Shown here in pieces: positions 1 to 64,000 of a stretch of DNA of 64,000 nt. Below the pieces are notes generated by a model that had not been told where the DNA came from, did no database searches, and saw only the letters and a list, made by a program, of their open reading frames with translations. A program made the translations under genes and the position numbers. Origin of the DNA: Nitrospinaceae bacterium (GTDB taxonomy: Bacteria > Nitrospinota > Nitrospinia > Nitrospinales > VA-1); assembly GCA_021604505.1 (NCBI GenBank), contig BQJC01000004.1, positions 304,581 to 368,580 of the forward strand, read 5' to 3'. Each line of letters opens with the position of its first letter. Position 1 is the first letter of the stretch.

Positions 1-29
1 ACTTCCAATGGCCGCTGGTAGAGAAGTTT

Positions 30-497
30 ATGTCATTCATCTCGATCAAACAAAATTTTATTGTCCCTGGAGTGATCGCCGCAGTCCTGATTCTATGGGC
101 GTATAAGATGCGCGGGCTCGCCTGCCTGCTTGCCGGTGGAGCCGCGGTTGGGCTGACGGATTTCATCAGCCACAATTTCCTGAAAGAAATCGTGGCTCGG
201 CCCCGCCCCTGCCATACCCTGCCGGATTTGAACCACATCACCAATTGTTCCAACAGCTATTCTTTTCCATCCAACCACGCCGGCAATCTGTTCGCGGCGG
301 CGACTTTAATGAGCCTCAGCTTCAAGGATCTGACTTTTTTGGTTTACACCTGCGCCCTTTTGGTCGGCTATTCGCGGGTTTATCTGGCGGTCCACTACCC
401 GTCCGATGTGCTCGGTGGAGCGATTTTTGGTACCGTCATGGGTGTTCTGGGATATAAACTGCTGTACAAAAGATTTTGCAAATATTTGAAGGCTTAA
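30..497 (+). CDS. PAP2 family phosphatase (membrane)
   Basis: The 155-aa ORF carries the three PAP2 motifs KEIVARPRP, SFPSNHA and SRVYLAVHYPSD plus hydrophobic helices. The frame stays open to the window edge, so the true start could lie upstream. Confidence 0.8.
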   Translation: MSFISIKQNFIVPGVIAAVLILWAYKMRGLACLLAGGAAVGLTDFISHNFLKEIVARPRPCHTLPDLNHITNCSNSYSFPSNHAGNLFAAATLMSLSFKDLTFLVYTCALLVGYSRVYLAVHYPSDVLGGAIFGTVMGVLGYKLLYKRFCKYLKA

Positions 498-509
498 GAC
501 GTTTCTGAA

Positions 510-1586
510 ATGTCCAACCCAGGCAAAAAATTTTTATTCATTAAGGCGAGTTCATTGGGCGACGTTGTGCATGCACTGCCGGCCTTGAGAACCCTGCGTG
601 CCAATCATCCGGATTCTTTTATCGCCTGGGTGGTGGAAGCGCCCTACCAGGATCTGCTCTACAATAATCCCGATCTCGATGAGGTCATCGTCATACGAAC
701 CCGGCACTGGCGAAAGAACTGGAGTTTAATAACACTCAGGGAAATTCGGGAAACAATCTCCAAATTAAGAAAACACCGGTTCGCTGTAGCGCTCGACCTT
801 CAGGGATTGATCAAAACCGGGTTGATCGCTCTTCTCTCCGGCGCACGGCAACGCCTGGGTCTCCATCGCAAAAACTGCAAGGAACCGTTGAACGCTCTTT
901 TCACCAACAAAAGGGCTTCTTATAGAGAACAAGGGGTCCACGTGGTGGACATTTACCTCAACCTGATTAAAATGACGGGAGGCGGCCAACGGCCTTCTCA
1001 ACCGCACCCCCTGGAAGTTCCCGATGAAGCCCATACCGCGGTCGATCGGTTTTTTCAGGAGAACCCGGAAATATCGGGGAAACCAATCGCAGTCATCAAT
1101 CCGGGAGCCGGATTCCAGACCAAGCAATGGAAACTGGCACGCTTCGCAAAACTCGGCGACCGGATCGTTGATGAACTGGGTTTTTCCGTGTTGCTCGCCT
1201 GGGGGCCTGGTGAAAAAGGCATGGCGGAACAAATCGCAGGCGAGATGAAGCAAAATTCCTGGATCGCACCCAGGACATCCATTCAGGAATCGATCGCCCT
1301 GTTTCGTCACGCGGCATTGATGATCAGCTGCGATTCCGGTCCGCTTCACCTGTGCGCCGCAATGGGCATTCCCACGGTATCCATTTTCGGCCCGACGGAC
1401 CCGGCGCGCAATGGTCCCTACGGGCACAATCATCAAGTCGTGTATAAAACGCTTCCCTGTAGTTTTTGCTGGAAAAAAACCTGCGCCATTCAGACACACG
1501 ACTGCATGGAACAGATCGAAGTGGAAGAAGTGTTTGAGACGGTCAAAACGAGTGTCTCAAAATTTATAAAATTGACGGCTTCTTAA
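510..1586 (+). CDS. Glycosyltransferase family 9 (LPS heptosyltransferase-like)
   Basis: 358 aa. It has the N-terminal KFLFIKASSLGDVVHALPAL and C-terminal DSGPLHLCAAMGIPTVSIFGPTDP segments typical of GT9. Confidence 0.85.
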   Translation: MSNPGKKFLFIKASSLGDVVHALPALRTLRANHPDSFIAWVVEAPYQDLLYNNPDLDEVIVIRTRHWRKNWSLITLREIRETISKLRKHRFAVALDLQGLIKTGLIALLSGARQRLGLHRKNCKEPLNALFTNKRASYREQGVHVVDIYLNLIKMTGGGQRPSQPHPLEVPDEAHTAVDRFFQENPEISGKPIAVINPGAGFQTKQWKLARFAKLGDRIVDELGFSVLLAWGPGEKGMAEQIAGEMKQNSWIAPRTSIQESIALFRHAALMISCDSGPLHLCAAMGIPTVSIFGPTDPARNGPYGHNHQVVYKTLPCSFCWKKTCAIQTHDCMEQIEVEEVFETVKTSVSKFIKLTAS

Positions 1587-1620
1587 GCCAACCAAAACGC
1601 TTTCATAATGAGGTAATAAA

Positions 1621-1791
1621 ATGGCAATCGATAAGGAATTGCTTGAAATCCTGGTGTGTCCTAAATGCAAGGGCGACCTTGAACTGACCCCCGAAGAAGA
1701 CGGGGTCATCTGCAACGCCTGCAAACTGCAATATCCTATCAAGGAGGATATTCCCATCATGCTGATCGATGAAGCCATTCCCCTGGACTGA
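1621..1791 (+). CDS. Trm112/YcaR (UPF0434) family small zinc-ribbon protein
   Basis: This 56-aa ORF is below the ORF-track cutoff. A GAGG RBS lies about 8 nt upstream. The sequence MAIDKELLEILVCPKCKGDLELTPEEDGVICNACKLQYPIKEDIPIMLIDEA matches the Trm112 pattern. Confidence 0.75.
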   Translation: MAIDKELLEILVCPKCKGDLELTPEEDGVICNACKLQYPIKEDIPIMLIDEAIPLD

Positions 1792-1845
1792 GACGTTCTT
1801 CAATTTTTTTCCGCGCAGGTCCGGTGCTGAAAGGGGCATGAATTC

Positions 1846-2937
1846 ATGGGCCCGAATTTAAACCGATTAGAAAAGGTCGCCAAAAATGTCCTATGGAGTG
1901 CGCTCGGTTTAATTTTCTCCAAAAGGGAGAAACAACAGCTTCCCCTCGACCTTTCAAAAATCAAATCGGTGCTGGTGCTACGCCCCGACCGGCTGGGAGA
2001 TGTCGTGCTCTCCACACCCGTCTATGAATCCATCAAGGCATCGCTTCCCGGCGTGAGGCTGACCGCACTGGTCAACAAGTCCAACACAGGGCTACTCAAA
2101 AACAACCCAAACGTCGATGAGATTCTCGCGTGGAATCCGAAACGGCCCTGGAGCATTTTCAGGCGCTTACGGCGGGAAAAGTTCGACCTGGCCTTCACCC
2201 TGAATAAAACCTTCAGCGCGACGGCCTCCGTTCTCACTCACTTATCGGGGGCCGCCTGCCGGGTCGGATATAAAAGCACGCAGAACGCCTGGATCTATGA
2301 TATGCAGGTAGCCACCGACGGCGAACCCAGGCATGAAATCGAAAACAACCTGGAGCTTTTAAAGGCCGCAGGAATGACAGAGGTCAACTCGGCGCCTGCC
2401 TTGTTTTTTGACGTGCAGGAGACGGAAAAAATTGCCGCCCTTCTTAAAGAAAAAAGAAAACATCCTGACCGCCGGTTGATCCTCATCAAACCCGGAACCC
2501 GTGTTCCCGAATGGGGATGGCGGCTGAATAAATTTCGAAAAGTGACAGAGGAACTTTTAAAATCAGAAACGGTGGAGGTTTTCCTCATCAGCGGCCCCGG
2601 AGAAGGAAAACTCACCGATGATTTCATGAGAGGCATGAAACGCCCCCCAGTGCGCCTTCCGCCCCTGTCGGTCAACGAACTGGCATTGCTGATTCAAAAA
2701 AGCGGACTTCTACTTTGCAACCACACAGGGATCATGCATCTGGCCTCAGCGGTGAGGACGCCTGTATTGGCAATATTTAAACATGGAGAGATCGCACGCT
2801 GGGGACCGTACAATACTCCGAACGTTGTCCTGGAAGAAAGAAACTCCGAGGCGCTTTCCCCGGAAACCGTGCTCCAATCCATAAATGAACTATTGGGAAG
2901 AGCAAAAAGCGAACTTCAGGAAGAACTTGAACTTTGA
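1846..2937 (+). CDS. Glycosyltransferase family 9 (second heptosyltransferase-like paralogue)
   Basis: 363 aa. GT9 hallmarks VLRPDRLGDVVLSTP and NHTGIMHLASAVRTPVLAIF are present. An AAGGGG RBS lies upstream of the ATG. Confidence 0.8.
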   Translation: MGPNLNRLEKVAKNVLWSALGLIFSKREKQQLPLDLSKIKSVLVLRPDRLGDVVLSTPVYESIKASLPGVRLTALVNKSNTGLLKNNPNVDEILAWNPKRPWSIFRRLRREKFDLAFTLNKTFSATASVLTHLSGAACRVGYKSTQNAWIYDMQVATDGEPRHEIENNLELLKAAGMTEVNSAPALFFDVQETEKIAALLKEKRKHPDRRLILIKPGTRVPEWGWRLNKFRKVTEELLKSETVEVFLISGPGEGKLTDDFMRGMKRPPVRLPPLSVNELALLIQKSGLLLCNHTGIMHLASAVRTPVLAIFKHGEIARWGPYNTPNVVLEERNSEALSPETVLQSINELLGRAKSELQEELEL

Positions 2938-3019
2938 CCGCCTTCTTATCTATTATGACAGTTAACAGCATCTCTTGCATCCAACACATGAAGATCCTCT
3001 TTTTCAGGAATTTAAATCC

Positions 3020-4522
3020 ATGAACGATCAAAACGCCAGAAAAACGCCTAACCAGGCAGTAAGCACCAACGGGCTCATATTTAACGAACCGGTCATCTTC
3101 GACATGGGGTCCCCCGGAAGGCACGCCTATTCTCTTCCCGAATGCGATGTGCCGGAAATCGAAATAGAGACCCTTCTGCCTCCGGATGAAATCCGCGGAC
3201 CGATCGACGACTTTCCCGAACTGAGCGAACTCGATGTGGTCCGGCACTTCACGAGGCTTTCGCAGTGGAACTTCAGCATCGACACCAATTTTTACCCATT
3301 GGGGTCGTGCACCATGAAGTACAATCCCAAGATCAATGAAGATATGGCCAGGCTCCCTGGCTTCAGCCAGCATCACCCCTTAACGCCGGAGCCATTTTCC
3401 CAGGGCAGTCTGCAACTGCTGTTCGAGCTTCAGGAATGCTTAAAAGAAATCAGCGGCATGCAACACGTGAGCCTGCAACCCGCCGCCGGCGCTCAAGGCG
3501 AATTCGCGGGCATGCTCATGATTCACGCTTATCATACGGCTCAGGGCAAACCGAAAACCAAAGTCCTGCTCCCGGATTCCGCCCACGGGACCAACCCGGC
3601 AAGCGCGGCGCTCTGCGGATACGCGGCGGTGCAGATCCCCTCTGACAAGGAAGGGTTGATCGACATCGACCGGCTCAACCAGTTGATGGACGAAGACACC
3701 GCGGCGATCATGCTGACCAACCCCAACACCCTGGGGATGTTTGAAAAAAATATTCTAGAGATCACCGACATCGTGCATAAAAAAGGCGGACTGGTCTACT
3801 GCGACGGCGCCAATCTGAACGCCATCATGGGGAAAACCAAAATGGGCGACATGGGCATCGACGTCCTGCATTTCAACCTGCACAAAACCTTTTCCACACC
3901 GCATGGCGGCGGCGGACCAGGAGCGGGACCGGTCGGAATTAATTCCAAACTCGAACCGTTTCTTCCGACTCCGGTGATCGAGAAAAAAGGCTCCAAATAC
4001 CGCATGAATATGGACCGCCCGCAAAGCATCGGCAGGATGAAAGCATTTTACGGCAACTTCGGCATCCTCGTCCGCGCCTATGCGTTCATTCGATCCCTGG
4101 GCGCGGAAGGCGTCAAACAAGCGGCAGAGGGAGCGGTGCTCAACTCCAACTACATCAAATCGCAGTTGAAAGACACCTATCACCTCCCCTACCCCGGCCC
4201 GAGTCTGCACGAGTGCGTCTTCAACGACAAAAACCAGGCTCCCAAAGTCACGACCATGGACATTGCCAAGGCGCTCATCGACAAAGGGTTTCATCCGCCG
4301 ACGGTGTATTTCCCGCTGATCGTGAGAGCCGCGCTGATGGTCGAGCCGACGGAATCCGAATCGAAAGAAACCCTCGACCAGTTCATCGAAGCCATGAAGG
4401 ACATCGCCCAACAGGCAAAAGACGATCCCGACAGCCTCCACGACACGCCCAAACTGCCGAAAGTCTCCCGCCCCGATGAGGCCCACGCCGCAAGGCACCC
4501 CAAACTGAGGTGGAGGAAATAA
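3020..4522 (+). CDS. gcvPB: Glycine dehydrogenase (aminomethyl-transferring) subunit 2
   Basis: FYPLGSCTMKYNPK and the PLP-lysine region NLHKTFSTPHGGGGPGAGPV are diagnostic of GcvPB. I chose the internal ATG at 3020 (MNDQNARK...) over the ORF-track start at 2975. Confidence 0.9.
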   Translation: MNDQNARKTPNQAVSTNGLIFNEPVIFDMGSPGRHAYSLPECDVPEIEIETLLPPDEIRGPIDDFPELSELDVVRHFTRLSQWNFSIDTNFYPLGSCTMKYNPKINEDMARLPGFSQHHPLTPEPFSQGSLQLLFELQECLKEISGMQHVSLQPAAGAQGEFAGMLMIHAYHTAQGKPKTKVLLPDSAHGTNPASAALCGYAAVQIPSDKEGLIDIDRLNQLMDEDTAAIMLTNPNTLGMFEKNILEITDIVHKKGGLVYCDGANLNAIMGKTKMGDMGIDVLHFNLHKTFSTPHGGGGPGAGPVGINSKLEPFLPTPVIEKKGSKYRMNMDRPQSIGRMKAFYGNFGILVRAYAFIRSLGAEGVKQAAEGAVLNSNYIKSQLKDTYHLPYPGPSLHECVFNDKNQAPKVTTMDIAKALIDKGFHPPTVYFPLIVRAALMVEPTESESKETLDQFIEAMKDIAQQAKDDPDSLHDTPKLPKVSRPDEAHAARHPKLRWRK

Positions 4523-4695
4523 AAATTAAGTCTCGCAATTACCCTCCTTTTTCATACCCTTAGAAATTTAGGATGACCGAAGTTATTATAAAATAAAGGT
4601 TTTATATTCTTAAACTTTGATTTCCAAATTCTTGCGATGGTAGAATTCTTCTCATGGTTTGATATTGCTATCTGTTTTTTTGGGAATAGGTTCAA

Positions 4696-5814
4696 ATGAA
4701 ATCTGAAAATTGTGCAAAAAATAATTGGTGGCTCGCATTTTCCCTAGTTCTGATTGTTTTAACAGGGTGTATTAATACAGCGCAACTTGTTGTAAACGAA
4801 GAAGCAGAAGTCAAGAGTTACTCCGATCTATATTTTATCGGGCCAGAGGAAGATCCGAGAGAAATTGTTCCTATAGTGATGGAAAAGTTTAAGGAATTAG
4901 GTTTTAACATCAAAATTGTTAATCAGGATGAGCCATTAAGTGGTCAGGGAACAGGCTTTGTAATTTCTAGAAGGGGTTACATTATTACCTGCGCTCATGT
5001 AATGGGAGAACAGCGTGACGCAACGATTTGGATTGCTGGTCAAAGGTACGAAGCAGACGTCATTAGCGCCAACAAGGAAAAAGATTTAGCCGTTTTAAAA
5101 ACTAGAACCTCCCTTAATCCTCAAATAAACCCCTTAAGTTTTCGGATAAACCCTGAACCTAAAATGGGCGAAAATGTTTACACCATTGGCTTCCCAATGT
5201 CCCACCTTTTAGGAGACAGTGCCAGACTGAGTAAAGGCCTGATAAACGCTACAAAAGGTTTAAAGGACGATCCAAATCAAGTTCAAATATCCACCGAAGT
5301 ACAGCCAGGGAACAGCGGGGGACCTTTATTTGATGACAATGGTGTTGTGCTTGGAATTATTCAACAAACGCTCGCACCATCCAAAGTATTCAATCAATCC
5401 GGTGGTCTACCACAAAATGTCAACTTTGCCATTAGATCCAAGGTAGTTCTTGACTATATAAAGGCAGAAAATAATAACCTGTATCAAGAAATATTGTTTG
5501 GCCAAAATAGAAGCATCGCTGATATCGAGGGTTCAGCAGCGAAGATCATGACTGGAATTATCCCTGAAGGGTCGGAAAAAATTCCTAAATTAATTGCTGT
5601 TTTAGACTACAAAAGCATTTGGGATTTATGGTTTAAATTTAAATATTTTACTATCGCATTTTATGATTTCAATTCCAGAGAACCCTTATTTGCTGCGGGA
5701 CAAGGGTATTTAAATATTAATAGTACACTAAATTCGGTGATCGAAGATACTTTTGATCACATTCGCAAAGCACTAAAGAAAAATCTCATAAACAAAAAAA
5801 ACATTAGTGAGTAA
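4696..5814 (+). CDS. Trypsin-like (S1 family) serine protease lipoprotein with uncharacterised C-terminal domain
   Basis: There is a lipobox (LVLIVLTGC). Catalytic-triad contexts are TCAHV, DLAVLK and GNSGGPLFD. The roughly 130-aa C-terminal region has no motif I recognise. The gene is visibly AT-rich. Confidence 0.7.
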   Translation: MKSENCAKNNWWLAFSLVLIVLTGCINTAQLVVNEEAEVKSYSDLYFIGPEEDPREIVPIVMEKFKELGFNIKIVNQDEPLSGQGTGFVISRRGYIITCAHVMGEQRDATIWIAGQRYEADVISANKEKDLAVLKTRTSLNPQINPLSFRINPEPKMGENVYTIGFPMSHLLGDSARLSKGLINATKGLKDDPNQVQISTEVQPGNSGGPLFDDNGVVLGIIQQTLAPSKVFNQSGGLPQNVNFAIRSKVVLDYIKAENNNLYQEILFGQNRSIADIEGSAAKIMTGIIPEGSEKIPKLIAVLDYKSIWDLWFKFKYFTIAFYDFNSREPLFAAGQGYLNINSTLNSVIEDTFDHIRKALKKNLINKKNISE

Positions 5815-5834
5815 CAAGGGTTGCAGACCAACTA

Positions 5835-6104
5835 ATGGAACTTTCAACTCTGAGTCAACTAAAAAACATTGGCAAGAACGTTGAAAAACGATTGAATGAG
5901 ATTGGTGTTTATTCCAGAGCGGATTTGAACAAAATTGGCTCCGCAAAAGCCTATCAACAGTTATCCCAAAAACAACCGGGCAACCACCTGCCCGTTTGCT
6001 ATTATCTTTATTCCCTGGAAGGCGCGTTAAAAAATAAACATTGGGATGAGTTTTCGGAAAGTGAAAAGAAAAAGTTGCGGATGAAAGCTGGACTTGGGAA
6101 ATAG
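5835..6104 (+). CDS. TfoX C-terminal domain-only protein
   Basis: 89 aa. LKNIGKNVEKRLNEIGVYSRADLNKIGSAKAYQQL...LYSLEGAL resembles the HhH-like TfoX_C domain. Confidence 0.6.
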   Translation: MELSTLSQLKNIGKNVEKRLNEIGVYSRADLNKIGSAKAYQQLSQKQPGNHLPVCYYLYSLEGALKNKHWDEFSESEKKKLRMKAGLGK

Positions 6105-6133
6105 TCTTCGCTATCGGACACGTCTTTAGGTTT

Positions 6134-7120
6134 TCAGGGAGCTATAAGCTGTTGTGCTTCACAATCCCAGCGCCAGAGACAAGTGTCGCTCAACTCGGTT
6201 CCGCCCCACCAGAAATGAATATCATTGCGTCGCGCGTGGTCTTCCTCGCCTGAAAGCACGGCCTCCCCAAAGGCCGTCAGATTGAGTATAGCCGCCAGGA
6301 AGGTTTTCCTCTCATTGTCATTTTTGTAGGCGTCCAACGAAAAATCTTCAAGGCCGGAAATCAGCGGTTCTCTGGCATGAACTAAACCCATCAATCGATC
6401 GAAAAAACTCCAATCGCCCATGAACTGAGCTTCTTCCATTTTCTGTGAAGCACGGAAAAGTTCCCGTGCGTCCAACACGCCTCTATCAATCAGGGAGATT
6501 ATTTGTCGTTCGCTCCGTAAAAGCCCTGTTGAGAGTGCTGGCAGTTCCTCCAGCATACGAAGAACCGAAGGCTTCAGAAAAGGCAAAGCGCTCAAGTCTT
6601 TCTCGAGCAAAGCAGCAAAGCTTAACGGAGTCGGTTGACGAAAGGCCCGCCAGGCCTCTTCTGCCAAGTTGAGTTGCGCAGCTGAAATACGCTCCTTTCG
6701 ATCCAAAAACTGGCCAATCGTTTGCGGGGTTTGAGTCCCTAGAAAATCATCCGCCTGCACTAAAAACCACTCATCGTTTTTCTTAGGATGCGTTGCAATA
6801 AAATCCAGGATCTGAAGCAATTGTAATTGGTCGTAAAGATCATGCTCGAACCATAAGACCGCGCTTTCATACTGATCCACATCCGCAAGCAAATCATCTC
6901 TCTCTTTAAAACCGTTTTCCACTTGATCTGAACCCGTCCAGCCTTTATCAGCAAGATACTTCGCCCGGATCAAAGACAATGAATCTAAATCATCGGTGAG
7001 CGGTACCGGTCCTTCATGCAGGACATCTCTCCATGGCAACCAATGATCTCCAATTTTGGCAGTCTTTAAAAGATCAACCGCCGAATCTCCATTAGTGATG
7101 ATCAACTCTTGTGCTTTCAC
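6134..7120 (-). CDS. DUF1835/DUF3658-like protein
   Basis: 328 aa. The N-terminus IITNGDSAVDLLK...LHEGPVP matches the DUF1835 pattern as I remember it. Function is unknown. Confidence 0.6.
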   Translation of the reverse strand: MKAQELIITNGDSAVDLLKTAKIGDHWLPWRDVLHEGPVPLTDDLDSLSLIRAKYLADKGWTGSDQVENGFKERDDLLADVDQYESAVLWFEHDLYDQLQLLQILDFIATHPKKNDEWFLVQADDFLGTQTPQTIGQFLDRKERISAAQLNLAEEAWRAFRQPTPLSFAALLEKDLSALPFLKPSVLRMLEELPALSTGLLRSERQIISLIDRGVLDARELFRASQKMEEAQFMGDWSFFDRLMGLVHAREPLISGLEDFSLDAYKNDNERKTFLAAILNLTAFGEAVLSGEEDHARRNDIHFWWGGTELSDTCLWRWDCEAQQLIAP

Positions 7121-7806
7121 GACTTTTTCTTCTTCTTTCGTTCCAAGGTTTTTTTGATATAGGCAACAGCATCGGGCGTTTTACAGCTGGTCTCGCCGTG
7201 ATCGACTTCCACCTTGCCGATGCGTTTGGCGATCGCAATGGCCTTCTTTTGCAGGGTCGAATTGCGAATTCCTATGGCAATCAATGCCATGTTCATCGCG
7301 TGCCTCACGCGGTTCTTACTTTTATGAATATCCGCCTCAATTCTGCCTAGAAAATTTTCAAGATACTGATTGGATAGCGCTTCATTGCCCATTGCAAGTT
7401 CGGTGAGCATATTCCACCCCGTGCTTGAAATCCACTCCCTTTTGGCTTTTGTCCATTTTTCCATGCATTTTTTGGCTTGCGGACCCTGACTCACCAGTTC
7501 AGAAAAAAGACCGACCAGAACCTTATTATTCAAAACCCGAATCCAATCATTCAACAGTCGCCCTTTCATTTCCATGGGGTCGGCGATCATGCAGGCCAAC
7601 ACACGCGCATCGTGGTTTCCCGTTTCCCAGAGTTCAAGGGCCATTAGATGGTTTTTTTTGATCTTTTTCTTTAACTTGCCCAGGTTGGCGTAACTCACTC
7701 CATACTGCTCGTCCACGACACCATGCCGGGCAAAAATTTTGCGGTTTTGAGCCGTCCCCAATTTTTTGAGCTCGCCGAGAATCTTTTTGGCTTCTTTACT
7801 CTGCAT
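7117..7806 (-). CDS. DNA alkylation repair protein (AlkC/AlkD-like HEAT repeat family)
   Basis: KILGELKKLGTAQNRKIFARHGV...YGVSYANLGKLKKKI...ALELWETGNHDARVLA is typical for this family. I chose the start at the ATG at 7806 (MQSKEAKK) rather than 7896. Confidence 0.7.
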   Translation of the reverse strand: MQSKEAKKILGELKKLGTAQNRKIFARHGVVDEQYGVSYANLGKLKKKIKKNHLMALELWETGNHDARVLACMIADPMEMKGRLLNDWIRVLNNKVLVGLFSELVSQGPQAKKCMEKWTKAKREWISSTGWNMLTELAMGNEALSNQYLENFLGRIEADIHKSKNRVRHAMNMALIAIGIRNSTLQKKAIAIAKRIGKVEVDHGETSCKTPDAVAYIKKTLERKKKKKS

Positions 7807-8623
7807 CGGGCGTGAGAGTCCTCCTTCTAAAACCACCTTCTGTGGACAAATCAAACTCACTGTCGGGAACGGGTTGTAGAGCTTGCATCGCATCATGAGC
7901 GTGGGAATGGTTGTCTTCCGGAAACCCGAACTCTTCCGGATCCACCGTATGCAGATAGCCGTGCATTTGCATCAAAAACAACAAGGCCCCAGCCGCAATA
8001 ATCCCCTTATTGGACACCGAACTGATTGGCTGGAAAGATTTCGTTCGCCGCCATTTGAAGAGCAAAGCCACCATAATGCACAAGGCGCCTATCTGCCCCA
8101 ATTCAATCCCCAGATTGAACGAGAGAATTCTGAGCACAATGCCGTCTTCTCCTAATGGAAGCTGTTGCAACCGGGTGGACAATCCAAATCCGTGAATGAA
8201 GCCCAGCAGAAATATCATCAGAAGAAGATTGGGAGGTTTCTCGAAAAATTTCTTGAACCCGCCTAAATTTTCGTAACCGATGTAGCAAACACTGAGTGCG
8301 ATCACCGCGTCGATGAGCCAGACATTGGCGGTGACACCCATGAGCGTGGCGGAAATCAAAGTGATGCTGTGTCCAATCGTGAACGCGGTGATGTATTTCA
8401 CAACATCCATGAAGGTGGTCAAAAAGAACACGATGCCGAACACAAACAGAAGGTGGTCGTAGCCGGTCAGCATGTGGGTGGCTCCAAGCCACATGTATTG
8501 CAGATAGCCCCCATCGAGCATGGCTTGTTTATCGGCTTCGGACATGCCATGCGGAAAACCCGATTCCGTGATCACGAGAAAAAATGAAATCCATATCATG
8601 CAAAACAGTGTTTTTGGTTTCAT
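7796..8623 (-). CDS. HupE/UreJ family metal (Ni/Co) transporter-like membrane protein
   Basis: GATHMLTGYDHLLFVFG, AFTIGHSITL and GFIHGFGLS motifs are present. It has a signal/TM N-terminus and a His/acidic-rich C-terminal tail. The start is set at MKPKTLF. Confidence 0.75.
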   Translation of the reverse strand: MKPKTLFCMIWISFFLVITESGFPHGMSEADKQAMLDGGYLQYMWLGATHMLTGYDHLLFVFGIVFFLTTFMDVVKYITAFTIGHSITLISATLMGVTANVWLIDAVIALSVCYIGYENLGGFKKFFEKPPNLLLMIFLLGFIHGFGLSTRLQQLPLGEDGIVLRILSFNLGIELGQIGALCIMVALLFKWRRTKSFQPISSVSNKGIIAAGALLFLMQMHGYLHTVDPEEFGFPEDNHSHAHDAMQALQPVPDSEFDLSTEGGFRRRTLTPDAE

Positions 8624-8665
8624 GAGGCGGCCTGTTTTATTAAAGGATCTAGAAAACACCTGCAA

Positions 8666-28474: not shown

Positions 28475-29997
28475 ATGATAAAAGTATTTTAAACACGTTA
28501 AAAAGCGATTCCCGCGTAAAGATTTTACTCAGCATTTTTCTGGTCGCCCTCGCCTTCAGGCTTTGGGGGGTCACCAACCCTCTTCTCGATTTTCACAGCT
28601 GGCGTCAGACGCTGACGGCCACCATCGCTCAGAATTTTTATTCGGGGGAAATGAATATTTTCAAACCCATCTCAAATCTGGTGGAACCGTATTACGCTTA
28701 TGAATTTCATTTTTATACTTTCATCGTCGCCATTCTTTACAAAATATTCGGATTTCACGACTTTTTGGGTCGGCTCGTGGCCATAGGGTTCTCACTGGGA
28801 GCGATGGGCATGCTGTACCTGCTCACCAAAAGATATTTTGACGCCACCGCAGCGACTATCGCTATTGCCTTCTTTGCGGTGTTGCCCATGTCGGTTTTTT
28901 ATGGACGCACCTTCATGCCGGAGGCCGCCATGCTTTTTTTCAGCATTGCCCTGATATATTATTTTTCGCTCTGGCTGGAAACCCAACGCTGGCTCCATTT
29001 TTTCGCGGCGGTATTGTGCGCCGCTCTGGCGTTCCTGATCAAACTCCCCACTCTCTATTTGGGTGGACCTCTGTTGTTTCTCGCCTGGATGAAATATCGA
29101 AAAACAATTTTTGCTCAACCCCGGTTATACCTGTACGCTTTCCTGATTCTTCTCCCGGCGGTTTTATGGTACGGCTACTGCGCCAAACTGCAATCCGAAG
29201 CCTATGGAGGGTCCAATCTCTGGGTGGACCTCATCAGCAACTGGGACCGGCTGACCACCCTAAGATGGTACCGGCTGATCTTCTGGACCCGCCTGGTAGA
29301 AAAAATGTTTGCCTTCACAGCCTTCCCTTTTCTGGTTCTGGGTTTCATCGCCAAAGTCAAGAAACCGGAACAGGCTGTGTTTCATGTGTGGTTTTTATCG
29401 GTCTGCGCTTACTTTTTTATCGCGGCGGAATTAAATTTTGTTCACGAATATTATCAAGTGCCCATCATTCCGGTCGGATGCGTTTTCATAGGGAAGTTTC
29501 TGTCCGGATTCTGGGAGAAAACCCGCACCGAAAAGTGGACTGCCAATTACAAAATAGGGGTTGTTGTGCTGATGATCGTCTTCATTCCCATTCACTCCAT
29601 TTATAAACTGAACAAAAGACTTGGTTTCAATGATGAGTATTTGATCATCGGAGAAAAAATAAAAGAACACTCACAAAAAAGCGATCGGATCGTCGCTCAG
29701 GACAAATACATACCCGTTTCAAATAAAGGCGGTGAATCAGGGTCGCCGCATTTGTTTTATTTCAGCAACCGCAAAGGCTGGATACACGGCGTGAATTTTA
29801 CTTTGAGCCCTGAAAAGCTTGAGGGATACATTTCCAGGGGAGCGCGTCTTTATGTCATAACAAAACAGGATTTGGAAAAAACCAATCCAGAGCTGAGTTC
29901 CTATCTCACCGAGAATCACCACCTTGAATTAAAAAACGAATTGATGACCTTGTTCCGGCTAACCCCGCATTCTCTTAAAACTTCCGGGGGTCCTTAA
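28471..29997 (+). CDS. Glycosyltransferase family 39 / ArnT-like polytopic membrane protein
   Basis: 508 aa with more than 10 hydrophobic helices. It has the N-terminal loop LLDFHSWRQT and a soluble C-terminal domain, which is the PMT_2-like architecture. Confidence 0.7.
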   Translation: MNDKSILNTLKSDSRVKILLSIFLVALAFRLWGVTNPLLDFHSWRQTLTATIAQNFYSGEMNIFKPISNLVEPYYAYEFHFYTFIVAILYKIFGFHDFLGRLVAIGFSLGAMGMLYLLTKRYFDATAATIAIAFFAVLPMSVFYGRTFMPEAAMLFFSIALIYYFSLWLETQRWLHFFAAVLCAALAFLIKLPTLYLGGPLLFLAWMKYRKTIFAQPRLYLYAFLILLPAVLWYGYCAKLQSEAYGGSNLWVDLISNWDRLTTLRWYRLIFWTRLVEKMFAFTAFPFLVLGFIAKVKKPEQAVFHVWFLSVCAYFFIAAELNFVHEYYQVPIIPVGCVFIGKFLSGFWEKTRTEKWTANYKIGVVVLMIVFIPIHSIYKLNKRLGFNDEYLIIGEKIKEHSQKSDRIVAQDKYIPVSNKGGESGSPHLFYFSNRKGWIHGVNFTLSPEKLEGYISRGARLYVITKQDLEKTNPELSSYLTENHHLELKNELMTLFRLTPHSLKTSGGP

Positions 29998-30075
29998 AAA
30001 TCAGCAAGGAACTGTTTTTTGATATCGTATTGCGTCACCTTATTAGAGCTTATCAATAACGTCGGAGTAAAACGC

Positions 30076-30741
30076 ATGCCGGAAAAAGAACATCTGGATA
30101 AAATGTATCGCCGCAGGTTTAATGAATACGAATGCGAACAAAAGGATAAAATCTGGAAAGTCCTGTGCCCGCATTTTTTTCAGAAATACGTTCCAAAAGA
30201 CAGCACCGTTTTGGATATTGGAGCGGGCTACTGCGAGTTCATCAACAATATTCAGTGCGCAAAAAAATATGCCGTCGACCTCAACGAAGACACACCCTCT
30301 TTTGCCAATCCCGACGTTACAGTGACCGATGCTTATTCCACCGACCTCAGTTTTCTTCAGGACAACTCAATAGACCGGGTCTTCATGAGCAATTTTCTCG
30401 AGCATTTGAAGACAAAAAAAGAGGTCCTCGATACGTTTACGGAAATTCACCGGATATTGCGAGCGGAGGGGAAAATTCTGATCCTGCAACCAAATATTAG
30501 ATACCTGTACATGCACTACTGGGATTTTTTCGATCATCATGTGCCGTTGACCGAGAAAAGCATCGCCGAAGGGCTGGAAGTCACCGGCTTCAAGGTGGAA
30601 AAATCTATTGCCAAGTTTCTTCCATTCACCACAAAAAGCAAAATCCCTAAACACCCTCTTTTAGTGAGAGCGTACCTCCTGTTTCCACCCGTTTGGCAAG
30701 TCATGGGGAGACAGGCGTTTGTTGTCGCCAAAAAGGTTTAA
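30076..30741 (+). CDS. Class I SAM-dependent methyltransferase
   Basis: VLDIGAGYCEF motif I and IDRVFMSNFLEHL are present. I chose the ATG at 30076 over the TTG at 30019. Confidence 0.75.
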   Translation: MPEKEHLDKMYRRRFNEYECEQKDKIWKVLCPHFFQKYVPKDSTVLDIGAGYCEFINNIQCAKKYAVDLNEDTPSFANPDVTVTDAYSTDLSFLQDNSIDRVFMSNFLEHLKTKKEVLDTFTEIHRILRAEGKILILQPNIRYLYMHYWDFFDHHVPLTEKSIAEGLEVTGFKVEKSIAKFLPFTTKSKIPKHPLLVRAYLLFPPVWQVMGRQAFVVAKKV

Positions 30742-30786
30742 CCCGCCAGGTTTTCTTCGGCACCCCAGCGCCTTCTGGAAGGTTGA

Positions 30787-31782
30787 CTAAAACTGATAGG
30801 CGAACACCAGCCCGGTTTCTTTTCTCGAGATTCTGGGATAAATAGTGTAATGCCTTCCCTTCTTGTTGCTGTGCAGTTTCAAAATGGTCTTGGAAACAAA
30901 ATAGCCCAGGGCGCCGCCGAAAAAAACATCGGATGCCCAGTGCTTGTTGTCGTTGATCCTCGACAACCCAGTCAAGGCAGCGAGACTGTAAACTATGGGA
31001 GCCACCAGCGGCTTGTCGTCATATTCGGAAGCCAGGACCGTGGCGATGGCGAACGCCGAAGAGGTATGACCGGAGGGAAACGAAACGTCATCGAAATTAA
31101 AACCGTTCCATTCGTGCGAGTCCTCGGCGGACTTGGGACGAACCCGTCCCGTGGAAAATTTTAAGGCAAACGTAAACAAACCGGTCACGGCGAAACTTTC
31201 CACACTCAACAGAGCCGCCCGTTTCGCTTTGTCGCTTTTTGCCAGATGCCCGTAAAGGTAAAAGGCCACCAACCCTGGAAAGGTGTAACCCCCGTTGCCA
31301 AAAGGTTCAAACACCTTGGAAATGTCATCGGTCGTCCCACTGCGCTCATCCTGGACAAACTCCTGAATCTCTTCATCGAGAGCGAAAAAAGCGCCTGTCG
31401 CTCCCACAACCAGCGCGGCTTTCAGCCAGTCGGAGGCCTGCCAGTGCAATGGGGAAAGGAAAATATATTTCGTGTCGGACAAAATGCCTAAAAAATAATC
31501 CCCGTTTAATGTCGGTCCAGTCCGGTCGTTTGCAGAGTTGGAAGCTTTGCGGACAGAGGCTTTCCTTTTCCTCTTTTTCGCCATTAAGTTTTTCCCGCGA
31601 ACACAAGGTCCGTCACACGAGGCCACTCGTTGGGCGGGAAAGGATGCAGAGGCTAAAAGGTCCGAGCTGAAGTATTTTGAGGTTTTTTGAATGGATAAGG
31701 ATTCCGCATGACCCAGGACAGCCCAGCAAAATACAACTACAAAGATCCCCGCCGCGGCTACCCCCCGTCGCACTTTTCTCAA
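30787..31782 (-). CDS. PAP2 family phosphatase, secreted/membrane, with aromatic C-terminus
   Basis: Signal peptide present. PAP2 motifs are KFSTGRVRP, FPSGHTS and SRINDNKHWASD. The C-terminus ...GLVFAYQF resembles an outer-membrane beta-signal. Confidence 0.8.
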   Translation of the reverse strand: MRKVRRGVAAAGIFVVVFCWAVLGHAESLSIQKTSKYFSSDLLASASFPAQRVASCDGPCVRGKNLMAKKRKRKASVRKASNSANDRTGPTLNGDYFLGILSDTKYIFLSPLHWQASDWLKAALVVGATGAFFALDEEIQEFVQDERSGTTDDISKVFEPFGNGGYTFPGLVAFYLYGHLAKSDKAKRAALLSVESFAVTGLFTFALKFSTGRVRPKSAEDSHEWNGFNFDDVSFPSGHTSSAFAIATVLASEYDDKPLVAPIVYSLAALTGLSRINDNKHWASDVFFGGALGYFVSKTILKLHSNKKGRHYTIYPRISRKETGLVFAYQF

Positions 31783-32033
31783 TTGCGTCCCCTGAGCACT
31801 CTTTTTAAAACCCCGACATCCATTTTGGCATGAGGATGTCTAAAAAAAATAAATTGAATTTTATTTGAATGTTGAATAAATATACTTTTTTTCCAGAAGA
31901 ATCAACTGATAATCATAAGAATCAATCATTTAAATTTAAATGAGCGCAGGTGGGTTCTGCTGGAAGGAAAAACTAAAATTGTATGATCCCGAAAATCTTT
32001 ACTATAGATTCGGCACGGGGAAAAGGTGCTGAG

Positions 32034-33131
32034 TTATTTTACTTCCCGCAGGTGATTCAATACCATCTCCAGGGCCTGCGGCGAAAAAAGTTTTCCGACA
32101 AGATTTTTCCGGGCAACGGCTCCGGCCTGGTGAAACTCCTGAACCACTTCCTTGCCCGGCATTTTGATCAGTTGCACACCGTTATCGTTCATAATCTTTA
32201 TGGAAGCCGCATTATCCTTCTGAATGGTTTGCACCAATTGTTTGAGATACTTTTCACTGAGTTTTTTCAGGATCGGTTTGCAATCATCGGGAAGGCCGTT
32301 AAATTTTTTTTTGGAAATCAAAACCGCCCCGGTCGCATAGCCCATTCTCAGTTCCGACATGTACTTCACTTTCGTGAACCATTGCAGAGCCAGCGCCCCC
32401 TGAGGCGAAGCATAAATCGTGTCCAGCAATCCCGTTTGCAGGGACATCAAAACGTCCGTCACAGACAGCGGCACGGGTTTGACTCCCAGAGCCTCATAAG
32501 TTTTCTTCACAAGGGGGTCCCCCTCCCACATCCAGGGCTTGGTCTTTTTTATATCCGCCACCGTGCCCACTGGCTGAGTGGAGAAAAAATGCACCCAGCC
32601 CACCGGCACCCAGCCCAGAAGAACATAGCCTTTTTCTTCAAACTTCTTGGCAAAATAACCGTTCATTTTTTCGTAAACGTGTTGGATCTCGTCATCGGTC
32701 TCAAAAAGAAAGGGCAAATCAAGAACCCGGACCTCGGGCAGAATCTGCCCCAGACCCACACCCGTAAAACCGGCGGCATGAATCTGGCCGATCCGCATTT
32801 TTCGGATGACATCCCGCTCATCTCCTGAAACACCGCCAGGATAAAACTTAAAGGAAACGCGTCCCTCGGTTTTTTGCTTGACCTCATCCGCCAGCCGGCG
32901 CATTTCCTTCATCCAGGAAGATCCCTCAGGCGCCAGAGTGGCAAACTTGATACGGGTTTTTTTGTCCGCCGCAAAAGATGCCGCCAACCCCGGTCCCAGG
33001 AGAAAAATTCCGGTTGCCAGAAGAACCAGAACGTACGAAGTAACTTTCCGCAGCCATATCGAGAGGGACAGCGCGGGTGGTCTCAAGGAATTTTTCAACA
33101 ATAGATTCGATTTCAAGGATAAAGATTTCAA
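32034..33131 (-). CDS. TRAP transporter substrate-binding protein (DctP/TatP-like)
   Basis: 365 aa with a signal/anchor. IKFATLAPEGSSW...FKFYPGGVSGDE...GQIHAAGFTG is typical of DctP-family binding proteins. Confidence 0.8.
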   Translation of the reverse strand: MKSLSLKSNLLLKNSLRPPALSLSIWLRKVTSYVLVLLATGIFLLGPGLAASFAADKKTRIKFATLAPEGSSWMKEMRRLADEVKQKTEGRVSFKFYPGGVSGDERDVIRKMRIGQIHAAGFTGVGLGQILPEVRVLDLPFLFETDDEIQHVYEKMNGYFAKKFEEKGYVLLGWVPVGWVHFFSTQPVGTVADIKKTKPWMWEGDPLVKKTYEALGVKPVPLSVTDVLMSLQTGLLDTIYASPQGALALQWFTKVKYMSELRMGYATGAVLISKKKFNGLPDDCKPILKKLSEKYLKQLVQTIQKDNAASIKIMNDNGVQLIKMPGKEVVQEFHQAGAVARKNLVGKLFSPQALEMVLNHLREVK

Positions 33132-33132
33132 G

Positions 33133-33996
33133 TCAAAAAAGTTCCCCGGACAATTCCAATAAACGCTTTGCCTTTATTTTTGCCACCTCGTTGGCCAAAC
33201 GTTGCTCAGGAAGAATATTAGACGGAGTTTCAATCACCGCCTTCAATTGATGTTCAAAAAGATTTTTGTCCTGGACTTGAACGGCGTAGGTTTTTGCATA
33301 TAAAACGCGGGATAATAAAAACCGGTTGCTGGTCAGCTCCATACTTTTCAAAAAATGCTTGCGGGACTTTTTAGGATCTCCGCCCAACAACTTGCTCCGG
33401 CTTCCATAGAAAGCACCAAGAAACGTATGCGGACCCGCAAAATGATAGGTTTCGTCCAGCTCCAGCACCAGGTTCATCAGCAATTCGACTTTCGAGACAT
33501 CCGCAAATGCATTGGGAATGTCGAGACTGAGCATCAACCAGCCTCCCCAGCATTGCCCAAGCCAGAACAGAGAAGGAACATGTTTTGGACCCATCTTTTT
33601 CAAGGCGATTTCGAATCGCTCCAACCCCAATTTGTCCATGCCTTTGACATCCGTCTCCGCCTCAATAGCGCGCAGAGCATATTCTTTGCCTCTCAGATAG
33701 AGGGCCGATGCCCGGTCAGGATGCTTCTCTTCCACAAAACTGAACGCATAACTGCAAAACCCCTCCGCCAGGCCATGCAACAGGGTCAGGTTCTTCTCAT
33801 CGCCCTTCAAAAACCCTTCCATCAATTTCAAATTAGCGGGGATGGCCTTCTCAGCCAGATCAGGGTCCGTTTCCTCCTGCATGGCGGCAATTTGCCCCGC
33901 CATCAAAGGCATGGCCGCCCGCACCGCCACCTTTTGGGTGGAACAACCCCAAAAAATTAAACTCAGAAAAAGGATTAATAAATTTATTTTTTTCAT
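33133..33996 (-). CDS. TatT-like TPR lipoprotein (TRAP transporter accessory component family)
   Basis: It has a lipobox (LSLIFWGCS) and is helical/TPR-like. Its position directly upstream of a DctP-type gene matches the TatT/TatP arrangement. I chose the start at 33996. Confidence 0.65.
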   Translation of the reverse strand: MKKINLLILFLSLIFWGCSTQKVAVRAAMPLMAGQIAAMQEETDPDLAEKAIPANLKLMEGFLKGDEKNLTLLHGLAEGFCSYAFSFVEEKHPDRASALYLRGKEYALRAIEAETDVKGMDKLGLERFEIALKKMGPKHVPSLFWLGQCWGGWLMLSLDIPNAFADVSKVELLMNLVLELDETYHFAGPHTFLGAFYGSRSKLLGGDPKKSRKHFLKSMELTSNRFLLSRVLYAKTYAVQVQDKNLFEHQLKAVIETPSNILPEQRLANEVAKIKAKRLLELSGELF

Positions 33997-34117
33997 TAAT
34001 GAACAATGTATCAGAACCCTTGGTCCACAACAACTGCACAACGAAAATTTTGACATAAAATTTGCAATTTGCTAACATCGCGGAAAGATAGAAGGAACAA
34101 GGGATTATCCTCCTGTT

Positions 34118-34414
34118 TTGCCCGGTATTATAATCTCGATCGAACATGAGGAGCTTTCGTTGAACCCCTCCGATGGGAAAATAAATGTGAATCAAAAAAC
34201 CGAAGAAAAGAGCATCCGCTGGATGAAACTCGTTCTTTTTGGTTCAGGAGGCGTCTTTATTTTAGTGGGCGTGATAAGGCAATGGCCCATTGTGGGGAAA
34301 ACGTATATGCAGTTTATCGAAGGGGACGGATACCTTTCACTCATGCTGGGGTTGATCATGGTTGTTCTCGGATTCTCCGTTCGTCTGTTCACAGGAGAAG
34401 AAGAAGTCAACTAA
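34118..34414 (+). CDS. Hypothetical small membrane protein
   Basis: The 98-aa ORF has a TTG start and two hydrophobic segments. No recognised family, so coding status is uncertain. Confidence 0.3.
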   Translation: MPGIIISIEHEELSLNPSDGKINVNQKTEEKSIRWMKLVLFGSGGVFILVGVIRQWPIVGKTYMQFIEGDGYLSLMLGLIMVVLGFSVRLFTGEEEVN

Positions 34415-34536
34415 GCTCCCGCGCGGGAAGAAAAGTTCTGCACCAATAGGGTTCCGTCATCCATAAACCCATTGCCCGTAGACATTGGTTCCTGCGTCAC
34501 GCTGGCTCACCCGAAAATTTTTTCGAGATTCACGTT

Positions 34537-34926
34537 ATGAATGAAGAATTAGAAGGTGAAGGATTTGTAATCAAGGACAAGCGATCCTCCCAGATTTCAG
34601 AGGAAGATGCGGCTTCCCAGGAACAGGAAAAGGTGCAGGAACCCCCCGCCCAGGAAGAAGCCGCGAACCAAGAAGCGCCGTTTCAAATCGACTTTTCCAC
34701 TTTTGTTCTTTCCCTCACCTCTTCTGCTTTTTATCATCTCGGGGATATGCCCGATCCGGCCACCGGCCAGACCGAAACCAACCTTCCCGCCGTCCAGCAA
34801 ACCATCGACATGCTTCTGATGTTGAAGGAAAAAACCAAAGCCAATCTCACTCCAGACGAAGCCAAACTGCTGGAGCAGTTGATTTATGAACTACAGATGA
34901 AATACGTCGAGAAGACCAAAAAGTAA
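34537..34926 (+). CDS. DUF1844-like protein
   Basis: 129 aa. It has an acidic N-terminus, then FSTFVLSLTSSAFYHLG...NLPAVQQTIDMLLMLKEKT, which matches the DUF1844 pattern as remembered. Confidence 0.65.
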   Translation: MNEELEGEGFVIKDKRSSQISEEDAASQEQEKVQEPPAQEEAANQEAPFQIDFSTFVLSLTSSAFYHLGDMPDPATGQTETNLPAVQQTIDMLLMLKEKTKANLTPDEAKLLEQLIYELQMKYVEKTKK

Positions 34927-35083
34927 CGCCCGCCCCTCCTCAACCTGAAATTGAATTCCACAATATTCTTCCCTCCGATACGTTAAAAACTGTTTGTACA
35001 TAGCAACCCTCGAGTGATACCCTTCAACTAAAACCTTCACAACTCCAGACGGGAATTACCCGGTAATCCTGAGCGTAAATTCT

Positions 35084-35806
35084 ATGCCCGCACAGACCGA
35101 CAACGTTGGCATGTTCATCCGCGGAATGACCCAGCCGGATGAACTGATAAAATATATTCAAGCCCGGTTTTCTGAACAGGAAATCGAGGAAACCTATGCC
35201 CGCATGGCCGAAACCGCAAAGTCCCGGGCCAAAGAGGAAGGCCTCACTCCTTTGCAGGCGTTCTGGAACCTTCTGGATCAAGCCTACAAGGAAAAAGCCC
35301 CTCCTCTGCAATGCCAAGAAGGTTGCGCCCACTGCTGTTACACCGGGGTCACTCTCACCCAGTTGGAATGGGACGGGATCCTCAATCTGGTGCGGGAAAA
35401 AGGCATCGACCTTGAAGAAGTCATCGAGCGCTCGCAAAAAACCATCCGCAAAGTCCGCGAGGTATTAAAATCCAACAAAAATCTGGAGCAGGTCGACTGG
35501 CACAACCTGGTCATCAACCAGCCCTGCCCTTTCCTTGGTGAGGACCAGGCCTGCACGATCTACGAAGACCGGCCTTTAGACTGCCGGCTGGTGGTCGCCT
35601 TTCGCGATGTCTGCCAATCCAAAAAACTGGAACACGCCCAACGCGGCGTGGTCGTCGAAGAAGCGGTGGGGTCGACGGTAGTCGCCAAACTGCAACACGA
35701 TCAAACCCCAAAATTCAGACGCCGGAAATTTCACGGCACCCAACCCTTGCGCTTGTTTCAACACTGGCTGATCCTGTGGCAGGATAAGAAAAAGAAGAAA
35801 AGATAG
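35084..35806 (+). CDS. YkgJ family cysteine-cluster (UPF0153) protein
   Basis: CQEGCAHCCY and a downstream CPFL...ACTIYEDRPLDCR match the CxxCxxCC zinc/iron-chelating domain. It has a Lys-rich tail. Confidence 0.7.
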   Translation: MPAQTDNVGMFIRGMTQPDELIKYIQARFSEQEIEETYARMAETAKSRAKEEGLTPLQAFWNLLDQAYKEKAPPLQCQEGCAHCCYTGVTLTQLEWDGILNLVREKGIDLEEVIERSQKTIRKVREVLKSNKNLEQVDWHNLVINQPCPFLGEDQACTIYEDRPLDCRLVVAFRDVCQSKKLEHAQRGVVVEEAVGSTVVAKLQHDQTPKFRRRKFHGTQPLRLFQHWLILWQDKKKKKR

Positions 35807-35834
35807 CCTCTGCGGTTAAACAGGTTCTATTAAA

Positions 35835-36854
35835 ATGCCCAAAATTGCACAACTGACCGCTCCCCGTACGATCGCCATTAAAGAGCGAAAACCCTTGACC
35901 GCTAACGACCACGAAGTTGTGATCGGCGTTGAAACCGCCGGCGTCTGCGGGACGGATCTCGCCCTGTTTTCAGGTGACTACCCGGTCCCCCTCCCTTTGG
36001 TGTGCGGCCACGAATTTGTGGGAATCGTTAAATCCATCGGTGACGGTGGGGACAAACGCTGGCTGGGCCGAAGGGTCACCGCAGAGATCAACAACACCTG
36101 TGTGACCTACAACCGTTCATCCCTGTGCCGCGCCTGTGAAATGGGAATGCCCGGTCATTGCCAGAAACGCACGGTGACGGGCATCATCGCGCACGATGGA
36201 GCGTTCGCGGAAGAAGTCGCAGTTGCCGCCGGAACCCTGCATGAAATTCCCGAAAACCTGGACCCGGTCCTAGCCGCACTCACCGAACCGTTAGCCGCCG
36301 CCCTGCAAACCTTTGAAATGACCCCGGTCACAGGGAAAGAGACGGTTGTGGTATGCGGACCGGGGCGATTGGGAATTCTAATTATCTTCGTCGCCGCCCT
36401 CAAGGGATGCCGCGTCATCGCCGTTTCCCGAAGCCAGGCCAAGCGGCAACGGGCGCTTCAATTCGGCGCATCGCAAGCCTGTTCGCCCGAAGAGGCGGAA
36501 TCCGTCATCAAAGCGCTTACCGATGGACTGGGAGCCGACATCGCAGTCGATGCCACGGGACACCCGGATGGAATCACACAGGCGCTGTCGCTGGTACGAC
36601 CGCGAGGAATTGTTTCCGTCAAAACCACCTGCGGATTGCCCGCGCGAGGATTGGACATGACGAAGCTGGTGGTCGATGAAATCCGCCTGCAGGGATCGCG
36701 TTGCGGCCCGTTCGGGCCTGCGCTTAAAATCCTTTCAAAACATCAGGATCAGCTCAAAACCCTGATAACCTCCATCCGCCCGCTGGAGCAAGCCCAGAAA
36801 GCCTTGGAAACTGCCGCCTCGGAAAACAAGGTGATGCTGAAGATGAGTCTTTAA
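35835..36854 (+). CDS. Zinc-dependent medium-chain alcohol/polyol dehydrogenase
   Basis: 339 aa. It has the catalytic Zn context GVCGTDL...GHEFVG, a structural-Zn Cys cluster C..C..C......C and the NAD fold VVCGPGRLG. Confidence 0.85.
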   Translation: MPKIAQLTAPRTIAIKERKPLTANDHEVVIGVETAGVCGTDLALFSGDYPVPLPLVCGHEFVGIVKSIGDGGDKRWLGRRVTAEINNTCVTYNRSSLCRACEMGMPGHCQKRTVTGIIAHDGAFAEEVAVAAGTLHEIPENLDPVLAALTEPLAAALQTFEMTPVTGKETVVVCGPGRLGILIIFVAALKGCRVIAVSRSQAKRQRALQFGASQACSPEEAESVIKALTDGLGADIAVDATGHPDGITQALSLVRPRGIVSVKTTCGLPARGLDMTKLVVDEIRLQGSRCGPFGPALKILSKHQDQLKTLITSIRPLEQAQKALETAASENKVMLKMSL

Positions 36855-37160
36855 GCGAAAGTTTTTGAAAAGATTAGCCCAATTTGGTTAAAAAAATTTT
36901 CAGACAATATAGGCTGTTGTTTACAAAAATAGCAATAGACGAACCGCGACAAAGAGCTTATATTAAAGCAATCCACAAATCTCCCACAGGAGAAATCCAA
37001 GCCCAACCCCCTAAATCCGGAGTCATGAATTTTGCTTCGGAAAGCTGTAACGATAGCTGATTAATTTGCAGGACGCCCTAAACCTGAATTAGGGGACTGT
37101 AAATAAAATTCCAAGCGCGCTATCGAAGATAATTTTTTAGGCAAGAGGGAGGGAATCAAA

Positions 37161-37889
37161 ATGGGTAAAGAACCAGAACCTAAGGACCAAAAAGCAAAAC
37201 CAGAAGATCCAAAAGCAAAACCAGAAGGTGAAGAACCTTCCACGGCCTTGGACACAGCAATATCCGCGGGTAAGAATACCCTTTTATTTCTTGTTGGTTT
37301 AATTACGATTGGATTAGTAGGTTTGTTAGTTTACGGTGTTCTCGGAGAGAAACTCATAGATCAACTTTCCGACGTTTCCGCAGCAAGGGGTTTGATCACC
37401 TTCATCCTGGCTGTTGGGACCATAGCTATCGCCATTATTCTTACGTTAACAGTTTTACTGAGTCAAAACCCGGAAATGGGGAAGCGGTTTACTCAGGGTA
37501 AGGAAGTCCTGACAATCCTGATAGGGGTTCTGGGGACAATTGTGGGGTTTTATTTTGGAACTTCCTCAGGGCCCACTGACCAACTGGAACCGTTAGCCAT
37601 AAACCAGTTTGAGATATCCGAAGGCACGCCAGGATCCGAAGTGACTCTTTCGTCTCTTATCACCGGCGGCAAAAAACCCTACAAATTCACACTTATCTTC
37701 CATAACCCGTTAATGGAAACGATCAGCGACCGGGATTCTCCTGATGGTGTCATACTCCAAAAGGTTGCTATTCCAGCCAGTGTTGAAAACAATATCGGGT
37801 TCAGCGTTTTCACTAAAGATGATGCCAAGAACGCAATTATCCATGAACAGAAGGGTGACCAGGGGATTCTTATAGAATCCGGGGGATAG
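37161..37889 (+). CDS. Hypothetical membrane protein with K/P/E-rich repeat N-terminus
   Basis: 242 aa with an AGGGAGGGA RBS. The N-terminal near-repeat is KDQKAKPEDPKAKPEGEEP. There are three hydrophobic helices and a beta-rich C-terminal domain. No family recognised. Confidence 0.5.
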   Translation: MGKEPEPKDQKAKPEDPKAKPEGEEPSTALDTAISAGKNTLLFLVGLITIGLVGLLVYGVLGEKLIDQLSDVSAARGLITFILAVGTIAIAIILTLTVLLSQNPEMGKRFTQGKEVLTILIGVLGTIVGFYFGTSSGPTDQLEPLAINQFEISEGTPGSEVTLSSLITGGKKPYKFTLIFHNPLMETISDRDSPDGVILQKVAIPASVENNIGFSVFTKDDAKNAIIHEQKGDQGILIESGG

Positions 37890-37930
37890 TAAAAGGGTTT
37901 TTTCAAATGAACCCAGCCTGAATGGACCTT

Positions 37931-38278
37931 TTACTTCGCCGGCAGGGTTTTTGCGAAGTCCAGGGCCCGCTGAACCCAGGCCCTAAGTGCATCGTCTGAT
38001 TTATAACCCGACGGGCTGACGTACACCATGCTCTTAAGCACCTTGCCGGTAAAGTCCATTTCGCGGGTGTTGGGTTCCGTCAACGCTTTTGCCGCCCGTT
38101 CTTCCCCGAGACGAAGAACGAGGTCCTTCTTGTTGACTCCGCAGACCATGTTGCCGTTCAGCATAAAAGCGATTCCGCCGAACATGTTTCGCTCGGAAAT
38201 TCCTTTGCGCCGCTTCAACACCTGGCGGACACGCCCCGCAACTATTTCATCGTATGCCACCTTCAATCTGTTTTGCAT
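37931..38278 (-). CDS. TfoX N-terminal domain-only protein
   Basis: 115 aa. RNMFGGIAFMLNGNMVCGV is the typical TfoX_N core. Confidence 0.7.
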   Translation of the reverse strand: MQNRLKVAYDEIVAGRVRQVLKRRKGISERNMFGGIAFMLNGNMVCGVNKKDLVLRLGEERAAKALTEPNTREMDFTGKVLKSMVYVSPSGYKSDDALRAWVQRALDFAKTLPAK

Positions 38279-38721
38279 TCGTGGCCGGATTCAAAACACA
38301 GGCCATCCGGTTTTCCCCCTTCGCACACCGCTTTGAGCAACGGGAAAGCGTGTTCCGTCCAACCTTCTCCGAATCCATCGGCGGCGGGTTTCAGCCGGAT
38401 ATTATAATGCCTGAGAGTCAGGTGCGTGGAAGCGCCTTGCGATTGCAGTTTGATCTCGACCGTCGACTCGCCCGGTTCCAGGCCGATGATTCCCCCCCAG
38501 GTGAAGACGACTTTTTCATTAGGCACCACCTCAACATATTTGCCATGGCATTGATCGCCTACCCGTTTGCCCACATGAAAAATTCCACCGGGTTTGGCAT
38601 CGGCTTCCACGATTTCGCCGAACCACTCTTTCATCTTGGATTCATCTGTCAGATAAGAAAAAACGGTTTCCGGACTCGCATCGATGATCACCTTACGGGT
38701 CAATTCATACGTCTCAGTCAT
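38263..38721 (-). CDS. SRPBCC/AHSA1 (Aha1-like) domain protein
   Basis: 152 aa. IIDASPETVFSYLTDESKMKEWFG fits this family, as does the pairing with an upstream ArsR gene. Confidence 0.8.
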   Translation of the reverse strand: MTETYELTRKVIIDASPETVFSYLTDESKMKEWFGEIVEADAKPGGIFHVGKRVGDQCHGKYVEVVPNEKVVFTWGGIIGLEPGESTVEIKLQSQGASTHLTLRHYNIRLKPAADGFGEGWTEHAFPLLKAVCEGGKPDGLCFESGHECKTD

Positions 38722-39041
38722 GATTTTCTCCTGCGTTTAGTCGTTTCGTTTTTTTCAGCGGCGGCTTTCAGTTTCATCAGGCGCGGATCCCAGAAATCTT
38801 CCAGGAGAGCCTTCAAGGATGCAAACCCCTCGGGACGCAGGCTGTAGAGCCGGCGGGTTCCTTGCCGCCGCTCGCTCAAGAGTCCGGCTTTTTTGAGAAC
38901 GCCAAGATGCTGAGAGACCGCAGGACGGGTGATACCTTTAAAACGCCCGGCGATCTCTCCAGCCGACATTTCGGACCTGCGGACCATCTGCAGAATTGCA
39001 AACCGGGTGGGTTCCGCCATCGCTTGTATGGTTTCAAACAT
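38718..39041 (-). CDS. ArsR/SmtB family transcriptional regulator
   Basis: 107 aa. The wHTH is RFAILQMVRRSEMSAGEIAGRFKGITRPAVSQHLGVLKKAGLL. It overlaps the downstream SRPBCC gene by 4 nt. Confidence 0.85.
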   Translation of the reverse strand: MFETIQAMAEPTRFAILQMVRRSEMSAGEIAGRFKGITRPAVSQHLGVLKKAGLLSERRQGTRRLYSLRPEGFASLKALLEDFWDPRLMKLKAAAEKNETTKRRRKS

Positions 39042-39059
39042 GACTTAATGTTAGAATAA

Positions 39060-39071
39060 ACTTACGTAAGT
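39060..39071. promoter_or_regulatory. Perfect 12-bp palindrome ACTTACGTAAGT upstream of the arsR-like gene (candidate operator)
   Basis: The sequence is an exact self-complement lying 19-30 nt upstream of the ArsR start codon at 39041. ArsR/SmtB proteins commonly autoregulate through inverted repeats. Confidence 0.45.
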
Positions 39072-39122
39072 GTCAACTAAAATATTTAACTTTTTTGGGG
39101 TGCGCGATTTCTCCCTCATCAC

Positions 39123-39734
39123 CTACTTCCTCTGCAGCACAGGATACCCCAAAGTATAAATCCATTTATCGTCCTCTTGCGCATCGGGGCGGGCCAGCTG
39201 TTTCGCGGGAAGATGGCATCCAAGGCAATCAGCCTGATAATCCGTGGAGACGGTCTTCACCGCATCGTCGGCATTGAAAAGGGACCAGCCCCAGCCATCG
39301 CCCCACAGTTTCGACTCCTTGTAGCGGCCTTGGGTGTCCCGGACCAATACGAACCATCCCTTGATGGTCGTGGCATGGCTCACCGCCTCGCCTGTGGTCA
39401 TGGGCATGGTATCTGCGTGAAGCAGTTCCTTGACCAGCACCGCGCCGTCCGGGTAGCGGCCATGTTCCAGATAATAATCGATCGTTTCGGGCTGCGTGTA
39501 GACGACATGATACTCCTTAGAGCCGGGCTCTCCTTCTGTCCTGGCATGCGCCCACGTTCCAAGCGTGGCCCACCGGGTGTAGTTATCAGGCACCCGGATC
39601 GCTCCGGTTTTAAAATCCACATTGGCGGCCACGGCTTTTTTCTCCCCCTTACCACCTGCACCGACCATGGACGCCCCCCAAACGCCGACTGCCATCAAAA
39701 TCAGAATGGATACAACTGCAATTTTATACTTCAT
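39123..39734 (-). CDS. Cytochrome P460 family protein
   Basis: 203 aa with a signal peptide. It has a single C-terminal heme c motif, CLGCH, in the context YQADCLGCHLPAK. The size and beta-rich sequence match P460. Confidence 0.7.
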   Translation of the reverse strand: MKYKIAVVSILILMAVGVWGASMVGAGGKGEKKAVAANVDFKTGAIRVPDNYTRWATLGTWAHARTEGEPGSKEYHVVYTQPETIDYYLEHGRYPDGAVLVKELLHADTMPMTTGEAVSHATTIKGWFVLVRDTQGRYKESKLWGDGWGWSLFNADDAVKTVSTDYQADCLGCHLPAKQLARPDAQEDDKWIYTLGYPVLQRK

Positions 39735-39752
39735 AACAATTTCCTTTATGTT

Positions 39753-39781
39753 AAAAAAATCCCGGCAGGCCTACCGCCGGG
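39753..39781 (-). terminator. Terminator-like GC hairpin plus T7 tract immediately 5' of the P460 RBS (candidate attenuator)
   Basis: The minus strand reads CCCGGC-ggtaggcct-GCCGGG ATTTTTTTAA. It then continues cataAAGGAAattgttATG (P460 start at 39734). There is no room for a promoter between the hairpin and the RBS. Confidence 0.4.
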
Positions 39782-39997
39782 AAGCTATTAGACTTTCGAT
39801 TCCAGCCGGAAATCGCATCACTCGTGAGAACTTGGCAATTGGTCGCGAAAAAAAGCTTTATCTTACAAACGATCTTTTTCAACCCGGTTGCTTGTTGAGT
39901 CTCGAATGGCAATAAAAATAGATGGGGGGATCGGAAAGGGGAAAGGCCGTGCAAACAGGAAAGCGGAAGGAAATAAGGGGTGGACGTTCAGGGAAAC

Positions 39998-40026
39998 CAC
40001 TCCCCTGCTTAATTGCCAGGGGAGTG
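39998..40026 (-). terminator. 10-bp perfect hairpin 12 nt downstream of the YcfL-like stop (weak or no U-tract)
   Basis: CACTCCCCTG (39998-40007) and CAGGGGAGTG (40017-40026) are exact reverse complements with a 9-nt loop. Confidence 0.35.
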
Positions 40027-40037
40027 GAGAATTCCTG

Positions 40038-40556
40038 CTATCGCCCTTCGCGGATCTCGATGTGGAAAAATTCCACTTCGTCGCGTTTCGTGGAAGCGAT
40101 TTTATAAGTGCCGATGCTTTTGGGCGGCAGCTGCACCCTCTGCCAGGCGCTCATGCCTTCCACCGGCGACTTGTTGCGGTCGAAAAACTGCGTCCGCCCT
40201 TCGATCTGCAGGGGAAAGTTGGTGTGGTTGCGCAGAATGGTCAAAACCTCCATCGTGCCGGTGGGGGTGCGGCTGGAATCCGTCTTTTCCACCGTCACCT
40301 TGTAGCGGGCCACGGTGCCTTGCTGGGCCGCCGCTTCCGCCGTGGTCGGCGCCGCAATCCGCACGCCATCACAATAGGTAGCGCCCACCATCTCGTAATA
40401 AAGAGAGGTGTCAATGATCGTAACGGAATTCATTGCGATGCCGGGCGCCAGCGGTTTTTCCTGCAGAATGTTCACACAGGGATCGGTCGTGGCGCATCCA
40501 ACAAAAAACAATCCCGCAAAAATTGTCATGAAACCGGTTTTCATCATGCCCTTCAT
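40038..40556 (-). CDS. YcfL/DUF1425-like lipoprotein
   Basis: It has a lipobox (FAGLFFVGCA) and a GGAGG RBS before the ATG at 40556. The beta-rich C-terminus LTILRNHTNFPLQIEGRTQFFD...FFHIEIR resembles DUF1425. Confidence 0.55.
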   Translation of the reverse strand: MKGMMKTGFMTIFAGLFFVGCATTDPCVNILQEKPLAPGIAMNSVTIIDTSLYYEMVGATYCDGVRIAAPTTAEAAAQQGTVARYKVTVEKTDSSRTPTGTMEVLTILRNHTNFPLQIEGRTQFFDRNKSPVEGMSAWQRVQLPPKSIGTYKIASTKRDEVEFFHIEIREGR

Positions 40557-40590
40557 AGATTGAACCTCCTGAAATAGTGCAAAGCCGAAA

Positions 40591-41814
40591 TCAATTTCCT
40601 GCAGCCGACCGCGACCGGACCCAGGCGAACCCGAATCGATCATTCACAAAGTTGATGGTTCCTTCTTTTTCCAGACTCTCTACTTTCCTGCCATTCGGTT
40701 TAAAAAACGACACCTTCAACGGCTGATTTTTTTCTTTAGAATTCAAAGTGAACACGTGAACCCTGTCGGGGAGATTGTCCCAGACCCGGATATCGGCCTG
40801 AGTCTGAGTGCGTTGGGCGACCGCCTGTTGGCCGAGACCCACAATACCGATGATCCCCGCAACAATAGCCACAGCCCCCGCATCGTCCCCGAACCGCGGC
40901 GCCATTACCAGGGTTCCCAAGGATAATTGCGTCAGCGTCTGTCCCATGGCCTGATTGGTTTCCTGAAAGCGCACCTTGCCCGCCAGAATATGATCCACCT
41001 GCCGTCCGCCGCGGGTATTGGCCTGCCAGAAAATATTTTCCATGGGAAAACCTGGGAACGCCGACCCTCCCAACTCAAACCGAACGCTTTCTTCACTAAA
41101 ACCCGTTCCCTGCGTGAAGCGAAGCGCGGATTGGCCTTGCCCTACCCCAATTTTCCGTGGCGCCGTCCCCGTTTCCGCGATCAAAAGAACGTTGTGGTTG
41201 CGATCGGGAGCTACAAAATCGGGGCGGTATGTTTTGACCTCCTGAAAGGCTTCCTCAGCCATATCCCAATCGCCGAGCATCATCGACGCCCACCCTTCCA
41301 GAAAAATCAACAAAGCAAAGTCGGCCTGATAAATTTCCTGTTCCGCCATGGCATCCTGCAACAAGCCTCCCTTGAACGAGGCGCGGGCGTTTTCAAAATC
41401 CCCTTTGCGAAAATATAAAAGGCCCCGGTAGTAATAGGCCATGGCGCGCTCATAAGGCTCTCCCTTAAAATCTTTTCTTCCTTCGGCATACCAGAGACTG
41501 CGGGCCTTGGCGGCATTTTCATCGTTGGTGTAAACCGACTCGATGTTGAGAAGCGCGATGTCGAAGGATTCTTCCGCCAGATGGAACTCGCCCAACTGCA
41601 TCGCCGCCAGCCCCGCCCGCATATGATTGAGCACCAGGTTCCTGCGTCCTTCCCTGAGCACCCGCATGTAGTGGTAATGCAGCAGGGAAGGCTTGTCCTG
41701 AAGATAAGCGGTCATCTGGCTGTCGGGCACGTTGACCCACTCATATTGCGTGGTCGGGGCGCAGGCAGACAGCCAAAGCACGAGAACCAGCCTAACGGAT
41801 AAAGATCGAAGCAA
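40591..41814 (-). CDS. TPR-like lipoprotein of unknown function
   Basis: I re-called the start as a TTG at 41814. It is preceded by TAAGGAG, which overlaps the stop of the upstream gene. This gives the signal peptide MLRSLSVRLVLVLWLSAC. TPR-like segments (AMAYYYRGLLYFRKGDFENA) are present. Confidence 0.6.
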   Translation of the reverse strand: MLRSLSVRLVLVLWLSACAPTTQYEWVNVPDSQMTAYLQDKPSLLHYHYMRVLREGRRNLVLNHMRAGLAAMQLGEFHLAEESFDIALLNIESVYTNDENAAKARSLWYAEGRKDFKGEPYERAMAYYYRGLLYFRKGDFENARASFKGGLLQDAMAEQEIYQADFALLIFLEGWASMMLGDWDMAEEAFQEVKTYRPDFVAPDRNHNVLLIAETGTAPRKIGVGQGQSALRFTQGTGFSEESVRFELGGSAFPGFPMENIFWQANTRGGRQVDHILAGKVRFQETNQAMGQTLTQLSLGTLVMAPRFGDDAGAVAIVAGIIGIVGLGQQAVAQRTQTQADIRVWDNLPDRVHVFTLNSKEKNQPLKVSFFKPNGRKVESLEKEGTINFVNDRFGFAWVRSRSAAGN

Positions 41815-41824
41815 GGGCCGCTCC

Positions 41825-42508
41825 TTATCTGTAAATAATGTCGTCACGCGCCGTTTTCTTGAAATCATAAATCCCGCTCCAGACGATTTCCCCGGTCTCC
41901 AGATCGACCATCTCATAGATGATCTGGTGCGTCCGGCTGGCCAGTCCAGAAACGGTGTTGACTGCGTCCAGCGTTGTGATCCGGCCTCCCAGTCGAAAAT
42001 CCCCGCCATAGGTGGATTTGGTTTTCTCCAAGGTTCCCGCATCCACGACGGTCGCACCCTCAGCGCCCTGTTTGGTTCTTTTCAGCTCGCGCTCTTTTTC
42101 CACCATGTCCGAATAATGCCGGCCAACAAATACCATGCGCCCCTGGGATGCACGGTTCAAATTGACGCGCAAACGGTCGGTGATGATATTTTTGTTGATG
42201 CGCGTGGAACTCTCGTTTCTGAAATACTCCGAATCGATGATGATTCTCGGTGAAATTTTACGATTCGCCAGAACAGGCGTGGCTAACATATCGCCGACCA
42301 TCGCGTCGGTCATGCTGGCGAGGTCCTGGGACTCCAGACCGATACCCGCCACCTGGCCGGGAGAATTCACGTCTTCGTAGACCGTCGGCCTGCCCGGTGA
42401 ACTATCCACACCCGTGGATTGAACATAAGGAGGCGGCGTTGCGCAACCTGCCCAAAGTAAGGCAAACAGGGCTAAAAAAAATAGTTTTACGGTTATGTTC
42501 ATAATCAT
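41825..42508 (-). CDS. LpoB-like (COG3417) lipoprotein
   Basis: It has a lipobox (LLWAGCA). The segments IIIDSEYFRNESSTRIN and DLETGEIVWSG parallel E. coli LpoB (LLVDSVNNRTNGSLN and QTGEIIWSG), as recalled from memory. Confidence 0.65.
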   Translation of the reverse strand: MIMNITVKLFFLALFALLWAGCATPPPYVQSTGVDSSPGRPTVYEDVNSPGQVAGIGLESQDLASMTDAMVGDMLATPVLANRKISPRIIIDSEYFRNESSTRINKNIITDRLRVNLNRASQGRMVFVGRHYSDMVEKERELKRTKQGAEGATVVDAGTLEKTKSTYGGDFRLGGRITTLDAVNTVSGLASRTHQIIYEMVDLETGEIVWSGIYDFKKTARDDIIYR

Positions 42509-42646
42509 CCCCTTTAGAAACTGGCTCCTAATCGTTCAATTTTTAATCGAAAACCCAATACCCTATTGGTATTATCCGCGCCTCTCAAATTAAAGCCCCT
42601 ATTTATTATAACCATTTTTACATAAATTTTTACATATATTTTTGAG

Positions 42647-46375
<3,729 letters not shown>

Positions 46376-46455
46376 GCATTAGAGGATAAACAAGATGCGT
46401 GCGTTCTGGAAAGGGAAAAAATGAAAAGCGCAGTCACACGGAAAACCGGTTGCCG

Positions 46456-47487
46456 CTATTTATGCTGGAGAGCGGCATGTCTGTCGGCAAGGGGAGTCGC
46501 CGCCTGAGCCTCACCTTTCATCATGTCAACTGCCAACCCCTCGTGGGCAAGAAACATTTCAAGCTTCGAATCGGGGGCGATGGGTTTCAGGTATTTTTTT
46601 GTCTCTGCGAAAATATCGGTCAGTTTAAAATCGCTGTATTTGGGTTCATGGTGGAAGAAAGCGATTTCTTTCACATTGGCGTCCACCGCCAGATCGACAC
46701 CGATAAACGTCGAGCTGTGTCCCCAGTCGCGTTTCTCGAGACCTTCGCCAAACGTATACATGGAATCAAAGATGAGTAAATCCGCATTCTGAAAAAAGTC
46801 GACATAAGGCTGCAACTCTTCCTTTCTCAGACTCTTGTATTCGGCATCCGTAGAATAAACGACCGATCGTCCGTTGTATTCTATCCGGTAGGAAAACGAC
46901 CTCCCCGGATGACACATTTCCATCCATTTAATTTTGACATCGCCGATTTGGCATTCCACCCGGTCCCCTAAACTGGAAAATTCCAACGTAGAAGAATAGG
47001 CGTGAAACGGCACGGGAAAATATTCAGGCATCTGCTGACCATGCAGCCGCCCCCTGAGGTCTTCATGGGGTGAATACAAAGTAAAATGGTTGCCCTTAAC
47101 ATAAAGAGGGGTGAAAAAGGGAAGCCCTTGAATATGGTCCCAGTGAGTATGAGTGAAAAAAACATGTGCCTTCCCCTGCCCTTTGCCAAAATCTCCTTTC
47201 AAAAGATCCAGGCCCAATTGCCGAATACCCGTCCCGGCGTCGAAGATGAGCTGTTCCCCGCCCGCCTCAATGTGGACACAGGACGTATTGCCGCCAAAAC
47301 ATCCGCGAATCTCGACGGGTAACGTTTCGATAAAAGCTTTTCTTGAGGAAGCGTCTTTGAGATCCTCCGGCTTGGCCCGCTCTAAAGCCCTGTTGAGTTT
47401 TTCCTCGATCTGCTCCGAAGAGGTCGGAGTGCCAATAGACCCTCTCACCCCGCGAAACGTAACTTTAAATGACTCGTTCATATTCAC
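46456..47487 (-). CDS. MBL-fold metallo-hydrolase
   Basis: 343 aa with the HxHxDH motif FFTHTHWDHIQG and a downstream FFHHEP. Confidence 0.8.
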   Translation of the reverse strand: MNMNESFKVTFRGVRGSIGTPTSSEQIEEKLNRALERAKPEDLKDASSRKAFIETLPVEIRGCFGGNTSCVHIEAGGEQLIFDAGTGIRQLGLDLLKGDFGKGQGKAHVFFTHTHWDHIQGLPFFTPLYVKGNHFTLYSPHEDLRGRLHGQQMPEYFPVPFHAYSSTLEFSSLGDRVECQIGDVKIKWMEMCHPGRSFSYRIEYNGRSVVYSTDAEYKSLRKEELQPYVDFFQNADLLIFDSMYTFGEGLEKRDWGHSSTFIGVDLAVDANVKEIAFFHHEPKYSDFKLTDIFAETKKYLKPIAPDSKLEMFLAHEGLAVDMMKGEAQAATPLADRHAALQHK

Positions 47488-47500
47488 CCTGTTTAAGATA

Positions 47501-48370
47501 TTATGTACCTTTTAAAACCTCTTCCGCGCCATCCAGCCCATGCAACATTTCTGCAAATATTTCCTCGAATTCCTCCACCGACACCCCCAGGTTTTCAAAA
47601 ATGCTGTCTTCCGGAGCGGCTTCCGGCTCGTCCCCTACACCGTGAGTGATTCCGCGGTTACAAACCAGCCGGTTGGCGATGCACACCAGTTGCGGCAAGT
47701 TCGGCTTGGCTCCATTCACAGAAAGCGGTTGATGATGATTCGCCACAGAACTAATGACCACAGGCGAAAGCGACCAGTGCGTTCGTATGAATCTCCCACC
47801 CAGCTCTGAATGATCGATGCCGAATTTCTCTTTTTCAAGAATTTCCAGGGACGCTCCTTCGGAATCACTGGATTTCACAAAGTCCCCATATTCTTTGGGA
47901 ATCAAATACTCATACACCACAATGCCCAAATCGTGCATCAAACCGCATACATAACTTTCTGCCTGGTCTTGTTCGCTGAGACCCGCCTTTCTGCTCAAAA
48001 TCTGAGTCAAACAAGCAACGGCAAGGGAGTGTTTCCAAAATAGGTATTGATCAAAAGATTTTAAACGATTGAACATGTTGGGGAGTTGAAGCGTGTAAGC
48101 CAGATCCAGGATCATCTTGATCCCCAGGCGCATTACTGCACTGGATAGGTCTTCCGCTTCGTCCCGTCCACCCCCGAACAAAACGCTGTTGGCAAGTTTC
48201 ATCAACCTTCCGGACAAAACAGGCTCTGTTTCGACCAATTCGGCGATCGCTTCCAGATCGCAGTCCGGATCGTTGATCAGGTTTTGCAAACTGAGAAGGA
48301 TTTCCGGTAACGGCGGAAGATCCCCTTTATTAGCCAGAGTTTTTAAAATTTCGTCTTTTATCATTTCCAC
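47501..48370 (-). CDS. HDOD domain signalling protein
   Basis: 289 aa. LPPLPEILLSLQNLINDPDC...LANSVLFGG...GLMHDLG is typical of HDOD. Confidence 0.8.
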   Translation of the reverse strand: MEMIKDEILKTLANKGDLPPLPEILLSLQNLINDPDCDLEAIAELVETEPVLSGRLMKLANSVLFGGGRDEAEDLSSAVMRLGIKMILDLAYTLQLPNMFNRLKSFDQYLFWKHSLAVACLTQILSRKAGLSEQDQAESYVCGLMHDLGIVVYEYLIPKEYGDFVKSSDSEGASLEILEKEKFGIDHSELGGRFIRTHWSLSPVVISSVANHHQPLSVNGAKPNLPQLVCIANRLVCNRGITHGVGDEPEAAPEDSIFENLGVSVEEFEEIFAEMLHGLDGAEEVLKGT

Positions 48371-48922
48371 TCACAAAGGCATTCAATATATCCCCATACC
48401 AAATTCGGGAGATCGCCATTACAAACAGGCACTCTACCATTATAACCATAACTCTTTATTTATCAAAGGTTAAATAAGATCCGGTTTTTCAGGGCTTATA
48501 ATAGCATCATGCATTGTTTTCCCTTTATCCCTGATTTTTTCCAGAAAATTCGTAATTTCGAAAAGTAATGATTGTTGCATTTATGCACATTTTTCAAATT
48601 TAAGCGCGCCCGCAGCCGCTAGAAAAAGTCCTGGTTATTAAAGAATTTTAAGCCGTTACTGATAAAAATCATATCCCTCACGATTTAGAGAAAACTTGAT
48701 GAGTCGCTGGTTTTACAATCAAAGTCTTAAAGGATTCAACGCGAAAGGCCATGAAAAAACTTATAAACAACAGTGAAAGCAAGCATTTAATTTATATACA
48801 ATGGAAACTTGAAAAGCGCTTCTAGCCAGCCTATAGTGGAGGGGAAAATTTTTGAAAAGATTAGGTTTGAATTGGAAACCCGATTTTGATTGTGGCGCAA
48901 ATTTTCATTTTAGAACTGTAAT

Positions 48923-48953
48923 CGGACACGAACGACAGTGTCCGAAATTTTTT
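48923..48953 (+). promoter_or_regulatory. Hairpin plus T6 in the greA leader
   Basis: CGGACAC (48923-48929) pairs with GTGTCCG (48938-48944). It is followed by AAATTTTTT and then the GGGAG RBS of greA. Confidence 0.3.
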
Positions 48954-48968
48954 AGGGAGAATTTACTA

Positions 48969-49454
48969 ATGCGGTTGCCAATTCTCGATAAACTGGATGC
49001 GGAACTCGAACAGACGAAAACCGAACTGAAAGTCGATATCCCTAAAGCATTAAAAACCGCCATGGAGCATGGCGATTTGAGTGAAAATGCCGAATTCAAA
49101 GCCGCCAAAGAGCGGCAGATGTTTCTGGAGACCCGCTTATCCCAACTGCAGAAAAGAATCAGCGATGTCATGGCCCTGAACATTGAACGCATTCCAAAAG
49201 ACCGGTCCGGCCTGGGAAGCACCCTGTTCCTAAAAGACCTCGATACGGGAAAGAAAATGCAGTATCACCTGGTATTTCCCGAGGAAGTGAACCCCGATGA
49301 AGGTAAAATTTCAACCGCCTCGCCCGTAGGCAGGGCGCTTTTGGGGAAACAGGAAGGGGATGAAATCACCATCCCCATACCCGGTCAGGAGAAAGAGTTT
49401 GAAATCCTGAAAATCATCACCATCCATGAATCCGGCGGAAGCATTGAAGGATAA
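48969..49454 (+). CDS. greA: Transcription elongation factor GreA family
   Basis: The coiled-coil N-terminus with GDLSENAEFKAAKERQ is the Gre signature. The C-terminal domain has SPVGRALLGKQEGDEI. I chose the ATG at 48969, which has a GGGAG RBS. Confidence 0.85.
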   Translation: MRLPILDKLDAELEQTKTELKVDIPKALKTAMEHGDLSENAEFKAAKERQMFLETRLSQLQKRISDVMALNIERIPKDRSGLGSTLFLKDLDTGKKMQYHLVFPEEVNPDEGKISTASPVGRALLGKQEGDEITIPIPGQEKEFEILKIITIHESGGSIEG

Positions 49455-49461
49455 AATTTAG

Positions 49462-50097
49462 ATGCCATCCAAACCCTTAATCTCATTCGATGAAATCGCC
49501 CAGGAAAGTCCGTTTTTCCTGGACACCGAAGACCACCTGAACTGGAAAACGGTGTTTGAAAATGATAACCCCCTCAACCTGGAGGTCGGTTTCGGCAACG
49601 GAAAATTTTTAATTGAGATGGCGGCAAGAGAACCGGAAAGCAATTTTATCGGAATGGATTTTTATCACAAGGGGATCCGCAAAGCGATCACCCGCATCAA
49701 CAAGCTTCAGATGCAAAATATTCGCATCGTTTATGGAGATGCGAAAGAAAAGATCCCTTATTTTTTCAAGGATGAAGACCTGAGCAAAATCTACATCAAC
49801 TTTCCGGACCCCTGGCCGAAAAAACGTCATTACAAACGCCGATTGATCAAACCGCCTTTTATTGACATGATCACGGAGAAATTGATGCCCGGTGGGGAAA
49901 TTCATGTAGCGACGGACAGCGAACCCTACGCCCTGGAAATCCTCGACTTTCTTGAGGGGCATTCCCCGTTGAAAAACCAAATCGGCCCAGGGGTGTTCCG
50001 GGGAAGCCGGGGAGATTTGCCAAGATCGAAATACGAAAATAATTTCATCAATGCCGGAGAAAAAATTTTCTACCTGGATTTCGCCAAACGTATTTAA
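49462..50097 (+). CDS. trmB: tRNA (guanine46-N7)-methyltransferase
   Basis: LEVGFGNGKFL and NFPDPWPKKRHYKRRL motifs are present. Confidence 0.9.
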   Translation: MPSKPLISFDEIAQESPFFLDTEDHLNWKTVFENDNPLNLEVGFGNGKFLIEMAAREPESNFIGMDFYHKGIRKAITRINKLQMQNIRIVYGDAKEKIPYFFKDEDLSKIYINFPDPWPKKRHYKRRLIKPPFIDMITEKLMPGGEIHVATDSEPYALEILDFLEGHSPLKNQIGPGVFRGSRGDLPRSKYENNFINAGEKIFYLDFAKRI

Positions 50098-50170
50098 CGC
50101 AGGTTGCAAAGAGTATCATAGACCGGTCCTTGAAATCCCAGAATCATCCGCAAACTAAAGTCTGGAGGAA

Positions 50171-52354
50171 ATGTTGACAACCGAACGGGTTTTGATCGTA
50201 GACGATGAAAAAAATATTGCCAGTTCGCTCAAGGACATCCTGAACGACGAAGGCTATGAAGTCTCCGTTGCCGGGGACGGGCTGGGAGCTTTGGAAATGA
50301 TTCAGTCCGATCCCCCCGATCTGGTTCTGCTCGATATCTGGCTTCCGGGAATGGACGGAATCGAGGTATTAAAAACCGTTAAGACCTATCACCCCGAAAT
50401 TGAAGTTCTGATCATGTCCGGTCACGGCACCATCGACACCGCCGTGCAAGCCACGAAACTCGGCGCATACGATTTTATCGAAAAACCGTTTTCCCTGGAT
50501 CAACTGACCCAGTCGGTGGAAAGCGTTTTCAAGGATAAAAAGAAAAATCAGGGCACCCTCGACAATAATCTTCTCAACCAGAAGGACCTGCCTCTTTGCT
50601 TTGAGATGATGGTGGAAGTGAAAAAAGCCACACAGCAAGCCTCGCAAAATAACGATCCCATATTGCTTCTGGGAGAAAAAGGAACGGGAAAAGAGTTTAT
50701 CGCGCATTGCATTCACCGCCGCAGTCACCAAAGCGACCGCCCCTTCATCAAGTTAAACTGCGCCGTCCGGCAAACGAGAGACATTCAGACCCATCTGTTT
50801 TCCAAAACAAAAAAGCCCGGGAATACATCCCCCGAGGGACAGGGTTCCGTTATTTATTTGAGCAATGTGGAATCCCTGAGCAAGAGTCTTCAGGAGAAAA
50901 TGATTCAGGGGTTGAAAGGGGAAGCGGCCCATACCTTCCTTCCCGCCCGTCTGTTCATCTCCTCATCGAAAAACCTGAGAGCCCTTGGCACAGGGGGGCA
51001 GTTCAACAACGATCTGCTGGAGATATTCAAGAAAACCACCATTGAGATTCCGCCTCTCAGGAATTATGCCGCCAACATTCCCATGATGGTCAAAGACTAT
51101 TTCGAAAAATACGCCGAGAGTGAAAACTTTGCCCCACCCGTGATCGAGGAAGAGGCGCTGGCGGCTTTGTGCCGTTATGATTGGCCGGAGAATGTTAAGG
51201 AATTGCGGTCGGTCCTGGATAAACTTCTGGTGACCGGCTCCACCCAGGGCAAAATCACCTTGCAGGAAATCCTGGCTGAAATCCATACCCTTGATGACGC
51301 GATCGACCAAAAGGAATTCGACCGGTTCGAATCGTTCAAGGAAGCGGAGCTGACCTGGGAAAAAGGCTTCATCATCCACCATCTGAGGAAAAATGGATGG
51401 GACCTGGAAAAGACCTGCAAAGCCCTTAAAACCAGCAAAAAACAATTTAGCGAAAAATTAAAGCGTCACTCCATTCGACTTCCCGAGCCCAATGGCAAAC
51501 AACCCTCACCGCCGCTCTTATTACAGCGAACGCTCAAACGAAGTGTGGTTCTTTGCGGAAGCGGACTGCACTCAGGAATCAACACCGGGCTGATTCTTCA
51601 ACCCCTTCCTCCTGGAAGCGGGATCATTTTTGGAGACATCTCCACCGGCAAAACCATTCCGGCGCGGCTGGAAAATGTTCAGTCCACGGACTACTCCACC
51701 TGCCTGAAAAAAGGGCTGGCTTCCGTGGCCACCATTGAGCATATCATGGCGGTGTTACATATGTACCGCATCTCAAACCTTCTCATTAAAGTCGGCGACG
51801 AAGCCCCGGTGATGGACGGCTCCGCAAAGGATTTCTGTGCATTGATCGAGGATGGCGAATTTGAGGAGCAGGATGGCATTTACGATGAAATCATAATCGA
51901 CAAAACCTACACCTTCGGTCCCGACAAGGAAAACGGTCCGATGATTTCCATCGAGCCCGCAGATAAGTTCACCGTCAGTTATTACATGAAATACCCGGAA
52001 CCCATCGGTGCCCAGGATTACACCTTTGTCTTTGACGGCGAGGACAGCTTTAAAAATGAGATCGCTCCGGCACGCACGTTCGGCTTCATGGAAGACGTGG
52101 CGCAGTTGACGAAAATGGGGTTCGCCACCGGGGGCAAGCTGGACAACTTCATTCTTCTGGGAGACAAAAAGGTTTTGAACACCGAACTCAGATTTGAAGA
52201 CGAGTTCGCGCGTCATAAAATCCTGGATGTCCTGGGGGATTTTTTCCTTTTAGGAAAACCCATCCGCGGTCACATCAAAGCCCACAGAACGGGACACACG
52301 CACAACATCGGACTCTTGAAAAAAATCCAGAAAGATTTTCCCCATGCCGTCTGA
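50171..52354 (+). CDS. lpxC: Fusion protein: response-regulator receiver, degenerate sigma54-type AAA+, Fis-type HTH and UDP-3-O-acyl-GlcNAc deacetylase (LpxC)
   Basis: The REC domain has VLIVDDE...LVLLDIWLPGMDG...KP. The AAA+ domain has Walker A GEKGTGKE but no GAFTGA loop, and the Walker B DE is replaced (VIYLSNV). An HTH lies near KTCKALKTSKKQFSEKLKR. From aa 452 (nt 51524) onward it is a full LpxC. That region reads QRTLKRSVVLCGSGLHSGINTG, TIEHIMAVL, HKILDVLGD and RTGHTHN. Confidence 0.85.
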   Translation: MLTTERVLIVDDEKNIASSLKDILNDEGYEVSVAGDGLGALEMIQSDPPDLVLLDIWLPGMDGIEVLKTVKTYHPEIEVLIMSGHGTIDTAVQATKLGAYDFIEKPFSLDQLTQSVESVFKDKKKNQGTLDNNLLNQKDLPLCFEMMVEVKKATQQASQNNDPILLLGEKGTGKEFIAHCIHRRSHQSDRPFIKLNCAVRQTRDIQTHLFSKTKKPGNTSPEGQGSVIYLSNVESLSKSLQEKMIQGLKGEAAHTFLPARLFISSSKNLRALGTGGQFNNDLLEIFKKTTIEIPPLRNYAANIPMMVKDYFEKYAESENFAPPVIEEEALAALCRYDWPENVKELRSVLDKLLVTGSTQGKITLQEILAEIHTLDDAIDQKEFDRFESFKEAELTWEKGFIIHHLRKNGWDLEKTCKALKTSKKQFSEKLKRHSIRLPEPNGKQPSPPLLLQRTLKRSVVLCGSGLHSGINTGLILQPLPPGSGIIFGDISTGKTIPARLENVQSTDYSTCLKKGLASVATIEHIMAVLHMYRISNLLIKVGDEAPVMDGSAKDFCALIEDGEFEEQDGIYDEIIIDKTYTFGPDKENGPMISIEPADKFTVSYYMKYPEPIGAQDYTFVFDGEDSFKNEIAPARTFGFMEDVAQLTKMGFATGGKLDNFILLGDKKVLNTELRFEDEFARHKILDVLGDFFLLGKPIRGHIKAHRTGHTHNIGLLKKIQKDFPHAV

Positions 52355-52417
52355 AGAGATTATTTTTTTCTAAGAAGCTCCAGGACAAGCTCAATGCATC
52401 GCCCGGCGAATAGACAA

Positions 52418-53764
52418 TCACTCTTGAACTCCGGCTTTTTTGAGCAGGGCCACCATCTCTTTTCGTTTCAATTGCGAAGCGATCTTCAACGCCGTCCAGC
52501 CGTTCCTGCTCTTTGCTCTGGGGTCTGTGCCTTTCCGCAGGAAAAGTCTGGCGAGATCCGCATATCCTCCAGCAACCGCTCCCATTAAAGGCGTCCAGCC
52601 TTTTTTACTCCTGAAGTGGACATTCGCTCCATGTTTCAAGAGAACATGGACCGCCTTCGTTTGCCCTCGTTCAGCGGCAACCATCAAAGCGGTGGAACCG
52701 TTCTGCAACGTTCCGTTAATATCGGCGCCGGCCTCGATCAATTCCTCAATCGTCTCAGCATCGCCTCCCGCCGCGGCGCTCATGAGTGCGTTGGCGCCGT
52801 TTCGACTTCGCGCATGAATATCGGCGTCCTGTTTCAGCAGCATCCGGACAAATTCTATGTTTCCCAACTGCGCCGCCATCATGAGCGGCGTACTACCGCC
52901 CCCGGTTCTGGCATTCACATCGGCCCCGTGCGCGAGCAAAACTCTACCGGCTTCGGTTTGACCGTGTTTAGCGGCCTGCGCCAACGGTGTCCATCCCTTG
53001 TTGTTTTTTGCATGAACATTGGCCCCCTCTTTCAAAAGAACTCGCATGGAATCCGTCTGTCCGTGGGCCGTTGCCAGGACCAGTGCCGTATCGCCGGATG
53101 CGTTAGCGAGTTCCGGGTTCGCCCTGTGGTCCATCAGCAATTGAACCATGTCCGACCGCCCGGTGAAAACCGCCTGTTGCAATGGAGTCACGCCCAACTG
53201 GGTTTGGGAGTTGACATTGGCCTTTCGCTCAACCAATTCATGCGCCACGGCATAATGATTCTCTCCTATGGCGATCGTCAACGGGGTTGCGCCGCCTTTA
53301 ATGGGCGACTCCAGATCGGCGTCACGGGCGATCAACCGTTTCACTGTTTCCTCATGTCCGTACCGGGCGGCCCTGGCCAACGGGCTCCAGCCGTAAAGGT
53401 TGCGGGCATTGACATCCGCGCCGTTGTCGAGAAGGGTTTTAACGAGAATGGTATCCCCTAAAGTCGATGCCAGAATGAGTGCGGTGTCACCATACCGGTT
53501 TTCCGCATTGACATTCGCCCCCTGCTCCAAAAGTAGATCCACAATGCGAAGATGCCTGTCCGCCACCGCGACCATGAGGGGGGTGCTGCCTTTGGCAGTC
53601 CGGTATTCCAGATAAACCCCTTCGGAAACCAGACCCGCAACCTCCTCGTAATCACCCCGATGGACCGCAGACAAAAAATCAGCTTTTTGGTCGCTGAATG
53701 CAGGATTGGATTGCCATAGAAAAGCCAAAAGCCCAATGGCAATGATAATGCTCCGTCTAGTCAT
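52418..53764 (-). CDS. Secreted ankyrin-repeat protein (about 12-13 repeats)
   Basis: It has a signal peptide. After that it is almost entirely 33-aa ANK repeats (G.TPL..A...GH...V..LL..GA.VNA). Confidence 0.85.
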   Translation of the reverse strand: MTRRSIIIAIGLLAFLWQSNPAFSDQKADFLSAVHRGDYEEVAGLVSEGVYLEYRTAKGSTPLMVAVADRHLRIVDLLLEQGANVNAENRYGDTALILASTLGDTILVKTLLDNGADVNARNLYGWSPLARAARYGHEETVKRLIARDADLESPIKGGATPLTIAIGENHYAVAHELVERKANVNSQTQLGVTPLQQAVFTGRSDMVQLLMDHRANPELANASGDTALVLATAHGQTDSMRVLLKEGANVHAKNNKGWTPLAQAAKHGQTEAGRVLLAHGADVNARTGGGSTPLMMAAQLGNIEFVRMLLKQDADIHARSRNGANALMSAAAGGDAETIEELIEAGADINGTLQNGSTALMVAAERGQTKAVHVLLKHGANVHFRSKKGWTPLMGAVAGGYADLARLFLRKGTDPRAKSRNGWTALKIASQLKRKEMVALLKKAGVQE

Positions 53765-54007
53765 TATTCACCTTCTCTCATCAGTCAAAGACACCGTTTT
53801 TCCAAAAATTCAGGCCGTCTCCGGGAATTAAATACGGATAGAGTTCGCTTCACTGGACGATTACCGGATGCCATCATGAAGTTGTATTGGGATAGTCCTA
53901 TTTTAACAGTGTAACTCTTTAGTTTTCAATAAAATAAATAATTGGCGCGGGTGTTGAAAACTTGCCGGGCGGGATAAAGCTTCTAATTTCGGAGTCTATT
54001 GTTCCAG

Positions 54008-54055
54008 CGGAAAAAAAGAAACCCGCCTGCCAGGGAGTTTAACATCGGCAGGCGG
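54008..54055 (-). terminator. Orphan rho-independent terminator on the minus strand
   Basis: The minus strand reads CCGCCTGCC-15 nt loop-GGCAGGCGG followed by GTTTCTTTTTTTCC. No annotated minus-strand gene ends upstream of it. Confidence 0.45.
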
Positions 54056-54325
54056 ATCGCAAAAAGGGATGGAATTGAATCTGAAGACTCGAATTCCGAA
54101 GGTAATGATCGGTATCGTTCCAGGTTTATTCCCGTTTTCTATAAAATTTTATTCACCGGCAATTCACCGCCGCCTGTTCTTCAATACGTCTTTGCCGGAC
54201 AAATAATGTCTGTCCATTGATTTATCTGAATATTTAATGGTAAGCTCAAATAAAAATGCGGTGAACCGCGTGCAATCAGTGGAATTTAATTCCGCCCCCA
54301 CCGGGGCTCTTTTCTGAAAATTTGA

Positions 54326-54946
54326 ATGGCATCAAAGGAATTCAAACTGGGGGTACTGGTTTCGGGAAACGGAACGAACCTGCAGGCTATTATCGATCAA
54401 ATAGAAACAGGGGACCTGCCCGCAAAAATATCCATCGTCATCAGCAATAAAAAAGAGGCGGCCGCTCTCAAGAGAGCTCAGGATCACGGGATTGAATCGG
54501 TTTTCATCGATCCCAAATCATTTCCGGGCAAAGCCGAATACGACCAGGCGATGGCGGATTTACTGAAAGCCCAAATGGTGGACCTGGTTTGCCTGGCCGG
54601 GTTCATGCGAATCCTTGGCAAAGAGTTCATACAGATATTTTCCGGGAAAATCATAAACATTCATCCTTCGCTTCTGCCTGCGTTTCCAGGCTTGCACCCG
54701 CAACAACAAGCATTAGATCACGGGGTCAAATTTTCAGGATGCACCGTGCATTTCGTCGATGAAGGCGTTGACAGCGGGCCGGTTATTATTCAAAGCGTGG
54801 TCCCCGTGTACGATTCCGATGATGAACAGGAATTATCCCGGCGTATTCTGGAGCAGGAACACAACCTTTACCCGAGGGCCATACAATTGATCGCTGAAGA
54901 CCGCCTCATCGTTTCAGGAAGAAAGGTCACGCAAAAGCGGATTTAA
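54326..54946 (+). CDS. purN: Phosphoribosylglycinamide formyltransferase
   Basis: LGVLVSGNGTNLQAI, INIHPSLLPAFPG and GCTVHFVDEGVDSGP motifs are present. Confidence 0.9.
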   Translation: MASKEFKLGVLVSGNGTNLQAIIDQIETGDLPAKISIVISNKKEAAALKRAQDHGIESVFIDPKSFPGKAEYDQAMADLLKAQMVDLVCLAGFMRILGKEFIQIFSGKIINIHPSLLPAFPGLHPQQQALDHGVKFSGCTVHFVDEGVDSGPVIIQSVVPVYDSDDEQELSRRILEQEHNLYPRAIQLIAEDRLIVSGRKVTQKRI

Positions 54947-54965
54947 ACCTCGCCTTAAAACACTT

Positions 54966-55616
54966 ATGAAAAAAGCCCTGATTTTTATACTCATCAAGAC
55001 CCTGCTATTTGCCCCTGCAAGTTGGGCCGGTGAAGAACAGGAAGCCCTGGACGCCATTCAGAAGCAATACGATTCCGTGGATTCGTTCACCGCCAAATTC
55101 CTGCAAAAATCTTATGTCAAGACCATGAACCAGTCTCTGGAAGCCAGGGGCGAGGTCCAGATCAAAAAACCGGGGAAAATGAAATGGGTGTACAACGCTC
55201 CCGATCCGCAGACCCTGGTAAGCGACGAAAAAGTCCTTTGGTTATATATCCCCAATGAAAATCAGGTGACCAAGGTCCTGGTTGACAGCATTTATTCCTC
55301 CAACACCCCGGCCCTTTTTCTGGCCGGAAAAGGCAAATTGACGGACAGCTTTAACGTCGTTAAAGTTTCGAAAGATAAAGATCGTCTGATAGTAGAACTC
55401 ATCCCCCTGGAGGAAGACCAGAGCCTGGAGCGCCTGGTGCTGTACGCGGACAATAAAAACTACCAAATCGTCGGATCAAGCGTGTATGATAATTTAGGTA
55501 ATAAAACGGAAATACATTTCAGCGACATCCAGGTCAACGTAAAGATTCCGGATGAGACCTTCCGGTTCAAAATCCCTAAAAATGTAGAGTTGCTGGATTA
55601 TTCCGCAAAACAATAA
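54966..55616 (+). CDS. lolA: Outer-membrane lipoprotein carrier protein LolA
   Basis: 216 aa with a signal peptide. FTAKFLQKSY...GEVQIKKPGKMKWVY...LWLYIP matches the LolA pattern. Confidence 0.8.
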   Translation: MKKALIFILIKTLLFAPASWAGEEQEALDAIQKQYDSVDSFTAKFLQKSYVKTMNQSLEARGEVQIKKPGKMKWVYNAPDPQTLVSDEKVLWLYIPNENQVTKVLVDSIYSSNTPALFLAGKGKLTDSFNVVKVSKDKDRLIVELIPLEEDQSLERLVLYADNKNYQIVGSSVYDNLGNKTEIHFSDIQVNVKIPDETFRFKIPKNVELLDYSAKQ

Positions 55617-55636
55617 ACCACTCAGGAATCCATCGA

Positions 55637-57004
55637 ATGTTTGAATTGTCTGCAATTTCCCTCGAGGCTTTTTTTGGCTTTGGGACAAAAATGCTGATAT
55701 TTCTTGTGGGCCTTGCCGCCCTGATCTTTGTTCACGAATTGGGACATTTTCTGGTCGCGCGAAAATGCGGAGTCGTGGTGGAAAAGTTTTCTCTCGGTTT
55801 CGGCCCCAAGATCATCAGCGTGACTCGGGGAGGAACGGAATATCTGCTTTCCGCCATTCCCCTGGGCGGATACGTAAAAATGAAGGGCGAGGATTATGAA
55901 GAAGATTCCCTGAAACAGGAGGGTTCGTTTGCAGGCGCGCCGGTGCTTCATCGGCTGGCCATTGCTTTTGCCGGCCCGTTGTTCAATATTCTGTTCGCCA
56001 TTTTAATTTACTGGGGAGTCTACCTGGCCGGGGTTCAGGCCCTGGGGCTGGTCACAGGCTCCGTCAAACCGGAATCGCCGGCGCAACAGGCCGGGATTCA
56101 GATCGGCGACAAGATCGTTGGCATCGACGGCCAAAAAGTGGAGTTCTGGGATCAACTGCAGAAAATCGTCCACGCCTCGCCGGGAAAATCACTCAATTTT
56201 GAGATTGAAAGAGACGCCTCTCTAATAAATGTCCCCATCACCCCGGTGACCGAAGAAATCACCGATCTGTTTGGGGACAAAGAGAAAGTCGGGCTCATCG
56301 GTGTCACTCCTCTGGTGAGAAACATCACTTACGTCAAGGAGGGCTCCGCCGCCGACCGGGCGGGGCTGAAAGTCGGCGACCAACTACTGAAAGTCGACGA
56401 GACCCCCATTTACGGTTGGAGCGACCTCAAACCCGCCGCCGTGGACAAACCCGGAAAAGAGCTGGACTTTCGTGTGCTCAGAGATTCCCTTGAGGTCTCC
56501 GTGCGTCTGACTCCGGAGTCCAAGGTTGTGGAGGACGAACAGGGCAACAAAGTCGAAATCGGCGTCATAGGCATTGGCATGAGCGGGATCATGACCGAGG
56601 AAAAATACGGTCCCCTGGGAGCCGTGGGTCGCGCCTTGCAGGAAACCGGGCGCCTGATTTATCTGATCGGAGTCAGTATCAAGAAAATGGTCGTGGGGTC
56701 GATTCCCGCCGACACCATTGGCGGCCCTATTTTAATATTTCAGATTTACGGTGAACAGGCCGAACAAGGCTTCAATGAACTGGTCCGGCTGACCGCGCTT
56801 TTGAGCATCAATCTGGGGCTTCTCAATCTTTTGCCGATCCCCGTCCTGGATGGCGGCCACATCTTCTTTTTCCTCATCGAAATGATCAAAGGCAAACCCC
56901 TGAGTGAAAGAAGCCGGGAACGGGCGCAACAGGTGGGAATTTTCATGTTGCTCAGCCTGATGGTTTTAGCGTTTTACAACGATATCATGCGGATTATCGG
57001 CTAA
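55637..57004 (+). CDS. rseP: RIP (site-2) zinc metalloprotease RseP
   Basis: HELGH zinc motif, PDZ segments (SPAQQAGIQIGDKIVGIDG and SAADRAGLKVGDQLL) and the LDGG motif NLLPIPVLDGGH are present. An alternative internal start (MLIFLVG) is possible. Confidence 0.9.
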   Translation: MFELSAISLEAFFGFGTKMLIFLVGLAALIFVHELGHFLVARKCGVVVEKFSLGFGPKIISVTRGGTEYLLSAIPLGGYVKMKGEDYEEDSLKQEGSFAGAPVLHRLAIAFAGPLFNILFAILIYWGVYLAGVQALGLVTGSVKPESPAQQAGIQIGDKIVGIDGQKVEFWDQLQKIVHASPGKSLNFEIERDASLINVPITPVTEEITDLFGDKEKVGLIGVTPLVRNITYVKEGSAADRAGLKVGDQLLKVDETPIYGWSDLKPAAVDKPGKELDFRVLRDSLEVSVRLTPESKVVEDEQGNKVEIGVIGIGMSGIMTEEKYGPLGAVGRALQETGRLIYLIGVSIKKMVVGSIPADTIGGPILIFQIYGEQAEQGFNELVRLTALLSINLGLLNLLPIPVLDGGHIFFFLIEMIKGKPLSERSRERAQQVGIFMLLSLMVLAFYNDIMRIIG

Positions 57005-57028
57005 CCTTCGAAAGCCTGGATTGAGGCC

Positions 57029-57328
57029 TTGTCTCGATCATCTATGATGGACATTCATGCCCAGCTTGAAGATCTTAAATCGGTGGCCGCGAAATTATCC
57101 ATCGAAATTGAAATCTGTAACCTGGGAGACGAAGAACTTTCCATCCAAAGCGGCTTGTGCAAAATAAAAGGCAATCACGTTCTTTTCCTGGATAAAAAAC
57201 TCGACCCGGAAAGTCAATTGGAGGTCATTTTGAAAGCGTTGGAAAACTTTGACCTGGAAACCATCTTTGTCCCGTCGTGGATGCGCGAGCGACTGGAAAA
57301 ATCGCAACCTTCAAAAAATGATCAATGA
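57029..57328 (+). CDS. Hypothetical 99-aa protein, translationally coupled to the PEP mutase gene
   Basis: Its stop overlaps the next start as ATGA (57325-57328). No family recognised. The start is uncertain (TTG at 57029 or internal ATGs). Confidence 0.4.
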   Translation: MSRSSMMDIHAQLEDLKSVAAKLSIEIEICNLGDEELSIQSGLCKIKGNHVLFLDKKLDPESQLEVILKALENFDLETIFVPSWMRERLEKSQPSKNDQ

Positions 57329-59052
57329 CGTTACTGAATAGCACACTGCCCGAAGTGCGCCGCGGAAAACTCAAATCCCTTTTGCGGGCCGGAAAAACCG
57401 TCCGCGTTTTGGAAGCGCATAACGGTTTGAGCGGGATCGTCGCCAACAACGCCAAAGTGGAAGGCGTTCTGGAGGACACTCCGGTTTCGCGCGAATTCGA
57501 CGCCATTTGGGAGAGCAGTCTGACCGATTCGGCGTCCAAGGGGCACCCGGACATTGAAGTGATCAGCTTCGACTCCCGGCTGCACACCATCCATGAAATC
57601 CTGGCGGTCACCCATAAACCCATGATCGTCGACGGCGACACCGGAGGCGATGCGAACAATTTTGAGTACATGGTTTCCAAGCTGGAACGCGCCGGGGTTT
57701 CGGCGGTCATCATAGAAGACAAGGTGTTTCCCAAAAGAAACAGCCTGGAAGCGGGGACAAAACAGACTTTGCAGGAGCCGGAAGTATTCGCGCAAAAAAT
57801 CCGCCGCGGAAAGAGCGTTCTTTCCACCGGGGATTTCATGATCATCGCCCGGCTGGAAAGCCTGATCGCCGGCATGGGCTTAGAAGACGCTTTGGAACGG
57901 GCAAAAACTTATCTGCTCGCCGGGGTCGACGGGATCATGATCCATTCCAAATCAAAAAGCCCCGAAGAGATCTTAAAGTTTGCGGAGCAATACCGCAACC
58001 TGCTCAAAGAACTCAAACTCGACAAGCCCCTGGTTTGCGTTCCCACAACCTACAACGATATCACCGAAGATGAATTGAGCGCCGCCGGGTTTCGCATTGT
58101 CATCTACGCCAATCATTTACTGCGCAGTGCCTACAAATCCATGCTGGAAGTGAGCAAGACCCTGCTTCTCAACCAGCGGTCTTTTGAAGCGGATCCCATG
58201 TGCTCACCGGTACGTGATATTTTCCAGGCCGTCGGCTTTCTGGACATCAAGGAAAAAGATCAACAGGACGAACTCTCGGCCCAACTCCCGGTCATCATTC
58301 CCGCCGCCGGAGAGGACCCGATTTTCAAACCCCTCCTGAACGGCAAACCCAAAGCCATGATGGAAATCGCAGGAAAGACTCTCCTCGACCAGCAGATCCA
58401 CACTCTGAATAAGGGCAACCTCAACGACATCACCGTTGTCGCCGGTTACGCCGCCGACCAGATGAAGGCCGAAGGCGCGACCCTGCTGAAAAATGAGGAT
58501 TATAAAAACGGCTCCATGCTGCACAGCATTCTCGCCGCCAGGGAAAAAATGCAAAACGGCTTTCTCATGCTGTATTCGGATATTCTCCTGGAAAACCATA
58601 TCATCACCAAATTGCTGGACTGCAAGGAAGACATCGTGCTGGTCGCCGACAACACCATTCAGTACCAGCGTGCGGAAGAAGGCAAGGTTCTGGACTTCAT
58701 CATCAGCAAGCACAAGCATCAACCCAGCCGCCGCCGCATCAGCGTCGTTTATGAAAATAATATCGCCAAGATCGGAAACAAGATCAATCCGGAAACCGCC
58801 ACCCACGAATTTATTGGATTGGCAAAATTTTCCAAGTCAGGAGCGGAGCAGTTTATCCAGACCTATCAGGATTGCATTCAGAACTATCAAGGGAAGTTCC
58901 AGGAAGCCGATGATATCGCCCATTTCACATTCACCGACTTGATCCAGGAAATGATCGACCGCGGATTTGTCATCCATTTTCTGGAGATTCACCAGGGCTG
59001 GCTGGAAATTCACCGCGAAGAAGACATTGCCCTGGCCAACAAATTTCTGTAA
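57325..59052 (+). CDS. pepM: Phosphoenolpyruvate mutase fused to a nucleotidyltransferase (LicC/PntC-like) domain
   Basis: The N-terminal isocitrate-lyase/PEP-mutase fold includes the PepM-diagnostic EDKX5NS motif (EDKVFPKRNS, nt 57715-57744) and DGDTGGD. From about aa 320 it has the NTP-transferase motif VIIPAAGEDPIFKPLLNGKPKAMMEIAGKTLL. Confidence 0.85.
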   Translation: MTLLNSTLPEVRRGKLKSLLRAGKTVRVLEAHNGLSGIVANNAKVEGVLEDTPVSREFDAIWESSLTDSASKGHPDIEVISFDSRLHTIHEILAVTHKPMIVDGDTGGDANNFEYMVSKLERAGVSAVIIEDKVFPKRNSLEAGTKQTLQEPEVFAQKIRRGKSVLSTGDFMIIARLESLIAGMGLEDALERAKTYLLAGVDGIMIHSKSKSPEEILKFAEQYRNLLKELKLDKPLVCVPTTYNDITEDELSAAGFRIVIYANHLLRSAYKSMLEVSKTLLLNQRSFEADPMCSPVRDIFQAVGFLDIKEKDQQDELSAQLPVIIPAAGEDPIFKPLLNGKPKAMMEIAGKTLLDQQIHTLNKGNLNDITVVAGYAADQMKAEGATLLKNEDYKNGSMLHSILAAREKMQNGFLMLYSDILLENHIITKLLDCKEDIVLVADNTIQYQRAEEGKVLDFIISKHKHQPSRRRISVVYENNIAKIGNKINPETATHEFIGLAKFSKSGAEQFIQTYQDCIQNYQGKFQEADDIAHFTFTDLIQEMIDRGFVIHFLEIHQGWLEIHREEDIALANKFL

Positions 59053-59103
59053 AACAACATCCCTCATTAAAAAAAATCACCGCTTTTTATAGAAAGAACG
59101 TTT

Positions 59104-60819
59104 ATGCGTTATTCCAAGATGTTCATTCCCACGCTCAAGGAATCCCCGGCGGATTCGGAAGTGGTCAGCCATCAACTGATGGTGCGGGCGGGAATGATCC
59201 GTCAGGTGGCTTCAGGAATTTATTCCATCCTTCCACTGGGTCTTAAAGTCCTCAAAAAAGTCGAGCAGATTATCAGAGAGGAAATGAACCGCATCGACGG
59301 CCAGGAAGTCTTTCTTCCCAGCATTCAACCGGCGGAGCTTTGGCAGGAAAGCGGGCGTTGGGATTTCTACGGTAAGGAACTCCTGAGAATTCAGGATCGG
59401 CACGACCGGAAATTTTGCTACGGGCCGACGCATGAGGAAATCATCACAGATATCGTCAGGAAAGAGGTCAAGTCTTACCGTCAGCTTCCCCTGCTGATGT
59501 ACCAGATTCAAACCAAATTCCGCGACGAGGTCCGCCCCCGCTACGGCATCATGCGCGGGCGCGAATTCATGATGAAAGACGCTTACAGCTTTCACGCCGA
59601 CGCCGGAGATGCAGAGGAAACTTATAAACAAACCGCCAGGGCCTATTCGAACATTTTTAAGCGCTGCGGGTTGGAGTTTAAAATGGTCGAAGCCGATTCC
59701 GGAAACATCGGCGGAAATTTTTCCCATGAATTTGCTGTATTGGCCGACTCGGGGGAAGATCATATCGGGTTTTGCGATTCCTGCGACTACGCTTCCAACC
59801 TGGAGCTGGCCGAAGCCAGGGCCCCCTCCCCCGCTGAAAATCCACCCCAATGGGACGCATTGAAAGAAGTGGCCACTCCAGGGAAAAAATCGGTAAAGGA
59901 GGTGGCCGGGTTTTTGTCCATCTCCCCCCGCGAAATCGTTAAAACCATCCTGTTCGAATCCGACCAGGGACTGGTCGCAGGTCTGGTGCGCGGCGATCAG
60001 GAGATCAACCCGGTCAAACTGAAAAATCTGACCGGCGCTGAATGGATGCATCCGGCCACCGAAAAAATAATATCAGAGCAGGCCGGTGTCCCCTGCGGTT
60101 TTGCCGGGCCTGTGGGGTTGAACCAGAAAATTTACGCCGACCGGGAGGTCGCGGTTCTCCATAATTTTGTCACCGGCGCCAACAAAACCGATGTCCACTT
60201 CACCGGCGTTCAGGTGGAGCGAGACTTAAAAATCGAAAAAATCGCCGATATCCGTAAAGTGAATGAAGGAGAACCCTGCCCCCGCTGTTCCGCTGGAGTC
60301 TACAAAGTCAAACGCGGAATCGAAGTCGGCCACATATTCATTTTGGGGACCAAATACAGCAAAGCCATGAACGCCGTCTTTCTCGACCCAAATGGAAAAG
60401 AAAAACAAATAGTTATGGGTTGTTACGGGGTTGGCGTCGGACGTACGGCGGCGGCGGCCATAGAGCAGAACCATGACGCCAATGGCATCATCTGGCCCTT
60501 GCCCATCGCCCCTTTTGCGGTTCACATTGTGCCCACCAACTATTCCGTAGAGGCCATCAAGACCGCCTGTGACTCGGCCTACCAAGCCCTGCGGGATCAA
60601 AACATAGAGGTATTGCTCGACGATCGTTCCGACCGCTTGGGGGTAAAGTTAAAGGACGCGGACCTCCTCGGCATTCCCCTGCAGATGATCATCGGCCCGA
60701 AAAACCTGGAAGCCGGAAAAGCGGAGATTAAAATAAGAAAAACAAGCGAATCCGAACTGCATGCGTTCCCGGAAGTTCTGAAACAAATTCCCGAAATCCT
60801 TAAAAACCTTTCTGCCTGA
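59104..60819 (+). CDS. proS: Proline--tRNA ligase (bacterial type with INS editing domain)
   Basis: 571 aa. It begins MRYSKMFIPTLKE.P.DSEVVSHQLMVRAGMIRQ and has class II motifs (FRDEVRPRYGIMRGREF, GCYGVGVGR). Confidence 0.95.
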   Translation: MRYSKMFIPTLKESPADSEVVSHQLMVRAGMIRQVASGIYSILPLGLKVLKKVEQIIREEMNRIDGQEVFLPSIQPAELWQESGRWDFYGKELLRIQDRHDRKFCYGPTHEEIITDIVRKEVKSYRQLPLLMYQIQTKFRDEVRPRYGIMRGREFMMKDAYSFHADAGDAEETYKQTARAYSNIFKRCGLEFKMVEADSGNIGGNFSHEFAVLADSGEDHIGFCDSCDYASNLELAEARAPSPAENPPQWDALKEVATPGKKSVKEVAGFLSISPREIVKTILFESDQGLVAGLVRGDQEINPVKLKNLTGAEWMHPATEKIISEQAGVPCGFAGPVGLNQKIYADREVAVLHNFVTGANKTDVHFTGVQVERDLKIEKIADIRKVNEGEPCPRCSAGVYKVKRGIEVGHIFILGTKYSKAMNAVFLDPNGKEKQIVMGCYGVGVGRTAAAAIEQNHDANGIIWPLPIAPFAVHIVPTNYSVEAIKTACDSAYQALRDQNIEVLLDDRSDRLGVKLKDADLLGIPLQMIIGPKNLEAGKAEIKIRKTSESELHAFPEVLKQIPEILKNLSA

Positions 60820-60905
60820 GCCGCCATCGCCCCGTCGAAATTTTCTCTTGCAACCCAAATGCCCTTTTAGTAGAATTTACTAGAAAATTTAGAGCTCGTG
60901 CGTGG

Positions 60906-60936
60906 AATGCGGGTTTTTATACCCGCATTTTTTTTT
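60906..60936 (+). terminator. Rho-independent terminator after proS
   Basis: AATGCGGGT-ttttat-ACCCGCATT forms a 9-bp stem. It runs into a stretch of 9 T residues. Confidence 0.7.
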
Positions 60937-61011
60937 GCCATCGGCAGGCCGATAATTGGTAGAATCACCCAAACCTCGGTTTGAATACGCTAAAACCCGC
61001 TCATTTTGTTT

Positions 61012-61479
61012 ATGAGTATGACCAAAACTTCCATCACCGAATCGATTATCGGACTCATCGAGCCCGTTATCCAGGAAGAATCCCTGGAACTGGTGGATGT
61101 GGAGTACAAGAAATTAGGGAAAACCTGGACCTTGCGGGTCTATATTGACAATGACCGGGGAATCACCGTCGACGACTGTCAAAAAATCAGCCGTCAAATT
61201 GAAGACATGATAGAAATCGACGATCTCATCGCCAATCCGTTTGTTTTGGAGGTCTCCTCCCCCGGTTTAGACCGGCCCTTGAAAAAAGTAAAAGATTTTT
61301 TGCGATATAAAGGTAAATCAGTGGAGGTCAAAACGTTTTCTCCAATAGAAAACCGTCGAGAATTTCACGGGATCATCCAGAACTGCAAGGATGAAGTCCT
61401 TTCTTTAAAAGAGGAAGAAGCTCTAATAAACATCCCCTTGGATAAAATCGCTAAAGCCAAACTAATCATTGAATTCTAA
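61012..61479 (+). CDS. rimP: Ribosome maturation factor RimP
   Basis: LELVDVEY...WTLRVYIDNDRGITVDDC and LEVSSPGLDRPL are present. It lies upstream of nusA-infB. The start (61006, 61012 or 61018) is ambiguous. Confidence 0.85.
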   Translation: MSMTKTSITESIIGLIEPVIQEESLELVDVEYKKLGKTWTLRVYIDNDRGITVDDCQKISRQIEDMIEIDDLIANPFVLEVSSPGLDRPLKKVKDFLRYKGKSVEVKTFSPIENRREFHGIIQNCKDEVLSLKEEEALINIPLDKIAKAKLIIEF

Positions 61480-61490
61480 GAACTAAACTC

Positions 61491-63113
61491 ATGAGCACCG
61501 AAACCATCAGCATCATAGAACAAATCGCCAGGGAAAAGGGACTGGACAAAAGCGTTTTGATCGATGCTCTCAAAAGTGCCGTTGAAGCCGCCGCCCGGAA
61601 ACGACTGCCCCTGTCTAAAGAACTCCACAGCGAGTTCAATGAGGATACCGGCGAGGTGGAAATCTTCGCCGAAAAAACGGTGGTGGAAGAAGTTGCGCTT
61701 CCCGATGAAGAGATAAGCCTCGAAGAGGCGCAAGCCATCGCTCCCGAAGTGGAGCTTGGCGAGCAGGTTTTAGTCCAGCAGGTTTTGGAAAATTATGGGA
61801 GGATCGCCGCGCAACTGGCAAAACAAGTCATTCTTCAAAAAGTGCGTGAAGCCGAAGTCGACCTGATTTATCATGATTTCATCGACAAAAAAGGCGAATT
61901 GATCAACGGCATCGTCCAACGCTACGAGCACGGCGATATTGTTGTCGATCTTGGAAAAGCGGAAGGAATATTGCCGCGCAGAGAGCAGGTTTTCCGGGAA
62001 ACGTTCAACCGCGGGGAGCGCATTCGCGCCTATATTCTGGATATACGCAAGACGTCCAAAAACGCCATGGTCATTTTATCCCGCACTCATACGGGGTTGA
62101 TCAAGCGCTTGTTCGAAATGGAAGTCCCAGAAATCAGCGAAGGTATGGTCGAAATCATGGGCATCGTCCGGGAACCCAACGGACGCACAAAAATCGCCGT
62201 CAAAACCAACGATCGCGACATCGATGCCGTCGGCGCTTGTGTCGGGATGCGGGGGATGCGTGTGCAAGCCATCGTGCAGGAATTGCGCGGGGAAAAAATA
62301 GATATCATCGAATTCTCGGAAGACCCGGAAGTATTCATACGAAACGCCTTAAGCCCCGCTAAAATTTCGCGGATCGTCATGAATGAACCGGCAAAGAGCA
62401 TGACTATCATTGTCGCCGACGATCAGATGTCTCTTGCCATCGGCAAAAAGGGGCAAAACGTGCGCCTTGCCGCCAAACTGGTGAAATGGAAAATCGATAT
62501 CCAGGGAGAAGCGGAAAGCGCCACGGGATCTGATTCGGAAGGACTCTTTGGCACGAAAAAACCTTCCACCGAAAGGAACTTTTTAGACCTTGTCAAGGAC
62601 ACCAAGGGATTGGGCGAAAAGATCATGTCAGCCCTCTTTGCCGGAGACGTTGTGTCTTTTAAGGAAGCCTTGAGTCGGGGAGCGAAAGGGTTGACTCAGC
62701 TGCCGGGCATCGGCCCTAAAAAAGCCGAAGCCATTCTGGAACTGGTGGAAGAGCATGCGGACCAACCCCACGCCGCTCAAGAAGAGATCCAGGAAACCGC
62801 TTCCGTGGAGGCGGAACCTGCTGAATCCATTGAAAACGCAGAAGAAGCGGAAGAAGTGGTTGCGGATTCTGAAGCAGTGACTGCCGGGCAGGAGGAAATC
62901 GATGATGAGGAACAGGATATCCTGGTCGATGAATTGGTCGACATTGACAGCGAGATCATAGAAATTTTAAAACAGAACGAGTTTCAAACATTGGCGGAGC
63001 TGTCGATCACTCCTCTCGAGGAGCTTTTGGCCATTGACGGGATCGGTGAAAATGTGGCTCTGTCGATCCTTGCTCAGGCCCAGCAACGGATGAACAATGT
63101 TGAAAACACATAA
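61491..63113 (+). CDS. nusA: Transcription termination/antitermination factor NusA (with acidic C-terminal extension)
   Basis: It has an N-terminal domain, S1, and two KH domains (IGKKGQNVRLA). C-terminal HhH-like repeats are interrupted by an E/D-rich segment. Confidence 0.95.
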   Translation: MSTETISIIEQIAREKGLDKSVLIDALKSAVEAAARKRLPLSKELHSEFNEDTGEVEIFAEKTVVEEVALPDEEISLEEAQAIAPEVELGEQVLVQQVLENYGRIAAQLAKQVILQKVREAEVDLIYHDFIDKKGELINGIVQRYEHGDIVVDLGKAEGILPRREQVFRETFNRGERIRAYILDIRKTSKNAMVILSRTHTGLIKRLFEMEVPEISEGMVEIMGIVREPNGRTKIAVKTNDRDIDAVGACVGMRGMRVQAIVQELRGEKIDIIEFSEDPEVFIRNALSPAKISRIVMNEPAKSMTIIVADDQMSLAIGKKGQNVRLAAKLVKWKIDIQGEAESATGSDSEGLFGTKKPSTERNFLDLVKDTKGLGEKIMSALFAGDVVSFKEALSRGAKGLTQLPGIGPKKAEAILELVEEHADQPHAAQEEIQETASVEAEPAESIENAEEAEEVVADSEAVTAGQEEIDDEEQDILVDELVDIDSEIIEILKQNEFQTLAELSITPLEELLAIDGIGENVALSILAQAQQRMNNVENT

Positions 63114-63166
63114 AAGGTTTCATATGGGGCTATAATCGCCTCTTCTAGATTTTAAGGAGATTGTAC

Positions 63167-64000
63167 TTGGCAAAAATTCGCGTAAACAAGCTAGCATTGG
63201 AACTCAATATTCAGAATGACCAGATTATTGATGCCTTGCATAAGAAAGATATTCCGGTCAAAAATTACATGAGCTCCATCGATGAGGAGACGGCAAGTTA
63301 TGTCCGCGAATTGTTCAGTCCCGAGTCAAACACAGTCAAAACCAAAAAGGTCAAGGCAAAAACCAAAATTACGGTCAAAACTGCCGCAAAAAAAACCGCA
63401 CCAAAAGCTAAAGCCAAAACCGTAAAAAAGGCAGTGGCCGCCAAAAAAACCGCATCAAAAGCGGCGCCAAAAGCCGCGCCCAAGGTGGCTGCAAAAACTG
63501 CCGCGAAAACTGCCGCGAAAACTGCCGCCAAAGCCGCGCCTAAAACAACCGCCGCCCAAAAAGCAACTCCTGCAAAGAAAGAACCGGCGGCTAAGGAAGC
63601 ACGCGAAGAAAAGCTCACTGAAATACTCCATCCGGATCAACTCCAGAAACAGCTCGCCGCCAAAAAAGCAGAGCTCGCGGCGGCGCCGAAAAAATCTGGA
63701 TTGAAAATCGTTAAAAAGGAAGAAAAAGCCAAGGAACCTGAAAAAAAGCCAAAACCTGCAAAAAAGCCCGCTAAAGAAAAAACCAAACCGGAAGAGCGCA
63801 AAGCCGCCCCTAAAAAAACAGCTCCGCAGCCTGTGGAAGCCAAAGAGCCAGCACCTGAAAAACAAATAGAAGCTGAAGAGGAAACCTTTGAGGTCGTACA
63901 AATTCCACCCAATATCCACATCAGAGATTTGGCTGAAAAACTGAAATGCGCTCCCAACGACATCATCATGGAGCTGATGGGCCTGGGAATCATGACCACC
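63167..64000 (+). CDS. infB: Translation initiation factor IF-2, N-terminal part (runs off window)
   Basis: This ORF is not in the track because it is open-ended. An AAGGAGA RBS is followed by a TTG at 63167. The translation begins (M)AKIRVNKLALELNIQNDQIIDAL. A K/A/P-rich linker follows, then the IF2_N motif IRDLAEKLKCAPNDIIMELMGLGIM. Confidence 0.9.
   Translation, partial: MAKIRVNKLALELNIQNDQIIDALHKKDIPVKNYMSSIDEETASYVRELFSPESNTVKTKKVKAKTKITVKTAAKKTAPKAKAKTVKKAVAAKKTASKAAPKAAPKVAAKTAAKTAAKTAAKAAPKTTAAQKATPAKKEPAAKEAREEKLTEILHPDQLQKQLAAKKAELAAAPKKSGLKIVKKEEKAKEPEKKPKPAKKPAKEKTKPEERKAAPKKTAPQPVEAKEPAPEKQIEAEEETFEVVQIPPNIHIRDLAEKLKCAPNDIIMELMGLGIMTT
63491..63526 (+). repeat. Three tandem 12-nt units (GC[A/G]AAAACTGCC) inside infB
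   Basis: The units are read directly from the sequence. They encode (AKTA)x3 within the low-complexity IF-2 linker. Confidence 0.8.

Follow-up and report, generated by a model that had tools for sequence, protein, structure and literature searches.

LpxC is the committing enzyme of lipid A synthesis. How cells regulate it has been worked out chiefly for enterobacteria, where FtsH/LapB proteolysis is responsible; for other bacteria the question is described as open (PMC12444477). A single open reading frame from a Nitrospinaceae bacterium joins an NtrX-type response regulator to LpxC, which raises the question of whether such a gene is real and, if it is, whether the receiver controls the enzyme carried on the same polypeptide. 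The gene was analyzed together with its relatives from genome and metagenome collections. Coordinates given below are those of the window, the whole 64-kb stretch of DNA (64,000 nucleotides) that was studied; the gene and all its features lie on the forward (+) strand.

Domain composition of the fusion protein

The gene occupies positions 50171..52354 and encodes 727 amino acids in one uninterrupted frame, as the first-pass annotation of this DNA had it. The product is identical to GenBank GJL80066.1, deposited as 'hypothetical protein NPINA01_30550 [Nitrospinaceae bacterium]'; public gene calls for the identical protein differ in length, 726 aa (P0001) versus 727 aa (P0122). A Shine-Dalgarno-like GGAGGA sequence (50164..50169) is located 1 nt 5' of the ATG at 50171 and 4 nt 5' of an in-frame TTG at 50174. 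A scan for promoters and terminators around the gene revealed nothing decisive.

The receiver (REC) domain was assigned to residues 5-122 (50183..50536), with the Pfam Response_reg model (PF00072) matching residues 7-116 (E 5.5e-33). The domain had been described as canonical from the letters of the sequence, and every feature named then was located: the acidic DDE at residues 11-13, the LLDIW motif containing D55, and K105-P106. The receiver quintet D11, D12, D55, S83 and K105 is complete and is accompanied by the switch residue F102. The predicted phospho-acceptor, D55 (codon 50333..50335), pairs with D53 of Brucella NtrX and is invariant in three alignments. Among 75 sequences representing all architectures of the family, D55 and K105 never vary, and conservation of D11, D12, S83 and F102 is 90% or higher.

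Judged by its sequence, the N-terminal half of the protein is specifically NtrX-like. The best NCBIfam regulator model is NtrX (NF051870), at 259.9 bits compared to 195.6 for NtrC, a score that is nevertheless below the NtrX equivalog cut-off of 600. In the PDB, Brucella NtrX is closest in sequence (E 4.5e-58, residues 7-431) as well as in fold (E 1.6e-31), and the best non-fused genomic matches are alphaproteobacterial NtrX proteins. The NtrX proteins of Brucella abortus (PDB 5M7N, 5M7O and 5M7P), R. sphaeroides and Caulobacter share with the fusion the order REC, AAA+ without GAFTGA, and Fis-type HTH, the last being degenerate in the window protein. Identity between the two groups is, however, only 28-32%, and Brucella NtrX keeps a Walker B LDE motif whose glutamate is absent from the fusion proteins examined.

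The central part consists of a degenerate sigma54-activator-type AAA+ core, residues 146-298 (50606..51064), and its lid, residues 299-373 (51065..51289; PF25601). Pfam Sigma54_activat (PF00158) matches residues 146-286 of the core (E 2.5e-17), and AAA_lid_14 matches residues 301-373. Walker A is kept, as GEKGTGKE at residues 168-175 (50672-50695). The Walker B position (50849-50869) reads VIYLSN (VIYLSNV at residues 227-233), so that the replacement of the D-E pair reported earlier was borne out, and the sensor-II-like ENVKEL was found within ENVKELRS at residues 340-347. Alignment with NtrC1 and NtrX demonstrated that the sensor II Arg is replaced by Lys at this NVKELRS position in the lid, and that both arginine-finger positions (51002-51028) are gone, FREDLYYRL having become FNNDLLEIF. 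The same alignment upheld the reported absence of the GAFTGA loop, which is missing from the window protein and from all of the 20 divergent fusions checked. The Walker B glutamate is lost everywhere examined in the fusion family, and in Nitrospinaceae the aspartate is lost too; arginine fingers are likewise absent from every fusion member examined. An active sigma54 activator is ruled out by the missing GAFTGA, the Walker B changes and the arginine-finger loss. The central AAA+ domain is, by its motifs, a pseudo-ATPase predicted to be unable to contact sigma54 or to hydrolyse ATP; its intact P-loop may still bind nucleotide.

Residues 388-436 (51332..51478) form a degenerate Fis-type HTH, assigned from the NtrX alignment and the predicted helices. 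The region aligns with the HTH of NtrX as far as residue 431, and a three-helix bundle is predicted by structure modelling at residues 389-432. The Fis-type HTH of the first-pass annotation thus stands as far as alignment and predicted fold are concerned, but in a degenerate form: Pfam HTH_8 has no match in the window protein at E<0.1, and the usual LG(I/M)S of the turn reads LKTS. Deeper relatives retain LGI or MGI at the turn, and HTH_8 matches are weak in distant relatives. The HTH of the window protein is decaying. It is followed by a proline-rich linker, residues 437-451 (51479..51523), of variable length and sequence; its mean pairwise identity within Nitrospinaceae is 24%, with zero invariant columns, and pLDDT is below 50 at residues 442-445.

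The remainder of the protein, residues 452-727 (51524..52351), is a complete LpxC domain delimited by PF03331, TIGR00325 and structural superposition. It begins with QRTLKRS at residue 452, that is, at nt 51524, the very position at which entry into LpxC had been proposed. Pfam LpxC (PF03331) matches residues 452-720 over model positions 1-267 of 268 (E 7.8e-80; 268.7 bits, cut-off 27), and TIGR00325 (lpxC) scores 234.6 bits (cut-off 187.25). The zinc and catalytic contexts, previously judged intact, are TIEHIM at 521-526, HKILDVLGD at 682-690 and GHTHN at 708-712. They supply the zinc ligands H524, H682 and D686 (His79, His238 and Asp242 in E. coli numbering) and the catalytic residues E523 and H709, which act together with T636, K683 and D690 (Glu78, His265, Thr191, Lys239 and Asp246). 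All eight residues match P. aeruginosa LpxC residue for residue and are invariant in 75 homologues with 41-84% identity. The model of the domain superimposes on A. aeolicus LpxC (1yh8; Foldseek) with a TM score of 0.93 and an rmsd of 1.9 A over 275 columns; in the AlphaFold2 prediction most block-mean pLDDT values across residues 452-722 lie in the range 80-96. By family models, residues and two-domain fold the domain corresponds to a full-length LpxC, and deacetylase activity is predicted. Domain length, zinc and catalytic residues, and fold are common to the fusion and the stand-alone enzymes of E. coli, P. aeruginosa and A. aeolicus; the difference is the 450-residue N-terminal signalling module that the fusion adds.

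A conserved fusion family in several phyla

A frameshift at the junction had been an early concern. The uninterrupted reading frame recurs in hundreds of independent assemblies (NCBI, ENA, JGI, Logan and Tara); carriers include contigs of 3.25, 2.86, 2.43 and 2.31 Mb, and the gene order greA-trmB-fusion-purN-lolA-rseP is conserved in a 3.25-Mb genome. The junction itself offers no usable start codon or ribosome-binding site. The first-pass annotation had stated that the frame runs into LpxC without a start codon; the lone start-like in-frame codon between residues 425 and 475 is a GTG at residue 459. An internal start for a stand-alone LpxC was rejected, since this sole GTG is inside the conserved N-terminal strand of LpxC and lacks a ribosome-binding site ahead of it. 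An assembly or frameshift artefact joining separate ntrX-like and lpxC genes is refuted by the independent assemblies and the conserved synteny, and we consider its probability negligible. The receiver-LpxC fusion is confirmed as a real, conserved gene.

The search for orthologous fusions, suggested when the gene was first noticed, revealed a family. The four-domain architecture of the window protein is common to more than 120 protein clusters with 62-100% identity, and an exhaustive representative search found four architectures in total: REC-AAA-HTH-LpxC, REC-AAA-LpxC, REC-HTH-LpxC and REC-LpxC. Carriers belong to Nitrospinota, Schekmanbacteria, Entotheonellia, Binatia, "Deltaproteobacteria" and Thermoanaerobaculia. 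A separate peptide-pattern scan of a genome collection returned mostly alphaproteobacterial NtrX, through the YDFIEKPF pattern, and two Nitrospinota loci. The fusion is not a one-genome curiosity; it represents a family spread across several phyla.

REC and LpxC are retained in every architecture, while AAA+ and HTH have been lost repeatedly. The HTH is missing in L001, L002, P0132, P0135, P0140-P0143 and P0147, and both AAA+ and HTH are missing in more than 80 REC-LpxC clusters, whose members are 420-460 aa long. On a quick neighbour-joining tree of LpxC with a single true outgroup the architectures are interspersed, which implies repeated internal loss; such a tree leaves single versus multiple origin of the fused forms unproven. 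Constant retention of the two ends with loss of the middle is expected if the receiver acts on LpxC. The first-pass annotation had suggested that the AAA+ module might serve as an oligomerisation scaffold; since many relatives are entirely without AAA+, any such putative role is not essential to receiver-LpxC coupling.

The conservation profile within Nitrospinaceae follows the same lines. REC has a mean pairwise identity of 80% and LpxC, the most conserved part, one of 83%, compared to 50-52% for AAA+ and lid (52% for the AAA+ core), 62% for the HTH and 24-37% for the linkers. Selection is concentrated on the two ends, REC and LpxC, and the data support strong purifying selection on the fusion. 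The AAA+ and HTH segments of Nitrospinaceae are clearly better conserved than the linkers; for this reason they must do something, possibly bind DNA.

These observations bear on a different view of the protein, as a bifunctional transcription factor and enzyme. According to it the NtrX-like half would bind DNA in a sigma70-type mode and control envelope genes, with LpxC attached for co-expression or stoichiometry and its activity independent of phosphorylation. Alphaproteobacterial NtrX does bind DNA in this mode and regulates envelope genes, and the three helices predicted at 389-432, the 62% conservation of the Nitrospinaceae HTH, well over that of the linkers, and the canonical LGIS-type HTH with weak HTH_8 matches in deeper relatives are all consistent with such a function. 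Yet the HTH is dispensed with in many relatives, and together with AAA+ in the whole REC-LpxC group; the HTH of the window protein is unseen by HTH_8 and its turn glycine is replaced; and a receiver with LpxC as its sole output would be hard to understand if it did not act on LpxC. We regard the bifunctional view as doubtful.

Another possibility is that the LpxC domain is a non-catalytic sensor of UDP-3-O-acyl-GlcNAc, while a separate stand-alone LpxC does the housekeeping. Enzyme-derived sensor domains occur in other regulators and set a precedent, and a second lpxC might be present elsewhere in the genome. None was detected within the 64-kb window by tblastn, however, and a close stand-alone paralogue was likewise missing from the results of the exhaustive search, in which the nearest stand-alone LpxC proteins were about 44% identical and nested among fused forms. 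A published survey gives one LpxC for Nitrospina gracilis. A sensor would also be hard to reconcile with zinc ligands and catalytic residues invariant in 75 sequences, with LpxC being the most conserved part and scoring above the equivalog cut-off of TIGR00325, and with REC-LpxC proteins that offer no output for a sensor to control. This makes the sensor very improbable; the fused LpxC is, we infer, the working LpxC of the cell. Also present in the window are genes for two GT9 heptosyltransferases and a PAP2 phosphatase, as well as lolA, and because of these genes the organism is taken to make LPS.

Candidate partner kinase and proposed mode of control

In six of the seven contexts outside Nitrospinaceae an NtrY-type histidine kinase is encoded directly upstream of the fusion gene (0-20 bp upstream in L082, L083, L084, L085, L089 and L090); the adjacent kinase is absent in one Thermoanaerobaculia context. 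Its domains are NtrY_N, HAMP, PAS, HisKA and HATPase, and a DUF4390 protein usually precedes it. No histidine kinase was detected by tblastn within the 64-kb window, and none is present near L001, L002 and L081. In the Nitrospinaceae examined a DUF4390-ntrY pair is unlinked from the fusion gene and has no adjoining regulator, and one such orphan ntrY shares a 3.25-Mb genome with a fusion gene; another is on a contig of 386,815 bp, a length equal to that of the contig from which the window was taken. An NtrY-type kinase with NtrY_N belongs to the alphaproteobacterial NtrYX system and, as a putative partner, accompanies the fusion, as a neighbour in relatives and as an orphan in Nitrospinaceae. 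NtrY is the likely candidate partner, and would act on the fused receiver by phosphorylation. In Caulobacter NtrY is mainly a phosphatase and NtrX is phosphorylated without NtrY, so the statement that NtrY phosphorylates its partner may be too simple for the fusion as well.

We propose, with a probability of about 0.55, that the gene encodes a response regulator belonging to an NtrY/NtrX-type system, with LpxC as an output controlled post-translationally; both the effect of phosphorylation on the deacetylase and its direction are what we infer. The membrane kinase NtrY would sense an envelope or redox cue and determine whether D55 of the receiver is phosphorylated. Phosphorylation would alter receiver dimerisation, and the change would be relayed along the long alpha-5 helix and, in members that have it, through the inert AAA+/HTH body. 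The predicted structure of the window protein has good individual domains and no confident inter-domain arrangement (pTM 0.49); a model of the minimal REC-LpxC form reached a pTM of 0.77. Such a system would replace the enterobacterial FtsH/LapB proteolytic control, the C-terminal LpxC degron being absent here.

The architecture proposed has well-known counterparts. CheB (REC-methylesterase), RpfG (REC-HD-GYP) and PleD/WspR (REC-GGDEF) consist of a receiver, a flexible linker and an enzyme, exactly the layout of the REC-LpxC relatives. In CheB the active site is blocked by the unphosphorylated receiver. The fusion differs from these regulators in its output, a biosynthetic metallo-amidase of lipid A synthesis, and the window protein differs further in that a relic AAA+/HTH body still separates its receiver from the enzyme.

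The tail of the enzyme and the linkers also bear on whether the receiver might set LpxC abundance or position and not its rate, either as a phosphorylation-dependent degron or adaptor site, for which RssB and CpdR are the comparison cases, or by docking LpxC on membrane NtrY. The C-terminal tail of E. coli LpxC is the FtsH degron (PMC12444477), whereas the LpxC domain of the window protein stops 7 residues past the aligned core, compared to 28 in P. aeruginosa LpxC, and has no extended tail of the E. coli type. The loss of this degron would suit control of stability by the receiver, as would the REC-LpxC linkers, which are long, variable and predicted to be disordered, and the fact that LpxC enzymes studied so far are mostly controlled by level (FtsH/LapB, Lon) or by membrane localisation (Ght, Neisseria) (PMC12444477). 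But no conserved protease, adaptor or anchoring partner adjoins the gene in the contexts examined, and no sequence feature points specifically to a degron. We regard control through stability or localisation as unlikely.

The NtrYX-lpxC connection and lipid A control

The NtrYX system of alphaproteobacteria is tied functionally to the cell envelope, to lpxC and to LPS levels. Deletion of ntrYX in R. sphaeroides raised lpxC mRNA 8.8-fold and increased LPS (PMC7240162), and a 2025 review lists repression of lpxC transcription by NtrYX in R. sphaeroides and C. crescentus (PMC12444477). Known NtrX proteins reach lpxC by transcription only, and indirectly, whereas the fusion carries LpxC on the same polypeptide. 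A comparable transcriptional link exists in Desulfovibrio vulgaris, where lpxC is the only mapped target of the response regulator DVU2934, and in Syntrophobacter lpxC adjoins an operon orthologous to that of DVU2934 (PMC3333781). DVU2934 likewise works by transcription and from separate genes, in contrast to the single polypeptide of the fusion.

In the literature searched, which took in few subscription papers, no receiver-LpxC fusion, no direct control of LpxC by phosphorylation and no lipid A metallo-amidase as the output of a response regulator was found described, in agreement with the first-pass annotation, whose author knew of no characterised example. The bifunctional LpxC-FabZ protein (NF009667, PRK13188) is the single established case known to us in which LpxC is fused to another domain. 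It shows that LpxC tolerates fusion, as here. Its partner is a C-terminal fatty-acid dehydratase, which amounts to metabolic coupling, whereas in the family described here the partner is an N-terminal phospho-receiver, an element of signalling.

If direct control is true, the fusion would be the first known case in which a two-component system acts directly on lipid A synthesis by phosphorylation, and LpxC would join the response-regulator output domains as a new class. The family also represents a graded natural series of sigma54-activator decay, from a complete NtrX body, by way of a pseudo-ATPase, to a receiver alone. With a sensor kinase beside it, the receiver-LpxC fusion serves as a natural 'Rosetta stone' that points to phospho-control, with NtrY as the likely sensor, and it would explain in biochemical terms why NtrYX affects lpxC and LPS in alphaproteobacteria, an 'indirect' effect so far unexplained. 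A broader reading, which we offer tentatively and at somewhat less than even odds, is that NtrY/NtrX is at root a system of lipid A and outer-membrane homeostasis, in which the NtrX receiver gates LpxC by phosphorylation in at least six lineages and of which the alphaproteobacterial NtrYX-lpxC link is the split-gene version. Among the carriers are Nitrospinaceae, the principal nitrite-oxidising bacteria of the ocean. The findings suggest that several little-studied bacterial phyla may control the synthesis of their outer membrane directly by phosphorylation.

Domain composition of the fusion protein

The fusion gene (window 50171–52354, + strand) is a single open reading frame of 727 amino acids. 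The first-pass annotation had described it as an in-frame fusion to LpxC, and every motif quoted there was found where it had been placed. Pfam analysis revealed a receiver (REC) at residues 7–116 (E 5.5e-33), a sigma54-interaction AAA+ domain at residues 146–286 (E 2.5e-17), an AAA+ lid at residues 301–373 and LpxC at residues 452–720 (E 7.8e-80), the last being complete (model positions 1–267 of 268). Nucleotide 51524 belongs to Q452 of QRTLKRS. The reported lack of an LpxC start at the junction was borne out: residues 425–475 hold one start-like codon, a GTG at 459, which falls within the conserved LpxC N-terminus and has no ribosome-binding-site-like sequence ahead of it. The protein is deposited as GenBank GJL80066.1, 'hypothetical protein NPINA01_30550 [Nitrospinaceae bacterium]', on a 386,815-bp contig.

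At the 5′ end (window 50164–50176) a GGAGGA ribosome-binding site finishes 1 nt ahead of ATG 50171. The in-frame TTG 50174 is better spaced and may be the true start; public gene calls give 726 or 727 amino acids. Further upstream, the mechanical greA frame (window 48852–49454, + strand, TTG start, 200 amino acids) is about 40 residues longer than the 160-residue GreA of L081, a syntenic 3.25-Mb Nitrospinaceae genome, and it probably begins at an internal codon. At window 48809–48837 a match to a sigma70-like promoter (10/12) would allow greA, trmB and the fusion gene to form one transcription unit.

The LpxC part scores 234.6 bits with TIGR00325, the NCBIfam lpxC equivalog (cut-off 187.25). 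In an alignment of 75 sequences of all architectures, E523, H524, T636, H682, K683, D686, D690 and H709 are invariant and correspond one-to-one to the residues that bind zinc or act in catalysis in P. aeruginosa LpxC, in agreement with the intact contexts noticed earlier. The modelled domain superimposes on A. aeolicus LpxC with a TM score of 0.93 and an rmsd of 1.9 Å. Model score, catalytic residues and predicted fold thus identify a bona fide LpxC. The domain stops 7 residues past the aligned core, compared to 28 in the P. aeruginosa enzyme, and so has no extended C-terminal tail, unlike E. coli LpxC, where this tail is the FtsH degron (PMC12444477).

For the N-terminal half, NtrX was the top NCBIfam regulator model (259.9 bits, under the equivalog cut-off of 600 bits), followed by NtrC (195.6). 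Brucella abortus NtrX (5m7n) was the best PDB match both by sequence (E 4.5e-58, residues 7–431 versus 6–450) and by fold (E 1.6e-31), and the best non-fused genomic matches were alphaproteobacterial NtrX proteins (28–32% identity). By these similarities, the receiver and relic body of the fusion derive from NtrX. The proposed Fis-type helix-turn-helix (HTH) is a softer call. Pfam HTH_8 gave no match to the window protein at E<0.1, and the HTH is supported by the NtrX alignment, which reaches residue 431 and takes in the HTH of NtrX, by a three-helix unit predicted at residues 389–432 and by weak HTH_8 matches in distant relatives.

Alignment with NtrC1 and NtrX agreed with the description of the central domain as a crippled sigma54 activator. 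Walker A is intact (GEKGTGKE). Walker B has SVIYLSNV in place of GTLFLDEI, no GAFTGA loop is present, as in NtrX, the arginine-finger stretch FREDLYYRL is replaced by FNNDLLEIF, and lysine occupies the position of the sensor II arginine. Judged by these motifs, the domain can neither activate sigma54 nor hydrolyse ATP, and the state of GAFTGA, Walker B and the arginine fingers rules out a sigma54 activator. Nucleotide might still be bound, since the P-loop is invariant within Nitrospinaceae.

Spread, architectures and conservation

A search of 5.8 billion proteins yielded more than 120 clusters with the window architecture (62–100% identity, 720–750 amino acids). These four-domain clusters carry the labels Nitrospinaceae, Nitrospina, Nitromaritima or Nitrospinota, and several lie on contigs of 2.3–3.25 Mb. 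The window gene order (HDOD, SPOR, greA, trmB, fusion, purN, lolA, rseP, PEP mutase, proS) is kept in the 3.25-Mb genome. An assembly artefact is ruled out by the number of clusters, the megabase-scale contigs and the conserved synteny.

Several other genes of the region were seen in passing. Between the fusion gene and purN lies a gene for a 448-aa protein consisting almost entirely of ankyrin repeats (window 52418–53764, − strand); it is missing from L081 and therefore looks like a lineage-specific insertion. A 575-aa fusion of PEP mutase to a MobA-like nucleotidyltransferase, 3′ of rseP in conserved synteny (window 57325–59052, + strand; L081 15454–17181), suggests phosphonate synthesis, possibly for glycan or lipid decoration. 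A 1242-aa hydantoinase/oxoprolinase A + B fusion (window 42647–46375, − strand) has a 1282-aa counterpart at the same position in L081. Two tandem DegP/HtrA-type proteases of periplasmic quality control, each with a trypsin-like domain and two PDZ domains, are encoded at window 21580–24611 (− strand).

When 1.84 billion cluster representatives were searched exhaustively with HMMER and the matches mapped by domain, a series of architectures emerged, all terminating in LpxC: REC-AAA-HTH-LpxC (about 730 amino acids, identity down to 39%), REC-AAA-LpxC (650–712, including the divergent Nitrospinota loci L001 and L002), REC-HTH-LpxC (about 490–505) and REC-LpxC (420–460). A second search seeded with REC-LpxC added more than 80 clusters of this minimal type. 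The minimal-form and window receivers have the signatures DIW(L/M)P..DG, SGHG.I.TA and F(I/L)EKP in common. By source name, carriers belong to Nitrospinota, Candidatus Schekmanbacteria, Candidatus Entotheonellia, Candidatus Binatia, 'Deltaproteobacteria' MAGs and Thermoanaerobaculia, and public databases label the proteins LpxC, NtrX or hypothetical. The fusion is widespread and not confined to the window genome.

GAFTGA and a Walker B hhhhDE are both missing from all 20 divergent fusions compared. Deeper members retain the Walker B aspartate and never the glutamate, and Walker A is also lost in four. In a quick neighbour-joining tree of LpxC domains with one true outgroup, which is indicative only, the architectures are mixed: one REC-HTH-LpxC protein is sister to a full-length form, as are REC-LpxC proteins, and the two genuine stand-alone LpxCs also fall among the fused forms, suggesting repeated internal deletion. 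Two LpxC-only proteins, P0318 (277 aa) and P0330 (288 aa), share ≥90% identity with the LpxC part of fused proteins in the same clusters; they probably reflect truncated gene calling or a frameshift, though they could be real secondary splits.

Mean pairwise identity within Nitrospinaceae is 80% for the receiver, 83% for LpxC, 52% for the AAA+ core, 50% for the lid, 62% for the HTH and 24–37% for linkers. Across all architectures (75 sequences), the receiver never varies at D55 or K105 and keeps D11, D12, S83 and F102 at ≥90%. The AAA+ domain of the family reads as a dispensable pseudo-ATPase. In Nitrospinaceae the AAA+ and HTH segments are still better conserved than the linkers, and they are likely to retain some role, e.g. 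as a scaffold, in sensing nucleotides or in binding DNA.

A PAP2-family phosphatase gene followed by two GT9 heptosyltransferase genes (window 30–2937, + strand), belonging to LPS core and lipid A modification, show that the organism makes LPS. Given these genes and lolA, it needs an active LpxC. No second lpxC is present within the 64-kb window, the exhaustive search found no close stand-alone paralogue (the nearest, about 44% identical, are placed among other fused clades), and just one LpxC is recorded for N. gracilis in a published survey (PMC5007114 supplement). All three count against a second copy in the genome.

NtrY-type kinases linked to the fusion

The search for a cognate kinase gave none within the 64-kb window, but outside Nitrospinaceae a kinase of about 750 amino acids lies directly 5′ of the fusion gene, or overlaps it, in six of seven contexts (L082, L083, L084, L085, L089 and L090). 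These kinases contain HAMP, PAS, HisKA and HATPase_c domains; NtrY_N is matched in L085 and L089, and weakly in L084. In L083, a 3.9-Mb genome with a 710-aa fusion, the purM-purN-lolA-rseP genes 3′ of the fusion match purN-lolA-rseP of the window.

A DUF4390 gene stands immediately 5′ of ntrY, sometimes overlapping it, at L083 7135–7740, L085 7176–7748, L086 2811–3509 and L087 9355–10026. Its product is a candidate accessory partner of NtrY, perhaps with a role like that of the periplasmic NtrZ in Caulobacter. Three genes 5′ of L083 ntrY, with mutS and DUF4390 between, is a LapA-domain (lipopolysaccharide assembly protein A family) gene (3916–4314). LapA and LapB control LpxC in E. coli; the proximity may be a coincidence. 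In a Thermoanaerobaculia MAG (L088 3206–7290), REC-LpxC lacks a preceding ntrY and comes after a BlaI-like repressor (Penicillinase_R) and a BlaR1-like M56 sensor-protease, another envelope-sensing pair.

In the Nitrospinaceae genomes examined the genes run mutS-DUF4390-ntrY and no regulator follows. The NtrY protein P0547 is encoded on a 386,815-bp NCBI contig, the length of the GJL80066.1 contig; NtrY P0541 and fusion protein P0025 share one 3.25-Mb genome, where ntrY is about 138 kb away from the fusion, and Nitrospina gracilis has an annotated NtrY. Most simply, a rearrangement would have split an ancestral DUF4390-ntrY-(ntrX::lpxC)-purN-lolA operon and left an orphan kinase and an orphan regulator that still cooperate.

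A putative phosphorylation-controlled LpxC

From the domain order, the state of each motif, the conservation pattern, the spread and the linkage to a kinase, all of which are established, we propose that NtrY would set the phosphorylation state of D55, which would alter receiver dimerisation as in other NtrC-family regulators. A point against the proposal is that NtrY of Caulobacter acts mainly as a phosphatase. The change would reach LpxC via a long alpha-5 helix (predicted at residues 109–135) and the inert AAA+/HTH body, or via a simple linker in minimal forms, and a shift in LpxC arrangement or accessibility would then change lipid A flux. The full-length model (pTM 0.49) does not fix relative domain positions; the minimal REC-LpxC model (pTM 0.77) has a disordered 21-residue linker. 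The first-pass interpretation, in which phosphorylation may gate lipid A flux, is partly supported: the fusion is real and the partners are sharpened to NtrY and NtrX-LpxC, whereas phosphotransfer from NtrY to the fusion receiver, and the effect of phosphorylation on LpxC catalysis with its direction, are what we infer.

In R. sphaeroides, where lpxC has no NtrX site, ntrYX deletion raises lpxC mRNA 8.8-fold and increases LPS (PMC7240162), and a 2025 review describes NtrYX as a repressor of lpxC transcription in both R. sphaeroides and Caulobacter (PMC12444477). These alphaproteobacterial data lend the proposal independent support, and by analogy the NtrX module may restrain LpxC.

The fusion protein would follow the pattern of CheB, RpfG and PleD, response regulators with enzymatic output. 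To our knowledge, LpxC-FabZ is the only established LpxC fusion. There (NF009667) the partner is FabZ. No receiver-LpxC or NtrX-LpxC fusion is described in the full-text literature searched, and the words 'fused' and 'fusion' are absent from the 2025 review of lipid A regulation (PMC12444477). The fusion would bring together a new output domain of two-component systems and a way of controlling LpxC that is likewise new and still hypothetical.
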